Shown: positions 1 through 64,000 of the stretch, piece by piece
Position numbering within the stretch: the stretch's first letter is position 1
Layout: each line of letters begins with the position of its first letter
From: Octopus bimaculoides
Lineage: Eukaryota
Direction: 5' to 3'
Assembly: GCF_001194135.2 (NCBI RefSeq)
Contig: NC_069007.1
Coordinates: forward strand, 10,867,989 to 10,931,988
DNA: 64,000 nt
Position numbers and translations under genes: made by a program
Notes under the pieces: generated by a model
The model's database searches: none
What the model was told of the DNA's origin: nothing
What the model saw: only the letters and a program-made list of their open reading frames with translations

Positions 1-59
1 TCTCAGATTGTGATGGTGGATGTCCTTATGTTTATAATCGTGATGGAACTTGTAGGTAA

Positions 60-480
60 GTGATCATGTATTTTCTTTTATAAGGGCATGAGTGGAATAA
101 TTTATTCCTGCACTTTAAATGGGTATCTGATTGAAGAGAGCTTTTTAACATAATTCTTTTTTTTTTTGCTTAGGCATTGCTTGCACTTCTTCAGCACTCA
201 TCACTTGAAGTTGTAATCCATGATCTTTTCCTTCAATGACCATATATGCTTAGCCATGGCTGTGATATTGTGTTTATCCTGGATATTAAGGGAAGACTTA
301 TGGTTGTTAAATCAAGTTCTGAAAGGACCTTCTGTCATGCCCACAAACTTCCAAACATCACACTATCTGCTTGGGGTCCTTTGATGACACATATACAACT
401 GTCTTTTTGTTGCAGTAGTCATTAAGGGAATATATAGTGTTGCTTGTGTACAAGCATCCTGCCTCTGTTTTAAGTGTGGA
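60..480 (-). mobile_element. Penelope-like element GIY-YIG endonuclease remnant
   Basis: Minus-strand translation with stops: C..SLNDYCNKKTVVY...KFVGMTEGPFRT*FNNHKSSLNIQDKHNITAMAKHIWSLKEK...CRNKLFHSCPYKRKY. This matches the PLE layout of Cys motif, VVY, YVG.TE..F..R..NH and K.IW.LK. Confidence 0.8.
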
Positions 481-704
481 TTTACCTAACGATATTTCGT
501 TTATACTGGATGCACAGCTAAAAGAAACTCTTAAGATGTGTCTGTTAAATATTTTGTGGAACCTATTTGTAGACAGAAAGTGTTTATCTCTAAGTTAAGG
601 AAGATCATACCTACACAAGTTTTTATGCTTATCCACCCACACATCTGTACATTCATCCAGCCATCTCTCTTTCTCTCTCTCCCCCTCTCTCTCTTTCCCT
701 TCCT

Positions 705-789
<85 letters not shown>

Positions 790-1090
790 TACATACATAC
801 ATACATACATACATACATACACACAAGCATACATAAATATATTGTTTCTGATTTTGACAGTTAAGAAATAGTTAACTAAAGAGTAATGCCAAAATCATTG
901 ATAATTTCTTCATCCTTTCTTTTCTTCTTAGTTTTGCTTGCTTTTTATATTTTCTATGTTTATGTTGTGGAATCTCTGGTAAACTCCAGGGAAGATGGCT
1001 GTCCACTTTGCAGGAACTGAGCTGATTCACATGGCATGGATGTGATGTACTTTAAATCAATTGTTTATGTACTTGCCTGTTTATCTGTCT

Positions 1091-1131
<41 letters not shown>

Positions 1132-1384
1132 TGTATGGATGGAGGTAGGTAGATAGATTGGTAGGTAGATAGATTGGTAGGTAGATAAGTAGGTTGGTAT
1201 GCGTATATGTGGTGGTGGTTTGGCAGAATCATTAGAACATTCAATAAAATGCCTTTTGCAATTAAAGTTCATATCCTGTAAAGGTCAATCTGTCTTTCAT
1301 TCTCTCAGAAATACAGTTTCAGCCAAGTTCTATGATACAATCTTCTTTCCTTCCAGCTGTTAAATTATGGATATTCTTCAGGAT

Positions 1385-2800
1385 GAAGAGTGGTTAAGTC
1401 TAGAACATATCTGTACATGCTAGCCTTATTTCTTTCCTATTTTCTCATATCCTCTGCGTCTAAGACCCATATCTCATTACCATGTAGCATTGCAGTTCTA
1501 ACACAAGCATCGTATAATCTGCCTTTCATATAATCTGTGGGATTAAATAATCTTTCGTATAATCTGTGGGAAAAGACATTTGTTGCCAATAGCAATAGTA
1601 ACTCCCTGAACTTTTTCCAGCCTGTTCTTACCCTGGTTGCCATACTCTCAGAACAACCACCTTCACTGCCATGCATGTCATGACTTCCAGTAAGTCCCTT
1701 GAGCATTTAAGAGAATGCTTTTCCGGTGTGCTCTTTGTGCTTGTTGCCTCAGTGCATCTGCCACATACAAATCCTGCCTCCATTGTTAGTCTGTCTGTGA
1801 TTTCACTACACCTCTTGTGTGTCCCAATATGACACTGTGTCCCTAGATGACACTGTGTCCCAAGATGACACTGTGTCCCAAGATGACACTAGATGATACC
1901 TCTTGTGTGTCCCTAGATGAGTAAAGCAGATGGAGTTCCTACTTACTCATTTTCTACATCCTGAGCAAGGCTTTTTTCCCTGATGGGACCATGATCCTGT
2001 CTTCTGTTTTACATCTAACTTATGCTATGTTTACTGTCAGACCTCTTAATTCTAGCTTCTATGTCTGGAATTTCTACTCTAATTCTACTAAAGATTCAGC
2101 TGTAAAAACTAAATCATCAACATAAAATAGTTCCCAAGGACAGTCAGTCATGAAGTCCTCTGTGTAGGACTATAGGGGTTGTAGGCTGAACTTTTACAGA
2201 CTCCTGTCTTCAAGCTGAAGTCATTGTTAAACTCATTGCTGACTTTTACATTACTAACTGCACCCTTGTATATACTTTGTACAGCTCTAACAAGCCTTTC
2301 ATTTTAGGCTTTTGAGAACTGTACATGATGATCCAGTCTCAGTCTTTTCTATTGTGATTGCTGTAGGAAGTGCTCTGATAAACTTTCTCTCTTAATTCCA
2401 GATCACCTGACTTGAAACGCAGAGTATCTTCACCCAAATGCTGTTGTGCTTCAATGAATAAGGAAGTCTTTTAATAGTCATAGCTTTGGAACTATCCTCC
2501 TTCTCATTGTTTTTCTCCTTCTTATGACCTGAACTCTTTCAGGTCTGAAGTAAGTTCATTCCTTTTGTCTTAACTTCTTCTTCATAGTCCCTTACGCTAA
2601 ATGGCTTCTCACCTTATTTGGGGCTTTCTTATATAAAAAAAAAAACCCATCAGATTACTGAGTATGGTACCCAGTCAAAATCCTTCTCTAAGTTATCAAA
2701 TGCCATGTATAGTACTTTATCCTTAGTTAAGTACTTCTGGTGTTGCCTCACCTGGAAGGTGGTATCTGTGGTAGCACCTCTGAGAATAAAACCAAACTGA
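1385..2800 (-). mobile_element. Decayed RTE-clade LINE, reverse transcriptase domain to thumb region (interrupted)
   Basis: Minus-strand motifs QFGF..RGATTDTTFQVRQ..KYLTKDKVLYMAFDNLEKDFDWVP, CPWELFYVDDL (2111-2143, YADD-like), THKRC, and RVRTGWKKFRELL...GRLYDACVRTAMLHGNEIW (ORF 1437-1706). Confidence 0.9.
1820..1905. repeat. Short tandem repeat of about 19 bp (gatgacactgtgtcccaa) expanded inside the RTE THKRC motif
   Basis: 3-4 adjacent copies, flanked by a duplicated cctcttgtgtgtccc. Confidence 0.85.
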
Positions 2801-2802
2801 TA

Positions 2803-3553
2803 GAGTGTGGCACTTCTTCACACAGCCGTATGAATGAAAACAGCCATGTGAAGAAGTCCTGCACTATAACAGTGTAGGGAACCTGTGGAAGAGGTAGAGC
2901 CAGGAAGACATGGGATGAAATAGTGAAGCATGTATCTTTGAATGTTGAGCTTCATGGAAGCAATGCCAAGTGAACAAGACCTTTGGCAATACACTGAGCT
3001 TGAGAAGACCCGTCAAGCTAAGTGAGATCATAGTCATGGCTGGTGTCACATAACTGGCATGTAAAAAGCACCCTTCAAACATTGGGCAATATGTTGTACT
3101 TGAGACGACCTGTCAAGCCAAGTGAAATTGGAGTCATGGCCGATATCAGTGCCATCTGACTGGCACCCATGCTGGTAGCATGTAAAAAAGCAGCATTTGA
3201 GCACTGGGCCTCATGGAGGCAGTGACAGGAGACTAAGACCTTTGGCAATATACTGTGCTTGTGTAGACCTGTCAAGCCAAGTGAGAGTGTAGTCGCGGCC
3301 GATGCCGGTGTCAGATCAATGGCGCCTGTGCCATTGATCTGACAATGCACCCATTGTCCAATGCACCAATGCACAAATCATAAAAAGCACCCACCACACT
3401 TTTGGTGTGGTTGGCATTAGGAAGGGCTTCCAGTTGTAGAAACCTTGTCAGATCAGATTGGAACCTGGTGCAGCTCCCTGACTTATCAGTTCTCGGTCAA
3501 ACCATCCAACCCATGGCAGCATGGAAAACAGACGTTAAATGATGATGATGATG
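2803..3553 (+). mobile_element. 5'-truncated RTE LINE 3' end (RT C-terminus, 3' UTR, (GAT)n tail)
   Basis: RMNENSHVKKSCTITV*GTCGRGRARKTWDEIVK, then the ggaagggc.tccag.tgtagaaac 3' UTR motif and an acgttaaat(gat)n tail. Confidence 0.9.
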
Positions 3554-3554
3554 T

Positions 3555-3800
3555 GTTTCACTAACATTATTCTGTGGTATTTTCTTTGACCTTCCATACC
3601 CTCATCAAAAAATTCGATGTCTCTGCAATTTCCACTCCCTTACACGTCTCCTTTGTCCCTGTAGCAATTTACATTGATGCTGCTACACCAGTCATTCGGT
3701 ATGACACCTTCCTGTATTAACTGATTAACTATTCAGGTTATTAACATGTACCCTACTTTGCCAGATATTTTGAGCATCTCAGCAACATGGAAACAAACTA
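3555..3800 (-). mobile_element. Upstream continuation of the minus-strand RTE (region just before RT QFGF)
   Basis: VAEMLKISGKVGYMLIT*IVNQLIQEGVIPNDWCSSINVNCYRDKGD. Joins in register to QFGF at 2800 once 2803-3553 is removed. Confidence 0.85.
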
Positions 3801-4420
3801 GGGTGGTGTAGTGGTAGCGAATCAGGATATTGTTAATTGAAGCCAGCATCGAAGAATGATAACAATAGAGAGAACATGAACAATAACATGCACAACTTCC
3901 CAATGCAACTGAAAACAATCTTTATATTGAAATAGGAAGATAAAATGATAAAATAGGTGCAGTAAATGAGGAAGAGGTAGGCTTGTGTGTGTATGAGTGT
4001 GGGTGGGTGGGTATGGATATATACACCCACATGCACAAGTATACACACATACACACCCATATATATATAAAGTGTATAATATATATATACTTGTACAATA
4101 TATAGTACATATATATGTATGCGTGCGTGTGTGTAAATATATATTAATTATGTATAAATATCTATATATATTTATACATATATATATGTGTATATATATA
4201 TGTATATGTATTGTGCGTGTATATATGTATTATGTGTGTGTATATATATGTATGTATATGTGTATGTATATATATATATATGTATATGTGTATGTATATA
4301 TATATGTATATACATACATACATACACAGGTATGTAAATATACAGACACCTACACATATATGCATGTATGTGTATTCATATGTGTGTGAGTGTGTGTATG
4401 TGTGTGTGTANNNNNNNNNN

Positions 4421-4471
<51 letters not shown>

Positions 4472-4881
4472 GTATATATATAACTAAATATATACATATA
4501 TATATGCATAGATACACATAAATGTATACAGGAAATATCAGCTTTTGTTCCATTAGTTCAAATTATTTTAAAGTTACCATCGTCATTGTCTCACTATCAT
4601 CATTATCATCATCGTCATCATCATCTTCATCCCTGTTGTCATTATTCTATTATTGTTACTATGGACCTGCTCCAAACATTACCATCATCAGTTTCACCAT
4701 TTGCAACATCATTAAACTTCCTCCCACCTATCATTATGTTTGCTTTTATCATCATAATTTTCACCATTTTTACACCTTCATACACATCGGTACATTAATC
4801 TGAGACTGTTTCACATGTATATTTTACACATTCACAGTTGGACATATATGTATCTATATGTATGTATCTATGTCTGTGTGT

Positions 4882-5225
4882 GGAGGCGCAATGGCCCAGT
4901 GGTTAGGGCAGCGGACTCGCGGTCATAGGATCGCGGTTTCGATTCCCAGACTGGACATTGTGAGTGTTTATTGAGTGAAAACACCTAAAGCTCCACGAGG
5001 CTCCGGCAGGGGATGGTGGTGAACTCTGCTCTACTCTTCCACCACAACTTTCTCTCATTCTTACTTCCTGTTTCTGTTGTGCCTGTAATTCAAAAGGTCA
5101 GCCTTGTCACGCTGAATATCCCCGAGAACTACGTTAAGGGTACACGTGTCTGTGGAGTGCTCAGCCACTTGCACGTTAATTTCACGAGCAGGCTGTTCCG
5201 TTGATCGGATCAACTGGAACTCTCG
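4882..5225 (+). mobile_element. tRNA-derived SINE (OR1/OR2-like), 3' end lost in gap
   Basis: Head ggaggcgcaatggcccagtggttagggcagcggactcgcgg...gtttcgattccc has A/B boxes. The same head occurs inverted at 45.2-45.38 kb. Family name is from recall of octopus SINE literature. Confidence 0.8.
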
Positions 5226-5984
5226 NNNNNNNNNNNNNNNNNNNNNNNNNNNNNNNNNNNNNNNNNNNNNNNNNNNNNNNNNNNNNNNNNNNNNNNNNNN
5301 NNNNNNNNNNNNNNNNNNNNNNNNNNNNNNNNNNNNNNNNNNNNNNNNNNNNNNNNNNNNNNNNNNNNNNNNNNNNNNNNNNNNNNNNNNNNNNNNNNNN
5401 NNNNNNNNNNNNNNNNNNNNNNNNNNNNNNNNNNNNNNNNNNNNNNNNNNNNNNNNNNNNNNNNNNNNNNNNNNNNNNNNNNNNNNNNNNNNNNNNNNNN
5501 NNNNNNNNNNNNNNNNNNNNNNNNNNNNNNNNNNNNNNNNNNNNNNNNNNNNNNNNNNNNNNNNNNNNNNNNNNNNNNNNNNNNNNNNNNNNNNNNNNNN
5601 NNNNNNNNNNNNNTATGCATGTATATCTCTCTCATACATATACAGAGACATATGCACAGATATATACACATACATATACACATACATATACGTATACATA
5701 CATATATATATACACATACATATACACAGACACATACATATATTTATACGCATACACATACATATATACACATACATATACACACATTCACATACATATA
5801 TACACATACATATACACATATATATATACACATATATATACATACAGACACATACATATATACGCATACATATACACATACATATATACACATACATATA
5901 CACACATATACACACATATATATACATATACATATACACATATACACATCAACAAAGAAATTACACAGATATAAGAGCTAGAAC

Positions 5985-6055
5985 TAGTGGTCCGCCCGTG
6001 GACCTTTTCCACTGGAAATTTTTGCTTGCCACACTAAAAAGTTTCCCCACCCTTG
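5985..6055 (-). mobile_element. hAT-like MITE terminus fragment
   Basis: Minus strand CAAGGGTGGGGAAACTTTTT resembles hAT TIRs (CAGGGGTGGGCAAAC); GC-rich subterminal ggtccgcccgtggacc. Confidence 0.45.
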
Positions 6056-6214
6056 GTCAAGAGTGATGGCATTTATGTATATGAGGGTATTAATATTTCA
6101 GTAACATCACATGATTCCATGTGCTCACCAGCGACATTGTTGAGAACTCTAAACTCTAAACATTAGAACAGTTGGATTTTTTCTTAATCTTGTTAAGAAA
6201 GATCTGATACTTAC

Positions 6215-6365
6215 TGAGAGTTTTGAGGAAGTAGAAAAGATTTCTCGGATGTTTCCAAGTTGAATATATTCCACAGTTGTTTCTGTTGTCTCAGCCATAT
6301 TTGGAGAGGCATGAGAATTTGGTGATGGTGGCAGTGGTGTGTTTACATTGTTTTTGATCTCTCTT
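6215..6365 (-). CDS. Candidate coding exon of an unidentified host gene
   Basis: Open frame REIKNNVNTPLPPSPNSHASPNMAETTETTVEYIQLGNIREIFSTSSKLS in non-repetitive sequence. Ends at a strong donor CTCTCA|GTAAGT (6215/6214). Acceptor CCAG| at 6366 is weak. No homology recognised. Confidence 0.3.
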
Positions 6366-6871
6366 CTGGCAGGTTTTGGCCGGTTTTTTGAGAAGATTGA
6401 TTTATATCACAAAAGCAAGCAATTTTTGTATGTATGTATGCATGTATGTATGTATTTGTGTGCTGTGTATGTGTGGGTGTGTGTTTGTGAGTTGTGTATG
6501 TGCGTGTGAATGTGTGTGTATGTATGTATGTGTGTGTGTGTGTGTGTATCTCTCTCTGCGTATATGTGTATGTATGAATGAATGTATGTGTGTGTGTGTG
6601 TGTGTGTGCATGTATGCATGTATGTATGTATGTGTGTGAATGTGTGTGTATATGTGTGTGTATGTGTGTGTATGCATGTGTGTGTATGTGCGTAGGTGTG
6701 TGTATGTATGTATGTATGTACGTACGCATGTATACCTGCATGAATATGTATTAGGAGGTTTGGAAAGTAATTTTACCACAATGAAATATAAATNNNNNNN
6801 NNNTGTGCGTAGGTGTGTGTATGTATGTATGTATGTATGTATGTATGTATGCATGCCTGCATGAATATGTA

Positions 6872-7400
6872 TTAGGAGGTTTGGAAAGTAATTTTACCAC
6901 AATGAAATATAAATCAACCAATCATGTTAGAACCAAGGTTGAATGGGTGGGGACTGTCGCAAAATAGTTTATATCACCTCTTCTATCCAACAGGATGTCA
7001 TACATAGTTATTCTGGTAATTAAACCCAAGGAAGATAAGAACTTTATGTAACAACATATTCACCATTGCTTACTGTATGAGTCAACAAAGAAAACTACTG
7101 CTACAGAAGCAATAAAAATCATCTGCAAAGTGTATCCAGATGCAGTGAAAGCTTGGACATGTCAGCTTTGGTTGAAAAAGTTTCAGGGTGGCAATTGTGA
7201 CATATCTGACAAGCCTCGCTCTAGAAGATGACCCACTTCGAACGACAACATTTTGAGTGAGGCTCTTGTATTGGATCCATGTCAAAGCACCAGAGATTTG
7301 GCACAAACATTTCATGTGCCATGTTCAACTATTCACGAGCATCTCAAACAAATTGGGAAAACATGCAAAGAGGGAATTTGGGTTCCGCACGAGAACTGAA
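6872..7400 (+). mobile_element. Mariner element 5' part (TIR plus transposase HTH region), 3'-truncated
   Basis: TA|TTAGGAGGTTTGGAAAGTAA TIR-like start. Translation ATEAIKIICKVYPDAV...LWLKKFQGGNCDISDKPRSRR*...STRDLAQTFHVPCSTIHEHLKQIGKTCKEGIWVPHE contains the WVPHEL motif. Confidence 0.85.
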
Positions 7401-7409
7401 TACAATGTT

Positions 7410-7585
7410 CAACCATCTGCAGCAGTCTTTTCACCTGGAATAACAACCATCTTCAGCAGTTTTCTCACCTGGAATATCAACCATCTGCAGCAGTCTTCTC
7501 ACCTGGAATAACAACCATCTGCAGCAGTCTTCTCACCTGGAATAACAACCATCTGCAGCAGTCTTCTCACCTGGAATATCAACCT
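7410..7585. repeat. 34-bp minisatellite, about 5 copies
   Basis: Unit caaccatctgcagcagtcttctcacctggaataa; starts at 7512 and 7546 give period 34. Confidence 0.9.
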
Positions 7586-7764
7586 TTCATTTGTACCAGG
7601 TTACCTGTATTAGCTTTGGCCTCTTCTGGCTTTGTTATTGATAGATTTTGGCCTCTTCTGGCTTTGTCAATGATAGATACCATGCAGCTGGCAATTGCAG
7701 GACTGCTGTGCTAGCGATATACATAAATATACAGAGCTAAATCAGGTACTGATGATGAATATAT

Positions 7765-8510
7765 TGATCATCAGGGCATACCAGCAGATGGCTTTTACAC
7801 TGTCTTGCATATAGGCATGGACAAGCTATTCAGCTTACCTCCTTTCTAGTAACATGATGTTGTTACTGTAAATTCTTTTCCAGTAACATGATGTTGATAA
7901 GATACAAAAATGGTGAAACATCAATGTACATTGCTCCTGGATAAAATTTAGGGTGAATTGTCTCACCTGTCTAAAACATTTGCGTGTTTTAACACTGGGT
8001 AGTTTCAAAGAGTCATCTCTACTCTGTAAAATCGCAGCATACTGGCAAACAACCAAAGCATATATACTGTGCATGTGTGTTCAACAATATCTACAACACA
8101 AGTGCTGCTCTAATTCATATTTGAATTTATTCCTAAATATGCTCTGTCAGGGCACACCAGCAAATGGTTTTCACACTTTCTTGCATATATGGTCATAGGC
8201 TGGCTATTCAGTTTGGTTCCAGTACATGATGTTGATAAGACACGGAAATGGTGTCACATCGATGTCAATCACTCCTGGATAGGATTTGGGATGCGTTCTC
8301 TCACCTGTCTATGACTTTAGGTGTTGTAACGTCTGGCGCTTTGAAAGAATCATCTCCACTGTGTCACATTGCAGCTGACTGATGAGCAGGCAAATCACAT
8401 GGATTGAGTATGTGTGTTTGATTAAGTTTACAATACTAACAATACTTCTAGTTCATATTTGAATGTATTCCTATGTATTGATCATTGTGGCATTTGAGCA
8501 GATCGATTTT
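7765..8510 (-). repeat. Diverged tandem repeat, period about 338 bp, about 2.2 copies; possibly a decayed coding repeat
   Basis: Markers recur 338 bp apart (gacaggtgaga at 8309/7971; aaatatgaa at 8460/8122). One copy carries a local duplication of about 33 bp. Confidence 0.75.
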
Positions 8511-8519
8511 ACACTCTCA

Positions 8520-8850
<331 letters not shown>

Positions 8851-9254
8851 AGATATCACTGATCGTTAGTGCATGCACTACAAATCACCTGCAATTTTAT
8901 GTTGTTTAAGTCGGTGCTGTTACTGTATATCTGCTATTTAATCTGTGCTATATTTTCTCTGAAATTGTCTCACTTGTGTCATAAGTAATGAAGAAAGAGA
9001 AAAAATAAAGAAGGAGGGAAGAGGAAAAAGAGGAAGAAGGAGAAAATGCAAGGAAAAATGAAGAATATGGGAATAGAGAAGATATAAATAAAAGAGGAAA
9101 GAAATTTTAAAGAAGGTGACAAGTAATGGAAAAGAGGAACAGAGAGGGAGAAAGGGGAAAATGGCAGAGAAGGAAACATTTTGAAGATGACAAATTGAAA
9201 TAATAATAATTTGTTTCCAACAACAACAACAACAACAACAACAATAATAATCCT

Positions 9255-9661
9255 TTCTACTGGAAGCACAAGGCCTCAAATTTTTGAGGAAGGGATTAAG
9301 TCGATTACATCGAACCCAGTACATAACTGGTACTAATTTTATTGACCCCAAAAGGATGAAGGGCAAAGTCGACCTTGGTGGAATTCAAACTCAAAATCTA
9401 ACAGTGGACGAAATACCGTTAAGCATTTCGACTGGCATGCTAACGTTTCTTATTTCTTTATTGCCCACAAGGGGCTAAGCATAGAGGGGACAAACAAGGA
9501 CAGACAAAGGGATTAAGTCGATTACATCGACCCCAGTGCGTAACTGGTACTTACTTTATCGACCCCCGAAAGGATGAAAGGCAAAGTCAACCTTGGCGGA
9601 ATTTGAACTGAGAACGTAATGGCAGAAGAAATACCGCTAAGCATTTCGCCCGGCGTATCTT
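9255..9661 (-). mobile_element. Two tandem tRNA-type SINEs ('family B', central domain GGTCGACTTTGCCTTTCATCCTTTCGGGGTCGATAAA)
   Basis: Older copy 9255-9450 and younger copy 9451-9661 share the central domain but have different 3' tails. Other copies at 14387-14610, 44745-44980 and 45740-45950. Confidence 0.85.
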
Positions 9662-10196
9662 NNNNNNNNNNNNNNNNNNNNNNNNNNNNNNNNNNNNNNN
9701 NNNNNNNNNNNNNNNNNNNNNNNNNNNNNNNNNNNNNNNNNNNNNNNNNNNNNNNNNNNNNNNNNNNNNNNNNNNNNNNNNNNNNNNNNNNNNNNNNNNN
9801 NNNNNNNNNNNNNNNNNNNNNNNNNNNNNNNNNNNNNNNNNNNNNNNNNNNNNNNNNNNNNNNNNNNNNNNNNNNNNNNNNNNNNNNNNNNNNNNNNNNN
9901 NNNNNNNNNNNNNNNNNNNNNNNNNNNNNNNNNNNNNNNNNNNNNNNNNNNNNNNNNNNNNNNNNNNNNNNNNNNNNNNNNNNNNNNNNNNNNNNNNNNN
10001 NNNNNNNNNNNNNNNNNNNNNNNNNNNNNNNNNNNNNNNNNNNNNNNNNNNNNNNNNNNNNNNNNNNNNNNNNNNNNNNNNNNNNNNNNNNNNNNNNNNN
10101 NNNNNNNNNNNNNNNNNNNNNNNNNNNNNNNNNNNNNNNNNNNNNNNNNNNNNNNNNNNNNNNNNNNNNNNNNNNNNNNNNNNNNNNNNNNNNNNN

Positions 10197-10234
<38 letters not shown>

Positions 10235-10669
10235 ACACACATATGTATATGCACATAAACAGATACATATATATATGATGCATGCAGACAATAGGTGAAA
10301 GCTAGATATGCTTAGTATAGAAAACATGTAGTAGTGTTAAATTGAATTTGAATTTAAGCTCCAAATTCTTCATCCAGAACTAGATCCATGGCATCGAAGA
10401 TGGTTATAAGAGAAATTCGAGACTAGCTAATAAGAAGGTAGTGATGCAGATAAATACAGTTAGGCTTCCCACACAAACACACACACACACATACATGTGC
10501 GTACACACACTCACACACATACACAGGCCCATATATCCATGTATATTCAGGAAAATAAACACACACACATACTCACACACACTCACACACATACACAGGC
10601 ACACATATATCTATATATATATTCAGGAAAATAAACACACATACACACATATATACGTGGTGATATATC

Positions 10670-10936
10670 ATGCTTGTGTAGACTTGTCAAACCGAGTGAG
10701 ACCGTAGTTGTGGCCGATGCTAGTGTCAGCTCAATGGCACTCATGCCAATGGGATGTAAGGAACACTCATCACACTCGCAGAGTGGTTGGCATTAGGAAC
10801 GGCGTCCAGCTGTAGAGAGCATGCCAAATCAAATTGGGACCTGGTGCAGCTCCCCAGCTTATCAGTTTTCAGTCAAACCGTCCAACCCATGCCAGCATGG
10901 AAAACGGACGTTAAATGATGTTGATGATGATGATAA

Positions 10937-10976
<40 letters not shown>

Positions 10977-11235
10977 TCATCATCATCATAATTTAACGTC
11001 CGTTCTCCATGCTGACATAGGTTGGACAGTTTGGCTGAGGTCTGGAGAGCCAACAGCTGCACCAGGCTCCAATCTGATCTGGCAACCACTCCGAAAGTGT
11101 AGTGGTTGCCTTTTACATGCCACTGGCGCAGGAGCCAGCCAGGGGGCACTGGCATCGGTTACATTCAGATAGTGCTTTTTACGAGCCACCAGCATGGGAA
11201 CCAGTCAGGCAGCCCTGGCATCAATCACGTTTGGA
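10670..11235. mobile_element. Two RTE 3'-end copies tail-to-tail around (TA)n
   Basis: Plus copy 10670-10935 ends in (gat)n; minus copy 10975-11235 begins on + with (cat)n and ttaacgtcc. Confidence 0.85.
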
Positions 11236-11469
11236 TAGTATATATACAGACACAAATATATTTACCTAAAGCATAAGAAATACAGACATAAGAAGAGAAT
11301 ACATACTTTCTAAACTCCATAGCTGTTTCGGAAATTTAGGAGTTACATAGTAATCGTTATATTCACAATATGCAGATGGAATATGCAAATTGTCTTGGGT
11401 GGGCAACCAGTAAACAGCCACATGGAAATATCTCCTAATATAATAATGAGTGTAGTGTTTTTATATATT

Positions 11470-11507
<38 letters not shown>

Positions 11508-13057
11508 TCTTTGTTACAATATCATAAATCAGGAGAAGAGCATATCCCATAAAATATAGAGCAGTTATTTATTTGTGTATGTGTAACAAGTTTAGAAAGA
11601 AACCCATTGGTTTCATATCTAACGTGAACTAGACATCTCTTCAGTTTCTCTAAACAGTAACCATTCTCTGCAAAGAATGTCTGTTTTAAAACACAAGAAT
11701 GCTGGTGATAGTTCTTTAAAACTCTGGCCAGATGAGTTGTCTTCCTTCGCTTGATAGCTAGGTTTTCCAATTTTGAAGTAAAAATTTCCAAAAATGTGAA
11801 CAACTCCCCATACATATATATACACAACTCCCCACATTGCTAGAGAAAGCAGGCATATCTTTGAAGGTGAGATATATTGAATGCATTCGACAAAACCTAT
11901 GGAAAAAATTATGAGGTTATGAACGGATCTTTTATGAAATATTTACCGTATTTTTAAAGTCATTTTCACTTTAAAATATTTTTTAAGTATGCCAAAAATA
12001 ATTTTTGTAATAGTATTCACTTGAAAATAATTAAAAAAAAAACATAAAAAATATTGTCTGTTTAAAGAAAGCTAAAATATAAATACTTACTGTACTTACA
12101 TTTTTGAAATCACATTCACTTAAAGATATTTCTAAATGATTAAAATATTGTGTTTAACAAAAGCGAAAATAGAAATATTTACTGTAAAAAACATATAATA
12201 TTTGTCAAGTACTGTGTCTGATCAAAAGGTAAGAGTTTCTTCCCTTTCAGTGTTAAGTTATTTTCAGAATATTTTCCCATTATCCACCATTTTGAGTATT
12301 TATACTCCAAAAACCCCTAATATCTCAACAACCACTTGTCCAATTTAAGTGAAATTTGTTTTATTCCGTTTGTATTAACAATTCTGGGGAAACTTAATTC
12401 ATAGTATTTTCCCATTATGCACCAGTTTGGCTGGATAAGGCTGCAAGCAGAAGCTCCACAGTAAGTTTCTAATTGCCTATTTTTGGAGGACTATAAAAGA
12501 CTATAAAAGGAAAAATAGAAAGTGAATTTCAGTTTGTAATAATCACTGAGTGAATGAGTTGAAATGTCATCACTGATTAGATAATATGGAATAAAGGTAT
12601 TTTATTGCCTGACAATATAACCAGTATTTGAGAAATAGGAGGGACAAGTTAGGCTAAAACTCAAAACAATAGAAATATATGACACAAAATTGTATGATGG
12701 ACATAAGACTACATAAAAATGCTTTAAAAGTTGATACTGAAAGATTTGTAAAAAATATAAAGTGCAAAGGAAATAATTTAAGATATATCAAGTGAAACTG
12801 AGTAATAATGGATAAAACTAAAATACATTTGTGTATTCAAAACAACACACACATGAAATAATATTTCTTTTTTAACTAAAAAGTGTCGAAGTGAGACAGA
12901 CAGAAAGAGAAAAAAACAAATAGCAACTTAAAATTAGCTATAAAGTAATACATAACTTTCTAGTTTCTACATTTCAGCTACAAACCATATAATTTATGTC
13001 AATCTAAAATGATTTAGAAATAAAGCTGGCATCCTTAGTAGAACTATTGAAGAATCG

Positions 13058-13209
13058 TGTGTGGTAAGAAGCTTACTTCTCAACCACATTGTTCTGGGTT
13101 CAGTCCCACTGTGTGGCACCTTGGGTAAGTGTCTCCTCCTATAGCCTCAGGCTGACCAAAGCCTTGTGAGTGGATTTGGTAGATGGAAACTGAAAGAAAC
13201 CTGTTGTGC

Positions 13210-13247
<38 letters not shown>

Positions 13248-13440
13248 TTGTCCCCCACCATTGCTTAACAACCGATGTTGGTGTGTTTATGTCCCCATAC
13301 ATTAGTGGTTCGGCAAAAAAAGATCAATAGAATAAGTACTATGCTTATAAGGAATAAGTCCTGGGGTCAATTTGTTAAACTAAAGGCGGTGCTCCAGCAT
13401 GGCTGCAGTCAAATGACTGAAACAAGTAAGAGAATAAAAG
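13058..13440 (+). mobile_element. tRNA-type SINE 'family A' with an internal (TA/TG)n tract
   Basis: Head gtgtggtaagaagctt...gggttcagtccca, ccttgggcaagtgtc motif, internal microsatellite, and tail ending gactgaaacaagtaa(aagag). At least 10 copies in the window. Confidence 0.9.
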
Positions 13441-13456
13441 AGAAAAAAAAGAACAT

Positions 13457-13490
<34 letters not shown>

Positions 13491-13713
13491 CTGATTATTT
13501 AATCTAATTATGGCTTTAAAATTATTTTGTTTGTAAAAGCTGGAAATGGAAATGTATAAAAAAATCTGGTTGTTGATATAGTTTGACATTCTTTGTGTAT
13601 ATCTGTGCATTGATGACTTGTTTTTAAGGGCATTATGCAATATGCATATATGGGTGTGTACATGTGGGTCGGAAGGTAGGTAGGTAGGTAGGTAGGTAGG
13701 TAGGTAGATAGAT

Positions 13714-14050
13714 GTGAAGGCGCATGGCTCAGTGGTTAGAGCATTGAACTTATGATCACGAGGCTGTGAGTTTGAATCCCGGACCAGGCTATGTGTTGTG
13801 TTCTTGATCAAGACACTTTATTTCACGTCGCTCCAGTTCACTCAGCTGTAGAAATGAGTTGCGATGTCACTGGAACCAAGCTGTATCAGCCTTTGCTTTT
13901 TCCTTGGATAACATCAGTGGCATGGAGAGGGGAGGCTGGCATGCATGGGTGACTGCTGGTCTTCCACAAACAACCTTGCCTGGACTTGTGCCTCGGAGGG
14001 TAACTTTCTAGGTGCAATCCCATGGTCATTCATGAACGAAGGGGGTCTCT
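13714..14050 (+). mobile_element. tRNA-derived SINE (OK-like)
   Basis: gtgaaggcgcatggctcagtggttagagc...gtttgaatccc head; nearly collinear second copy at 18545-18880. Confidence 0.85.
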
Positions 14051-14386
14051 GAGGTAAGTAGGTAGGTAAGTAAGTGTGAAGGTGGGTATGTGTGAGGGGG
14101 TATGCACAAAAATATAAAAGGTAAAGTAAGAAGGACAGTGGAATGCAGGTAAGCCCATACAAATAAATATATGTAATATGTACAATTCTAAAACACATCA
14201 ACAGATGGATCTGCACACATGCACACATAAGCACACACATCCACACACACATCATGCATACACATGTGCATACACTATGCATACACACATCAAGCATACA
14301 CACATCAAGCATACACACATGACATGCATACACACGTACACATGCCATGTATACACACATACACACACCATGCATACGCACACCAT

Positions 14387-14610
14387 GCTGGCAGAAACGT
14401 TAGCACGCCGGGCGAAACGCTTAGCTGTATTTCGTCTGCCGCTACGTTCCAAGTTCAAATTCCGCCGAGGTCGACTTTGCCTTTCATCCTTTCGGGGTCG
14501 ATTAAATAAGTACCAGTTACGCACTGGGGTCGATATAATCGACTTAATCCGTTTGTCTGTCCTTGTTTGTCCCCTCTGTGTGTAGCCCCTTGTGGGTAGT
14601 AAAGAAATAA
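14387..14610 (+). mobile_element. SINE family B, full length, inserted in a CA-rich microsatellite
   Basis: gctggcagaaacgttagc...gttcaaattccgccgaggtcgactttgcc...gtaaagaaataa. Confidence 0.9.
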
Positions 14611-15149
14611 CACATGTACACACGACATGCATACACATGTACACATGCCACACACACACACTTACACACACCATGCATACACACATACACATGCCATGTC
14701 ACACATGTACACATGCCATGCGTACACACATACACAGACATGCACAGGCACACACGCACACACACACACACACAAGCATTTACTCTCACCTTTATATCCT
14801 CTTCTAAGCAAACACACATCTACACATACACATACAAGCATGCATACGCATAGACACAAAAACCAACTCTCAGACCTTGAAGCAATGGGAGAAGTCATTA
14901 AGTCACTGAAAAGGTTGCTAACAGATATGAAAGAACTTTGACAAACATCTGACTGATTGTTTAACCAACATATTACACAAATGATTGATTAGTTAGTTGG
15001 TTAGATATTTAAGCAACTGACAATAAAGAAGTGGAATTGAACCCGTGCATGTGTTGCTTATTATTGGTGTAATGACCGTCCCAAGACAAAACAATATATA
15101 TACATAAATACATATACATACGTGCATACACTGATAAATATTTTGGTGG

Positions 15150-15660
15150 TGGTGGCTTTATCTTGTATCCAAGAATTCATTTTCTTCTTTGCTGAATGCT
15201 TCCTTTATGGTGATGGCATTGATTACTATGCAAACCAATTCTTGCATAGAAGAGCCAATAGCACTGACTGCATGTTAATATTGGTGGAGGACGAGGTTGA
15301 TCCTGTCAAGCCTTTCTCTCCTGCTATTGAATTTCTTTCTTTTCTTTTCTGGTGACTTTGAAGTTTTTGGTTCCGATGGTGAATGCATGGGATAAATTAT
15401 CTCTAAATGCAAATTTGTTTTTTTCTGAGTCAAGTTATACACTACTGCGATCATCAGGTGAACCATTTCCACAGGATTTTAGCTGGTTTATACACGCTGG
15501 AGTAGGTTTATTCATTTGTGTATATCTACTATATTCATTGGCTGGTTTCTAAATAAAGTTTTTTTTATGAAGTTGTCAATGGTTTTTGACTGTTTCTTTT
15601 GCCAATTCATTGGTCTTTCTGTTTACAATGGTAGCTATTATGGCTGGACTGCTTTTGCAT
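15150..15660 (-). mobile_element. RTE (BovB-like) LINE C-terminal remnant
   Basis: Minus strand QPRPPPILTCSQCYWLFYARIGLHSNQCHH resembles the C-terminal CxxC..SRIGLxSH zinc motif of RTE elements. Confidence 0.7.
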
Positions 15661-15954
15661 TTTAATTCTCATTTTTATCATTTTTCATCAAAACAATAAA
15701 CAAATAAGCAAAAATAGGATATGGCAATGTTATTGACAAGTAGATACAGAATGACTACTAAATCAGGCAATGAAAAGTAAAATATAGACAAACAACTCTG
15801 GCAAAACAGGATAGAATTTAACAAAATAGAATATAATTCAATTATTGGCAAGTGGTGCAGGATGACTATTATGTTTGCCAATAAAAAGCAATATATATAT
15901 ATGAGTGTGTGTGTGTATACAAATATACATATATATATATATACATACATATAT

Positions 15955-16160
15955 CATCATCATCATCATCACAGTCGTTTAACATCCACTTTCCATGCTG
16001 GCATGGGTTGGACGGTTTGACTGAGGGCTGGCAAGCCAGAAGGCTGCACCAGGTTCCAATCCGATCAGGCAAAATTTCTACAGCTGGATGCCCTTCCTAA
16101 TGCCAACCACTCTGATAATGTAGTCGGTGCTTTTTACGTGCCACCAGCACGGGAGCCAGT
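15955..16160 (-). mobile_element. RTE 3'-end copy
   Basis: (cat)n...gtttaacatccactttccatgctggcatgggttggacgg...ctacagctggatgcccttcctaatgccaacc. Confidence 0.9.
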
Positions 16161-16175
16161 CATAGTGTTGACCGC

Positions 16176-16490
16176 CTTCTATGCCATGTTACCCTTAACA
16201 AGATCATAAAGCATGGCCTAGATACTGAAGGTTTCCCTTCTCAGCTCAAGCACACAGGGATGGACCAAGGGGATGGTGGAAGGCCGGACGGTATGACAAT
16301 TTTCTTGTTCCATGGTGGTAGACTCCTCATCTGGTATGCCACACTCTGTGACACCTTCTCCAGTGGCAACTTGGTGTTGTCAGCTACCAGTCTAGGCCCC
16401 CACTACTCATCAGGATGAGAAACATAAATGGTCAAGATATCAGTGACTCTCTGACAGGTTGAGCCTGTAAGTTGAGACTTCTGGTTATCC
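16176..16490 (+). mobile_element. CRE-clade-like non-LTR retrotransposon restriction-like endonuclease (REL) fragment
   Basis: LLCHVTLNKIIKHGLDTEGFPSQLKHTGMDQGDGGRPDGMTIFLFHGGRLLIWYATLCDTF...VETSG matches the H..LN..I...RPDG.T..PW..G..L.WD.T...VET.G REL signature. Confidence 0.75.
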
Positions 16491-16592
16491 TAAATAACTC
16501 AAATACAAAGAATTTTGCTTCTCGCAATATAGAAACATTTGTCATGGCCCCAGCAGACAAAATGGAAAAGGCGTAGTGTTTATATATATATA

Positions 16593-16683
16593 CTAGCAGA
16601 AATACCCGGCGTTGCCCGGGTTAAAGAGAATAATGAAATCTAAAAACGCCGTCTAGACTACGCATCATCTTTATATATAGAGA
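16593..16683 (-). mobile_element. 91-bp Helitron-type unit with complete termini
   Basis: Minus strand A|TCTCTATATATAAAG ... CCCGGGCAACGCCGGG hairpin ... TCTGCTAG|T, i.e. inserted between A and T. Confidence 0.8.
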
Positions 16684-16802
16684 TGTATATACACACACGC
16701 ACCCAAACACACGTATATATATGTATATCAATATAAATATATGAAAGTCAATGAAGTTTCGTAAAAGAAGGTGATCATGTACATACTTTCTTGCTGTTGT
16801 GA

Positions 16803-16915
16803 TTATAACACCTCATTGTAAACTATGTTCCTTGTTTTCTCTTGTGGAGCATATACAAATAGGTTTTTTGTTGCTGCCCACTCTTGAGCAGCCAACATAC
16901 AGTTGTCCATGTGAG
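16803..16915 (-). mobile_element. Helitron RepHel (Pif1-like helicase) C-terminus; remainder in gap
   Basis: SHGQLYVGCSRV then, after a frameshift, NLFVYAPQEKTRNIVYNEVL*. This is the classic Helitron helicase end. Confidence 0.85.
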
Positions 16916-18032
16916 ANNNNNNNNNNNNNNNNNNNNNNNNNNNNNNNNNNNNNNNNNNNNNNNNNNNNNNNNNNNNNNNNNNNNNNNNNNNNNNNNNNNN
17001 NNNNNNNNNNNNNNNNNNNNNNNNNNNNNNNNNNNNNNNNNNNNNNNNNNNNNNNNNNNNNNNNNNNNNNNNNNNNNNNNNNNNNNNNNNNNNNNNNNNN
17101 NNNNNNNNNNNNNNNNNNNNNNNNNNNNNNNNNNNNNNNNNNNNNNNNNNNNNNNNNNNNNNNNNNNNNNNNNNNNNNNNNNNNNNNNNNNNNNNNNNNN
17201 NNNNNNNNNNNNNNNNNNNNNNNNNNNNNNNNNNNNNNNNNNNNNNNNNNNNNNNNNNNNNNNNNNNNNNNNNNNNNNNNNNNNNNNNNNNNNNNNNNNN
17301 NNNNNNNNNNNNNNNNNNNNNNNNNNNNNNNNNNNNNNNNNNNNNNNNNNNNNNNNNNNNNNNNNNNNNNNNNNNNNNNNNNNNNNNNNNNNNNNNNNNN
17401 NNNNNNNNNNNNNNNNNNNNNNNNNNNNNNNNNNNNNNNNNNNNNNNNNNNNNNNNNNNNNNNNNNNNNNNNNNNNNNNNNNNNNNNNNNNNNNNNNNNN
17501 NNNNNNNNNNNNNNNNNNNNNNNNNNNNNNNNNNNNNNNNNNNNNNNNNNNNNNNNNNNNNNNNNNNNNNNNNNNNNNNNNNNNNNNNNNNNNNNNNNNN
17601 NNNNNNNNNNNNNNNNNNNNNNNNNNNNNNNNNNNNNNNNNNNNNNNNNNNNNNNNNNNNNNNNNNNNNNNNNNNNNNNNNNNNNNNNNNNNNNNNNNNN
17701 NNNNNNNNNNNNNNNNNNNNNNNNNNNNNNNNNNNNNNNNNNNNNNNNNNNNNNNNNNNNNNNNNNNNNNNNNNNNNNNNNNNNNNNNNNNNNNNNNNNN
17801 NNNNNNNNNNNNNNNNNNNNNNNNNNNNNNNNNNNNNNNNNNNNNNNNNNNNNNNNNNNNNNNNNNNNNNNNNNNNNNNNNNNNNNNNNNNNNNNNNNNN
17901 NNNNNNNNNNNNTGCGTAGTTCTCGAGTTTTAGGGATTCAGACAGACAGACAGACACACATTCTCATTTATATATATATATATATATATATTTATATTTT
18001 TTTTCTCCGTGTTTTTCTCCTTGTCTCCGTAT

Positions 18033-18069
18033 TCTTTCTGTTGAAGAGCGTAGCTCGAAACGTCAAAGA
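18033..18069 (+). ncRNA. Minimal type I hammerhead ribozyme (A6U variant) in a PLE-type terminal repeat
   Basis: Stem I TCTTT/AAAGA; core CTGTTGA; one extra A; stem II GAGC-GTA-GCTC; GAAA; palindromic stem III AC|GT; GUC triplet. Confidence 0.6.
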
Positions 18070-18349
18070 CTTTCCGTATTCCCGAGCGTCATACTAATAT
18101 ATACTTTTGTTATTTACACCACCTGTCCTCGTCTGTTGTTATTTTTTGTATATTCTCCCATATATATATATATATATATATACACATATGTGTGTGTGTT
18201 ACGTTGAATTTAACACACAAAGTTTGCTTTAGAAGTGTTGAGATGTATTGAAAGATAAAGAAATAATTTTATTCTCCAATGCAGGATAATGCTAATAACA
18301 CAGCACGAACAGGATAAACTATCCATATTTTGCAGAAAAATCTGTTGGC

Positions 18350-18421
18350 GGCCAGCCATGAGACTCGAACTCACATCCCTGTGATTACACATCAAGTGCC
18401 TTACCATTAAGCTAAACTGCC
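18350..18421 (-). pseudogene. tRNA-Thr(TGT)-like pseudogene or solitary SINE head
   Basis: GGCAGTTTAGCTTAATGGTAAGGCACTTGATGTGTAATCACAGGGATGTGAGTTCGAGTCTCATGGCTGGCC has A and B boxes, T stem GTGAG/CTCAT, a mostly paired acceptor stem and a T5 run about 10 nt downstream. G at position 33 and a weak anticodon stem argue against a functional tRNA. Confidence 0.6.
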
Positions 18422-18544
18422 CAGCGACAAATTCTTCTGCAATTTTAGGATACATAAATCTAACTTTGTAAGACACTATCATACATTAAATTCAGCTTAT
18501 GTTGAAAGTCAACAAAGGTTGCTTTACAAGCATTGAGATGTATG

Positions 18545-18880
18545 TAAAAGCGCATGGCTCAGTGGTTAGAGCCTTGACTGTGAGGTCATGAGTTTAATTC
18601 CCGGACTGGTCTGTGTGTTGTGTTCTTGAGCAAGACACTTTATTTCATATTGCACCAGTTCACCCAGCTGTAGAAATGAGTTGCGATGTCACTGGTGCCA
18701 AGCTGTATCAGCCCCATTTTGCCTTTCCCTTGGATAACATCAGTGGCATGAAGAGGGGAAGCTGGTATGAATGGGTTACTGCTGGTCTTCCATAAAACAA
18801 CCTTGCCTGGACTTGTACCTCAGAGGGTAACTTTCTAGGTGCAATCCCATGGTCGTTCATGAATGAAGGAGGTCACCCCT
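18545..18880 (+). mobile_element. tRNA-derived SINE (OK-like), second copy
   Basis: Collinear with 13714-14050. Confidence 0.85.
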
Positions 18881-19105
18881 TATATATATATAAGATNNNN
18901 NNNNNNNNNNNNNNNNNNNNNNNNNNNNNNNNNNNNNNNNNNNNNNNNNNNNNNNNNNNNNNNNNNNNNNNNNNNNNNNNNNNNNNNNNNNNNNNNNNNN
19001 NNNNNNNNNNNNNNNNNNNNNNNNNNNNNNNNNNNNNNNNNNNNNNNNNNNNNNNNNNNNNNNNNNNNNNNNNNNNNNNNNNNNNNNNNNNNNNNNNNNN
19101 NNNNN

Positions 19106-19139
<34 letters not shown>

Positions 19140-20719
19140 ATTTGTCCAAAATACGATGGAGTAGGAGAAAGAGTAGTATAAGTGAAGGGAGAGGAGAAAA
19201 AATAGTAGTTCAGTGAAGGAGAAATAGTGAGAGTAATAGTCCTGACTGAGAGTGAGTGAGAGAAAGTTATAGCAATGAGAGAAAGGAAGGGGTGAAAGAT
19301 GAATAAGGAAGGAAGGGGTGAAAAAAAATCATCTCTGTGTGAGTATATGTGTATATGTAAAAGGAAGATATGTGAATGTTTGCATGTGTATGTGTGCGTG
19401 CAATGGAAATGGGATGGTGAATGTTCAATACTGAAAAGAAAAATCAAACAGCGTTTCACCTCAGTGTGTGTATAAGTGTGTATGTGTGTGCGTGTACAAG
19501 GGACGTATATGAATGTTTGTATGTGTGAGTATTATGTACCTTATTTTCTACCTTATTTATGTATAAAATACAACAATTAGCCATCATTTTTGACGACTCA
19601 GGGTCAGCTAGTACTATTATAAATGCCAATAATAATACACACTCTAGTAACTACCATAGCCACTAACACTAGCTTAACTATTAAAAGATAGTTACGTTAG
19701 TGTTAACATTTGATGTAGGGAGTATTAAAAACTCGTTATTTGCACTGTGTGTATGGTGAGATCTAAAATGATGATTAGCATAATTTATTCTTGATATTTT
19801 TTGGCAAATTTGAATATGAATATGTTAGTCATTGTTGTGTACATCGCAGAAGAAATTTCCCATTTACAACTACAATGTGTTCGTAACACTCAGTTCTTTT
19901 GGTGCAAAGGATTCTGTGTTCATTATTTGCACTGTGTCTTAAAAAGTTGATGAGAAATAATAATGTAGAGAGACAGATAATTAAGTTAGTATTAACAAAG
20001 TTTTGGAAACTTGGCCAAAAAGAAAATTCACATTTATAACTTTGCTTATTACAATGATTAAAAAGAGATGAGTGTTTTCTAGTTTTAGTTAGATTCTGAG
20101 ATAATCGAATTGAATACTTAATCAATCAAACAAACAAACCATACAAAAACAGAGGCAGTTAATTTTTTTTTTTTTATTGTAAGGATGAATATATTGGATG
20201 AAGAATGTGTGTAGTTTGAGGGAGAATGGTAGCAGTGCACAAATTTAGTATTCAGTATCCATCCTTTGTTTCAATTTGATATTTTATTAAGAGAAAGACA
20301 ATATATATTTCTTTGTGTTATTCAGTACAACCCCCTTCAGAAATAAATAAAATAAATCTTTGGTCAGAAATATGTGAGATGCCTCACATGTATACACGAG
20401 AGATTCTGTTTGTGTTTCTTTGAATAGCTGCACAAACTTCTTGTTAGTAATCTATCTTCACCGATATCCTGTTTTATTTATTTGATTGCAAACACAGCTT
20501 TGTTTCAGGTGAAAAGAAATCAATGTTTTCTACATGTCGTGATAAATAAATATTTATTCAATGAATATAAAACTCTACAGAAATAGTGATGGTAAAAATT
20601 GAAAAATCGAAAATTAGAGAATAAGTGCAAAATATAAATCCTTCCTATCTCTCTGGGGATTGTAAGTGCTGGGTGGGGTGTGACTTCCATTTTCTTCGTA
20701 GGAAGTAGATGATAGATAA

Positions 20720-21170
20720 ACCTCATTAGACTGGCTCAAAAACTTCCCTCACTCTTATAAATACTCTTCATATATCTGCCTCCTTTTCACCATTTCCTGA
20801 ACTTCTCCAGTCATCAATAGCTTTTTCATTATTGCCTGTCACAAGTTTCACTGGAATATCATACATCACAACTTGTGATTTACATTGGTTTATGACTGGC
20901 TGTTTCCTATATTCAATGAGTCCACTGTTCTAATTCACAAAAATGAGAGACTGGACATTCTTGGATTAAAACAAATCTGCTGCAGATGTCAACTGTTATA
21001 ACTCTGGCATTTATTTGAGCGGTGCCTCAGTTTTGTCAGTTTCTTTGGTGCTAGAAACAATTTTCTCATTTGTTAACCAGTTCAGTGATGTCTTCAGACA
21101 TCCCAGGCCATAACAAAAGTTTGCTTTCTATCTTTGGACATAATGAAGAACATGACTTTAGTTTAGCGTT
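20720..21170 (-). mobile_element. Ty3/Gypsy integrase remnant
   Basis: LLWPGMSEDITELVNK*ENCF (WPGM..DI..V..C..C motif), followed across frameshifts by ADLF...LIFVN*NSGLIE...MYDIPVKLVTGN. Confidence 0.7.
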
Positions 21171-21204
21171 TGTCATCTCATTACCTTTGGAACACTAGAA
21201 CAAT

Positions 21205-21636
21205 AGGTGCAGGCATGGCTGTGTGGTAAGAAGCTTGTTTCCCAACCACATGGTTCTGGGTTCAGTCCTACTGCATGGCAATTTGGGCAAGTGTCTTCTA
21301 CTTTAGCCTCAGGCTGACCAAAGCCTTGTGAGTGGATTAGGTAGGCAGAAACTGAAAGAAGCCCGTTGTGTATATATATATATATGTATAGTAGACTTAC
21401 TTGCAAAAAAGGACGTGTGCGTTCAATAATGTAATAATACAAAGAATATATATACATGTATACACACATATATGTACATACTTACATCTACATGTGTATA
21501 TACATGCATATCAGGGTACAGGACGTTAGAACAATAAACTACAGACAACGGAACGAACATATAGGAAAACGGAAAGCCACTTGGAATATCCCTTCATCAG
21601 CTGTCTCTATTCTATCTAGACGTTTCGAAGACATAA

Positions 21637-21667
<31 letters not shown>

Positions 21668-21890
21668 CACGTGTGTGGTGTGTATCTGTATTTTTTTCTC
21701 CGCCATAGCTTGACAACCGATGTTGGTGTGTTTACATCCCTGAAACTTGGCGGTTCAGTAAAAGAGACCGATAGAATAAGTACTAGGCTTACATAGAATG
21801 AGTTCGATTTGTTTGACTTAAGGCGGTGCTCCAGCATGGCCGCAGTCACATGACTGAAACAAGTAAAAGAATAAAAGATAATAATAAAAG
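21205..21890 (+). mobile_element. SINE family A split at its internal microsatellite by another repeat fragment (21510-21635)
   Basis: Head 21205-21380 and tail 21670-21890; the intervening piece has a cccttcatcag...gacgtttcg motif related to 46380-46750. Confidence 0.75.
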
Positions 21891-21969
21891 AATGAAAGAA
21901 TATGTCCTAGATATCTGTTTTTTGTATCCTTACAATTCCAGAAACTCTCTATAAACAGGCAGCGTTTAA

Positions 21970-22189
21970 CCCTTCAGTATTCACATTAATCTGTTGAAAG
22001 TAATCCTTATTTATTCACTTCGTTTTGAATTAATCAAGCATTATCCTATAGCTTTGAGATTTTGATGAAGTAACTATTTATTTTTAGAATGACATTGTAG
22101 GGCTGGCGTGAGAGGCAAGATCTGGACAATTTGAACATAAAACAAGTTGAATATTTTTGACTGGATATGGCTGGTTTAAAGCTAGAGGG
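21970..22189. mobile_element. 220-bp piggyBac-like MITE with TTAA target duplication
   Basis: TTAA|CCCTTCAGTATT ... AAAGCTAGAGGG|TTAA. Confidence 0.85.
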
Positions 22190-22449
22190 TTAAGTTGACT
22201 TCTTTTCTAGAATTTGTGCTAATTCAGTCAGTTGACTGTTTTAGCTTTCATTTAGTAGTTTTAGTGTCATTCCTCTGAAATATTGGTAACAAATCAATTT
22301 TATAAATCTGATTGTTTGCCTCATGGGGTAAAGACATATCATACTTCACAGGATTAATTGTAACAATAATTTTCAATTCTTCTTCTTCATATATTTTTAC
22401 AAAGTAATTATAACCCTGCTGTTTATATTTCTGCAATCTTGGAAGATCT

Positions 22450-22850
22450 ATACTCTTTTACTCTTTTACTTGTTTCAGTCATTTGACTGTGGCCATACTG
22501 GAGCACCGCCTTTAGTCGAGCAAATCGACCCTGGGACTTATTCTTTATAAGCCTAGTACTTATTCTATCGGTCTCTTTTGCCGAACCGCTAAGTTGCGGG
22601 GACGTAAACACACTAGCATCGGTTGTCAAGCGATGTTGGGGAGACAAACACAGACACACATATATATATATACATATACATATATACAACGGTCTTCTTT
22701 AAGTTTCCGTTTACCAAATCCACTCACAAGGCTTTGGTTGGCCCGAGGCTATAGTAGAAGACACTTGTCCAAGGTGCCACGCAGTGGGACTGAACCCGGA
22801 ACCATGTGGTTTGTAAGCAAGCTACTTACCACACAGCCACTCCCACGCCT
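22450..22850 (-). mobile_element. SINE family A, full length
   Basis: Reverse complement of the 13058-13440 and 54030-54420 structure. Confidence 0.9.
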
Positions 22851-23268
22851 ATAAAGAATGTAAAGAATTTGTTCTTAACTCTTTTAAAATTTCACTCTAA
22901 TCTATTCAGCAGGTATCAAAAATATGGACATGTCTGTTATAGAAATGCCTTCCTCCATAGCCTTTGTTACATCAAAATAATGCAGTCGTGGTGAGGTTGA
23001 AAAAGCAGGGCCGGTTTAATGAAATAGTTTTGTGTTCAAGCCTGCTATTGCCCTGCATGTGATCTTTATCTGTAAGTTTATCTCAGAGCTTCACTCAAGC
23101 CTAACCAATGAGCTGCAGATTTGGCTAGATGGGTTACCATACCAGATAGACAATGATTCCGGCTGGGATCAGTAGGGAGAAGGTGGGGTTGTAGAATATG
23201 AATATCAGAAATTTTATCAAGACCTGGTTTTACTCTTTCTTTGGTTATCAGGTGTCCAACATATTTAG

Positions 23269-23855
23269 CCCTTTAGCACATTCACATTACTTTGCCAAAT
23301 GTAACACTTGTTTATTCACATTGTTTTGAATTAATAAGACATTGTCTGATAAGTGTGAGAGGTGAAATCTGGTTGGTTTGGACATAAACAGGGTGAATAT
23401 TTGGGCTGAATACGGCTGGCTTAACCCACTAACATTCAGATTATTCTGTCAAATGTAATTCTTATTTATTCACATTGTTTTGAATTAATCATGGATTATC
23501 CTGGGGCTTCAAGATTTCAATGATGTGATTGTTTATCTTTAGAATGACATTGTAAGGTAGGTGTGAGAAGCCAAATGTAGCTGGTTTGAACATAAAACAA
23601 GGAGGATATTTGGGGCTAATATGGCTGGCTTAAAACCCTTTAGCATTCAGATTATCCCATCAACTGTGATGCTTATTTATTCACTTTATTTTGTATTAAT
23701 CCTGCATTATCTCCTAGCTTTGAGACTTTGATGATGTCGTTATTTATTTTTAAAAAGACATTATATGATAGGTATGAGAGGCTGGGTCTGACCAATCTCA
23801 ACATAAGACAGACTAAGTATTTAGGCCGGAAATGGCCGGTTTAAATGCTAAAGGG
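23269..23855. repeat. Head-to-tail array of three piggyBac-like MITE units
   Basis: Units start at 23269, 23425 and 23636 (CCC...). Only the last keeps the right TIR aaatgctaaaggg. Homologous to 21970-22189. Confidence 0.8.
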
Positions 23856-23914
23856 TTCAATTGGTCAGCATACAACTAAATTTTTTTAAAATTCAAACCT
23901 CTGTAGATGGTAAT

Positions 23915-24610
23915 TAATACTCATTCTTTGACTCAGAGAATACCAATATGATATTCATAACCCAAATGCTTCTGTAACAGAAGAAAACATCACTTTTGGA
24001 CATGAAAGGCTGACCCCTGTGCAAAACATTCAAATAACTGGGCAGGACCATCTCAGATATTGCATGAATGGACCAGGAAATCACATACAGAATGAACAGA
24101 GCTAGTGCTTTATTTGGCAAGCTTAGGAAAACTGGCATATTTCTATACATATCAAATGTAAGGTATACCTGGCTATAGTGCTTTCTTCCCAGCTGCATGG
24201 AGCTGAAAGCTGCACAGTCTATAAAGCTCAAGAAGATGATGTTCCCTGCATACTTGTATATGAAGAGACAGCTATGATGAATTATGAATATTATTCTCTT
24301 TGACAAGAGCAGAAGTGAAGAGATCCTCTGGCATGCTAGACTGCCTCCTACAATGAAAATCCTCACTGATAGAAATTTACTGTGGTTGGGTCATGTACAC
24401 AGGATGAACAACAACAGACAACTCTTTTATTCCCATCTATGCAAGGGGAAAAGAAACCATGGGAAACTTTGACTGAAATTCAAAGATACCGCAAAATGGA
24501 ACATGAATTGGAAAGGAATTGATGATAATAAATGGCAAACTCAAACAAAAAAACGACCAGTATGGAGAAAGCTTATCAAGTTATGTCAAAGCCATGAACA
24601 GTCATAGCCG
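23915..24610 (+). mobile_element. RTE (BovB-like) LINE RT C-terminal remnant
   Basis: ...LLWLGHVHRMNNNRQLFYSHLCKGKRNHGKL*LKFKDTAK (WLGHV.RM...G.R..G motif). Confidence 0.75.
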
Positions 24611-25259
24611 TGATGACTGATTGTTGATAGTGTTATATATTATTAAGGACCACAAATTTTACTGTACATCTCCCGACCTGTTTTCTGACACTTTTTCTCT
24701 ATTCTGCTTCATCTCAGTGGAATCTGGTGTCAGTGACCAGATCATAGATCTATAACAACATTTGATGATGTTTAATAATATATATTATGATAACAAACTG
24801 GTGTAATGTGTTTTAAATGTCTGTTATCATGATGGCTGATGTAATTGTTTTCGTTTCAACATACAATCTCAGATCAATTAATTCACCTACCAAACAAGTA
24901 GATGTCCAATACACACACACACACACACAAATGCATATATATATGTATATATATATANNNNNNNNNNNNNNNNNNNNNNNNNNNNNNNNNNNNNNNNNNN
25001 NNNNNNNNNNNNNNNNNNNNNNNNNNNNNNNNNNNNNNNNNNNNNNNNNNNNNNNNNNNNNNNNNNNNNNNNNNNNNNNNNNNNNNNNNNNNNNNNNNNN
25101 NNNNNNNNNNNNNNNNNNNNNNNNNNNNNNNNNNNNNNNNNNNNNNNNNNNNNNNNNNNNNNNNNNNNNNNNNNNNNNNGTTCTTTTACTTGTTTCAGTG
25201 CTTTGACTGTGACCATGCTGGAGCACCACCTTACCAAAATTACATAAAGATGTCTTGAA

Positions 25260-26021
25260 ATACTAAAGAGCAAACTTATTCAATAAAATCACCATTGGTT
25301 TCAACCACAGCCTCCAGACGACTTCGGAATATCTTGCAAATCTTCTGGATGGTCTCCATGTTTAAGTTGGTGAATGCTGCCATAGTCTTTGCCTTCAGTT
25401 CATCTTTGGTGTTACAAGGAGTTTTGTTGGTCTCTCGCTCAACTGTGTCCCATACATAATAATCAAAGGGGTTGCAGTGTTGGGAGTTAAGTGGCCAAAT
25501 GTTAGGGGTGATGTGGTTGCAGAAATTGTCTTACAGCTATGACTGGGTTCTCCTGCTTGTGTGACATGGTGCAGAGTCCTGTTGCCAGACATAGGGTCTT
25601 CCAGCAGCCACCCTCTTGACCCAGGGCAGCACTACCTCCTCCAGGCACTTGATGTAGGCCTATGTGTTGAGTCTGAGGCCGTGTGAGAAGATGAATGGAG
25701 GCATAACATCGCCATCACTAGTGATCATTCCAAACACCATGATGTTGATTGGATGTCTGATTTTTATCACTCTTGGTACATGTCATCAGATTGATACCCA
25801 AACACTCTGAAACATTTGTATAGGAGCTTCTGGCATGAATGCCAAGCAGTACAGCATATCATTTCCAAATTTCTGGCAGAGTGAATTGCATCCTGGTGCT
25901 GTTTTTTTCACAGATGGTGCCCAACTGACCCTACCATACTGTGTAGTCAACAAAATCAAAAACAATGTGCATGCGCAAAATTAAAAATATACAGTGGTGA
26001 CAATTTACCCCTCTCACCCTG
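25260..26021 (-). mobile_element. Tc1/mariner DD37D (maT-like) transposon, internally deleted
   Basis: IMVFGMITSDGDVMPPFIF...VWQQDSAPCHT...IWPLNSQHCNPFDYYVW with 37 residues between the last two Asp; terminus CAGGGTG at 26021. Confidence 0.85.
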
Positions 26022-26082
26022 AAACCTATTGGTAAGATTAGCCATACTGGATATATAAGACTGCACACACCAATTGATAGAC

Positions 26083-26117
<35 letters not shown>

Positions 26118-26261
26118 TGTATGTATATTTGTATGTATGTATATTTATACTGAATTTTTGTTTATACCCTTTTTAGTGTCTTTTTTGTCTTATCTCTAAT
26201 TTCTATGTTTCTTACAGTTGTTCTATTTTTCTTGTCCTCACTATAAGTATATATATCATCA

Positions 26262-26480
26262 TCATCATCATCATCATCGTTTAACGTCCGCTTTCCATGC
26301 TAGCATGGGTTGGACGATTTGTCTGAGGACTGGTGAAACCCGATGGCTACACCAGGCTCCGATCTGATTTGGCAGAGTTTCTACAGCTGGATACCCTTCC
26401 TAATGCCAACCACTCCGAGAGTGTAGTGGGTGCTTTTATGTGTCACCGGCACGAAGGCCAGTCAGGCGATACTGGCAGTG
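26262..26480 (-). mobile_element. RTE 3'-end copy
   Basis: (cat)n cgtttaacgtccgctttccatgctagcatggg..., nearly identical to 52260-52440. Confidence 0.9.
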
Positions 26481-26684
26481 GGTGTTACATTCCAAAAACC
26501 CCTGTGACAGGAGAAAATCTGCGAAGTAGAAACAGGATTGTACTGTATATTTTGTTGTATTATTTTTATAAGTTGTATATATTTATTTTATTATAAATTC
26601 AAAACAACAGCACAGAAGAATCGACGTAAGCTTAAATAATAAACTGCGATAGGTGAATCGTGATATAGCGAGGGATTATTGTAT

Positions 26685-26715
<31 letters not shown>

Positions 26716-26717
26716 CA

Positions 26718-27105
26718 CAGTAATCTCTGGACTATTGCGGGTGTTACATCCCCCAAACCCTACTAAGTTAGGTGAAAATCTGTGAAGTAGAAACAGGACT
26801 GTACTATATAATTAAAAAAAAAATTTTTTTAAAGCAACAAAAATATTCTGACACAAATTAAATTTAAATGTTGAAGTGAATGTAACGGTTATTTGTGTGT
26901 TCTTAAATGGCTTATAAGCATCTTTCACACTGCAATTGTTTTTGTTTCAGCACACAAACTCAGATCAAGTCACTTGCTATGCAAGTACCTCTTCATAATT
27001 GTATATATTTATTTTATTATAAATGCAAAACAACACCACAGGGGAATCGATATAAGCTTAAATAATAAACCACAATAGGTGAACTGCGATATGGCGAGGG
27101 ATTAC

Positions 27106-27107
<2 letters not shown>
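26718..27107. mobile_element. About 390-bp Tigger/pogo-like MITE, with a partial copy at 26480-26682
   Basis: TIR pair CAGTAATCTCTGGACTATTGCGG / GCGATATGGCGAGGGATTACTG; internal segments recur in the upstream partial copy. Confidence 0.7.
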
Positions 27108-27136
<29 letters not shown>

Positions 27137-27823
27137 NNNNNNNNNNNNNNNNNNNNNNNNNNNNNNNNNNNNNNNNNNNNNNNNNNNNNNNNNNNNNNNN
27201 NNNNNNNNNNNNNNNNNNNNNNNNNNNNNNNNNNNNNNNNNNNNNNNNNNNNNNNNNNNNNNNNNNNNNNNNNNNNNNNNNNNNNNNNNNNNNNNNNNNN
27301 NNNNNNNNNNNNNNNNNNNNNNNNNNNNNNNNNNNNNNNNNNNNNNNNNNNNNNNNNNNNNNNNNNNNNNNNNNNNNNNNNNNNNNNNNNNNNNNNNNNN
27401 NNNNNNNNNNNNNNNNNNNNNNNNNNNNNNNNNNNNNNNNNNNNNNNNNNNNNNNNNNNNNNNNNNNNNNNNNNNNNNNNNNNNNNNNNNNNNNNNNNNN
27501 NNNNNNNNNNNNNNNNNNNNNNNNNNNNNNNNNNNNNNNNNNNNNNNNCACACACACACACACACTCATACTCCAAGTTTCATTTCCTTCTGAACTCGCA
27601 CACTTAGTTAATTTCTGTAAAAAATTTATATTTGTTTTCTTTTTGCATGCCAGGTCAGCTCTATATATTTGTAGTCAGTCACACATGCACACGTGCGTTT
27701 TAGTATGTACATTTGTATACATTTATGTATGTGGGTGTGTCTGTGTGAGTGTGAGTGTGAGTGATGTGCTGTCATGCATATGTACTGTGCATACATCATT
27801 TTCTATGTATGTGTGCATGTGTA

Positions 27824-27878
<55 letters not shown>

Positions 27879-28161
27879 TGTCTAAGTGGCACTCTCTCTC
27901 TTTCTCTTTCTCTCTCTCTCACACACATGCACACATACATACAAGAAAGATGTATGCCTATTTGTTTATGTATGTACGTATACATGACAACACACCCCTT
28001 CACTTGCTCTCTCTCTTTCTCTCTCTCACACACACACACACGTCCATTTCATCTGATGTGTTTGATACTGTATGTATATGTATCTGTGTGTGAGTGGGTG
28101 TGTAGGTGTGCGTGTGTGCATATTATGCTTTTTCTTGCAATATATAAGGAAAAATTTCATT

Positions 28162-28188
28162 CCTGGGCAACACTGGGTGCCTCTGCTA

Positions 28189-28189
<1 letters not shown>
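28162..28189 (+). mobile_element. Helitron 3' terminus (decayed)
   Basis: CCTGGGCAACACTGGG..TCTGCTAG|T is a CpG-decayed version of the 16593-16620 end. Confidence 0.65.
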
Positions 28190-28230
<41 letters not shown>

Positions 28231-28284
28231 ATATATAGATGTTTTCGATCTAGTTTGGATTCTTTGATGAGTACTCTTTAATAA

Positions 28285-28650
28285 GTTTCTACTGAGCGTG
28301 ACTGATGCTAGTGCCACCAGACTGGCACCATGCTGGTGGCACATAAAAAGTACCATTTGAGTGCAGTCAATGCCAGTGCTGCCTGGCTGGCACCCAAGCC
28401 AGTGGCACATGAAAAGCTCCATTCAAGCGTGGCTGATGCCAGTGCTGGCTGACTGGCACCTGTGGTAGTGGCACATAGAATGCATCATTCAAGCATGGCC
28501 GATGCCATGTAAAAAGCACCCACTACACTTTCGGAGCGATTGGTGTTAGGAAGGGCATCCAGCTGTAGAAACTTTGCCAGATCAGACTGGAGCCTGGTGT
28601 AGCCTCCCGGCCAGCCAGTTCTCAAGCAAACCATTTGGTGGCACTAGCAT
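28285..28650 (+). mobile_element. RTE 3' UTR remnant with tandem internal modules
   Basis: Repeated gccagtgc..ctggc..tggcacat.aaaagcacc units, then ggaagggcatccagctgtagaaac. Confidence 0.75.
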
Positions 28651-29019
28651 CGGTCACGCTCAGTAGAAATTTATTAAAGAGTACTCATCAATTATTAAAA
28701 TTTCATCTTAAACACCACAAAAGTAACATCTTAAATGGAATTTGAAAAAATTATATTCTATTGTAATTACTTGCAATTTCTTAACCTTAACATAATCTAT
28801 CTATTTAGGTTGTTCAGAAAATAATGGCCGATTTCAAAGATGAGCAAAAAATGTCTCTATAACTCAGCGGTTCAGCAAAAGGAGATCGACAGAACAAGTA
28901 CCAGGCTTAAGAAAACACTTGATACTATCTTATTCTGTTTATTTTTTCACTTGTGTCTACAGAATGTATTTTACATAAAGATTTTTTATTCAAATGATTA
29001 TTTTTCATTTTTTATTTAT

Positions 29020-29248
29020 TTCAGTTATTTGACTGCGGCCATGCTGGGGCACCACCTTGAAGAATTTTTAGTCGAAGGAATCAATACCAGTACTTAGCTT
29101 TTTGTTAAGCCTGGTACTTGTTCTATCAGCCTCTTTTTGCTGAACTGCTGAGTTATAGGGACTTAAAATCACCGACACTCTTTGTCAAATGGTGGTAGGA
29201 GAGAACCACAGACACATACACGCTCAAACACACACACACGTGCACACA

Positions 29249-29280
<32 letters not shown>

Positions 29281-29660
29281 TATGATGGGATTCTTTCAGT
29301 TTCCATCTACCAAATCCACTTGCAAGGCTTTGGTCGGCCTGAGGCTATAGTAGAAGACACTTGCCCAAGGTGCCATGCAGTAGGACTGAACCCAGAACCA
29401 TGAGGTTGAGAAGTAAGCTTCTTACCACACAGCAATGCTTGTGCTTGTTTATATATTCTTTCATTTGTTTCAGTCATTTGACTGTGGCCATACTGGAGCA
29501 CCACCAACAAATCGACCCGAGGACTTATTCTTTGCAAGTCTAGTTCATGTTCTATCAGTCACTTTTTACCAAACCGTTAAGTTACAGGGACATAAACACA
29601 CCAACATCGGTTGTCAAGCGAAGGTAGAGAAACAAACACAGACACACAAGCATATGCATA
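29020..29660 (-). mobile_element. Two adjacent SINE family A copies
   Basis: Tail-microsatellite-head at 29020-29450; second tail at 29455-29660 running into a gap. Confidence 0.8.
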
Positions 29661-32600
29661 TACNNNNNNNNNNNNNNNNNNNNNNNNNNNNNNNNNNNNN
29701 NNNNNNNNNNNNNNNNNNNNNNNNNNNNNNNNNNNNNNNNNNNNNNNNNNNNNNNNNNNNNNNNNNNNNNNNNNNNNNNNNNNNNNNNNNNNNNNNNNNN
29801 NNNNNNNNNNNNNNNNNNNNNNNNNNNNNNNNNNNNNNNNNNNNNNNNNNNNNNNNNNNNNNNNNNNNNNNNNNNNNNNNNNNNNNNNNNNNNNNNNNNN
29901 NNNNNNNNNNNNNNNNNNNNNNNNNNNNNNNNNNNNNNNNNNNNNNNNNNNNNNNNNNNNNNNNNNNNNNNNNNNNNNNNNNNNNNNNNNNNNNNNNNNN
30001 NNNNNNNNNNNNNNNNNNNNNNNNNNNNNNNNNNNNNNNNNNNNNNNNNNNNNNNNNNNNNNNNNNNNNNNNNNNNNNNNNNNNNNNNNNNNNNNNNNNN
30101 NNNNNNNNNNNNNNNNNNNNNNNNNNNNNNNNNNNNNNNNNNNNNNNNNNNNNNNNNNNNNNNNNNNNNNNNNNNNNNNNNNNNNNNNNNNNNNNNNNNN
30201 NNNNNNNNNNNNNNNNNNNNNNNNNNNNNNNNNNNNNNNNNNNNNNNNNNNNNNNNNNNNNNTATATATAGATATAGATATATAGATATATATATATACA
30301 AATATATTATATGTGTGTACATACACACACATGTCTGTGTGCATGTATGTACCCATCTTCTGTCTATCTATGTATATATATATTATACATGTTCACATAC
30401 ATATATAAATATGTATAAAATTATTTTGTACACAAGTTAGCTATTGTCAGTATGTAACCCCTTTCATCACAGAAATTAGTATCTTGGGAGAGGACAGCAT
30501 GCTTAAAGATCAGAGTGTTGAAGTTTATTGACACAAATGTTTTATTTCTCACATCCTATACACATACAATTGATCTGTACTGGTTATTCTGAGCAAGAAC
30601 TTTCATTTGATGTAATTATTAAACAAAGAATTAACAAAATATAACAAGCTATACAATAAATACAATGTGTAACTAGCAAAAAAATTCCCCAAACAATAAA
30701 ACACATTCATGTGGTGTCCACATTAAGTTTCATGCAAGACCAATTAATGTTGTTAATTCCTTATAGTCTTTTACTGATTTCAGTTACTTACAGTGGCCAT
30801 GCTGCAGCACAGTTCTCAATAGGACTTTTCTCAATTATATTGAATGCAGTACTGAAACCATTCTGGTATTCATTTTATCGATCTACGTTTAGCTAATGGC
30901 TAAGTTACTTTTTAAAATAATAGGATGTCGCTCATACTCACAATTGTACATACCCTCATTTATATGTGTGTGTATGTGTATGCACACATACACACACACA
31001 CATATGTTCACACATACCCATACATACACTCATACACACATTCACTCACACATACACACTCCTACATACACAAACATACGCATACACACACATAAACACA
31101 CACATACACACACATAAATGCACATACTCACACACACACACAAATATATACATACATTATTATATATTATCTATTTAAAGGATGCAATACATGTCTTTAA
31201 GTGCTACTAATAGTTTCATATGCTGAGAAATACTCAAACATATTCTTCAGGCACAAACCACATATCATAACGACCCAAAATAATTGAATGAGAGAAGAAA
31301 CATGCAAAAAAAAACTGAGAAGGCAGCATATAGAAAATGCAGACAGTAAAATAACGGAAAATGGAAACACAAAAGCTATCATGGAATAGTACATTATTNN
31401 NNNNNNNNNNNNNNNNNNNNNNNNNNNNNNNNNNNNNNNNNNNNNNNNNNNNNNNNNNNNNNNNNNNNNNNNNNNNNNNNNNNNNNNNNNNNNNNNNNNN
31501 NNNNNNNNNNNNNNNNNNNNNNNNNNNNNNNNNNNNNNNNNNNNNNNNNNNNNNNNNNNNNNNNNNNNNNNNNNNNNNNNNNNNNNNNNNNNNNNNNNNN
31601 NNNNNNNNNNNNNNNNNNNNNNNNNNNNNNNNNNNNNNNNNNNNNNNNNNNNNNNNNNNNNNNNNNNNNNNNNNNNNNNNNNNNNNNNNNNNNNNNNNNN
31701 NNNNNNNNNNNNNNNNNNNNNNNNNNNNNNNNNNNNNNNNNNNNNNNNNNNNNNNNNNNNNNNNNNNNNNNNNNNNNNNNNNNNNNNNNNNNNNNNNNNN
31801 NNNNNNNNNNNNNNNNNNNNNNNNNNNNNNNNNNNNNNNNNNNNNNNNNNNNNNNNNNNNNNNNNNNNNNNNNNNNNNNNNNNNNNNNNNNNNNNNNNNN
31901 NNNNNNNNNNNNNNNNNNNNNNNNNNNNNNNNNNNNNNNNNNNNNNNNNNNNNNNNNNNNNNNNNNNNNNNNNNNNNNNNGACTGAGGACTGGCGAATCA
32001 GATGGCTGCACCAGGCTCCAATCTGATCTGGCAGAGTTTCTACAGCTGGATGCCCTTCCTAACGCCAACCACTCCGAGAGTGTAATGGGTGTTTTACATG
32101 CTGCTGGCACGAGGGCCAGTCAGGTGGTACAGAGAAGGACTAAATTTCAAAACACCAAAATACTCCATTCTTACCACAAGCATTCCTCTTTATTACTTTG
32201 TACTTACCTCAAGTACTCATCTCTGTTAATTTCAATGATGAGGTACAGCTGTCTGATCTACTAGATTAGCTGCTCATTAGATTAATGTGTATGTGGTTGA
32301 GTATTCCACAGACTTGCGTGCTGTTAATGTAATCTTCAGGAAGAATCAGCTTCAAACAGCGTACAACAAGGCTACACCTTTGAAATTATTTACTCTCATT
32401 GACTCTAACTGTTATTTCTCTCTTTCTTTGTTTTTCTCTCATGTTTTGTTTCATTTAACCTCTATTCTGATGAAAGCCACATCTCTATTCCATAATTCAC
32501 ATTAGCATTAATTTTGTCTTTATTTTTGTGTGCTCAATCAAAAGACAAAAGACTTAAATGCACTAAAACTGTGCTCATTCTGGACTCCATGGCTGACAAG

Positions 32601-32671
32601 AGGCATTCCATATCTAAATGGTTTTTCTGTTGATTATTTTCCATGTTGTCTCATATGTATATACATACATA

Positions 32672-32711
<40 letters not shown>

Positions 32712-33399
32712 NNNNNNNNNNNNNNNNNNNNNNNNNNNNNNNNNNNNNNNNNNNNNNNNNNNNNNNNNNNNNNNNNNNNNNNNNNNNNNNNNNNNNNNNN
32801 NNNNNNNNNNNNNNNNNNNNNNNNNNNNNNNNNNNNNNNNNNNNNNNNNNNNNNNNNNNNNNNNNNNNNNNNNNNNNNNNNNNNNNNNNNNNNNNNNNNN
32901 NAGTCAGCCAGCTAGCAATAGCATGGTAGGTTATTCCATTAATGTCCACAGCAAAGTTTCCTTTACTCTTTTATTCCTCAAAATGATATCTAATTTTGCT
33001 TTGATTTGAAAAAATTTAGCATTTAGTTAATTCATTCTGTTTTCTAAGAGAACACTTAGAAATCTCTTCTTATCTTCCCAGTTTAAAGATGAAATTGTGA
33101 AGTCCATCCTCAAAACTCTCAACTGCCTGGGGCAATACATCTGATGGCTGGCTTTTCGTTTAAATCCTTTAAAACACTTCTTGTTGTTCACCATCTTAAG
33201 AACAACATAAGAGACCTCTATGTGGGCAGTCAATCTGCTAGAAATAGCAGTGATGTCCCCTCCAAACCTCCACTGTGTTAAACAAGGTACAACATATTGG
33301 GTGATGTAGTCTTAGGTACCATTAAAAAGATGGGATGGTTATGGTTGGAGTGTCTCATACATTTACTCGACTGAGTTTGATGTGGGCCTAGCAACAACA

Positions 33400-33418
33400 G
33401 CAACATCACCATCATCAC

Positions 33419-33456
<38 letters not shown>

Positions 33457-33965
33457 CCATCATCTTCATCATCTTCATCTTCAGCTTCCTCATCTTTATC
33501 ATGATCATCATGATCACCTTCATCATTTTCAATATCATCATCGTCGTCATCGTCATGATCATCATTGTCATCATCATTACCATCAGGATCATCATCATCA
33601 TTGTCATCATCATGATCACCATCGTTGTCATCATCATCATCATCGTCTTCATCATCGTCATTTTCAAGATCATCACCATCACCATTATAATCATCATCAT
33701 CATCATCATCATCATCGTCGTCGTCATCGTCGTCATTATCCTCATCATTATCATTACTATTATCATCGTCATCAGCATCATTGCAATAATGGCATTGTCA
33801 ACAAGAGCAGCAATAAAAAACATCATCATCATCACCACCACCACCACCACTGTCACTGGCGCCACTGCTTCTACCATTCTTGCCGCAACTACAGCTGCTG
33901 CCACTGCTATTGCAAAATGATGACAATAATAATGAAAACTGTCATCATCATCATCATCATCATAG
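33400..33965. repeat. Degenerate (CAT)n trinucleotide tract
   Basis: Direct reading; it generates the spurious poly-M and poly-I ORFs. Confidence 0.95.
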
Positions 33966-33984
33966 TCAACAACAGCAATTCGGC

Positions 33985-35020
33985 ACAGGAGTGGCTGTGT
34001 GCTAAGTAGCTTGCTTACCAATCACATGGTTCCGGGTTCAGTCCCACTGCGTGGCACCTTGGGCAAGTGTCTTCTACTATAGCATCGGGCCGACCGAAGG
34101 CTTGTGAGTGGATTTGGTAGACGGAAACTGAAAGAAGCCCGTTGTATATATGTANNNNNNNNNNNNNNNNNNNNNNNNNNNNNNNNNNNNNNNNNNNNNN
34201 NNNNNNNNNNNNNNNNNNNNNNNNNNNNNNNNNNNNNNNNNNNNNNNNNNNNNNNNNNNNNNNNNNNNNNNNNNNNNNNNNNNNNNNNNNNNNNNNNNNN
34301 NNNNNNNNNNNNNNNNNNNNNNNNNNNNNNNNNNNNNNNNNNNNNNNNNNNNNNNNNNNNNNNNNNNNNNNNNNNNNNNNNNNNNNNNNNNNNNNNNNNN
34401 NNNNNNNNNNNNNNNNNNNNNNNNNNNNNNNNNNNNNNNNNNNNNNNNNNNNNNNNNNNNNNNNNNNNNNNNNNNNNNNNNNNNNNNNNNNNNNNNNNNN
34501 NNNNNNNNNNNNNNNNNNNNNNNNNNNNNNNNNNNNNNNNNNNNNNNNNNNNNNNNNNNNNNNNNNNNNNNNNNNNNNNNNNNNNNNNNNNNNNNNNNNN
34601 NNNNNNNNNNNNNNNNNNNNNNNNNNNNNNNNNNNNNNNNNNNNNNNNNNNNNNNNNNNNNNNNNNNNNNNNNNNNNNNNNNNNNNNNNNNNNNNNNNNN
34701 NNNNNNNNNNNNNNNNNNNNNNNNNNNNNNNNNNNNNNNNNNNNNNNNNNNNNNNNNNNNNNNNNNNNNNNNNNNNNNNNNNNNNNNNNNNNNNNNNNNN
34801 NNNNNNNNNNNNNNNNNNNNNNNNNNNNNNNNNNNNNNNNNNNNTTGACAACCGATGCTGGTGTGTTTACGTCCCCGTAACTTAGCGGTTCGGCAAAAAG
34901 AGACCAATAGAACAAGTACTAGACTTACAAAGAATAAGTCCTGGGGTCGATTTGCTCGACTAAAGGTGGTGCTCCAGCATGGCCACAGTCAAAAGACTGA
35001 AACAAGTAAAAGAGTAAAGA
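33985..35020 (+). mobile_element. SINE family A whose internal microsatellite is an assembly gap
   Basis: Head 33985-34154, N run, tail 34845-35020. Confidence 0.9.
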
Positions 35021-35794
35021 GAGTATTCCACTTTTTCCAAATGCTGCCCCTCTCCTCTCGTGACCCTCCGCATTCAACTCCTTTACCATCATTTTGCCTG
35101 TTACTTGATTGTAGAATTGTGGACCTGCTCCATCCAAAAGGGTCATTCAGATGCCCCCACACACAGGTTGCATTTATCTCCCATTCTTTCCTTCCTTCCC
35201 CATCTGCTGCTGTTATCTTCCTTTCTTTTCCTCAATGACAGTGTTACAATGTGTGCCACCCGAGGGTGGCAGCTCTTCGGCTTGCCTCCACCCCCTGCGG
35301 CCCTCCCCCTCCTCAAGCCTGTACAGACTTACACAGGAAACCCTAAAGTGCTAACTATATTAACCCCATCCACTGGATGTGTTACTGCCTTTTCTTCCTC
35401 CCGCCATCTTCGTCATCACCCCTATCGCTTATCCTCTGTGCCGCACCTCTCCTCCCTCTTCCTCCTTCTCCCTCATCCCCTCCCATGTTGACACATACAT
35501 CAATGCAGACACACTAACAACTACACACATACACACACACACCCTAGCACATACACATACTGACACACACATACACTGACACACAGTGGCACACACACGC
35601 ACACACATACACACACTCACACATACACATACTGACACACACATATATACTGATATACACATACACTGTCACACACACACACACACACACACAGACACGC
35701 ACATGCATACCCACACACACATACACACACACTAGTGCATACAAATACTGACATACATATACAGTGATACACACATACACTGCCACCCATAGTG

Positions 35795-35828
<34 letters not shown>

Positions 35829-36429
35829 ACACACACACACACACTGACACACACACACACTCACATGCAAATGCACAGACACATACACACATCCTGACAT
35901 ATATATATACAGTGATACTCACACTGCCACACATAGTGGCACACACACACACACATACACTGACACACACATGCACACATACAGACACACACACATATAC
36001 TGACACACACACGCACGTGTACACACACACAGCAACAACGTTACAACACACCAGTGAGTGCACACATACACACTGCTGTGTTGGTGTTACTTAACACGTG
36101 ATATGTTAATTAAAATACACCTCGTTTAATGAACACTTCGTTTAACAAACACTTTAGTATTGAATCTAATCAACTTTCAATCAAGCTGTAGATTGTATAT
36201 GCTGTGTGTGCGTGTGTGTGTGTGTAAACGTGTGTGTGTGTGTGCGTGTGTGTGTGTGTATAATGGATGTGTGTGAATATTGATATCACAATTATTATTA
36301 GTGTGTATGTCTCTGTATGCGTATATTGTTTTACACACACACACACACACACACATGCACACACACACACAGACACACACATATATATATATATATATAC
36401 AAACGCACAGACACACACTCACACACACA

Positions 36430-36490
<61 letters not shown>

Positions 36491-36907
36491 GTATGTATAT
36501 ACATGTAAATGTTTTTTGTATATATTACATGTTTATACATCTCTGGATCTGTGTATTGTATGTGTTTATATCTATGTGTATATAGTTATATCACTCTGTG
36601 TATGTGTATACCTATGTATGTGTATACCTATGTATGTGTATACCTATGTATGTGTAAGTGTGTGGTTATAATGGATTATTTCATTATGTGTGTATGCCTG
36701 CATAAAAGATGTGCTTGTTTATAAGTGTGTGAATATGTATGTTGCTTTGTGTATGTATGCTGCTGTCTCTGTGAATGTGTATGTGTACGTTTGTGTATTT
36801 GTATGTGCTTGCATTTAATATATAAGTGTATCTATCTATATGTAATTGTGTGTGTGGTGTGTGTGTGTGTGTGTGTGTGTACGTGTGTGTGTGGTTGTGT
36901 GTATATG

Positions 36908-36953
<46 letters not shown>

Positions 36954-37683
36954 TGCTGATACATGTATGTGTTCATAATAAAATGCGCATGTGTTCATAT
37001 GTCTGCCTGTATGTACATATGCATATGTGTATGTGTGGAGAAAGAGAGGGAGGAGAGAGAGAAAGAGGAGACTGAGAGAGGGAGGTGAGTGAGAGAAGGA
37101 GAAAGGTGACTGAGTCCATGTAAACATAAAACACTGCTCTATTTCTAATTGCCAAATTCTCTTCTATCTCATCCTTGCTTCCAATGTACCATTGAAGAAA
37201 CCTCATTATTTGACCTGGTAGAAATAGCACCCAAATCTCCTTCAACACTCTAAACCCTACCATCTTTAAAGAAATGGAAGGATATATTGGATAATGTGAT
37301 CCTAGTTACATTATGGCTGAATTAAAGATGAAGGAGTCATGGCTGGATTTCCTTTGGATAAAGGTCTGCTCATTGAGGGCTGACCAGGAGCTAAATAATA
37401 ACAGTGTTTATAGTTGGAATATTTATTTTTTATACAGATCTGCTCAAAGGGACAAATTAACAGAGTCTGTAGATCATCAGAAAGAATGTTTTGCAGTATT
37501 TGTTGTGATTCTTTATGTTCCGAGTTAAGATCCAGTCAAAGACAACTGTACCTTTCAGGGTGGTGGACTGTGGGAGTTGTTTGAATGAAAAAATAACATG
37601 ACTGGTGGAATGTTTCCAGCTCTGTACATTCATTATTCTATTGATGCCTCATGGCCACCTGAAAGAATAAAAGAAATGAGAAG

Positions 37684-37860
37684 GAGACCCAGGAAGAGAT
37701 GGGTCAAAGTGCTGAAGGACAACCAAGAGGGAGACCCAGGAAGAGATGGGTCAAAGCGCTGAAGGACAACCAAGAGGGGGACCCAGGAAGACATGGGTCA
37801 AAGTGTTGAAGGACGATGAAGAGGGAGACCCAGGAACAGATGGGTCAAAGTATTGAAAGT
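37684..37860 (+). repeat. 47-bp tandem repeat x4 derived from the RTE RGRPRKRW motif
   Basis: Starts at 37684, 37731, 37778 and 37825; continues into the RTE 3' end (37860-38250). Confidence 0.85.
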
Positions 37861-38307
37861 TGACCTTAGGACACTGAACCTTACAAAGGAAATGATAAAG
37901 GCGAAGATATCTGGTGCTTTGCTGTACTCAAGAAGACCTGTTCTACACAGCAGAAGTGTTAATGCCACTCACCCTGCTAAAGAGAATTGGCCTGCAAGAA
38001 CCCTGTACTGGTGCCATGTGAAAGCACCCATGTTGGCTCCACTCCATGTAGCAGCATCTGTTCTAATACCACATAAAAGGCACTCAGAACACTCTGTAAA
38101 GTGGTTGGCATCAGGAAGGGCATCCAGCTGTAGAAACTAAGCCCGAAACAGATTCGAACCTGGTGCAGCTCTCCTGCTTAACCAACTCTGGTCAGACTGC
38201 CCAAATGATGCCAGCATGAAAAACAGACGATAAAGGTGGTGGGGATGATGATGACAATGATGACTATGATGATGATGATGATGATGTTGATGATGGTGAT
38301 GATGATG

Positions 38308-38378
<71 letters not shown>

Positions 38379-38599
38379 GGTGATGATGTGACTTTCCTCA
38401 GAAGTTGTGATTGACTAGAAGATAACGGTAACAATAATTGAAAAACCAATAAAAACAGATTTTCCTTGGTTTAATAGAGCAATGAGTTGTGATGAGATGT
38501 GATGCTGTTAAATTAAAGCTGATTTAGTGATATTAATTAATGAGAGAATCCATTCAGGAGATTGGTCTTAATGGTAGTATTTCTCTTAGCTTGAAATAT

Positions 38600-39250
38600 T
38601 ATATTCTGAATGTAGCCGATGCCAGCACCGCCTTGACTGGCTTCTGTGCTGGTGGCACATAAAAAGCACCAACCGATTGTGGCCGTTGCCAGCCTCCTCT
38701 GGCCCCTGTGCTGGTGGCACATAAAAAGCACCTACTACACTCATGGAGTGGTTGGTGTTAGGAAGGGCGTCCAGCTGTAGAAACACTGCCAGATCAGACT
38801 GGAGCCTGGTGCAGCCTCTTGGCTTCCCAGACCCTGGTTGAAACGTCCAACCCATGCTAGCATGGAAAACAGACGTTAAATGATGTTGTTGATGATGATG
38901 ATGATACAACAGGCTTCTTTCAGTTTCTGTCTATCAAATCCACTCATAAGGCTTTGGTCAGCCTGAGGGTACAGTAGAAGACACGTGACCAAGATGCCAT
39001 GCAGTGGAACTGAACCTGGAACCATGTGGTTGGTAAGCAAGGAGGGCACAGGTGTATCTATGTGGTAAGAAGCTTGCTTTCTAACCATAATTTAACCATA
39101 ATTTAGTGGTTCAACAACAGAGACCGATAGAATAGGTACCAGGCTTAAAAACAATTAATACTGGGGTTGGGGGTGAATTCATTTGGCTAAACATCCTTCA
39201 AAGTGGAACCCCAGTCTGGCTGCAGTCTAATCTCAGACACAATAAAAGAG
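38600..39250. mobile_element. RTE 3' end (+) followed by head-to-head SINE family A fragments
   Basis: 38600-38900 RTE tail with (gat)n; 38915-39040 minus head; 39045-39250 plus copy with deletions. Confidence 0.75.
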
Positions 39251-39267
39251 AAAAAATAAAAGAGAAA

Positions 39268-39307
<40 letters not shown>

Positions 39308-40241
39308 CGGAAATGTACTTGCATAGCAAGTGACCTGATTTGAGATCGTGTGCTGGNNNNNNNNNNNNNNNNNNNNNNNNNNNNNNNNNNNNNNNNNNNN
39401 NNNNNNNNNNNNNNNNNNNNNNNNNNNNNNNNNNNNNNNNNNNNNNNNNNNNNNNNNNNNNNNNNNNNNNNNNNNNNNNNNNNNNNNNNNNNNNNNNNNN
39501 NNNNNNNNNNNNATATAATAAATGCGAAAACTAATTTCTGTGTGTCATTGTGTCACAGTTCAAATCCCTCTCTCACTATTCACTGGCATTCCTACTATTG
39601 CTCATGTTGGGGTGAGAGTAATAGTAGGCATAGAGATGATAGTAGATTGACTGTTGTGATGGTAATGGGGTGATAGTAATAGTATGAACTGTAGTTGTGA
39701 AAGAAACAGAGGCGACAGTGATGATGGTGGTGGTGGTGGTGGTGGTGGTGGTAGCTGAAGCGGTCAGAGACAATAGTGATAGTAAGCGATGTGAAAGACA
39801 GTGGTGATAGTGGTGGAGGGGAAAGAGGTAAAGTCAAAAGTATTGATGGTGGTGGTGTCAGAAGTCTGAATGGTGTGTGTGTGGCAGTTGTGGTGGTGAT
39901 GGTGGTGGTGATGGTGTTGGTGATGGTTGAAAACAATCAACAGAAAGAGAGAGAGAGAGAGAAAGAAAGAAAGAAATTAGACAGAAAAAAATTTGTACTA
40001 ACCCCCGAATGGGAAGACAAAAAAATGTTGTTTATCATGCAGCTTTGCAATAAGTTCCAATTCGGCCTATTATATCATTGTTTTGATGAAAATTGTTCAT
40101 TGCTTGAAAAATATTGGTCAAGTCTAATAATATTTAATATGTACTCAATGCATGAATTGTCGTTATTGGGCTCAAGACCCAATGAAGAGCCCTCCACAAG
40201 AGATAGCTTAAAAGCTACTTGATAGGGTGACTTTTAAGCTA

Positions 40242-40273
<32 letters not shown>

Positions 40274-40987
40274 GCGAGTAAAAATAAATACAAAAAAGGT
40301 GGATTTTTTTGTATGATTGTGTATAGAGGAATATATTATTTTGCTTAAAAGAGTTCCAACACTGTCTGTTTTTTATGTTTTATTTATATTCCTGCAGAAC
40401 TAATGTGGGGTATAGAATATGGAATATACAATATATAATATGATATACAATATACAATATAAAATAAAATAAAATAAAAATGGATGGCACCATGAAAGAA
40501 AGTATTGAATGTAGATGAAATATTGAGTGTTCAATATAAAGGATCAAATATATAANNNNNNNNNNNNNNNNNNNNNNNNNNNNNNNNNNNNNNNNNNNNN
40601 NNNNNNNNNNNNNNNNNNNNNNNNNNNNNNNNNNNNNNNNNNNNNNNNNNNNNNNNNNNNNNNNNNNNNNNNNNNNNNNNNNNNNNNNNNNNNNNNNNNN
40701 NNNNNNNNNNNNNNNNNNNNNNNNNNNNNNNNNNNNNNNNNNNNNNNNNNNNNNNNNNNNNNNNNNNNNNNNNNNNNNNNNNNNNNNNNNNNNNNNNNNN
40801 NNNNNNNNNNNNNNNNNNNNNNNNNNNNNNNNNNNNNNNNNNNNNNNNNNNNNNNNNNNNNNNNNNNNNNNNNNNNNNNNNNNNNNNNNNNNNNNNNNNN
40901 NNNNNNNNNNNNNNNNNNNNNNNNNNNNNNNNNNNNNNNNNNNNNNNNNNNNNNNNNNNNNNNNNNNNNNNNNNNNNNNNNNNNNNN

Positions 40988-41029
<42 letters not shown>

Positions 41030-41473
41030 ATCATCATTGTTTAATGTCTGCTTTCCATGCTGGCATGGGTTAGACGGTTTGACTGGAGCTGATGAGCCAG
41101 AGAGCTGCACCAGGTTCCAGTCTGATTTGACGTGGTTTCTACAGCTAGATGATGCCTTTCCTAATGCCAACCACCCCAGGAGTGTAACAGGTGCTTTTAC
41201 ATGCCACCGGCATGGGTGCCATTTATATAACACTGGCAATGACCACAACTATGATTCACAGGTGAGTGTCATTTACTTGGCACCGTCAATGACCATGACT
41301 ACGATTCACAGGTGTGTGCCTTTTACATAGCATTGGCAATGATCTTGTGTATATGTATAAATAAGCAACATATATATATGTGTGTATTTGCATATATACA
41401 TATAAATATGTATACAATCATATACACACACACATATATATACACATATACGCTCTTATATATATATGTATAC

Positions 41474-41512
<39 letters not shown>

Positions 41513-41697
41513 AATGTACATATTCATACATACATATGCATATAAATTAAAATTTTGTGTCTGTTATTGATTTATATTTTTATCAATATATTCTGAATTT
41601 GATAAGAAAAATATAAATTATGTTTGAAAAGCTAATTTAGATCTTTAGATTTGCAAAGAAGGTGGAGAAATCTAATGGCACAGTGGATAACAATAAC

Positions 41698-41754
<57 letters not shown>

Positions 41755-41955
41755 CATCATCAACATCATCATCATAAAGATACAGAAGAAAAGATTTCTG
41801 TAGATGGATTAGGTAGATAATTAGGACGATGAAAATTAATGACTGCGAAGATGGTTATGATGATTATGATGAGGATGACGACAATGCTGCTGCTAGAGAT
41901 GATGTTGATGATGACCATGGTGATGGTGTCGATGTTGGTGATTATAATAGTGAGC

Positions 41956-41989
<34 letters not shown>

Positions 41990-42086
41990 TTGATGTTGAT
42001 GCTCATCACAGTGATGATGATAATGATGGTGATATTGATGATGTCAATTTATAGAACAAAAAGGAAGGATTGAACGAATAAAAGCG

Positions 42087-42129
<43 letters not shown>

Positions 42130-42813
42130 TAATAATATATGTATTCATATATGTGCATATACATACATACATACATATACACACACACACACAAAAATAT
42201 ATATGTATGCATTCACACACAAGCATTTATATAGTTATGTATATCTCCATATATACATGTATGTATATGTGAGTATGTATATGTATATATATNNNNNNNN
42301 NNNNNNNNNNNNNNNNNNNNNNNNNNNNNNNNNNNNNNNNNNNNNNNNNNNNNNNNNNNNNNNNNNNNNNNNNNNNNNNNNNNNNNNNNNNNNNNNNNNN
42401 NNNNNNNNNNNNNNNNNNNNNNNNNNNNNNNNNNNNNNNNNNNNNNNNNNNNNNNNNNNNNNNNNNNNNNNNNNNNNNNNNNNNNNNNNNNNNNNNNNNN
42501 NNNNNNNNNNNNNNNNNNNNNNNNNNNNNNNNNNNNNNNNNNNNNNNNNNNNAATAATCACAAAAATTATTTCTTTTTTATTTATCATTTTTTCTACTTT
42601 TTCTTTTTCCAATAACAAATTGAAAAAAATGGAATTGAATAAACTAAAAGTAAAAAAAAAAAAACGAAAAATAAATGAAATTATTTAGACCTTAATAAAA
42701 AAAAACATACAGAAAATGGAAAAGAAAAAGAAAGAAAGAAAGGAGAAAAGGAAGAAGAGAAAAGAAGAAGAAGAAGAAGAAGGACTGTTGGAAACTGCGA
42801 AGTTGCAAGAACA

Positions 42814-42838
42814 GTTACTATGGAAACGTGTGACGTGA
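42814..42838. promoter_or_regulatory. RFX X-box adjacent to a CRE/ATF-like site
   Basis: GTTACTATGGAAAC (42814-42827) fits GTTNCY-AT-RGNAAC; TGACGTGA at 42831-42838. Non-TE, relatively CpG-rich surroundings. Confidence 0.45.
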
Positions 42839-43052
42839 TGCATGAATTGCAACAAGCTGTATTTGTACTTGGTACAAAATACAGTTGCGTTGTTGTTGTT
42901 GTTGTTTTTGCTGTTTTTCTTGTTCTGGTGTTGCACAGGAATGCAATAACGCGTGCTTAATGACAAGGATAACTCTACTTCATTAAATACTTTGCATTCA
43001 TAGATTTATACATACACGCATATTGATAATTTATACACACTGCTATCTGTAT

Positions 43053-43087
<35 letters not shown>

Positions 43088-44202
43088 CACATTATATAAA
43101 TATATATATATATACATATATATATACAGACAGTGTTGGAACTCTTTTAAACAAAATAATATATTCCTCTATACACAATCATACAAAAAAACCACCTTTT
43201 TTGTATTTATTTTTACTCGCATATATATNNNNNNNNNNNNNNNNNNNNNNNNNNNNNNNNNNNNNNNNNNNNNNNNNNNNNNNNNNNNNNNNNNNNNNNN
43301 NNNNNNNNNNNNNNNNNNNNNNNNNNNNNNNNNNNNNNNNNNNNNNNNNNNNNNNNNNNNNNNNNNNNNNNNNNNNNNNNNNNNNNNNNNNNNNNNNNNN
43401 NNNNNNNNNNNNNNNNNNNNNNNNNNNNNNNNNNNNNNNNNNNNNNNNNNNNNNNNNNNNNNNNNNNNNNNNNNNNNNNNNNNNNNNNNNNNNNNNNNNN
43501 NNNNNNNNNNNNNNNNNNNNNNNNNNNNNNNNNNNNNNNNNNNNNNNNNNNNNNNNNNNNNNNNNNNNNNNNNNNNNNNNNNNNNNNNNNNNNNNNNNNN
43601 NNNNNNNNNNNNNNNNNNNNNNNNNNNNNNNNNNNNNNNNNNNNNNNNNNNNNNNNNNNNNNNNNNNNNNNNNNNNNNNNNNNNNNNNNNNNNNNNNNNN
43701 NNNNNNNNNNNNNNNNNNNNNNNNNNNNNNNNNNNTGTATAAGCATAAACATTTTTCAATATGCTTATTCACCTATCTGTATATATTTATACTTAAGTGC
43801 GTATGTCCACACGCACACACATACATGCACACACATATATACATACAGACATACTGATATATGTTGGTATAAATATGTGTTTATGTAAATATGTATAGTG
43901 TGTTTGTGTGTGTGTGTGTGTGTATGTTTGTGTATCCATGTATCCTCCGGGATTAATATTTCCAAAATAACTTATGTTTTTTTCTTCTATTTAGAATAAG
44001 GAAAGTCTAAACTTGGTCTGGTAAATTCTAATGATGATATTTTCGGATCATCTTTCATTAGAAGCATTATATTTTGGTTTGATCAAACAATGTAATATGC
44101 AAACATGTACATAAGATACCTAACTATGTGTGTGCATATATGTATATACATGTATATATATATATATGATCCACAGACGATATATATGTATACATATATG
44201 TC

Positions 44203-44253
<51 letters not shown>

Positions 44254-45059
44254 ATACATATGTATATATATTTGTATGTATATATATGTTCTATTTGAAC
44301 TGACAGGAGAGACAACTTTCCCACAGCAAGCATGTTGCATTAGATTAGCATGCTAATTTTGTGCAGAAATTAATATTCATCAGTAATGCTCACTCATTTG
44401 CTGGTAGTGAAGCTGAACTCATGCAGCAACAGTCTTCATCCATACACATCACATGACCACACCAGTGCAGTTTCGTTTCTTACAAACCGCATCTGATATT
44501 TCTTATGCACAATTTTTCTCTCAATACACTTGCACTTTGTTGTGCATACACACTGCTGCTGCACATCCAGCAAAGCATGCTAGCTTAATTTCTTTTAAGC
44601 ATTTAATGTCCTCTGTATTCACAACCCTCATTTCACTGCCATATTCCATTCTTGTTCATACATAAGCATCATGTCACTACCAACATGAGACCACCATCTG
44701 CATTAATCAACACAGAATATTTTGGACACACCTCATCCAGTTTCTTATTTCTTATTTCTTTATTGCCCACAAGGGGCTAAACATAGAGGGGACAAACAAG
44801 GACAGACAAAGGAATTAAGTCGATTACATCGACTCCAGTGCATAACTGGTACTTAATTTATCGACCCCGAAAGAATGAAAGGCAAAGTCGACCTCGGTGG
44901 AATTTGAACTCAGAACGTAACAGCAGATGAAATACTGCTAAGCATTTCGTCCGGCGGGGTAACGTTTCTGCCAGCTTGCTGACTTATTCAGTTTCTATGA
45001 GCCTGACATGTTAGGCTTGTTTGATGAGACTACAAAACTTTAAGTTGCATGGAGCTGAT

Positions 45060-45378
45060 TTTTTATTATTTATGCGCCCTTTTAAAGCCTAGCCAGGCTC
45101 ATGGGCCCAGTTTCCCGGTTTCTATGGCGTATGTGTTCCCCTCAGCTGGACAGGACGCCAATCCATTGCAGCGTTACTCAAGAAACAGGAAGAAAGAGTG
45201 AGAGATAGTTGGAGCGAAAGAGTTCAACAGGGGTCGCCACCCCCACCCCTCCACCCCCTGCCTGAGCCTCATGGAGCTTTAGGTGTTTTCGATCAATAAA
45301 CACACACAACACCCAGTCTGGGAATCAAAACTGTGATCCTCCGGCCATGAGTCTGCTGCCCTAACCACTCGGCCATTG
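45060..45378 (-). mobile_element. tRNA-derived SINE sharing the OR-type head with a different 3' half
   Basis: Head matches 4885-5070, then ATGGATTGGCGTCCTGTCCAG...CCATAGAAACCGGG...GGGCGCATAAATAA. Confidence 0.8.
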
Positions 45379-46295
45379 AAGCAAAAATTTAGACAATCAT
45401 CATTGTTTAACATCTGCCTTCCATACTGGCATGGGTGGGACAGTCTGACAAGAGCCAGTTAAGGAGAAGACTGCACCAAAATCTGTGTCTATTTTGGTAG
45501 GGTCGTTACAGCTGGGTGCCCTTCCTAACATCAACCACTCAGCAGAGTGGATTAATGAGTGCTTTTTATGTAACACAAGCACAAGTGAGGTCAGTTTTGG
45601 GAAGGCTTTTACAGCTGGATGCCCTTCCAAATGCCAACCACTTTACAGTGTGGACTGGATGCTTTTTAAGTGGAACCTCCACTGACAGGGTAACCAAGTA
45701 ACTTACAAAACAAGGAATCTTTGAGATGAGGTGATGAGGGGGGAAGGGGCTGGTTTCAAATTTTGACACAAGGCCAGCAAGTTCAGGGGAGAGGTTAGGT
45801 TGATTACATCTCCCTCAATGTTCAACTGGTACTTATTTTATCAACCCCAAAATGATGAAAGGTAAAGTCAACCTTGGTGGAATTTGAACATAAAGATGAC
45901 TGAAATGCTGCTAGGCATTTTGCCCTGCATGCTAACAATTCTGCAAGCTCCAGTTTGATTTATTTTACTGCTTAAATTTTCTTCTTACCCAATTTATTTT
46001 ACACTTAAATTCAATCATTATTCACTTGAAAATTGTGCATCCAAGTTCAACCTATTGATGTCTATAAATTTTTCTTGGTGGTGGTGTAAACCATGGTGGC
46101 ATTAGACATTTCTACAGAGAGAGAGAGAGAGAGAGGTCTGTACTTTAACTATGAGCCTATTTACATAGTTATGGAAAAGAGTCTACGTTTATTACATATA
46201 TGTATACACACATGGTGTCCAGAGTTAATCATCTATGAATTAACTATTTACAGTTCATTCACAGATAGTTAATTCTGGGATATCTTGTATATATA

Positions 46296-46327
<32 letters not shown>

Positions 46328-46933
46328 ACTAATAATATATGTATGTACATATATATGTATGCATATATATATATATATATGGGTACACGATGTCATCAAC
46401 TGTGCAAACAACATGAAATACGTAAACAAACAAGTTAAATACATGAACAACGAGAGGAAAAAATGGAAAACAGAACAAGTAAACACAGAGAAAGGACCCT
46501 TCATCAGTTGTCAGCCGTCTATCTACTCCTCATTTTGAGCATTCAATGACAATATGAGTCTTCAAAGACAGTTCCTCCCACAAATTCTAAAATAAAATTT
46601 AGGATTTATGGAAGGTCAAAGTTGGAAACAAAAACAGGACAGTGGAGACATACAAGGAAACTGAATGAAAACAAACATGGAGGGTTGTTAGACTAGAACA
46701 AGAGGAAAATAGTGAATGTTGGGAGAAATATTTTCTTTGAAAAGATAGAAGAGACAGAANNNNNNNNNNNNNNNNNNNNNNNNNNNNNNNNNNNNNNNNN
46801 NNNNNNNNNNNNNNNNNNNNNNNNNNNNNNNNNNNNNNNNNNNNNNNNNNNNNNNNNNNNNNNNNNNNNNNNNNNNNNNNNNNNNNNNNNNNNNNNNNNN
46901 NNNNNNNNNNNNTATATATATATATATATATAC

Positions 46934-46964
<31 letters not shown>

Positions 46965-47234
46965 AGGAAAATGGGATTAAAAAATCCTGGCAGATATGAA
47001 GTAAGCACTCAGTATAAAAGAATAAGGTTAAATTTCCAACAAGTAGATTCCAGTAAATGTTTGTAGAATACAAATCCCAGGTAAATCCTTATGTATGACA
47101 GGTAAATCCAACAATCCTTATGCAGAGATTTAAGAAATTCAGAGTCTTAACAACAATCAATAATATGTATGAAGAAAATCATATTTTTATTTCAGATCAC
47201 ACTTTAAAAATCCAACAATTTTTTCACTTACATT

Positions 47235-47284
<50 letters not shown>

Positions 47285-47319
47285 CATCTATATATGTGCC
47301 CTGAGAGAAAAGTTGGATT

Positions 47320-47760
47320 TAAGAAGCATCAGATGTGATGTGCAAGAGAGATGACTGTGCTGGTACGGTCATGTGTTGTGAATGAATGAGGACAGCTGTG
47401 TGAAAAAGTGTCACACCCTAGCAGTTGAGGGAACCTGTGGAAGAGGTAGACCCAGGATGACCTGGGATGAGGTGGTGAAGCACGACCTTCGAACATTGGG
47501 CCTTACCAAGACAATGACGGGTGACTGGGACCTTTGGAGATATGCTGTGCTTGAGAAGACCCAACAAGCCAAGTGAGACCATAGATCATGGCCTATGCAA
47601 GTGGGTGTAACCAGCCCATTTATGAATACCCCTCATTCATTGGACAAGAAACCATGCTTGTGAAGACATTGAGGCAAGTGAAATCAAAATCAAAATTGCT
47701 GACGTGGCCGATGAGAGTACCACCTGATTGGCACTCATACCAGTGGAACATTAAAAGCAC
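47320..47760 (+). mobile_element. RTE RT C-terminus and 3' UTR
   Basis: ORF 47382-47576 MNEDSCVKKCHTLAVEGTCGRGRPRMTWDEVVKHDLRTLGL. Confidence 0.9.
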
Positions 47761-47762
47761 AT

Positions 47763-47832
47763 CTGTTCGACAAATGGGAACATGAAACTCTGAGTAACAG
47801 TTTTTGTGATATTTTTGCTGCTTTTTAATAAA

Positions 47833-47835
<3 letters not shown>
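47763..47835 (+). ncRNA. Decayed copy of the 59-60 kb type I hammerhead element
   Basis: CTGT-TCGACAA-ATG GGAA CAT-GAAA-CTC T GAG-TA-ACAG, followed by the same 3' arm tttttgtgatatttttgctgctttttaataaagtat. Confidence 0.65.
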
Positions 47836-47867
<32 letters not shown>

Positions 47868-47869
47868 CA

Positions 47870-48220
47870 GGAACAGGGTTGGCTGTGTGGTAAGAAGCTT
47901 GCTTCTCAACCACATGGCTCAGTCCCATTATATGGCACCTTGGGCAAGTGTCTTTTACTATAACCTCAAGATGACCAAAGCCTTGTGAGTGGATTTGGTA
48001 GAAGGAAACTGAAAAAAGCCCATCATATGTGTGTGTGTGTGTGTGTTTGTCCCCCATCACTGCTTGACAACTGGTGTTGGTATGTTTATGTCCCTGTAAC
48101 TCAGTGAGACTGAAAAAGAAACATGAACTTGGGTCAATTCATTTGACTAAAATTCTTCTAGGTGGTGCCCCAGCATGGCCACAGCCTAATGTCTGAAACA
48201 AATAAAAGATAAAAGACATA
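47870..48220 (+). mobile_element. SINE family A
   Basis: Head, internal (TG)n and tail as in other copies. Confidence 0.85.
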
Positions 48221-48865
48221 TGTAAATTTGTTTAGAATTTAGTTAGAAATATGAAGTCTTAGTCTTTTACTGAATGCTCAATGCTAACAACATTGCAAGT
48301 GACAGCCTAAAATTCTTAAAAAAAAAAAAGAATGGTTAGCAAAAATTTCTTATAAATTATTTCACACAAATGGTCGCTGTAAATAATATTACATAACTCA
48401 AGAACCAGAATTAAGTCTCGATATTCAATTCTGAAAAAGACTTTCGGCTGCTCAATAGTTCTGTCACGCTTTATAAATAAGAATTTATTTTAGAAACATT
48501 TTCGTTGTTTTAAGGTTACTTCGAACAACCAAATATTTTAAATTGCTAATTATCCAAGAAATATGACAATCAAATCACCATAATACAAAGTTTTTATTCT
48601 AAAATAAATCATGAAAGGAGTAAATATTGAAGATTACAGGAAAATGGACGAGATGAGTTGTCTGGTTGTGTTGCTGCTTTTCATGGAGTTCTGAACAACA
48701 GAGGAATTTAACACTACCACCACCACCACTTCCCCTTATCATACTAAGAGTCTCTTTGCGTGTGCATGTCTATGATGCGTGTGAGCGTGTGTGGGGATGC
48801 TTCATTTTTTATTTTGGCATCTTTGTGTTCAGTCAAAGGAATAGTCAATACTGATAAAGCATGAG

Positions 48866-48921
<56 letters not shown>

Positions 48922-49417
48922 TGTGTGTGTGCGTGTGTGTGTGGGTGTATGCCTCTTTCTTTCGTTTGTCCACTCACTCACTCATATATATATCATCATC
49001 AGCATCATCATCATTTAACATCTGTTTCCCATGCTGGCCTGGCTTGGATGGTTTGACAAGGGCTGGCCTGCGAGGGAGCTGCACCAGGCTCCATTGCCTG
49101 CTTTAGTATTGTTTCTATGGAAGGATGCCCTTTCTAATGTCAACCACTTTACAGAGAGTACTGGGTACCTTTTATGTGGCACCGACATGGATGCTTTATA
49201 CATGGCAACAGCACAGGTCCTTTTTTAGTGCCACGAACACCCACAAACTTGTGAGAGAAGGATGTCTCAGCTGAGAGACGGAGTGGGAGCATAATTGTAA
49301 AGGACATACCTGTATGTATGTATGGCCATGATTTTACTTAATGTGGTGTGTCTTCTCAAGCACAGCACATTGCCAGAAGTTTCAGCCCCTTTGCATCTCC
49401 TCAGTAAGACCAAATGT

Positions 49418-49457
<40 letters not shown>

Positions 49458-49464
49458 TACATAC

Positions 49465-49511
<47 letters not shown>

Positions 49512-49730
49512 NNNNNNNNNNNNNNNNNNNNNNNNNNNNNNNNNNNNNNNNNNNNNNNNNNNNNNNNNNNNNNNNNNNNNNNNNNNNNNNNNNNNNNNNN
49601 NNNNNNNNNNNNNNNNNNNNNNNNNNNNNNNNNNNNNNNNNNNNNNNNNNNNNNNNNNNNNNNNNNNNNNNNNNNNNNNNNNNNNNNNNNNNNNNNNNNN
49701 NNNNNNNNNNNNNNNNNNNNNNNNNNNNNN

Positions 49731-49774
<44 letters not shown>

Positions 49775-49933
49775 GACGTGTGTGTGTATAATAAAAAAAT
49801 AATTTGGACAAATAAGTATATAATTAGATTATCGTATTTAAATGTTGAGTAGAGCACTGAAACAGTTTAGGCTACCTGTTGTCATCTGCAGTAGTGGTAC
49901 ACTTCCATTGGATCTACTTCAGTTAGGGGAATT

Positions 49934-50012
49934 ATATTAATTAACAGGAGATGGATTCTGTATTAAACCTTTATTGGCTTTAATAGCAAATCCATCTCCT
50001 GTTAATTAATAT
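49934..50012. repeat. Hairpin with 24-bp perfect arms
   Basis: atattaattaacaggagatggatt (49934-49957) is the exact reverse complement of 49989-50012. Confidence 0.9.
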
Positions 50013-50022
50013 TATATATATA

Positions 50023-50580
50023 CGAGGGTGAGTTAAAAAGTAATGCCATTTTGTTTAGGACAGGTATAATTACCAACACAGGAACATGTATCATACATCA
50101 AAATGAAGCTAGTCCTCTGTGGATCACATCCCTACTTCTCAACATAGTCACCGTTTCTCTCAATAGCGATGTTCCACCTTCAAATGAGAGTATGTATCCC
50201 TGCCCCATAAAATTCTGTTGACTGTTCTTTGAGTCACTTTTTCACTACAGTTTTCACTTCCTCATCACTGGGATAATGTTTGCCTCTCAAACCCTCTTTT
50301 ATGGGGTCGAAGATATGATTGTCTGAAGGCACTGAATCTGGTGAGTGCAGGTACTGACCCTGTCAGTCTTACATTCATTAGTCAGCTTTCCCGGTACCCA
50401 ACAGGCACACACCTTTGAAAAGCCAAGTGATTTGACAATGTTGTAAGTACTTCCATGGCTCACTTCATGGTTTTTTGCCAACTCATCAAGAGTTACGTGC
50501 TTGTCTTCTCTGATCAGAGCATCTGCTTTTGCTTTATTGGCAGGATTCACAGAACCAACAAAGAGTAAAAATGTCCTGGA
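50023..50580 (-). mobile_element. Internally deleted mariner
   Basis: TA|CGAGGGTGAGTTAAAAAGTAATG TIR. Minus strand DALIREDKHVTLDELAK...LGFSKVCACWVPGKLT is joined to the C-terminal LRGKHYPSDEEVKTVV...RWNIAIERNGDYVEK*. Confidence 0.85.
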
Positions 50581-51269
50581 CTTCTGCTTTGCAAATAATG
50601 TGGTCTTCGTCCATAATGTTAAGGTGACACTGACAATTCTCTCGTACCATAACTTAATAGAGCTAACAATGTATGGTCTGCAGAATACTGCAGACATGTA
50701 GGCTACTAGGAGCCTGCAACTCCTCTCCAGCCTGAACTCTCATAAACCTGATTAGAAAGGTATTGAGAAAGAGGCCATGGAACAAAACTGGTCTACCAGT
50801 CTGACAGAATGTATCTCAGACAACAGAATTTGTCCTTCCTTTTAAAAGAGAGTAGGTGTGATTTGATGGAGATCTGGCTGCTATTTTACCTGTTGTTTTT
50901 GTCAGTGTTGTTTAGTCCCAAGATTGGTTCTGATTTAGCAGACATGATCAACCAAAGAAGCAGTGGGTGAATAGAAATGGTGCACTGCACACTTGTCTAT
51001 AAGTGTTCAGTACATGTTTGATTGTGAGGTGACAGTCAATACTGATTGGTCAATTAATTAGCAGTTGAGGTTCCTACCGTCAGCAGATGTACTTTATCGA
51101 CCCTTGGTGATTATTTGTAGGTCTGTAGCTTTTGTTGGAAAAATTAAACTTTGCTTTTACTTCATCCATCTCAGGGTAAAAAGAATAACAAAGAGAACAG
51201 TAGGAAAAGAAAGTCTTCTTTATGGTTGGCTCTTCAGGAAAATTGTTTTATACTGTTTATGGAAATAGC

Positions 51270-51950
51270 TTCCCATATAATAGAAGAAAATATCTCCTTA
51301 AAATGCAGCAGATAATATTAGGTTAACATAGAAGATAGAGTATTTTTAGAAGAATTGATGACAAGTTTAGAATCTTTGAACAACTTGTTGGGATTGGATC
51401 AGTTCATGGAAAAACAAGACCTGACATATTTTAATAAAGTAATGATGTGCTTCAAAATGTAGAAATGATAATCAGTACACTTGTTAGCAGTAACTTGTCC
51501 ATGTGTCTATATAGAAAGGTCTCTAATCAGTGTGTGCTGTCTATCATTACATATGTATCAGAAACATGGACTACTAACATGAGCATTGAAAATAAATTAT
51601 GATCAATACAAAGAGCCATGGACAAGAAAATGCTGAAGATTAACAAAATGGATAAATTGAGAAATAACAGGATATGAGTGGCAACAGGATTAACAGATAT
51701 CATCTGGAAAATATAAATTCTGAAATGGTTTTTAGCAGGCGTGCATTTAGAAGAAGACAATAGAAGGAATAACAAATTGACTGAGTGGACACCGTGTCCA
51801 GAAAAAAGAAGGAAAAGAAGACTATGCAGAAATTGGAATGAAGACTTTGTTAAACTCTTCAGCACCCCAACATGGATGATGAAAACAGACTGTGGTTGGT
51901 GGAGAGAACATGCTGAAGCCTTTGTCCAGCAGCGGATTGAATGTATGCAT
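51270..51950 (+). mobile_element. Decayed RTE-clade LINE (different subfamily)
   Basis: ITYVSETWT...QRAMDKKML...KWFLAGVH...WTPCPEKR...EAFVQQ. Confidence 0.7.
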
Positions 51951-52254
51951 GGATGATGTATATATGTATGTACATATGTACACTGTGTATCTAAAGTGCA
52001 CCTCTTATTTGTTTATGACTAAAAATTGGCTGAATATTTACTTGTGTGGTGAGAGATGAAGATATTGTATTCATGGTCCATGCCTAGAGAAGTGCAGCGA
52101 TGATAAAATAATTCCTTAAACACAGGTCGCATAAGGACCAAGAATCCTGTGTTTGTCAATCTGCTTGGGAAATACCTTGAACCCCTGCACTGGTTCTTGT
52201 GTGCTTTATCTTTTATAACCCCCATAATGCAGGAACCTCATAGAATATTCTTTG

Positions 52255-53010
52255 TATCATCAGCATCATCATCATCGTTTAACGTCCGCTTTCCATGCTA
52301 GCATGGGTTGGACGATTTGACTGAGGACTGGTGAAACCGGATGGCAACACCAGGCTCCAATCTAATTTGGCAGAGTTTCTACAGCTGGATGCCCTTCCTA
52401 ACGCCAACCACTCAGAGAGTGTAGTGGGTGCTTTTACGTGTCACCCGCACGAAAACGGCCACGCTCGAAGTGATGTCTTTTATGTGCCACCCGCACAAGC
52501 CAGTCCAGGGGCACTGGCAACGATCTCACTCGAAAATCCTACGGGAGCCAGTCAGGCGGTACTGGCAACGATCTTACTTGGCTTGCCGGGTCTTCTCACG
52601 CACAGNNNNNNNNNNCCCAATGTACGAAGGTCTTGCCTCACCACCTCAGCCCAGGTCTTCCTGGGCCTACCTCTTCCATGGGTTCCCTCAACTGTTAGGG
52701 TGTGGCACTTTTTCACGCAGCTATCCTCATCCATTCTCACCACATGTCCATACCAGAGCAATCGTCTCTCTTGCACACCACAATTGATGCTTCTAATGTT
52801 CAGCTTCTCTCTCAAGATACTTACACTCTAACGGGTATTCACATTGACATTACACATCCAACGGAGCATACTGGCTTCATTCCTTGCGAGCTTACGTATG
52901 TCCTCAGCAGTTACAGCCCATGTTTCACTGCCATGTAGCATGGCTGTTCGTACGCATGCGTCATACAGTCTGCCTTTTACTCTGAGTGAGAGTCTCTTTG
53001 TCGCCAGCAG
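52255..53010 (-). mobile_element. Best-preserved RTE 3' fragment (RT C-terminus, UTR, tail)
   Basis: ORF 52552-52815 REKLNIRSINCGVQERRLLWYGHVVRMDEDSCVKKCHTLTVEGTHGRGRPRKTWAEVV; (gat)n tail at 52255-52275. Confidence 0.92.
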
Positions 53011-53279
53011 GGGTAGGGGTGATTTTTTCTAGCAAGCTGATTGGTTAGTATTTAGGGAACATCATCTGATCTATGTGTGGTCTCATCCTAGTTATTAAAA
53101 CTGTAAGAGTTCAATTCTAGCCTACCTGATCCTACTTACTAAAGCAGTAAGTTTTCAATTCTAGCCTATACTACAAACTTATGTTAATGGCTTGAGATAA
53201 ACAGGATGTTTAGAGAATGTTTTGAAATAATTGGTTTGGAATGTAGTGATCTTCTCCATCATGAGTTGTGCTGGCTCCT

Positions 53280-53990
53280 TAAATGACAGGTTCTGAGTAA
53301 ATTTGGGAAATTGGAAAATACTCCAAGCGATTTTCTAGAAGAGAATGTTGTGAAAAACAATTGGCTGATATATTTAGTATTTGTTGTTGATGTAACTATC
53401 CATTCTAATGATCTAAATTTGGAGCTGCAGAGAAAGAACAAATTGTTATTTAGCTTAGTAAATGTTATCAATGAATTCAAGATGAAATTAAAACTGTTCG
53501 TCTCTCAGTTATAAAATGATGATTTGAACAAAGTTTCTGTATGTGAAAGAAGAACACAGAGAATGTGCTGAAGATAATGTCAATTTGACAAAATATGTTA
53601 AAAAAAAAAGAAAAGAGAAAAGAAAAATCAGATTATTGCAAGTCATTTGAAAGCCATTTTCACGATTTTCTTAAAGAAAACTGCACTCAACCATATATTA
53701 AGCTATTTTCAATTAGTTAAGTGAAAATCTCTGAAGTGCTTAGTAATATACAGATGGAACTTATTGACTTGAAGACAAAGTCATTATTGAAAATGAAATT
53801 TGAAGAGTTACCCTCAGTTGCAAATGTTGTTAGAATGATTAAAATCTGCTTATCATTACCTTGCAAACAATCTTCATAACGAAGATAATTTATTCAAAGC
53901 TACATCTGACAATTGTAGACCTGTGTGCAGTTATATGAATAAATATTTTCATCTTTGAAACTGATAAAATATCTCATTAAAGTAAACAAT
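53280..53990 (+). mobile_element. hAT (Charlie/SPIN-like) transposase C-terminal remnant
   Basis: NWLIYLVFVVDVTIHSNDLNLELQRKNK...EFKMKLKLFVSQL...IQMELIDLK...IFSSLKLIK. Confidence 0.8.
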
Positions 53991-54029
53991 GTGTTTTTTA
54001 ATATTAAATTGTGTAAAAAGATGCTAAAT

Positions 54030-54420
54030 ATAGGTGCAGGAGTGGCTGTGTGGTAAGTAACTTGCTTACCAACCACATGGTTCCGGGTTCAGTCCTACTG
54101 TGTGGCACCTTCGGCAAGTGTCTTCTACTATAGCCCTGGGCTGATTAAAGCCTTGTGAGTGGATTTGGTAGATGGAAACTGAAAGAATCCCGTTGTATAT
54201 ATATATGGGTGTGTGTGTGTGTGTGTTTGTCCCCCCACCATCACTTGACAACCAATGCTGGTGTGTATATGTCTCCGTAACTCAGCAGTTCGGCAAAAGA
54301 GACTGATAGAATAAGTACTACGCTTACAAAGAATGAGTCCGGGGGTCAGTTTGTTCGACTAAAGGCAGTCCTCCAGCATGGCCACAGTCAAAGGACTGAA
54401 ACAAATAAAAGAGTAAAAGT
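54030..54420 (+). mobile_element. SINE family A, full length and well preserved
   Basis: ggtgcaggagtggctgtgtggtaagtaacttgc...gactgaaacaaataaaagagtaaaag. Confidence 0.92.
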
Positions 54421-55509
54421 GTAATATCCTGTGTTAACACATATTATACACATGTCATATATGATATATTCACATATTTTACACAAGAATTAAATGGCAT
54501 TACATGACTTGTATGAACTCAGGACTGAAATAATTGGTGCATGGAATGCAAAAGGGATGACCACCCTTGAAGTAGTTTGTCAAAGGTATTCCATCAATTA
54601 CTATCTCATTGTTGAGTATATCTACATTATCCAATGTATATTTGTTTTTTAAAATAGTTGGGGATGATTTGAAGGAGACATGGCTGCTATTTCCGGCAGG
54701 TTGATTGCTGACACGAACCCCTTATTTAATAGTTTCTGGTGGGGATCACAGTCAGAGTGGATGATGTTTAACTCTGATACAGCACGACAATTACGGTTCC
54801 TATTCCTTTTCCTATCACCTATTCTCCTATAACCCAAACTACACGTGATCCATTTCAACCTGACTTAGTCTTAATCTTTTATTATAATTCTTTACATCTA
54901 AGATGTATTATAAGAATATTAAAAGAACCCCAATATCTGATGGGTACTTTATCACTCCATCGTTCCAGATAGAATGAAAGACAAAATCTATAAAGCATCT
55001 TGGATACTTTATAGAAATACTTACTTAAAAGCTGCAATCCGTGTACACTTTTAAGTTAGCTCCTGTGGAGGGCTGACTGGGTCTGCAGCCCCAAACTAAA
55101 GAGAGCTAAACAGCATGACTACCATACATCTATAATGACTATATGCCTCAGTGGTGTTTGATCAGAGGTTAAGGACAGATGAGAATTAATTCTGTAATGC
55201 AATCATTTTATTGTTCCAGTCCCAAGTTGAATTCCAACTGTTGGCCAATTTGTTCCAAAGTTCTAATCTCGACGTAAAATTAATGAAGCAAATGTCATTT
55301 ATCTCCCCCTTGATCTCTGACGTCATCTGATAAATCCTAACCGCGATGGTGTGAACCAGCCAAGCTTTACCTGCTAGAAATAGCAACTCAAATGCTTTTA
55401 AATCAGATCCCAATGCTGGATGTTCAAGAACCAAATGAACGGTAGGTTTTTCTTCCTTGGATCATTCTTATTCCAAAAAGGTATAACATATCTATGTAGA
55501 GCAAATGTA

Positions 55510-55566
55510 GACTGAGATACAAGGGTCTCAGTCGGACAGACAGAATTTCGCTTTTATTAATATAGA
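55510..55566 (-). mobile_element. Helitron-like 5' terminus
   Basis: Minus strand A|TCTATATTAATAAAAGCGAAATTCTGTCTGTC, plus an 8-bp hairpin GACTGAGA/TCTCAGTC. Confidence 0.5.
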
Positions 55567-55719
55567 TGAAACAATTACATAAAGACTTCTACATTGTCTC
55601 ATAGTAAAATAGGATCTTGTTGTGACATCAGCCTCACATATTCTTTTATTCATTTCAGTCATGCAGCTGTGATCATGCTGGAGCACCACCATGAAAAATA
55701 TGTGCACTAACTCAATCTT

Positions 55720-56450
55720 CTCTTCTGCACATTGCATCTAATTTTTCTCTTCTGCTCGGTTTTTCTTTTACTGCATGCTAATAATACTAATACTACACAT
55801 CCAAAAAAACATGCCTGCCTCATTTTTTCCCTCCTTTTGCACATCCTCTGCATTTAAATGCTTTTACTTTACAACTATATAACCTCACAGTTCATGCAAA
55901 AACATTATTTAATCTACCCTTCACCCTGAATGAGGATTTATTTAGTCCCAACAGAGGTAATAGCTCCTGAACCTTCTCCCATCCTATCCTTACTTTGACA
56001 ACCAAAGTTTCAACCCCATCCAATTCTTGTGATTAGGTCATCACCTAAATTACAGCAGTGAATAACTACTTCCAGAGAACCTCCCAAGCATTTAAAAGAC
56101 TTTTTGTCTGTTGCATCTATTAGCCTGTCTATGACCCTACTTCTCTTTAATTCAGTTATAGAGTATAGAATTCTTTGGGGGTTTTTTCGGCATATCAAGC
56201 ATGATAACTTCTCTGAAGGCAATAGAGTCCCATATTCTTTCTTTCTTAGCTTTATTTTTTAAAAATCTTTGCTCAATTTACTGTTAAATCTCTTAATTGT
56301 AGATGCTGCTCACATACTTAAACCTTTTCCTGTAATTCTTCAATTGATGTAGTTATAAAAATTCTACAGATAGTCAACCTTAAATACTTTTGTTATGGCC
56401 TGGAGAATTACCATAAATGATCCACTCTTCTTTCCTGCGAACCAAAAGTT
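55720..56450 (-). mobile_element. Decayed RTE RT/thumb region
   Basis: LQAITKVFK...EELQEK...; CLICRK...; CNLGDD...RIGWG/GWEKVQELLPLL...KGRL. Confidence 0.75.
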
Positions 56451-56744
56451 TTTGTCTTTGCTATGTTTACTTCCAAATTTCTCAGTTCTAGTTTTTATTT
56501 TCATAAATGTAATTTCCTGATCTATGTCTTTCAGTCAGTCATGAGAACCAATATTCTTCATAATTAGTTGTGTTAGAAGACTTTCTCTTATTTTCATAAA
56601 TTCGTTGTTGGCTTCTGTGACATCTAATATTTAATATTATTGATTATTGATCTTAGAGTCAATCACTATGTTGGTCACGAAGGTGTTGGATCTTAGCTTT
56701 TACTTTTGCTTTTGTTGTTACGTGTCAGTGTATCTGTGCACGTG

Positions 56745-56815
<71 letters not shown>

Positions 56816-57413
56816 AAGTGTATTTATATATGGCTATGTGAATATATATGTCTAAATCTATATAGTTAAGCATGTGGTTGCATTTGTGTGGCTGCATGTG
56901 TGTGCGTGTGAGATATTGTATGTAAATATGTGTGAGATTGTCTATATATACATGAATAAATTTGTATGTATGAGTATGGCTATCTATGTGTGTGTTTGAG
57001 GTTGTACGTATGGCTAGTATATGCATGTGTGTGATATTCTTTTGGTTGTCTGTCTGTGTGGGTGCCTTTACTGTCTTCTTCATAGTGTAAGGCAATCAAT
57101 ATTTTTCTGTGGGTGAAAATGGTGATGGTGTAAATGATGACATGGATGATGATAACTTAGATGCTTATTTGGTCGAGAAGGTGGAACATTATTATTAAAA
57201 CTGTGTACCGTAGTACAGAGTATCATAAATCAACTGGAAGATGGATGCCCAGACTAACTTCTTAACAATCAAAGGGAGAACAAAAATTTTGGGTATGTGT
57301 TTATTTGGGTATGTGTTTATTAGTGCCAATATAAACACATACACTGGTGCCACATAATGTTTATCTAAACACACATACATACATGTATACATATATGTGT
57401 GTGTGAATGCATG

Positions 57414-57446
<33 letters not shown>

Positions 57447-57464
57447 ATGTATACGTGTATAGCA

Positions 57465-57528
57465 GACAGGTATCCAGTACTGATGAAGGGAGATACCCTG
57501 AAACCAGACTGGTATATTGGGTCTTGTC
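57465..57528 (+). ncRNA. Canonical-core type I hammerhead ribozyme
   Basis: Stem I GACAGG(T)ATCCAGTA / TATTGGGTCTTGTC; CTGATGA (57480-86); stem II AGGG-AGATA-CCCT; GAAA; stem III CCAG-A-CTGG; GUA triplet with predicted cleavage after 57514. Confidence 0.85.
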
Positions 57529-57829
57529 ACCACTAGGTGGTAGGGGTCGCTCCCCTGCTCACAATATATCGAACACAGGCTGTATTGTTAAACAGCTAGA
57601 GGAGGTGTCCTCCTGGGGTTACAAAAAATGGTAGTAACATAGTTGTGTATGGAACAGCCATGTTGAAGTGGCAACAGGCATTACTTTCCTGTATAGTTAC
57701 TACTTCATTTTAGAACTAGCTACTTTGCTTATATAATACGGGTTTTTTTCAATTGCATGAATTAAAGTCGGAAGGGGATGGGATAAACTACCTGCATCAA
57801 CTTGCTATGAAAGCAGGTAATAATTTAAT

Positions 57830-58873
57830 TTGCGCTTTTGAAGAATGCAGTTCGATTTTAACAGTTATTTTCTCAAATCTATAATAAAAGTGACAAAGGA
57901 GCATATTCGGCATATTTTGCTTTATGAGTTCAATAAAGGCAACAACACAACAGAAAGTATGAAGAATATTAATGTAGTATATGGAGATCGGACAATACAC
58001 ATAAGCCAGTATCAACAGTGGTTCCAGAAATTCTGAGATGGAAACTACAGCCTAGAAGGTGAGCCTCATCATCGACACCTGTGTGTCATTGGAAAAGTCA
58101 GCAAATTGGGTCAATGGGTTCCTCACAAACTTTCCGAGTCTAATCACATGCAGGGAGTGAATGTGTGCTCTTCTTTGCTGTCATGTCACATGAATGGACC
58201 ATTTTTGGACTGAATAGTGACTGATGAAGAGAAATGGGTTCTCTATAAAAATGTCAAGCACTGAAGACAGTGGGTAGGGAAAGGAGAAACACTGGCACCC
58301 CAGGCTAAAGAAGGTCAGCACCCATGTAGGGTGTTGTTATCTGTTTGGTGGGATATGAAAGGTTTCGTCCACTTTGAACTTTTTAACCTAAACCAAATGA
58401 TAACAAAGAAGATCTACTGGGAGCAGCTTGATTGGCTTAAGTAAGAGCTAGAAGAAAAATGATCATCTTTGGTTTCAAGATGAAAGGTGTTCTTCCATCA
58501 GGATAATGCTCGGCCATATACAGCAAGGATAACATTCCAAAGGCTGGAGTAGTTTGGATGGGAAACAATGCCTCTCCTACCATATTCACCAGACATTGCC
58601 CCATCTGATTATCATTTACTCCACAGTCTTCAAAATCATTTGGACAGAAAAAATATGAATTCTGTAGATGCGATGAGAAAAGTAGCGGAGGAGTATTTTT
58701 CATCACAGGCAAGTGTGTTTCGGAAGAGGAGCCTTGCAAGTTTACCAGATAGATGGAAGAGCATTGTAGAAAATGAAGGAGAGTATATTTTAGATTAAAA
58801 AGAACTTTGTTTATCTGAATTTTGGAAAATAATAGAAGTATAAAAATACTGCATTATTTATGGGATGACCAAA
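57830..58873 (+). mobile_element. Near-complete decayed mariner (DD34D)
   Basis: HIRHILLYEFNKG...WVPHKL...IVTDEEKW...VWWD...HQDNARP...YSPDIAPSDYHL with 34-residue spacing; right TIR gcattatttatgggatgaccaaa|TA. Confidence 0.93.
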
Positions 58874-59138
58874 TATATACATACAAGCACTTATAATCAT
58901 CACGGTAGAATATACAATGCTGTACTAATGATTATATTAGTTACATGCAAATCAACCGACCGAATATTTTTGCTGCCATCATTCAATTTTCTCAATGCAG
59001 TTTGTTCGGCTAAGTGATTCTTACTGGTGTGTACATGCGTGTGTCTGTGAGTGTATGTTAGCAATTCTTTACAGGTATATTTAGTATATTAGAAAACACA
59101 CACACACATACACACACAAATGTATATATGCACTCATT

Positions 59139-59175
<37 letters not shown>

Positions 59176-59420
59176 ATTCAACAGAAGTGATATATTGGAG
59201 ATAGATAGGTAGATACATACATACAGAGAGAGAGAGAGAAACATATACAAGTACACAAACTGCATTACAAGCCACAATCTATAGAATTCTTCAAAACATT
59301 ATGTAAGTATAAACACACATAAAAGCAAAAAAANNNNNNNNNNNNNNNNNNNNNNNNNNNNNNNNNNNNNNNNNNNNNNNNNNNNNNNNNNNNNNNNNNN
59401 NNNNNNNNNNNNNNNTATAT

Positions 59421-59540
59421 ATATGCTTTATCAATAAAGCTGCAAAGATACCACAAAAAAAAACTGTCCGAAGAACAGGAACATGAAACTCTGAGTAACA
59501 GTTTTTGTGATGTCTTTGCAGCTTTATTCATAAAGTATAT
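59421..59540 (+). ncRNA. Type I hammerhead at the tip of a hairpin of about 45 bp (copy 1)
   Basis: AAAACTGT-CCGAAGA-ACA GGAA CAT-GAAA-CTC T GAG-TA|ACAGTTTT. Arms 59421-59467 and 59498-59540 are complementary. Stem II shows CpG decay. Confidence 0.75.
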
Positions 59541-60050
59541 TACTCTACCTCTGGTATTTGAGCACTATTTTCTCAATCTTGTTTCACATTTACGTGCTTA
59601 CTCTGGTATATTAGGCTTTCACTTCATACACACCACCTCAATTTGATCTGTTCTCAGTCGAAAGACACCTGTTGTTATATTGTTGTTGTTTGTATTTGTA
59701 ATTGTGTACCATGTTCACCATTTTTTGTCTTTGTTGCCATACACATTTGCTAGATTTCTTACAAAAAATCTAATGCTCTTAGCTTACGTTTTGGGGGCAA
59801 CCAGATTGAACTGTCTCAAGTGTAACTGTCTGAAACAGTAAGGACATCTGGTAACTTGACTGAAGAAAGAAGGCCATGAATGACCCGTCCTTTTTTTTTC
59901 ACTGTCCTTCTCATTGTTGTTTCTTCTGTCTGCCTTTGTATCGTCTGTCTATCTGAATGTTTTATTGTCCTCTATTGTATAAGCACATAAATGTGGAACA
60001 AGGTGGCAAAAAATAGTACTCAAATACCAGAGGTAGAGTAATATGCTTTA
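59531..60050. repeat. Inverted repeats of about 70 bp enclosing a unique spacer of about 380 bp
   Basis: 59531-59600 taaagtatattactctacctctggtatttgagcactattt...cacatttacgtgctta versus the reverse complement of 59980-60050. Confidence 0.85.
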
Positions 60051-60055
60051 TTAAA

Positions 60056-60130
60056 CAAAACTATCCGACGAACGGGAACGTGAAACTCCGAGTAACAGTT
60101 TTTGTGTTATTTTTGTTGCTTTTTAATAAA

Positions 60131-60135
<5 letters not shown>
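60056..60135 (+). ncRNA. Type I hammerhead (copy 2, intact stem II)
   Basis: CAAAACTAT-CCGACGA-ACG GGAA CGT-GAAA-CTC C GAG-TA|ACAGTTTT; predicted cleavage after 60094. Confidence 0.8.
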
Positions 60136-60177
<42 letters not shown>

Positions 60178-60199
60178 TGTTAAAGAGGACAACAAATAT

Positions 60200-60682
60200 T
60201 AAGGCAAATCTAACATCTCAAGTCATATACATCATTACTATTGGAAAAAATTTTAAGTCTTACAGCTGTTTCTGGGATATCCCAGAGTATGGGATATTCT
60301 GTCATCAGAGAAAAATTAACCATCGTAGAACTGATAGCTGCAACTACAAATGTGGGACAGACTGCCCGCTGCAAGTCCAATGCAGAAGATTCAACATCGT
60401 ATACTAATGCACCATTCACAACATAGTAAACAATTCCTATAGCTACTACATTGGATCTACTAAAAATTTTAAACAAAGATATCATACACATTTAAGCACA
60501 TTTAAATATAAAGAGAATAGCAATTCCACATAAAGAGAATAACAATTCCAGCCACGTACACCATCTAATTAATAGAAAAATACAATATAGAATTTCCTGG
60601 GCTATAATAGACCTGGGTATCCTGTATCAGGGCCAACACTCCATTTGTGGACTCTGCTTAAAAGAAGCCCTCAAAATTTGTG
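60200..60682 (+). mobile_element. Penelope-like GIY-YIG endonuclease remnant
   Basis: CNYKCGTDCPLQVQCRRFNIVY*CTIHN...YYIGSTKNFKQRYHTHLSTF...ISWAII...CGLCLKEALKI. Confidence 0.85.
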
Positions 60683-61607
60683 ATGATGATGATGATGATG
60701 ATGACGACGACGACGATGATATGTATACCACAGAACTGCCCAGACCTTGGCACCAATATCTAAGCATTATGCAAATTGAATATGATTACACATGAAGAAA
60801 AACTACCAACACCAATGTAAGTAATCACCACATACCATGAATCCATCAACACTTTCCATTTTACTGAGATGAAGGACAACTCAGAATAATGAAACTGAGA
60901 ATAAAGTGTTCACAAAGAAGCATAACAAATATGTATTCCCATCATCAGCTGCCAAATGGATATCATTATGTTTTCAACACCTTAGCAGTACCATTCAAGC
61001 CAGCAGAGTCAATAGACTTAAAAACATAAATGCTGCCTGAGAATCAATAGTAATCAGCAGGGGCAAAACATTAGTGTAGTATGTCCATTACACCAACACT
61101 TGCCTAGTACTACAAGTAACAACATCAAATTAAAGAATTAGTATTAACTTATAGTTACAAAGTAGTACCTATAAAAACTTTCCCCACAAAATAACATTGT
61201 GATCCTAAAGACAAAAGAACAAGCAAACTGAACATGTTAAAAAAATAAGCTATTCAACCTCCAATACTCAACATAACAGCAGCAACCAATGAAATAGAAA
61301 ACCAAGGACATAAAACATGTAGACTATACAACAAACAGAGATGACTAAATATGTTGTTTCTCAGTCAATATCATATTACAAACATGGAACCACACCAGAA
61401 ACAAGCCTAATAAAGCTAGCAGAACAGGCTATCTTATAACTAATGTCCTCAAACAATGTACAAGGAAAATAGACAAGCATAGATCAATATCTATAAAATT
61501 TGTGTTAAATATTATGAAATAAATTAACCCAATAAATTGCTAATTAAAAGTAAAATAAAATATATATATATACACATAAGAAACTGAAATGGTAAGAGTT
61601 TAAAACA

Positions 61608-61804
61608 TTCATTAGCTTGCAACTATTTCTGCTATAAGATGCAATGTACTCATAGTTGAATGCTTCTGTAACACTCTATAGCTTCATTGAAGCTTCAAAA
61701 CTGCTCTCCATTTCTGAAGCTCTGATGAAGCTATAAGGCAATACACAAGCACTCAACTATAAATGCATTGCATCTTATAACAAAAACAGCTGTAAGCTAA
61801 TGAA
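61608..61804. repeat. Imperfect palindrome of about 197 bp (foldback or MITE-like)
   Basis: ttcattagcttgcaactatttctgctataagatgcaatg... pairs with ...cattgcatcttataacaaaaacagctgtaagctaatgaa; inner tatagcttca/tgaagctata also pair. Confidence 0.85.
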
Positions 61805-62272
61805 GTTCACAACATAATTTCTTATTCCCCTGCCATTTTCATTTCTTATTACTGTTCTGTAATCGACTGACACTTTGTTCTGGAGCATCTGTATATTGAA
61901 TTCTAACACCAGGTTATTAGTATCACTATGGCTTAGTGAAATAATAACAATACATACATAGATACGTACATACATAAATATTATCATGTAAGAGTTGTAA
62001 ATTGTATTGTTCAAATATTATCTGATAGGGAACTCAATACACTGTGTAAAGTAGATAGATATGTTTATGGTATCAAAAGTCAACATTTTATATACAGAGT
62101 TGAAATAGCAATATACAGATATAGATAAAGATAGGGATATTAGTATACATAGATAGAGAGATGAACCACAGTATCTATATAAATATTGATATAAAAACAA
62201 ATATATATATTGATATTGAGATAGATATTGATATAAATATTGATACAGACGTAGATATAGACAAAGATATCA

Positions 62273-62325
<53 letters not shown>

Positions 62326-63434
62326 NNNNNNNNNNNNNNNNNNNNNNNNNNNNNNNNNNNNNNNNNNNNNNNNNNNNNNNNNNNNNNNNNNNNNNNNNNN
62401 NNNNNNNNNNNNNNNNNNNNNNNNNNNNNNNNNNNNNNNNNNNNNNNNNNNNNNNNNNNNNNNNNNNNNNNNNNNNNNNNNNNNNNNNNNNNNNNNNNNN
62501 NNNNNNNNNNNNNNNNNNNNNNNNNNNNNNNNNNNNNNNNNNNNNNNNNNNNNNNNNNNNNNNNNNNNNNNNNNNNNNNNNNNNNNNNNGATTAAGCCTG
62601 AGAGAGAGAGATTGAAAGAAGGGACATGTGTGTGTGTGTGTGTGTCTGTCTGTCTGTGTATCTATCTATCTATCTTGCTATCATAATTATCATCACCATT
62701 GTTTTGATGTCCACTTTTCCATGCTGACATGAGTTAGACAAAATTTTTTGAGGCAGATTTTCTACAGCCTGATGCTTTTCCTATCACCCACTCTCACCTA
62801 TTACCTCAACTACTATGACTGAACAGATAGGATGGTCATGGTTAGAACAGCTTTTAATTAATGCTCTGCTTAATCGTGCCTGACCTAGGGCTAAACAGCA
62901 ATATACACAGTGTTGTGTAGGCTTTATACCCCAACTAATCAAATCCATTCTCGTTTTTCCTTTTTCCTAGTTAAAGGAACATTCTGGTAATTCTCCATAA
63001 CTTTCAGTATCAAGTTATACCAAACTCTAATCTTTGGTAAATCTATTCAATTCCTCTGTTTGTTTCTTTTATGATTTCCTAGAGTTCAGTTTGTCAATCT
63101 TTTCCATGCCTCCTGTCTTCGCTTATCCTCTCTGGAAGTGTCCAAGCCTGATTCCATTTCAACAGTTTTATAAACTTTGACAATATCATTTACTTTTGTT
63201 TGTTCTCAGATCTGTTTCATTGTTTTATTTCCTTTCCATGTTATTTTAAGGGCGAGAAACATCATCTCTATCTTGGTGGACAAAATTGCTTCTGGGGGAA
63301 GAACGTCATAAAAGACCTGAGGGACTTTATACTAAATTGTTCCAAACAATACTTATGCATAAACGACAGCGACAACAGCAACAGCAATAATATCGAGTAA
63401 CATTCGTCTGATTTTTATGATTATTTTTCTATTT

Positions 63435-63465
<31 letters not shown>

Positions 63466-63779
63466 TTCCAATTGACTTGAATTAACTGTGACAGTCTATG
63501 TTATATTCTTTGGAAATTGGCAATGGAAATGTAGGTGGAATTGGTGGTGGTTGTGGTGATGGAATTGGCGGTAGAATTGGTGATGGGTGTAGTGGAACTG
63601 GTGATGCTGCTTCCAGGAAATAAATGAAGTTACATCTTGAAAAGTATTGGTGTGTGAGTGTATGTGTGTGTGCGCGCACACGTGTGTATGAGACAGATAG
63701 AGAGAAATACATACACACACAAATATACACAAAAATGAAAACACTCACACACACACACACATATATATATATACACACA

Positions 63780-63985
63780 TTCTTTTATTTGTTTCAGTCT
63801 TTTGTCTGCAGCCATGCTAGAGCACTGCCTTTAGTCGAACGAATCGACTCCAGGACTCACTGTTTGTAAGCCTAGTACTTATTCTATCGGGCTCTTTTTG
63901 CTGAACTGCTAAGTTATGGGGATGCAGACACACTAACAACGGTTCTCAAGTGATTGTGGGGGGAGAAACACAGACACACATACAT
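63780..63985 (-). mobile_element. SINE family A 3' half
   Basis: ttcttttatttgtttcagtc...gagcactgcctttagtcg...acacagacac. Confidence 0.85.
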
Positions 63986-64000
63986 ATACATATACATATA

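What the first reader, a model, noticed from the sequence alone, without database searches (positions are those of the whole stretch)
59421..60135. Retrozyme-like unit: two direct hammerheads release a 597-nt RNA whose ends form a long stem
Seen directly: type I HHR folds with GUA sites after 59497 and 60094; the monomer between them starts with ACAGTTTT...TAAAGTATAT plus a 70-nt arm and ends with the complementary arm, ATATGCTTTA...AAAACTAT and the HHR core. If ligated, it is a circle with the ribozyme at the tip of a helix of roughly 90 bp. A PLE GIY-YIG remnant starts about 70 bp downstream. Established: PLE terminal repeats carry type I HHRs, and tandem type I HHR repeats (retrozymes) yield small circular RNAs in several animals. 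The 1-nt-loop CUC-N-GAG stem III suits a double-hammerhead fold between the two copies. Inference: a non-autonomous, PLE-mobilised retrozyme family of octopus, which I do not know to be described.
Basis: partly seen in the sequence, partly recalled or inferred. Interest (0 to 1): 0.9.

Follow-up and report, generated by a model that had tools for sequence, protein, structure and literature searches.

The report
Decayed hammerhead retroelement in a TA-repeat
This is one old, mutated copy of a small non-coding jumping element carrying two hammerhead-ribozyme-like hairpins of the type used by Hydra-clade Penelope-like retrotransposons, an ordinary kind of element not yet reported from octopus in the papers searched.

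Summary
The anatomy is real. Two direct copies of a 30-nt hammerhead-like tip lie 597 nt apart, each inside a long hairpin. The RNA between the predicted cut sites closes with a ~100-nt-arm helix. The whole 716-bp block sits between TA repeats.

The ribozyme call needs qualifying. All three copies in the window read CCGANGA or UCGACAA, with C rather than the conserved U at core position 4. Copy A has a broken helix II and copy B a stem I mismatch.

Helix III (A-CUC-N-GAG-U, one central base) and the layout "hammerhead, short tail, (TA)n" match what I found in Hydra-clade Penelope-like elements (PLEs) fetched from other organisms. One of those contigs carries a 279-bp tandem retrozyme-like array. 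The downstream GIY-YIG remnant belongs to that clade (CxCX5C linker, no CCHH).

Best reading: a decayed, non-coding, PLE-mobilised retrozyme-like insertion of 1.2 units.

Not shown: that the 597-nt unit recurs as a family, that it cleaves, or that it circularises. The central 379 nt is no more structured than shuffled sequence, so a 0.5-kb inverted-repeat element inserted between two 120-bp hammerhead hairpins remains a live rival.

Verdict: new member of a known kind, modest interest.

The parts
59416..59420 (.). Visible end of a TA repeat on the left flank. It follows the assembly gap 59334-59415.
   Evidence: The bases read TATAT where the internal b'/a junction reads GAGTA, so this is flank rather than another unit.
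59421..59467 (+). Arm a of hairpin A, the 5' strand of an extended stem I. It ends in AAAACTGT.
   Evidence: I2: 39 nt, 90% complementary to 59502-59540.
59468..59497 (+). Hammerhead-like tip, copy A: CCGAAGA-ACA/GGAA/CAU-GAAA-CUC-U-GAG-UA. The predicted cut is after 59497. Helix II is broken.
59498..59540 (+). Arm a', the 3' strand of stem I. It carries AATAAA-like ATAAAG and ends in TATAT. The same segment forms the 42-nt tail at the right end.
59541..59600 (+). Arm b, which is contiguous with a' and complementary to b'.
   Evidence: I1, I3.
59601..59979 (+). Central non-coding body c. It has no excess RNA structure and no protein or DNA relatives were found.
   Evidence: z = -0.14; six-frame query, no hit; no other copy in the window.
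59980..60040 (+). Arm b', the reverse complement of b.
60041..60064 (+). Arm a of hairpin B. It is about 18-22 nt shorter than in copy A and ends in AAAACTAT.
60065..60094 (+). Hammerhead-like tip, copy B: CCGACGA-ACG/GGAA/CGU-GAAA-CUC-C-GAG-UA. The predicted cut is after 60094.
   Evidence: (passes the relaxed descriptor; 0 hits in 200 shuffles).
60095..60136 (+). Arm a' of hairpin B. This is the 42-nt tail between the last hammerhead site and the TA repeat.
   Evidence: The same tail precedes (TA)n at 47797-47842.
60132..60173 (.). (TA)21 microsatellite on the right flank. TA repeats are the preferred PLE target.
   Evidence: Craig 2021 (PMC8557442).
60261..60678 (+). 5'-truncated, frame-shifted endonuclease remnant of a Hydra-clade PLE: decayed CxCX5C linker, GIY-YIG, C-terminal CxxC. 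It is probably a separate insertion into the same TA repeat.
   Evidence: (74% nt identity to L005).
47763..47863 (+). Third copy, at an independent site: CTGT + tip (UCGACAA-AUG/GGAA/CAU-GAAA-CUC-U-GAG-UA) + a' + (TA)15. It is joined at its 5' side to a LINE 3'-UTR fragment.

Best explanation
The block 59421-60136 is one old retro-insertion, 1.2 units long, of a short non-coding element. Its ends are a hammerhead-bearing hairpin of the kind found at the 3' end and pseudo-LTR of Hydra-clade Penelope-like elements (PLEs).

Inferred mechanism:
1. A master copy is transcribed as a more-than-unit RNA.
2. The two hammerheads pair through their palindromic helix III as a double hammerhead and may cut after GUA. 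This releases a 597-nt RNA whose ends are held together by the a'b/b'a helix and could be ligated.
3. A Hydra-clade PLE reverse transcriptase/endonuclease supplied in trans nicks a (TA)n tract.
4. It starts reverse transcription internally, at the UAUAU stretch 42 nt downstream of the hammerhead site, on uncut or circular RNA.
5. It runs on for more than one unit, which gives 'hairpin, body, hairpin' bounded by TA repeats.

This particular copy is dead: about 15% divergence between its two repeats, CpG decay, and a damaged helix in each hammerhead.

Shown: the anatomy, the non-random hammerhead likeness, the TA-repeat flanks, the Hydra-clade neighbour, and the same end layout in real Hydra-clade PLEs.

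Inferred: trans-mobilisation, cleavage, circularisation, and that 597 nt is the family unit.
For: 1. Anatomy and statistics.

2. The element ends 42 nt past the hammerhead site at (TA)n at two independent loci, 60136 and 47842. It starts at TA-rich microhomology.

3. Fetched Hydra-clade PLE loci show the same build.
- L008 has RVT_1-matching ORFs followed by the endonuclease ORF. After the stop comes CUGAAGA...GAAA-CAG-G-CUG-UA, a 30-nt tail and (TA)5.
- L009 has (TA)n, then 3.2 units of a 279-bp repeat with hammerheads GAAA-CAC-C-GUG-UC, ending 14 nt past the last site at (TA)n. A second hammerhead follows with a 16-nt tail, (TA)n and a 5'-truncated endonuclease, the same neighbour order as in the window.
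- L007 and L010 have GAAA-CAG-A-CUG-UC and GAAA-CGC-G-GCG-UA.

4. The endonuclease remnant has 1285 relatives at E<=1e-3. Long ones carry RT motifs N-terminal to a CxCX5C + GIY-YIG domain without CCHH. That matches the published Hydra-clade definition, which also states canonical hammerheads and near-universal (TA)n insertion.

5. A PLE RT initiates internally, downstream of the hammerhead, on AT-rich targets, and does not need cleavage in vitro (PMC11167929). This explains the tail.

6. The ancestral stem carried a shared G.U pair (ATATGC against GTATAT) in copies A and B. That fits a + strand RNA helix rather than an exact DNA palindrome.

7. No ORF above 74 aa and no protein relatives; G+C is 36%.
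Against: - Core position 4 is C in all three copies, and 10.1-11.1 is A-U. Every other hammerhead of this build that I saw has U4. U4C considerably lowers activity in vitro (PMC3088659).
- The hammerhead fold of the restored tip (-13.2 kcal/mol) is not the minimum-energy fold (-16.0). An alternative CCG/CGG pairing competes with it.
- The central 379 nt is unstructured (z = -0.14). [quoted passage not shown]
- Only one full unit was seen. The spacer does not recur in the window or in 20 kb of Octopus vulgaris.
- Stem mismatches are A.C as often as G.U, so there is no sign of selection on this copy.
Confidence: 0.58

Rival explanations
1. Nested insertions. The true hammerhead unit is only the ~120-bp hairpin (a-tip-a'), present as two adjacent units or as two solo 5'-truncated PLE ends in a TA repeat. 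An unrelated ~0.5-kb element with ~73-bp terminal inverted repeats (CTCTACCTCTGG...CCAGAGGTAGAG), MITE- or foldback-like with a TA target, landed in the TA-rich junction between them. Because a' and a are complementary, any palindromic insert there creates the long 'monomer stem' automatically.
For: - The junctions read TA|CTCTACC...GGTAGAG|TA, which is compatible with a TA duplication.
- The body is long inverted repeats around a centre with no excess structure (z = -0.14), the usual anatomy of a DNA inverted-repeat element.
- Both hairpins begin at the same base (ATATGC) and end at the same base, as discrete modules would.
- TA repeats collect multiple insertions, as seen in L009.
Against: - No second copy of the putative inverted-repeat element exists in the window or the fetched octopus DNA.
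- The insertion would have to fall exactly at the unit junction.
- The divergence of the b/b' arms (12%) is about the same as that of the two hairpins (15%), as expected for a single event.
- The L009 array shows that 'n units plus one extra hammerhead', bounded by (TA)n, is a normal product of this system.
Confidence: 0.22
2. LINE-mobilised SINE-like element. The tip plus a' tail is the 3' recognition stem-loop of a LINE subfamily with a (TA)n tail. The 716-bp block would be a non-autonomous partner, and its hammerhead likeness incidental or vestigial.
For: - At 47302-47863 a LINE ORF2 C-terminus (80-81% aa identity to an Octopus vulgaris predicted protein) and part of its 3' UTR run directly into the same tip, a' and (TA)n.
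- The tail contains AATAAA and ends in a microsatellite, as many LINE/SINE ends do.
Against: - Three other copies of that LINE 3' region in the window (52814-52572 minus strand, 2830-3305, 44523-44432 minus strand) match only up to about 47600 and show no match to the tip or tail.
- Where the two longer copies were read through, they continue into a different 3' UTR (both), and copy 2830-3305 ends in ATG-type repeats.
- The unit without its tip has no similarity to the LINE 3' UTR beyond shuffled controls. Copy C therefore looks like a chimera or a truncated insertion.
- The hammerhead build and the (TA)n end are those of Hydra-clade PLEs.
Confidence: 0.07
3. One-off internally deleted PLE. 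This would be a single Hydra-clade PLE copy (pseudo-LTR, ORF, pseudo-LTR) that lost its ORF by deletion or rearrangement after insertion, not a propagating non-autonomous family.
For: - The terminal direct repeats with hammerheads look like pseudo-LTRs.
- Hydra-clade elements are short, under 3 kb.
- Only one full copy was seen.
Against: - The body shows no trace of RT or endonuclease coding sequence in any frame.
- The b/b' arms abut the hairpins symmetrically, which a random deletion would not produce.
Confidence: 0.1

Closest known systems
Non-LTR retrozymes of animals (Cervera & de la Pena 2020, PMC7229834; Li et al. 2026 preprint 10.64898/2026.07.22.740005)
   Same: - Direct repeats carry type I hammerhead motifs around non-coding, low-GC sequence (36% here).
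- The hammerhead sits at the tip of the helix that joins the monomer ends.
- A weak, palindromic helix III implies cleavage as a dimer.
- PLEs co-occur and are proposed as the mobilisers.
   Different: - The monomer is 597 nt, against the usual 170-400 nt.
- Only 1.2 units are present, not a multimer array.
- The centre has no excess structure.
- The core carries C4 and A10.1-U11.1.
- No expression or circular-RNA data exist for this locus.
Hydra-clade Penelope-like elements (Craig et al. 2021, PMC8557442) and their hammerhead-bearing pseudo-LTRs
   Same: - Insertion into (TA)n.
- A hammerhead close to the 3' end, followed by a short tail.
- Helix III built as A-NNN-N-N'N'N'-U in every example I fetched (L007, L008, L009, L010).
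- A Hydra-type endonuclease remnant (CxCX5C, no CCHH) lies next door.
   Different: - No RT or endonuclease ORF lies between the repeats.
- The hairpin's stem I extends to about 40 bp.
- Core position 4 is C, whereas the fetched PLE hammerheads all read CUGANGA.
279-bp tandem hammerhead array in ENA contig ERZ25766962:ctg13477 (locus L009 971-1875, unknown eukaryote)
   Same: - It is bounded on both sides by (TA)n.
- It starts a few bases before a hammerhead and ends 14 nt after one.
- Helix III is CAC-C-GUG with one central base.
- It lies directly upstream of another hammerhead-tail-(TA)n followed by a 5'-truncated Hydra-type endonuclease.
   Different: - It has 3.2 nearly identical units with a canonical CUGAUGA core and G10.1-C11.1.
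- Its monomer is half the size and structured throughout (z = -4.0).
- It looks young and probably active, whereas the window copy is decayed.
Natural U4C hammerhead variant of a viroid (cited in Perreault et al. 2011, PMC3088659)
   Same: C replaces the conserved U4 in an otherwise complete core.
   Different: The viroid variant is known to remain infectious despite poor cleavage in vitro. Nothing is known about the activity of the variant seen here.

Membership tests
Hammerhead ribozyme, type I | Conserved core C3 U4 G5 A6 N7 G8 A9 ... G12 A13 A14 A15.1 ... U16.1 H17 | tested here: not met
   11 of 12 specified positions are present in copies A and B. Position 4 is C in all three copies (CCGAAGA, CCGACGA, UCGACAA). 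Copy C also has U3/A8, a known co-varying pair.
Hammerhead ribozyme, type I | Three helices around the core, with stem I open and helices II and III closed | tested here: inconclusive
   The inferred ancestor has stem I of at least 8 bp, helix II ACG/CGU + GGAA, and helix III ACUC-N-GAGU. Copy A's helix II is broken and copy B's stem I has one mismatch. The hammerhead fold is 2.8 kcal/mol above the minimum-energy fold.
Hammerhead ribozyme, type I | Match to curated covariance models | tested here: not met
   No Rfam hammerhead hit at E<=10. The same models miss canonical-core hammerheads of this build in L007 and at 57472-57522, so this feature has little weight.
Hammerhead ribozyme, type I | Self-cleavage at the predicted site | not testable with these tools
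   Needs in vitro transcription, or RNA ends from RNA-seq.
Animal non-LTR retrozyme | Head-to-tail repeats each carrying a type I hammerhead (dimer to multimer) | tested here: met
   Two same-sense copies lie 597 nt apart, making 1.2 units. The left flank suggests no further units.
Animal non-LTR retrozyme | Non-coding, low-GC, highly self-paired monomer of a few hundred nt | tested here: inconclusive
   It is non-coding and 36% G+C. The terminal helix is strong (z = -7.75) but the central 379 nt is unstructured (z = -0.14). At 597 nt it is above the usual range.
Animal non-LTR retrozyme | A family of many dispersed or tandem copies in the genome | tested here: inconclusive
   The 64-kb window holds one full unit and one tail fragment. 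There is none in 20 kb of O. vulgaris. No octopus genome could be searched.
Animal non-LTR retrozyme | Expressed as linear and circular RNA of unit length | not testable with these tools
   No transcriptome access.
Hydra-clade PLE (the neighbouring remnant) | C-terminal GIY-YIG endonuclease with a CxCX5C linker, no CCHH, and CxxC near the conserved E | tested here: met
   The relatives show CNCx5C, VVYKA...YIG without internal Cys pairs, and C.LC..E. The long ones carry RT motifs upstream. In the window the linker is decayed to SCNYKCGTDC. A relative of the remnant (L005, 74% nt identity over 60314-60679) keeps SCNCRSGTDC.
Hydra-clade PLE-type 3' end (the unit itself) | A hammerhead near the 3' end, a short tail, and insertion into (TA)n | tested here: met
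   A 42-nt tail followed by (TA)n occurs at 60095-60173 and at 47797-47863. Tails are 30 nt in L008 and 14 and 16 nt in L009. Published.
Hydra-clade PLE-type 3' end (the unit itself) | Sequence homology of the tip and tail to an autonomous PLE of the same genome | not tested
   No octopus PLE with its 3' end could be retrieved. L005 stops at the ORF end, and L006 has only 119 nt of 3' flank, with no hammerhead noted on inspection.

The most novel reading that the evidence does not exclude
Octopods carry a lineage-specific retrozyme family whose hammerhead has a natural U4C core yet still cuts as a double hammerhead, possibly assisted by PLE protein. It would yield ~600-nt circular RNAs closed by a ~100-bp near-perfect duplex. 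Such a long double-stranded RNA would be an obvious substrate for the very active cephalopod ADAR editing system.
Probability: 0.1. Interest if true: 0.55.

Novelty: new member of a known kind. Interest (0 to 1): 0.3.

Why it matters
If the family is real, it extends PLE-associated retrozymes to cephalopods. It also links them specifically to the recently defined Hydra clade, through a recognisable signature: a 9-nt palindromic helix III, a short tail and a (TA)n target. That signature could be turned into a search descriptor, since Rfam models miss this build. The fixed C4 core is a natural test of whether hammerhead cleavage is needed for propagation at all, a question left open by the in vitro PLE work. 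As it stands, the locus is a single decayed copy and changes nothing fundamental.

Tried and rejected
1. Rfam at gathering and at E<=10 gave no ribozyme family. Calibration showed the models are blind to this helix III build.
2. An exact-pattern scan of JGI metagenome contigs and IMG/VR for GAAACTCNGAGTAACAGTTTT found only two chance hits in what look like bacterial coding sequences, and none in viral contigs.
3. A six-frame pseudo-protein of the whole unit against 5.8 billion proteins, meant to fish out other copies, gave nothing.
4. The word-indexed search with the GIY-YIG remnant gave nothing. The exhaustive HMMER search then worked.
5. A LINE handle gave 20 kb of O. vulgaris (L003) with no copy of the unit, though with one PLE-type hammerhead.
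6. Idea rejected: the left hairpin is the inverted 5'-truncated copy typical of PLE insertions. The tip is in the same sense in both hairpins.
7. Idea rejected: the unit derives from the LINE 3' UTR. Local alignment scores are no better than shuffles.
8. Compensatory changes in copy C (helix II C-G to U-A; U3/A8) were considered as evidence of selection. The helix II change was discounted, because three of the four possible CpG-decay outcomes keep helix II paired. U3/A8 is a single case.
9. The supplement of Craig 2021 with hammerhead sequences is not held.

Full report
**What is in the sequence**

The block 59421-60136 has the order a - H - a' - b - c - b' - a - H - a'.
- H is a 30-nt tip, at 59468-59497 and 60065-60094.
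- a and a' are complementary arms. In hairpin A they run 39 nt at 90% complementarity.
- b (59541-60600 is not meant; b is 59541-59600) and b' (59980-60040) are a second pair of complementary arms, directly contiguous with a' and a.
- c is a 379-nt centre.
- The two H + a' copies are 84-85% identical and start exactly 597 nt apart.
- The left flank, after the gap 59334-59415, reads TATAT. The right flank is (TA)21 at 60132-60173.

The RNA between the two predicted cut sites folds at -172.6 kcal/mol, against -126 +/- 6 for shuffles (z = -7.75). One long terminal helix is formed by a'b and b'a.

**Is the tip a hammerhead?**

Read as a type I hammerhead, copy B is:

AAAACUAU | CCGACGA | ACG-GGAA-CGU | GAAA | CUC-C-GAG | UA / ACAGUUUU

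Eleven of the twelve specified core positions are right. H17 is A and the site is GUA. There are four departures.
- Position 4 is C in all three copies in the window. The third copy is at 47767-47796.
- Pair 10.1-11.1 is A-U rather than G-C.
- Copy A's helix II is destroyed by two CpG-to-CpA changes.
- Copy B has an A.C mismatch in stem I.

The likeness is far beyond chance. A descriptor allowing one core mismatch finds copy B and one other site, and nothing in 200 dinucleotide shuffles. A strict CUGANGA descriptor finds three further motifs in the window against 0.02 expected.

Rfam reports no hammerhead even at E<=10. It also misses canonical-core hammerheads of the same build in a real PLE (L007) and at 57472-57522. 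That negative carries little weight.

Published work says U4C considerably lowers activity in vitro yet still permits viroid infectivity (PMC3088659).

The restored tip's hammerhead fold is 2.8 kcal/mol above its minimum-energy fold.

**What kind of hammerhead, and what kind of element**

The downstream remnant (60261-60678, + strand, with stops and one frameshift) gave only a sub-threshold Pfam GIY-YIG hit. The word-indexed search found nothing. An exhaustive HMMER search found 1285 relatives.

The longer relatives have reverse-transcriptase motifs (FD..FYPSI, YRDDG, FLDV) followed by a CxCX5C linker. Their GIY-YIG domain lacks the CCHH cysteines and ends in C.LC..E. That is the published definition of the Hydra clade of Penelope-like elements (PLEs). 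The same source says these elements carry canonical hammerheads, are under 3 kb, occur in molluscs among other phyla, and almost always insert into (TA)n (PMC8557442).

A Logan contig (L005) is 74% identical in DNA to 60314-60679 and keeps the linker intact.

I fetched DNA around several relatives.
- **L007.** At a tandem ORF-ORF junction the hammerhead is AGGGCAU-CUGAUGA-...-GAAA-CAG-A-CUG-UC/AUGCCUU.
- **L008.** The locus has RVT_1-matching ORFs followed by the endonuclease ORF. After the stop comes a hammerhead with GAAA-CAG-G-CUG-UA, then 30 nt, then (TA)5.
- **L010.** The hammerhead reads GAAA-CGC-G-GCG-UA.
- **L009.** A (TA)n tract is followed by 3.2 units of a 279-bp repeat, each with CUACA-CUGAUGA-GCUG..CAGC-GAAA-CAC-C-GUG-UC/UGUAG. 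The array ends 14 nt past the last site at (TA)n. Next come another hammerhead, a 16-nt tail, (TA)n, and a 5'-truncated Hydra-type endonuclease.

Three features of the finding therefore recur as a signature of this PLE clade and its non-coding satellites:
- helix III as A-NNN-N-N'N'N'-U with a single central base;
- a short tail between the hammerhead site and a TA repeat;
- a truncated endonuclease copy as the next insertion in the same TA tract.

The window's own canonical-core motifs at 57472-57522 and 31254-31201 (minus strand) have the same helix III build and A10.1-U11.1.

The tail is explained by published biochemistry. A PLE reverse transcriptase starts internally, downstream of the hammerhead, on AT-rich nicked DNA, and cleavage is not needed in vitro (PMC11167929).

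**The third copy**

At 47763-47863 the tip, a' and (TA)15 recur, fused on the 5' side to the end of a LINE ORF2 and part of its 3' UTR.
- Other copies of that LINE region match only up to about 47600. The two read through continue into a different 3' UTR; one (2830-3305) ends in ATG-type repeats.
- The unit has no similarity to the LINE UTR beyond shuffled controls.
- Its differences from copy B are mostly CpG transitions.

I read it as a 5'-truncated or template-switched copy at an independent site. It shows two things. The tail plus (TA)n is the true 3' end of the element. C4 is not private to one insertion.

**What remains open**

The unit is non-coding. The longest open stretch between stops is 74 codons, and a six-frame query found no relatives. 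G+C is 36%. Both fit retrozymes.

The centre c, however, has no more structure than shuffled sequence on either strand (z = -0.14 and -0.47). [quoted passage not shown]

The junctions TA|CTCTACC...GGTAGAG|TA would also fit a ~0.5-kb inverted-repeat DNA element with a TA duplication, inserted between two 120-bp hairpin units. Because a' and a are complementary, such an insert would create the 'monomer stem' automatically.

Three points argue against that rival.
- No other copy of b-c-b' was seen.
- The divergence of b/b' (12%) is close to that of the two hairpins (15%).
- L009 shows that 'n units plus one hammerhead', bounded by TA repeats, is the normal product of this system.

Mismatches in the long helix are A.C as often as G.U. 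That is expected for a dead copy decaying neutrally from a near-perfect stem. One G.U pair shared by copies A and B hints at an RNA-level helix rather than a DNA-level one.

**Comparison and novelty**

The element works like an animal non-LTR retrozyme, that is, a non-autonomous PLE derivative. Its end module is that of Hydra-clade PLEs.

It fails one defining hammerhead feature (U4), so I do not file it as a proven hammerhead. I also cannot show the family or circular-RNA features of retrozymes.

Searches of the paper library for retrozyme or hammerhead ribozyme together with octopus returned no paper whose listed title or abstract concerns an octopus retrozyme or hammerhead. One squid genome paper lists 235 Rfam hammerhead hits.

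The window is probably octopod: its LINE fragment is 81% identical in protein to an Octopus vulgaris prediction. This was not otherwise tested.

**Verdict**

A real but decayed member of a known kind of element, with a slightly unusual core and size. Interest is modest.

Noticed in passing
window 57472-57522 (+): Canonical-core type I hammerhead motif: AUCCAGUA-CUGAUGA-AGGG/AGAUA/CCCU-GAAA-CCAG-A-CUGG-UA/UAUUGGGU. It follows a (CA)n tract and lies ~350 bp upstream of a mariner-like remnant. It has the same palindromic helix III build as the finding. Descriptor hits are 3 observed against 0.02 expected. Rfam misses it.
   Followed up: partly
window 31254-31201 (-) and 11649-11594 (-): Two more CUGAAGA-core hammerhead-like motifs. 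The first has a 10-bp helix II and helix III CUA-U-UAG. The second is weaker. They are probably solo PLE ends.
   Followed up: no
window 47302-47766 (+); also 52814-52572 (-), 2830-3305 (+), 44523-44432 (-): 3' fragments of one LINE family (ORF2 C-terminus ...WYGHV.RM.EDSCVKKC...GRGRPR.TW). Their 3' UTR contains tandem copies of a module derived from the ORF's own last ~100 nt. The best protein match is an Octopus vulgaris hypothetical protein.
   Followed up: partly
window 47750-47770 (+): Junction between the LINE 3' UTR and the hammerhead tail. It falls in a ~29-nt stretch resembling both partners, which suggests template switching at microhomology or a chimeric retrocopy.
   Followed up: partly
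window 47866-48230 (+): A SINE-like repeat (GGTTGGCTGTGTGGTAAGAAGCTTGCTTC...), by eye tRNA-derived, lies directly after the (TA)n of copy C.
   Followed up: no
window 18350-18421 (-): The only Rfam gathering-level hit in the window is a tRNA at 29.9 bits against a cut-off of 29. It may be a tRNA gene, a pseudogene or a SINE head.
   Followed up: no
window 50299-50697 (-) and 57850-58300 (+): Mariner-type transposase remnants, with the helix-turn-helix region readable in translation.
   Followed up: no
L009 971-1875 (ENA ERZ25766962:ctg13477, unknown eukaryote): A young, nearly identical 3.2-unit tandem array of a 279-bp hammerhead repeat, bounded by (TA)n. It lies next to a second hammerhead-tail-(TA)n and a truncated Hydra-type PLE endonuclease. 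It is a clean example of a retrozyme tied to the Hydra clade.
   Followed up: partly
L006 68-2488 (Logan SRR11869389): An apparently intact 806-aa Hydra-clade PLE ORF (RT + CxCX5C + GIY-YIG), from a run whose accession is adjacent to that of the run which yielded the contig 74% identical to the window's endonuclease remnant. It might represent an active PLE in a related organism.
   Followed up: partly
window, whole: About 11% of the window is assembly gaps, most of them abutting TA, CA or GA microsatellites (seen in the ORF listing and in the regions read). Repeat-array lengths here are therefore unreliable.
   Followed up: no
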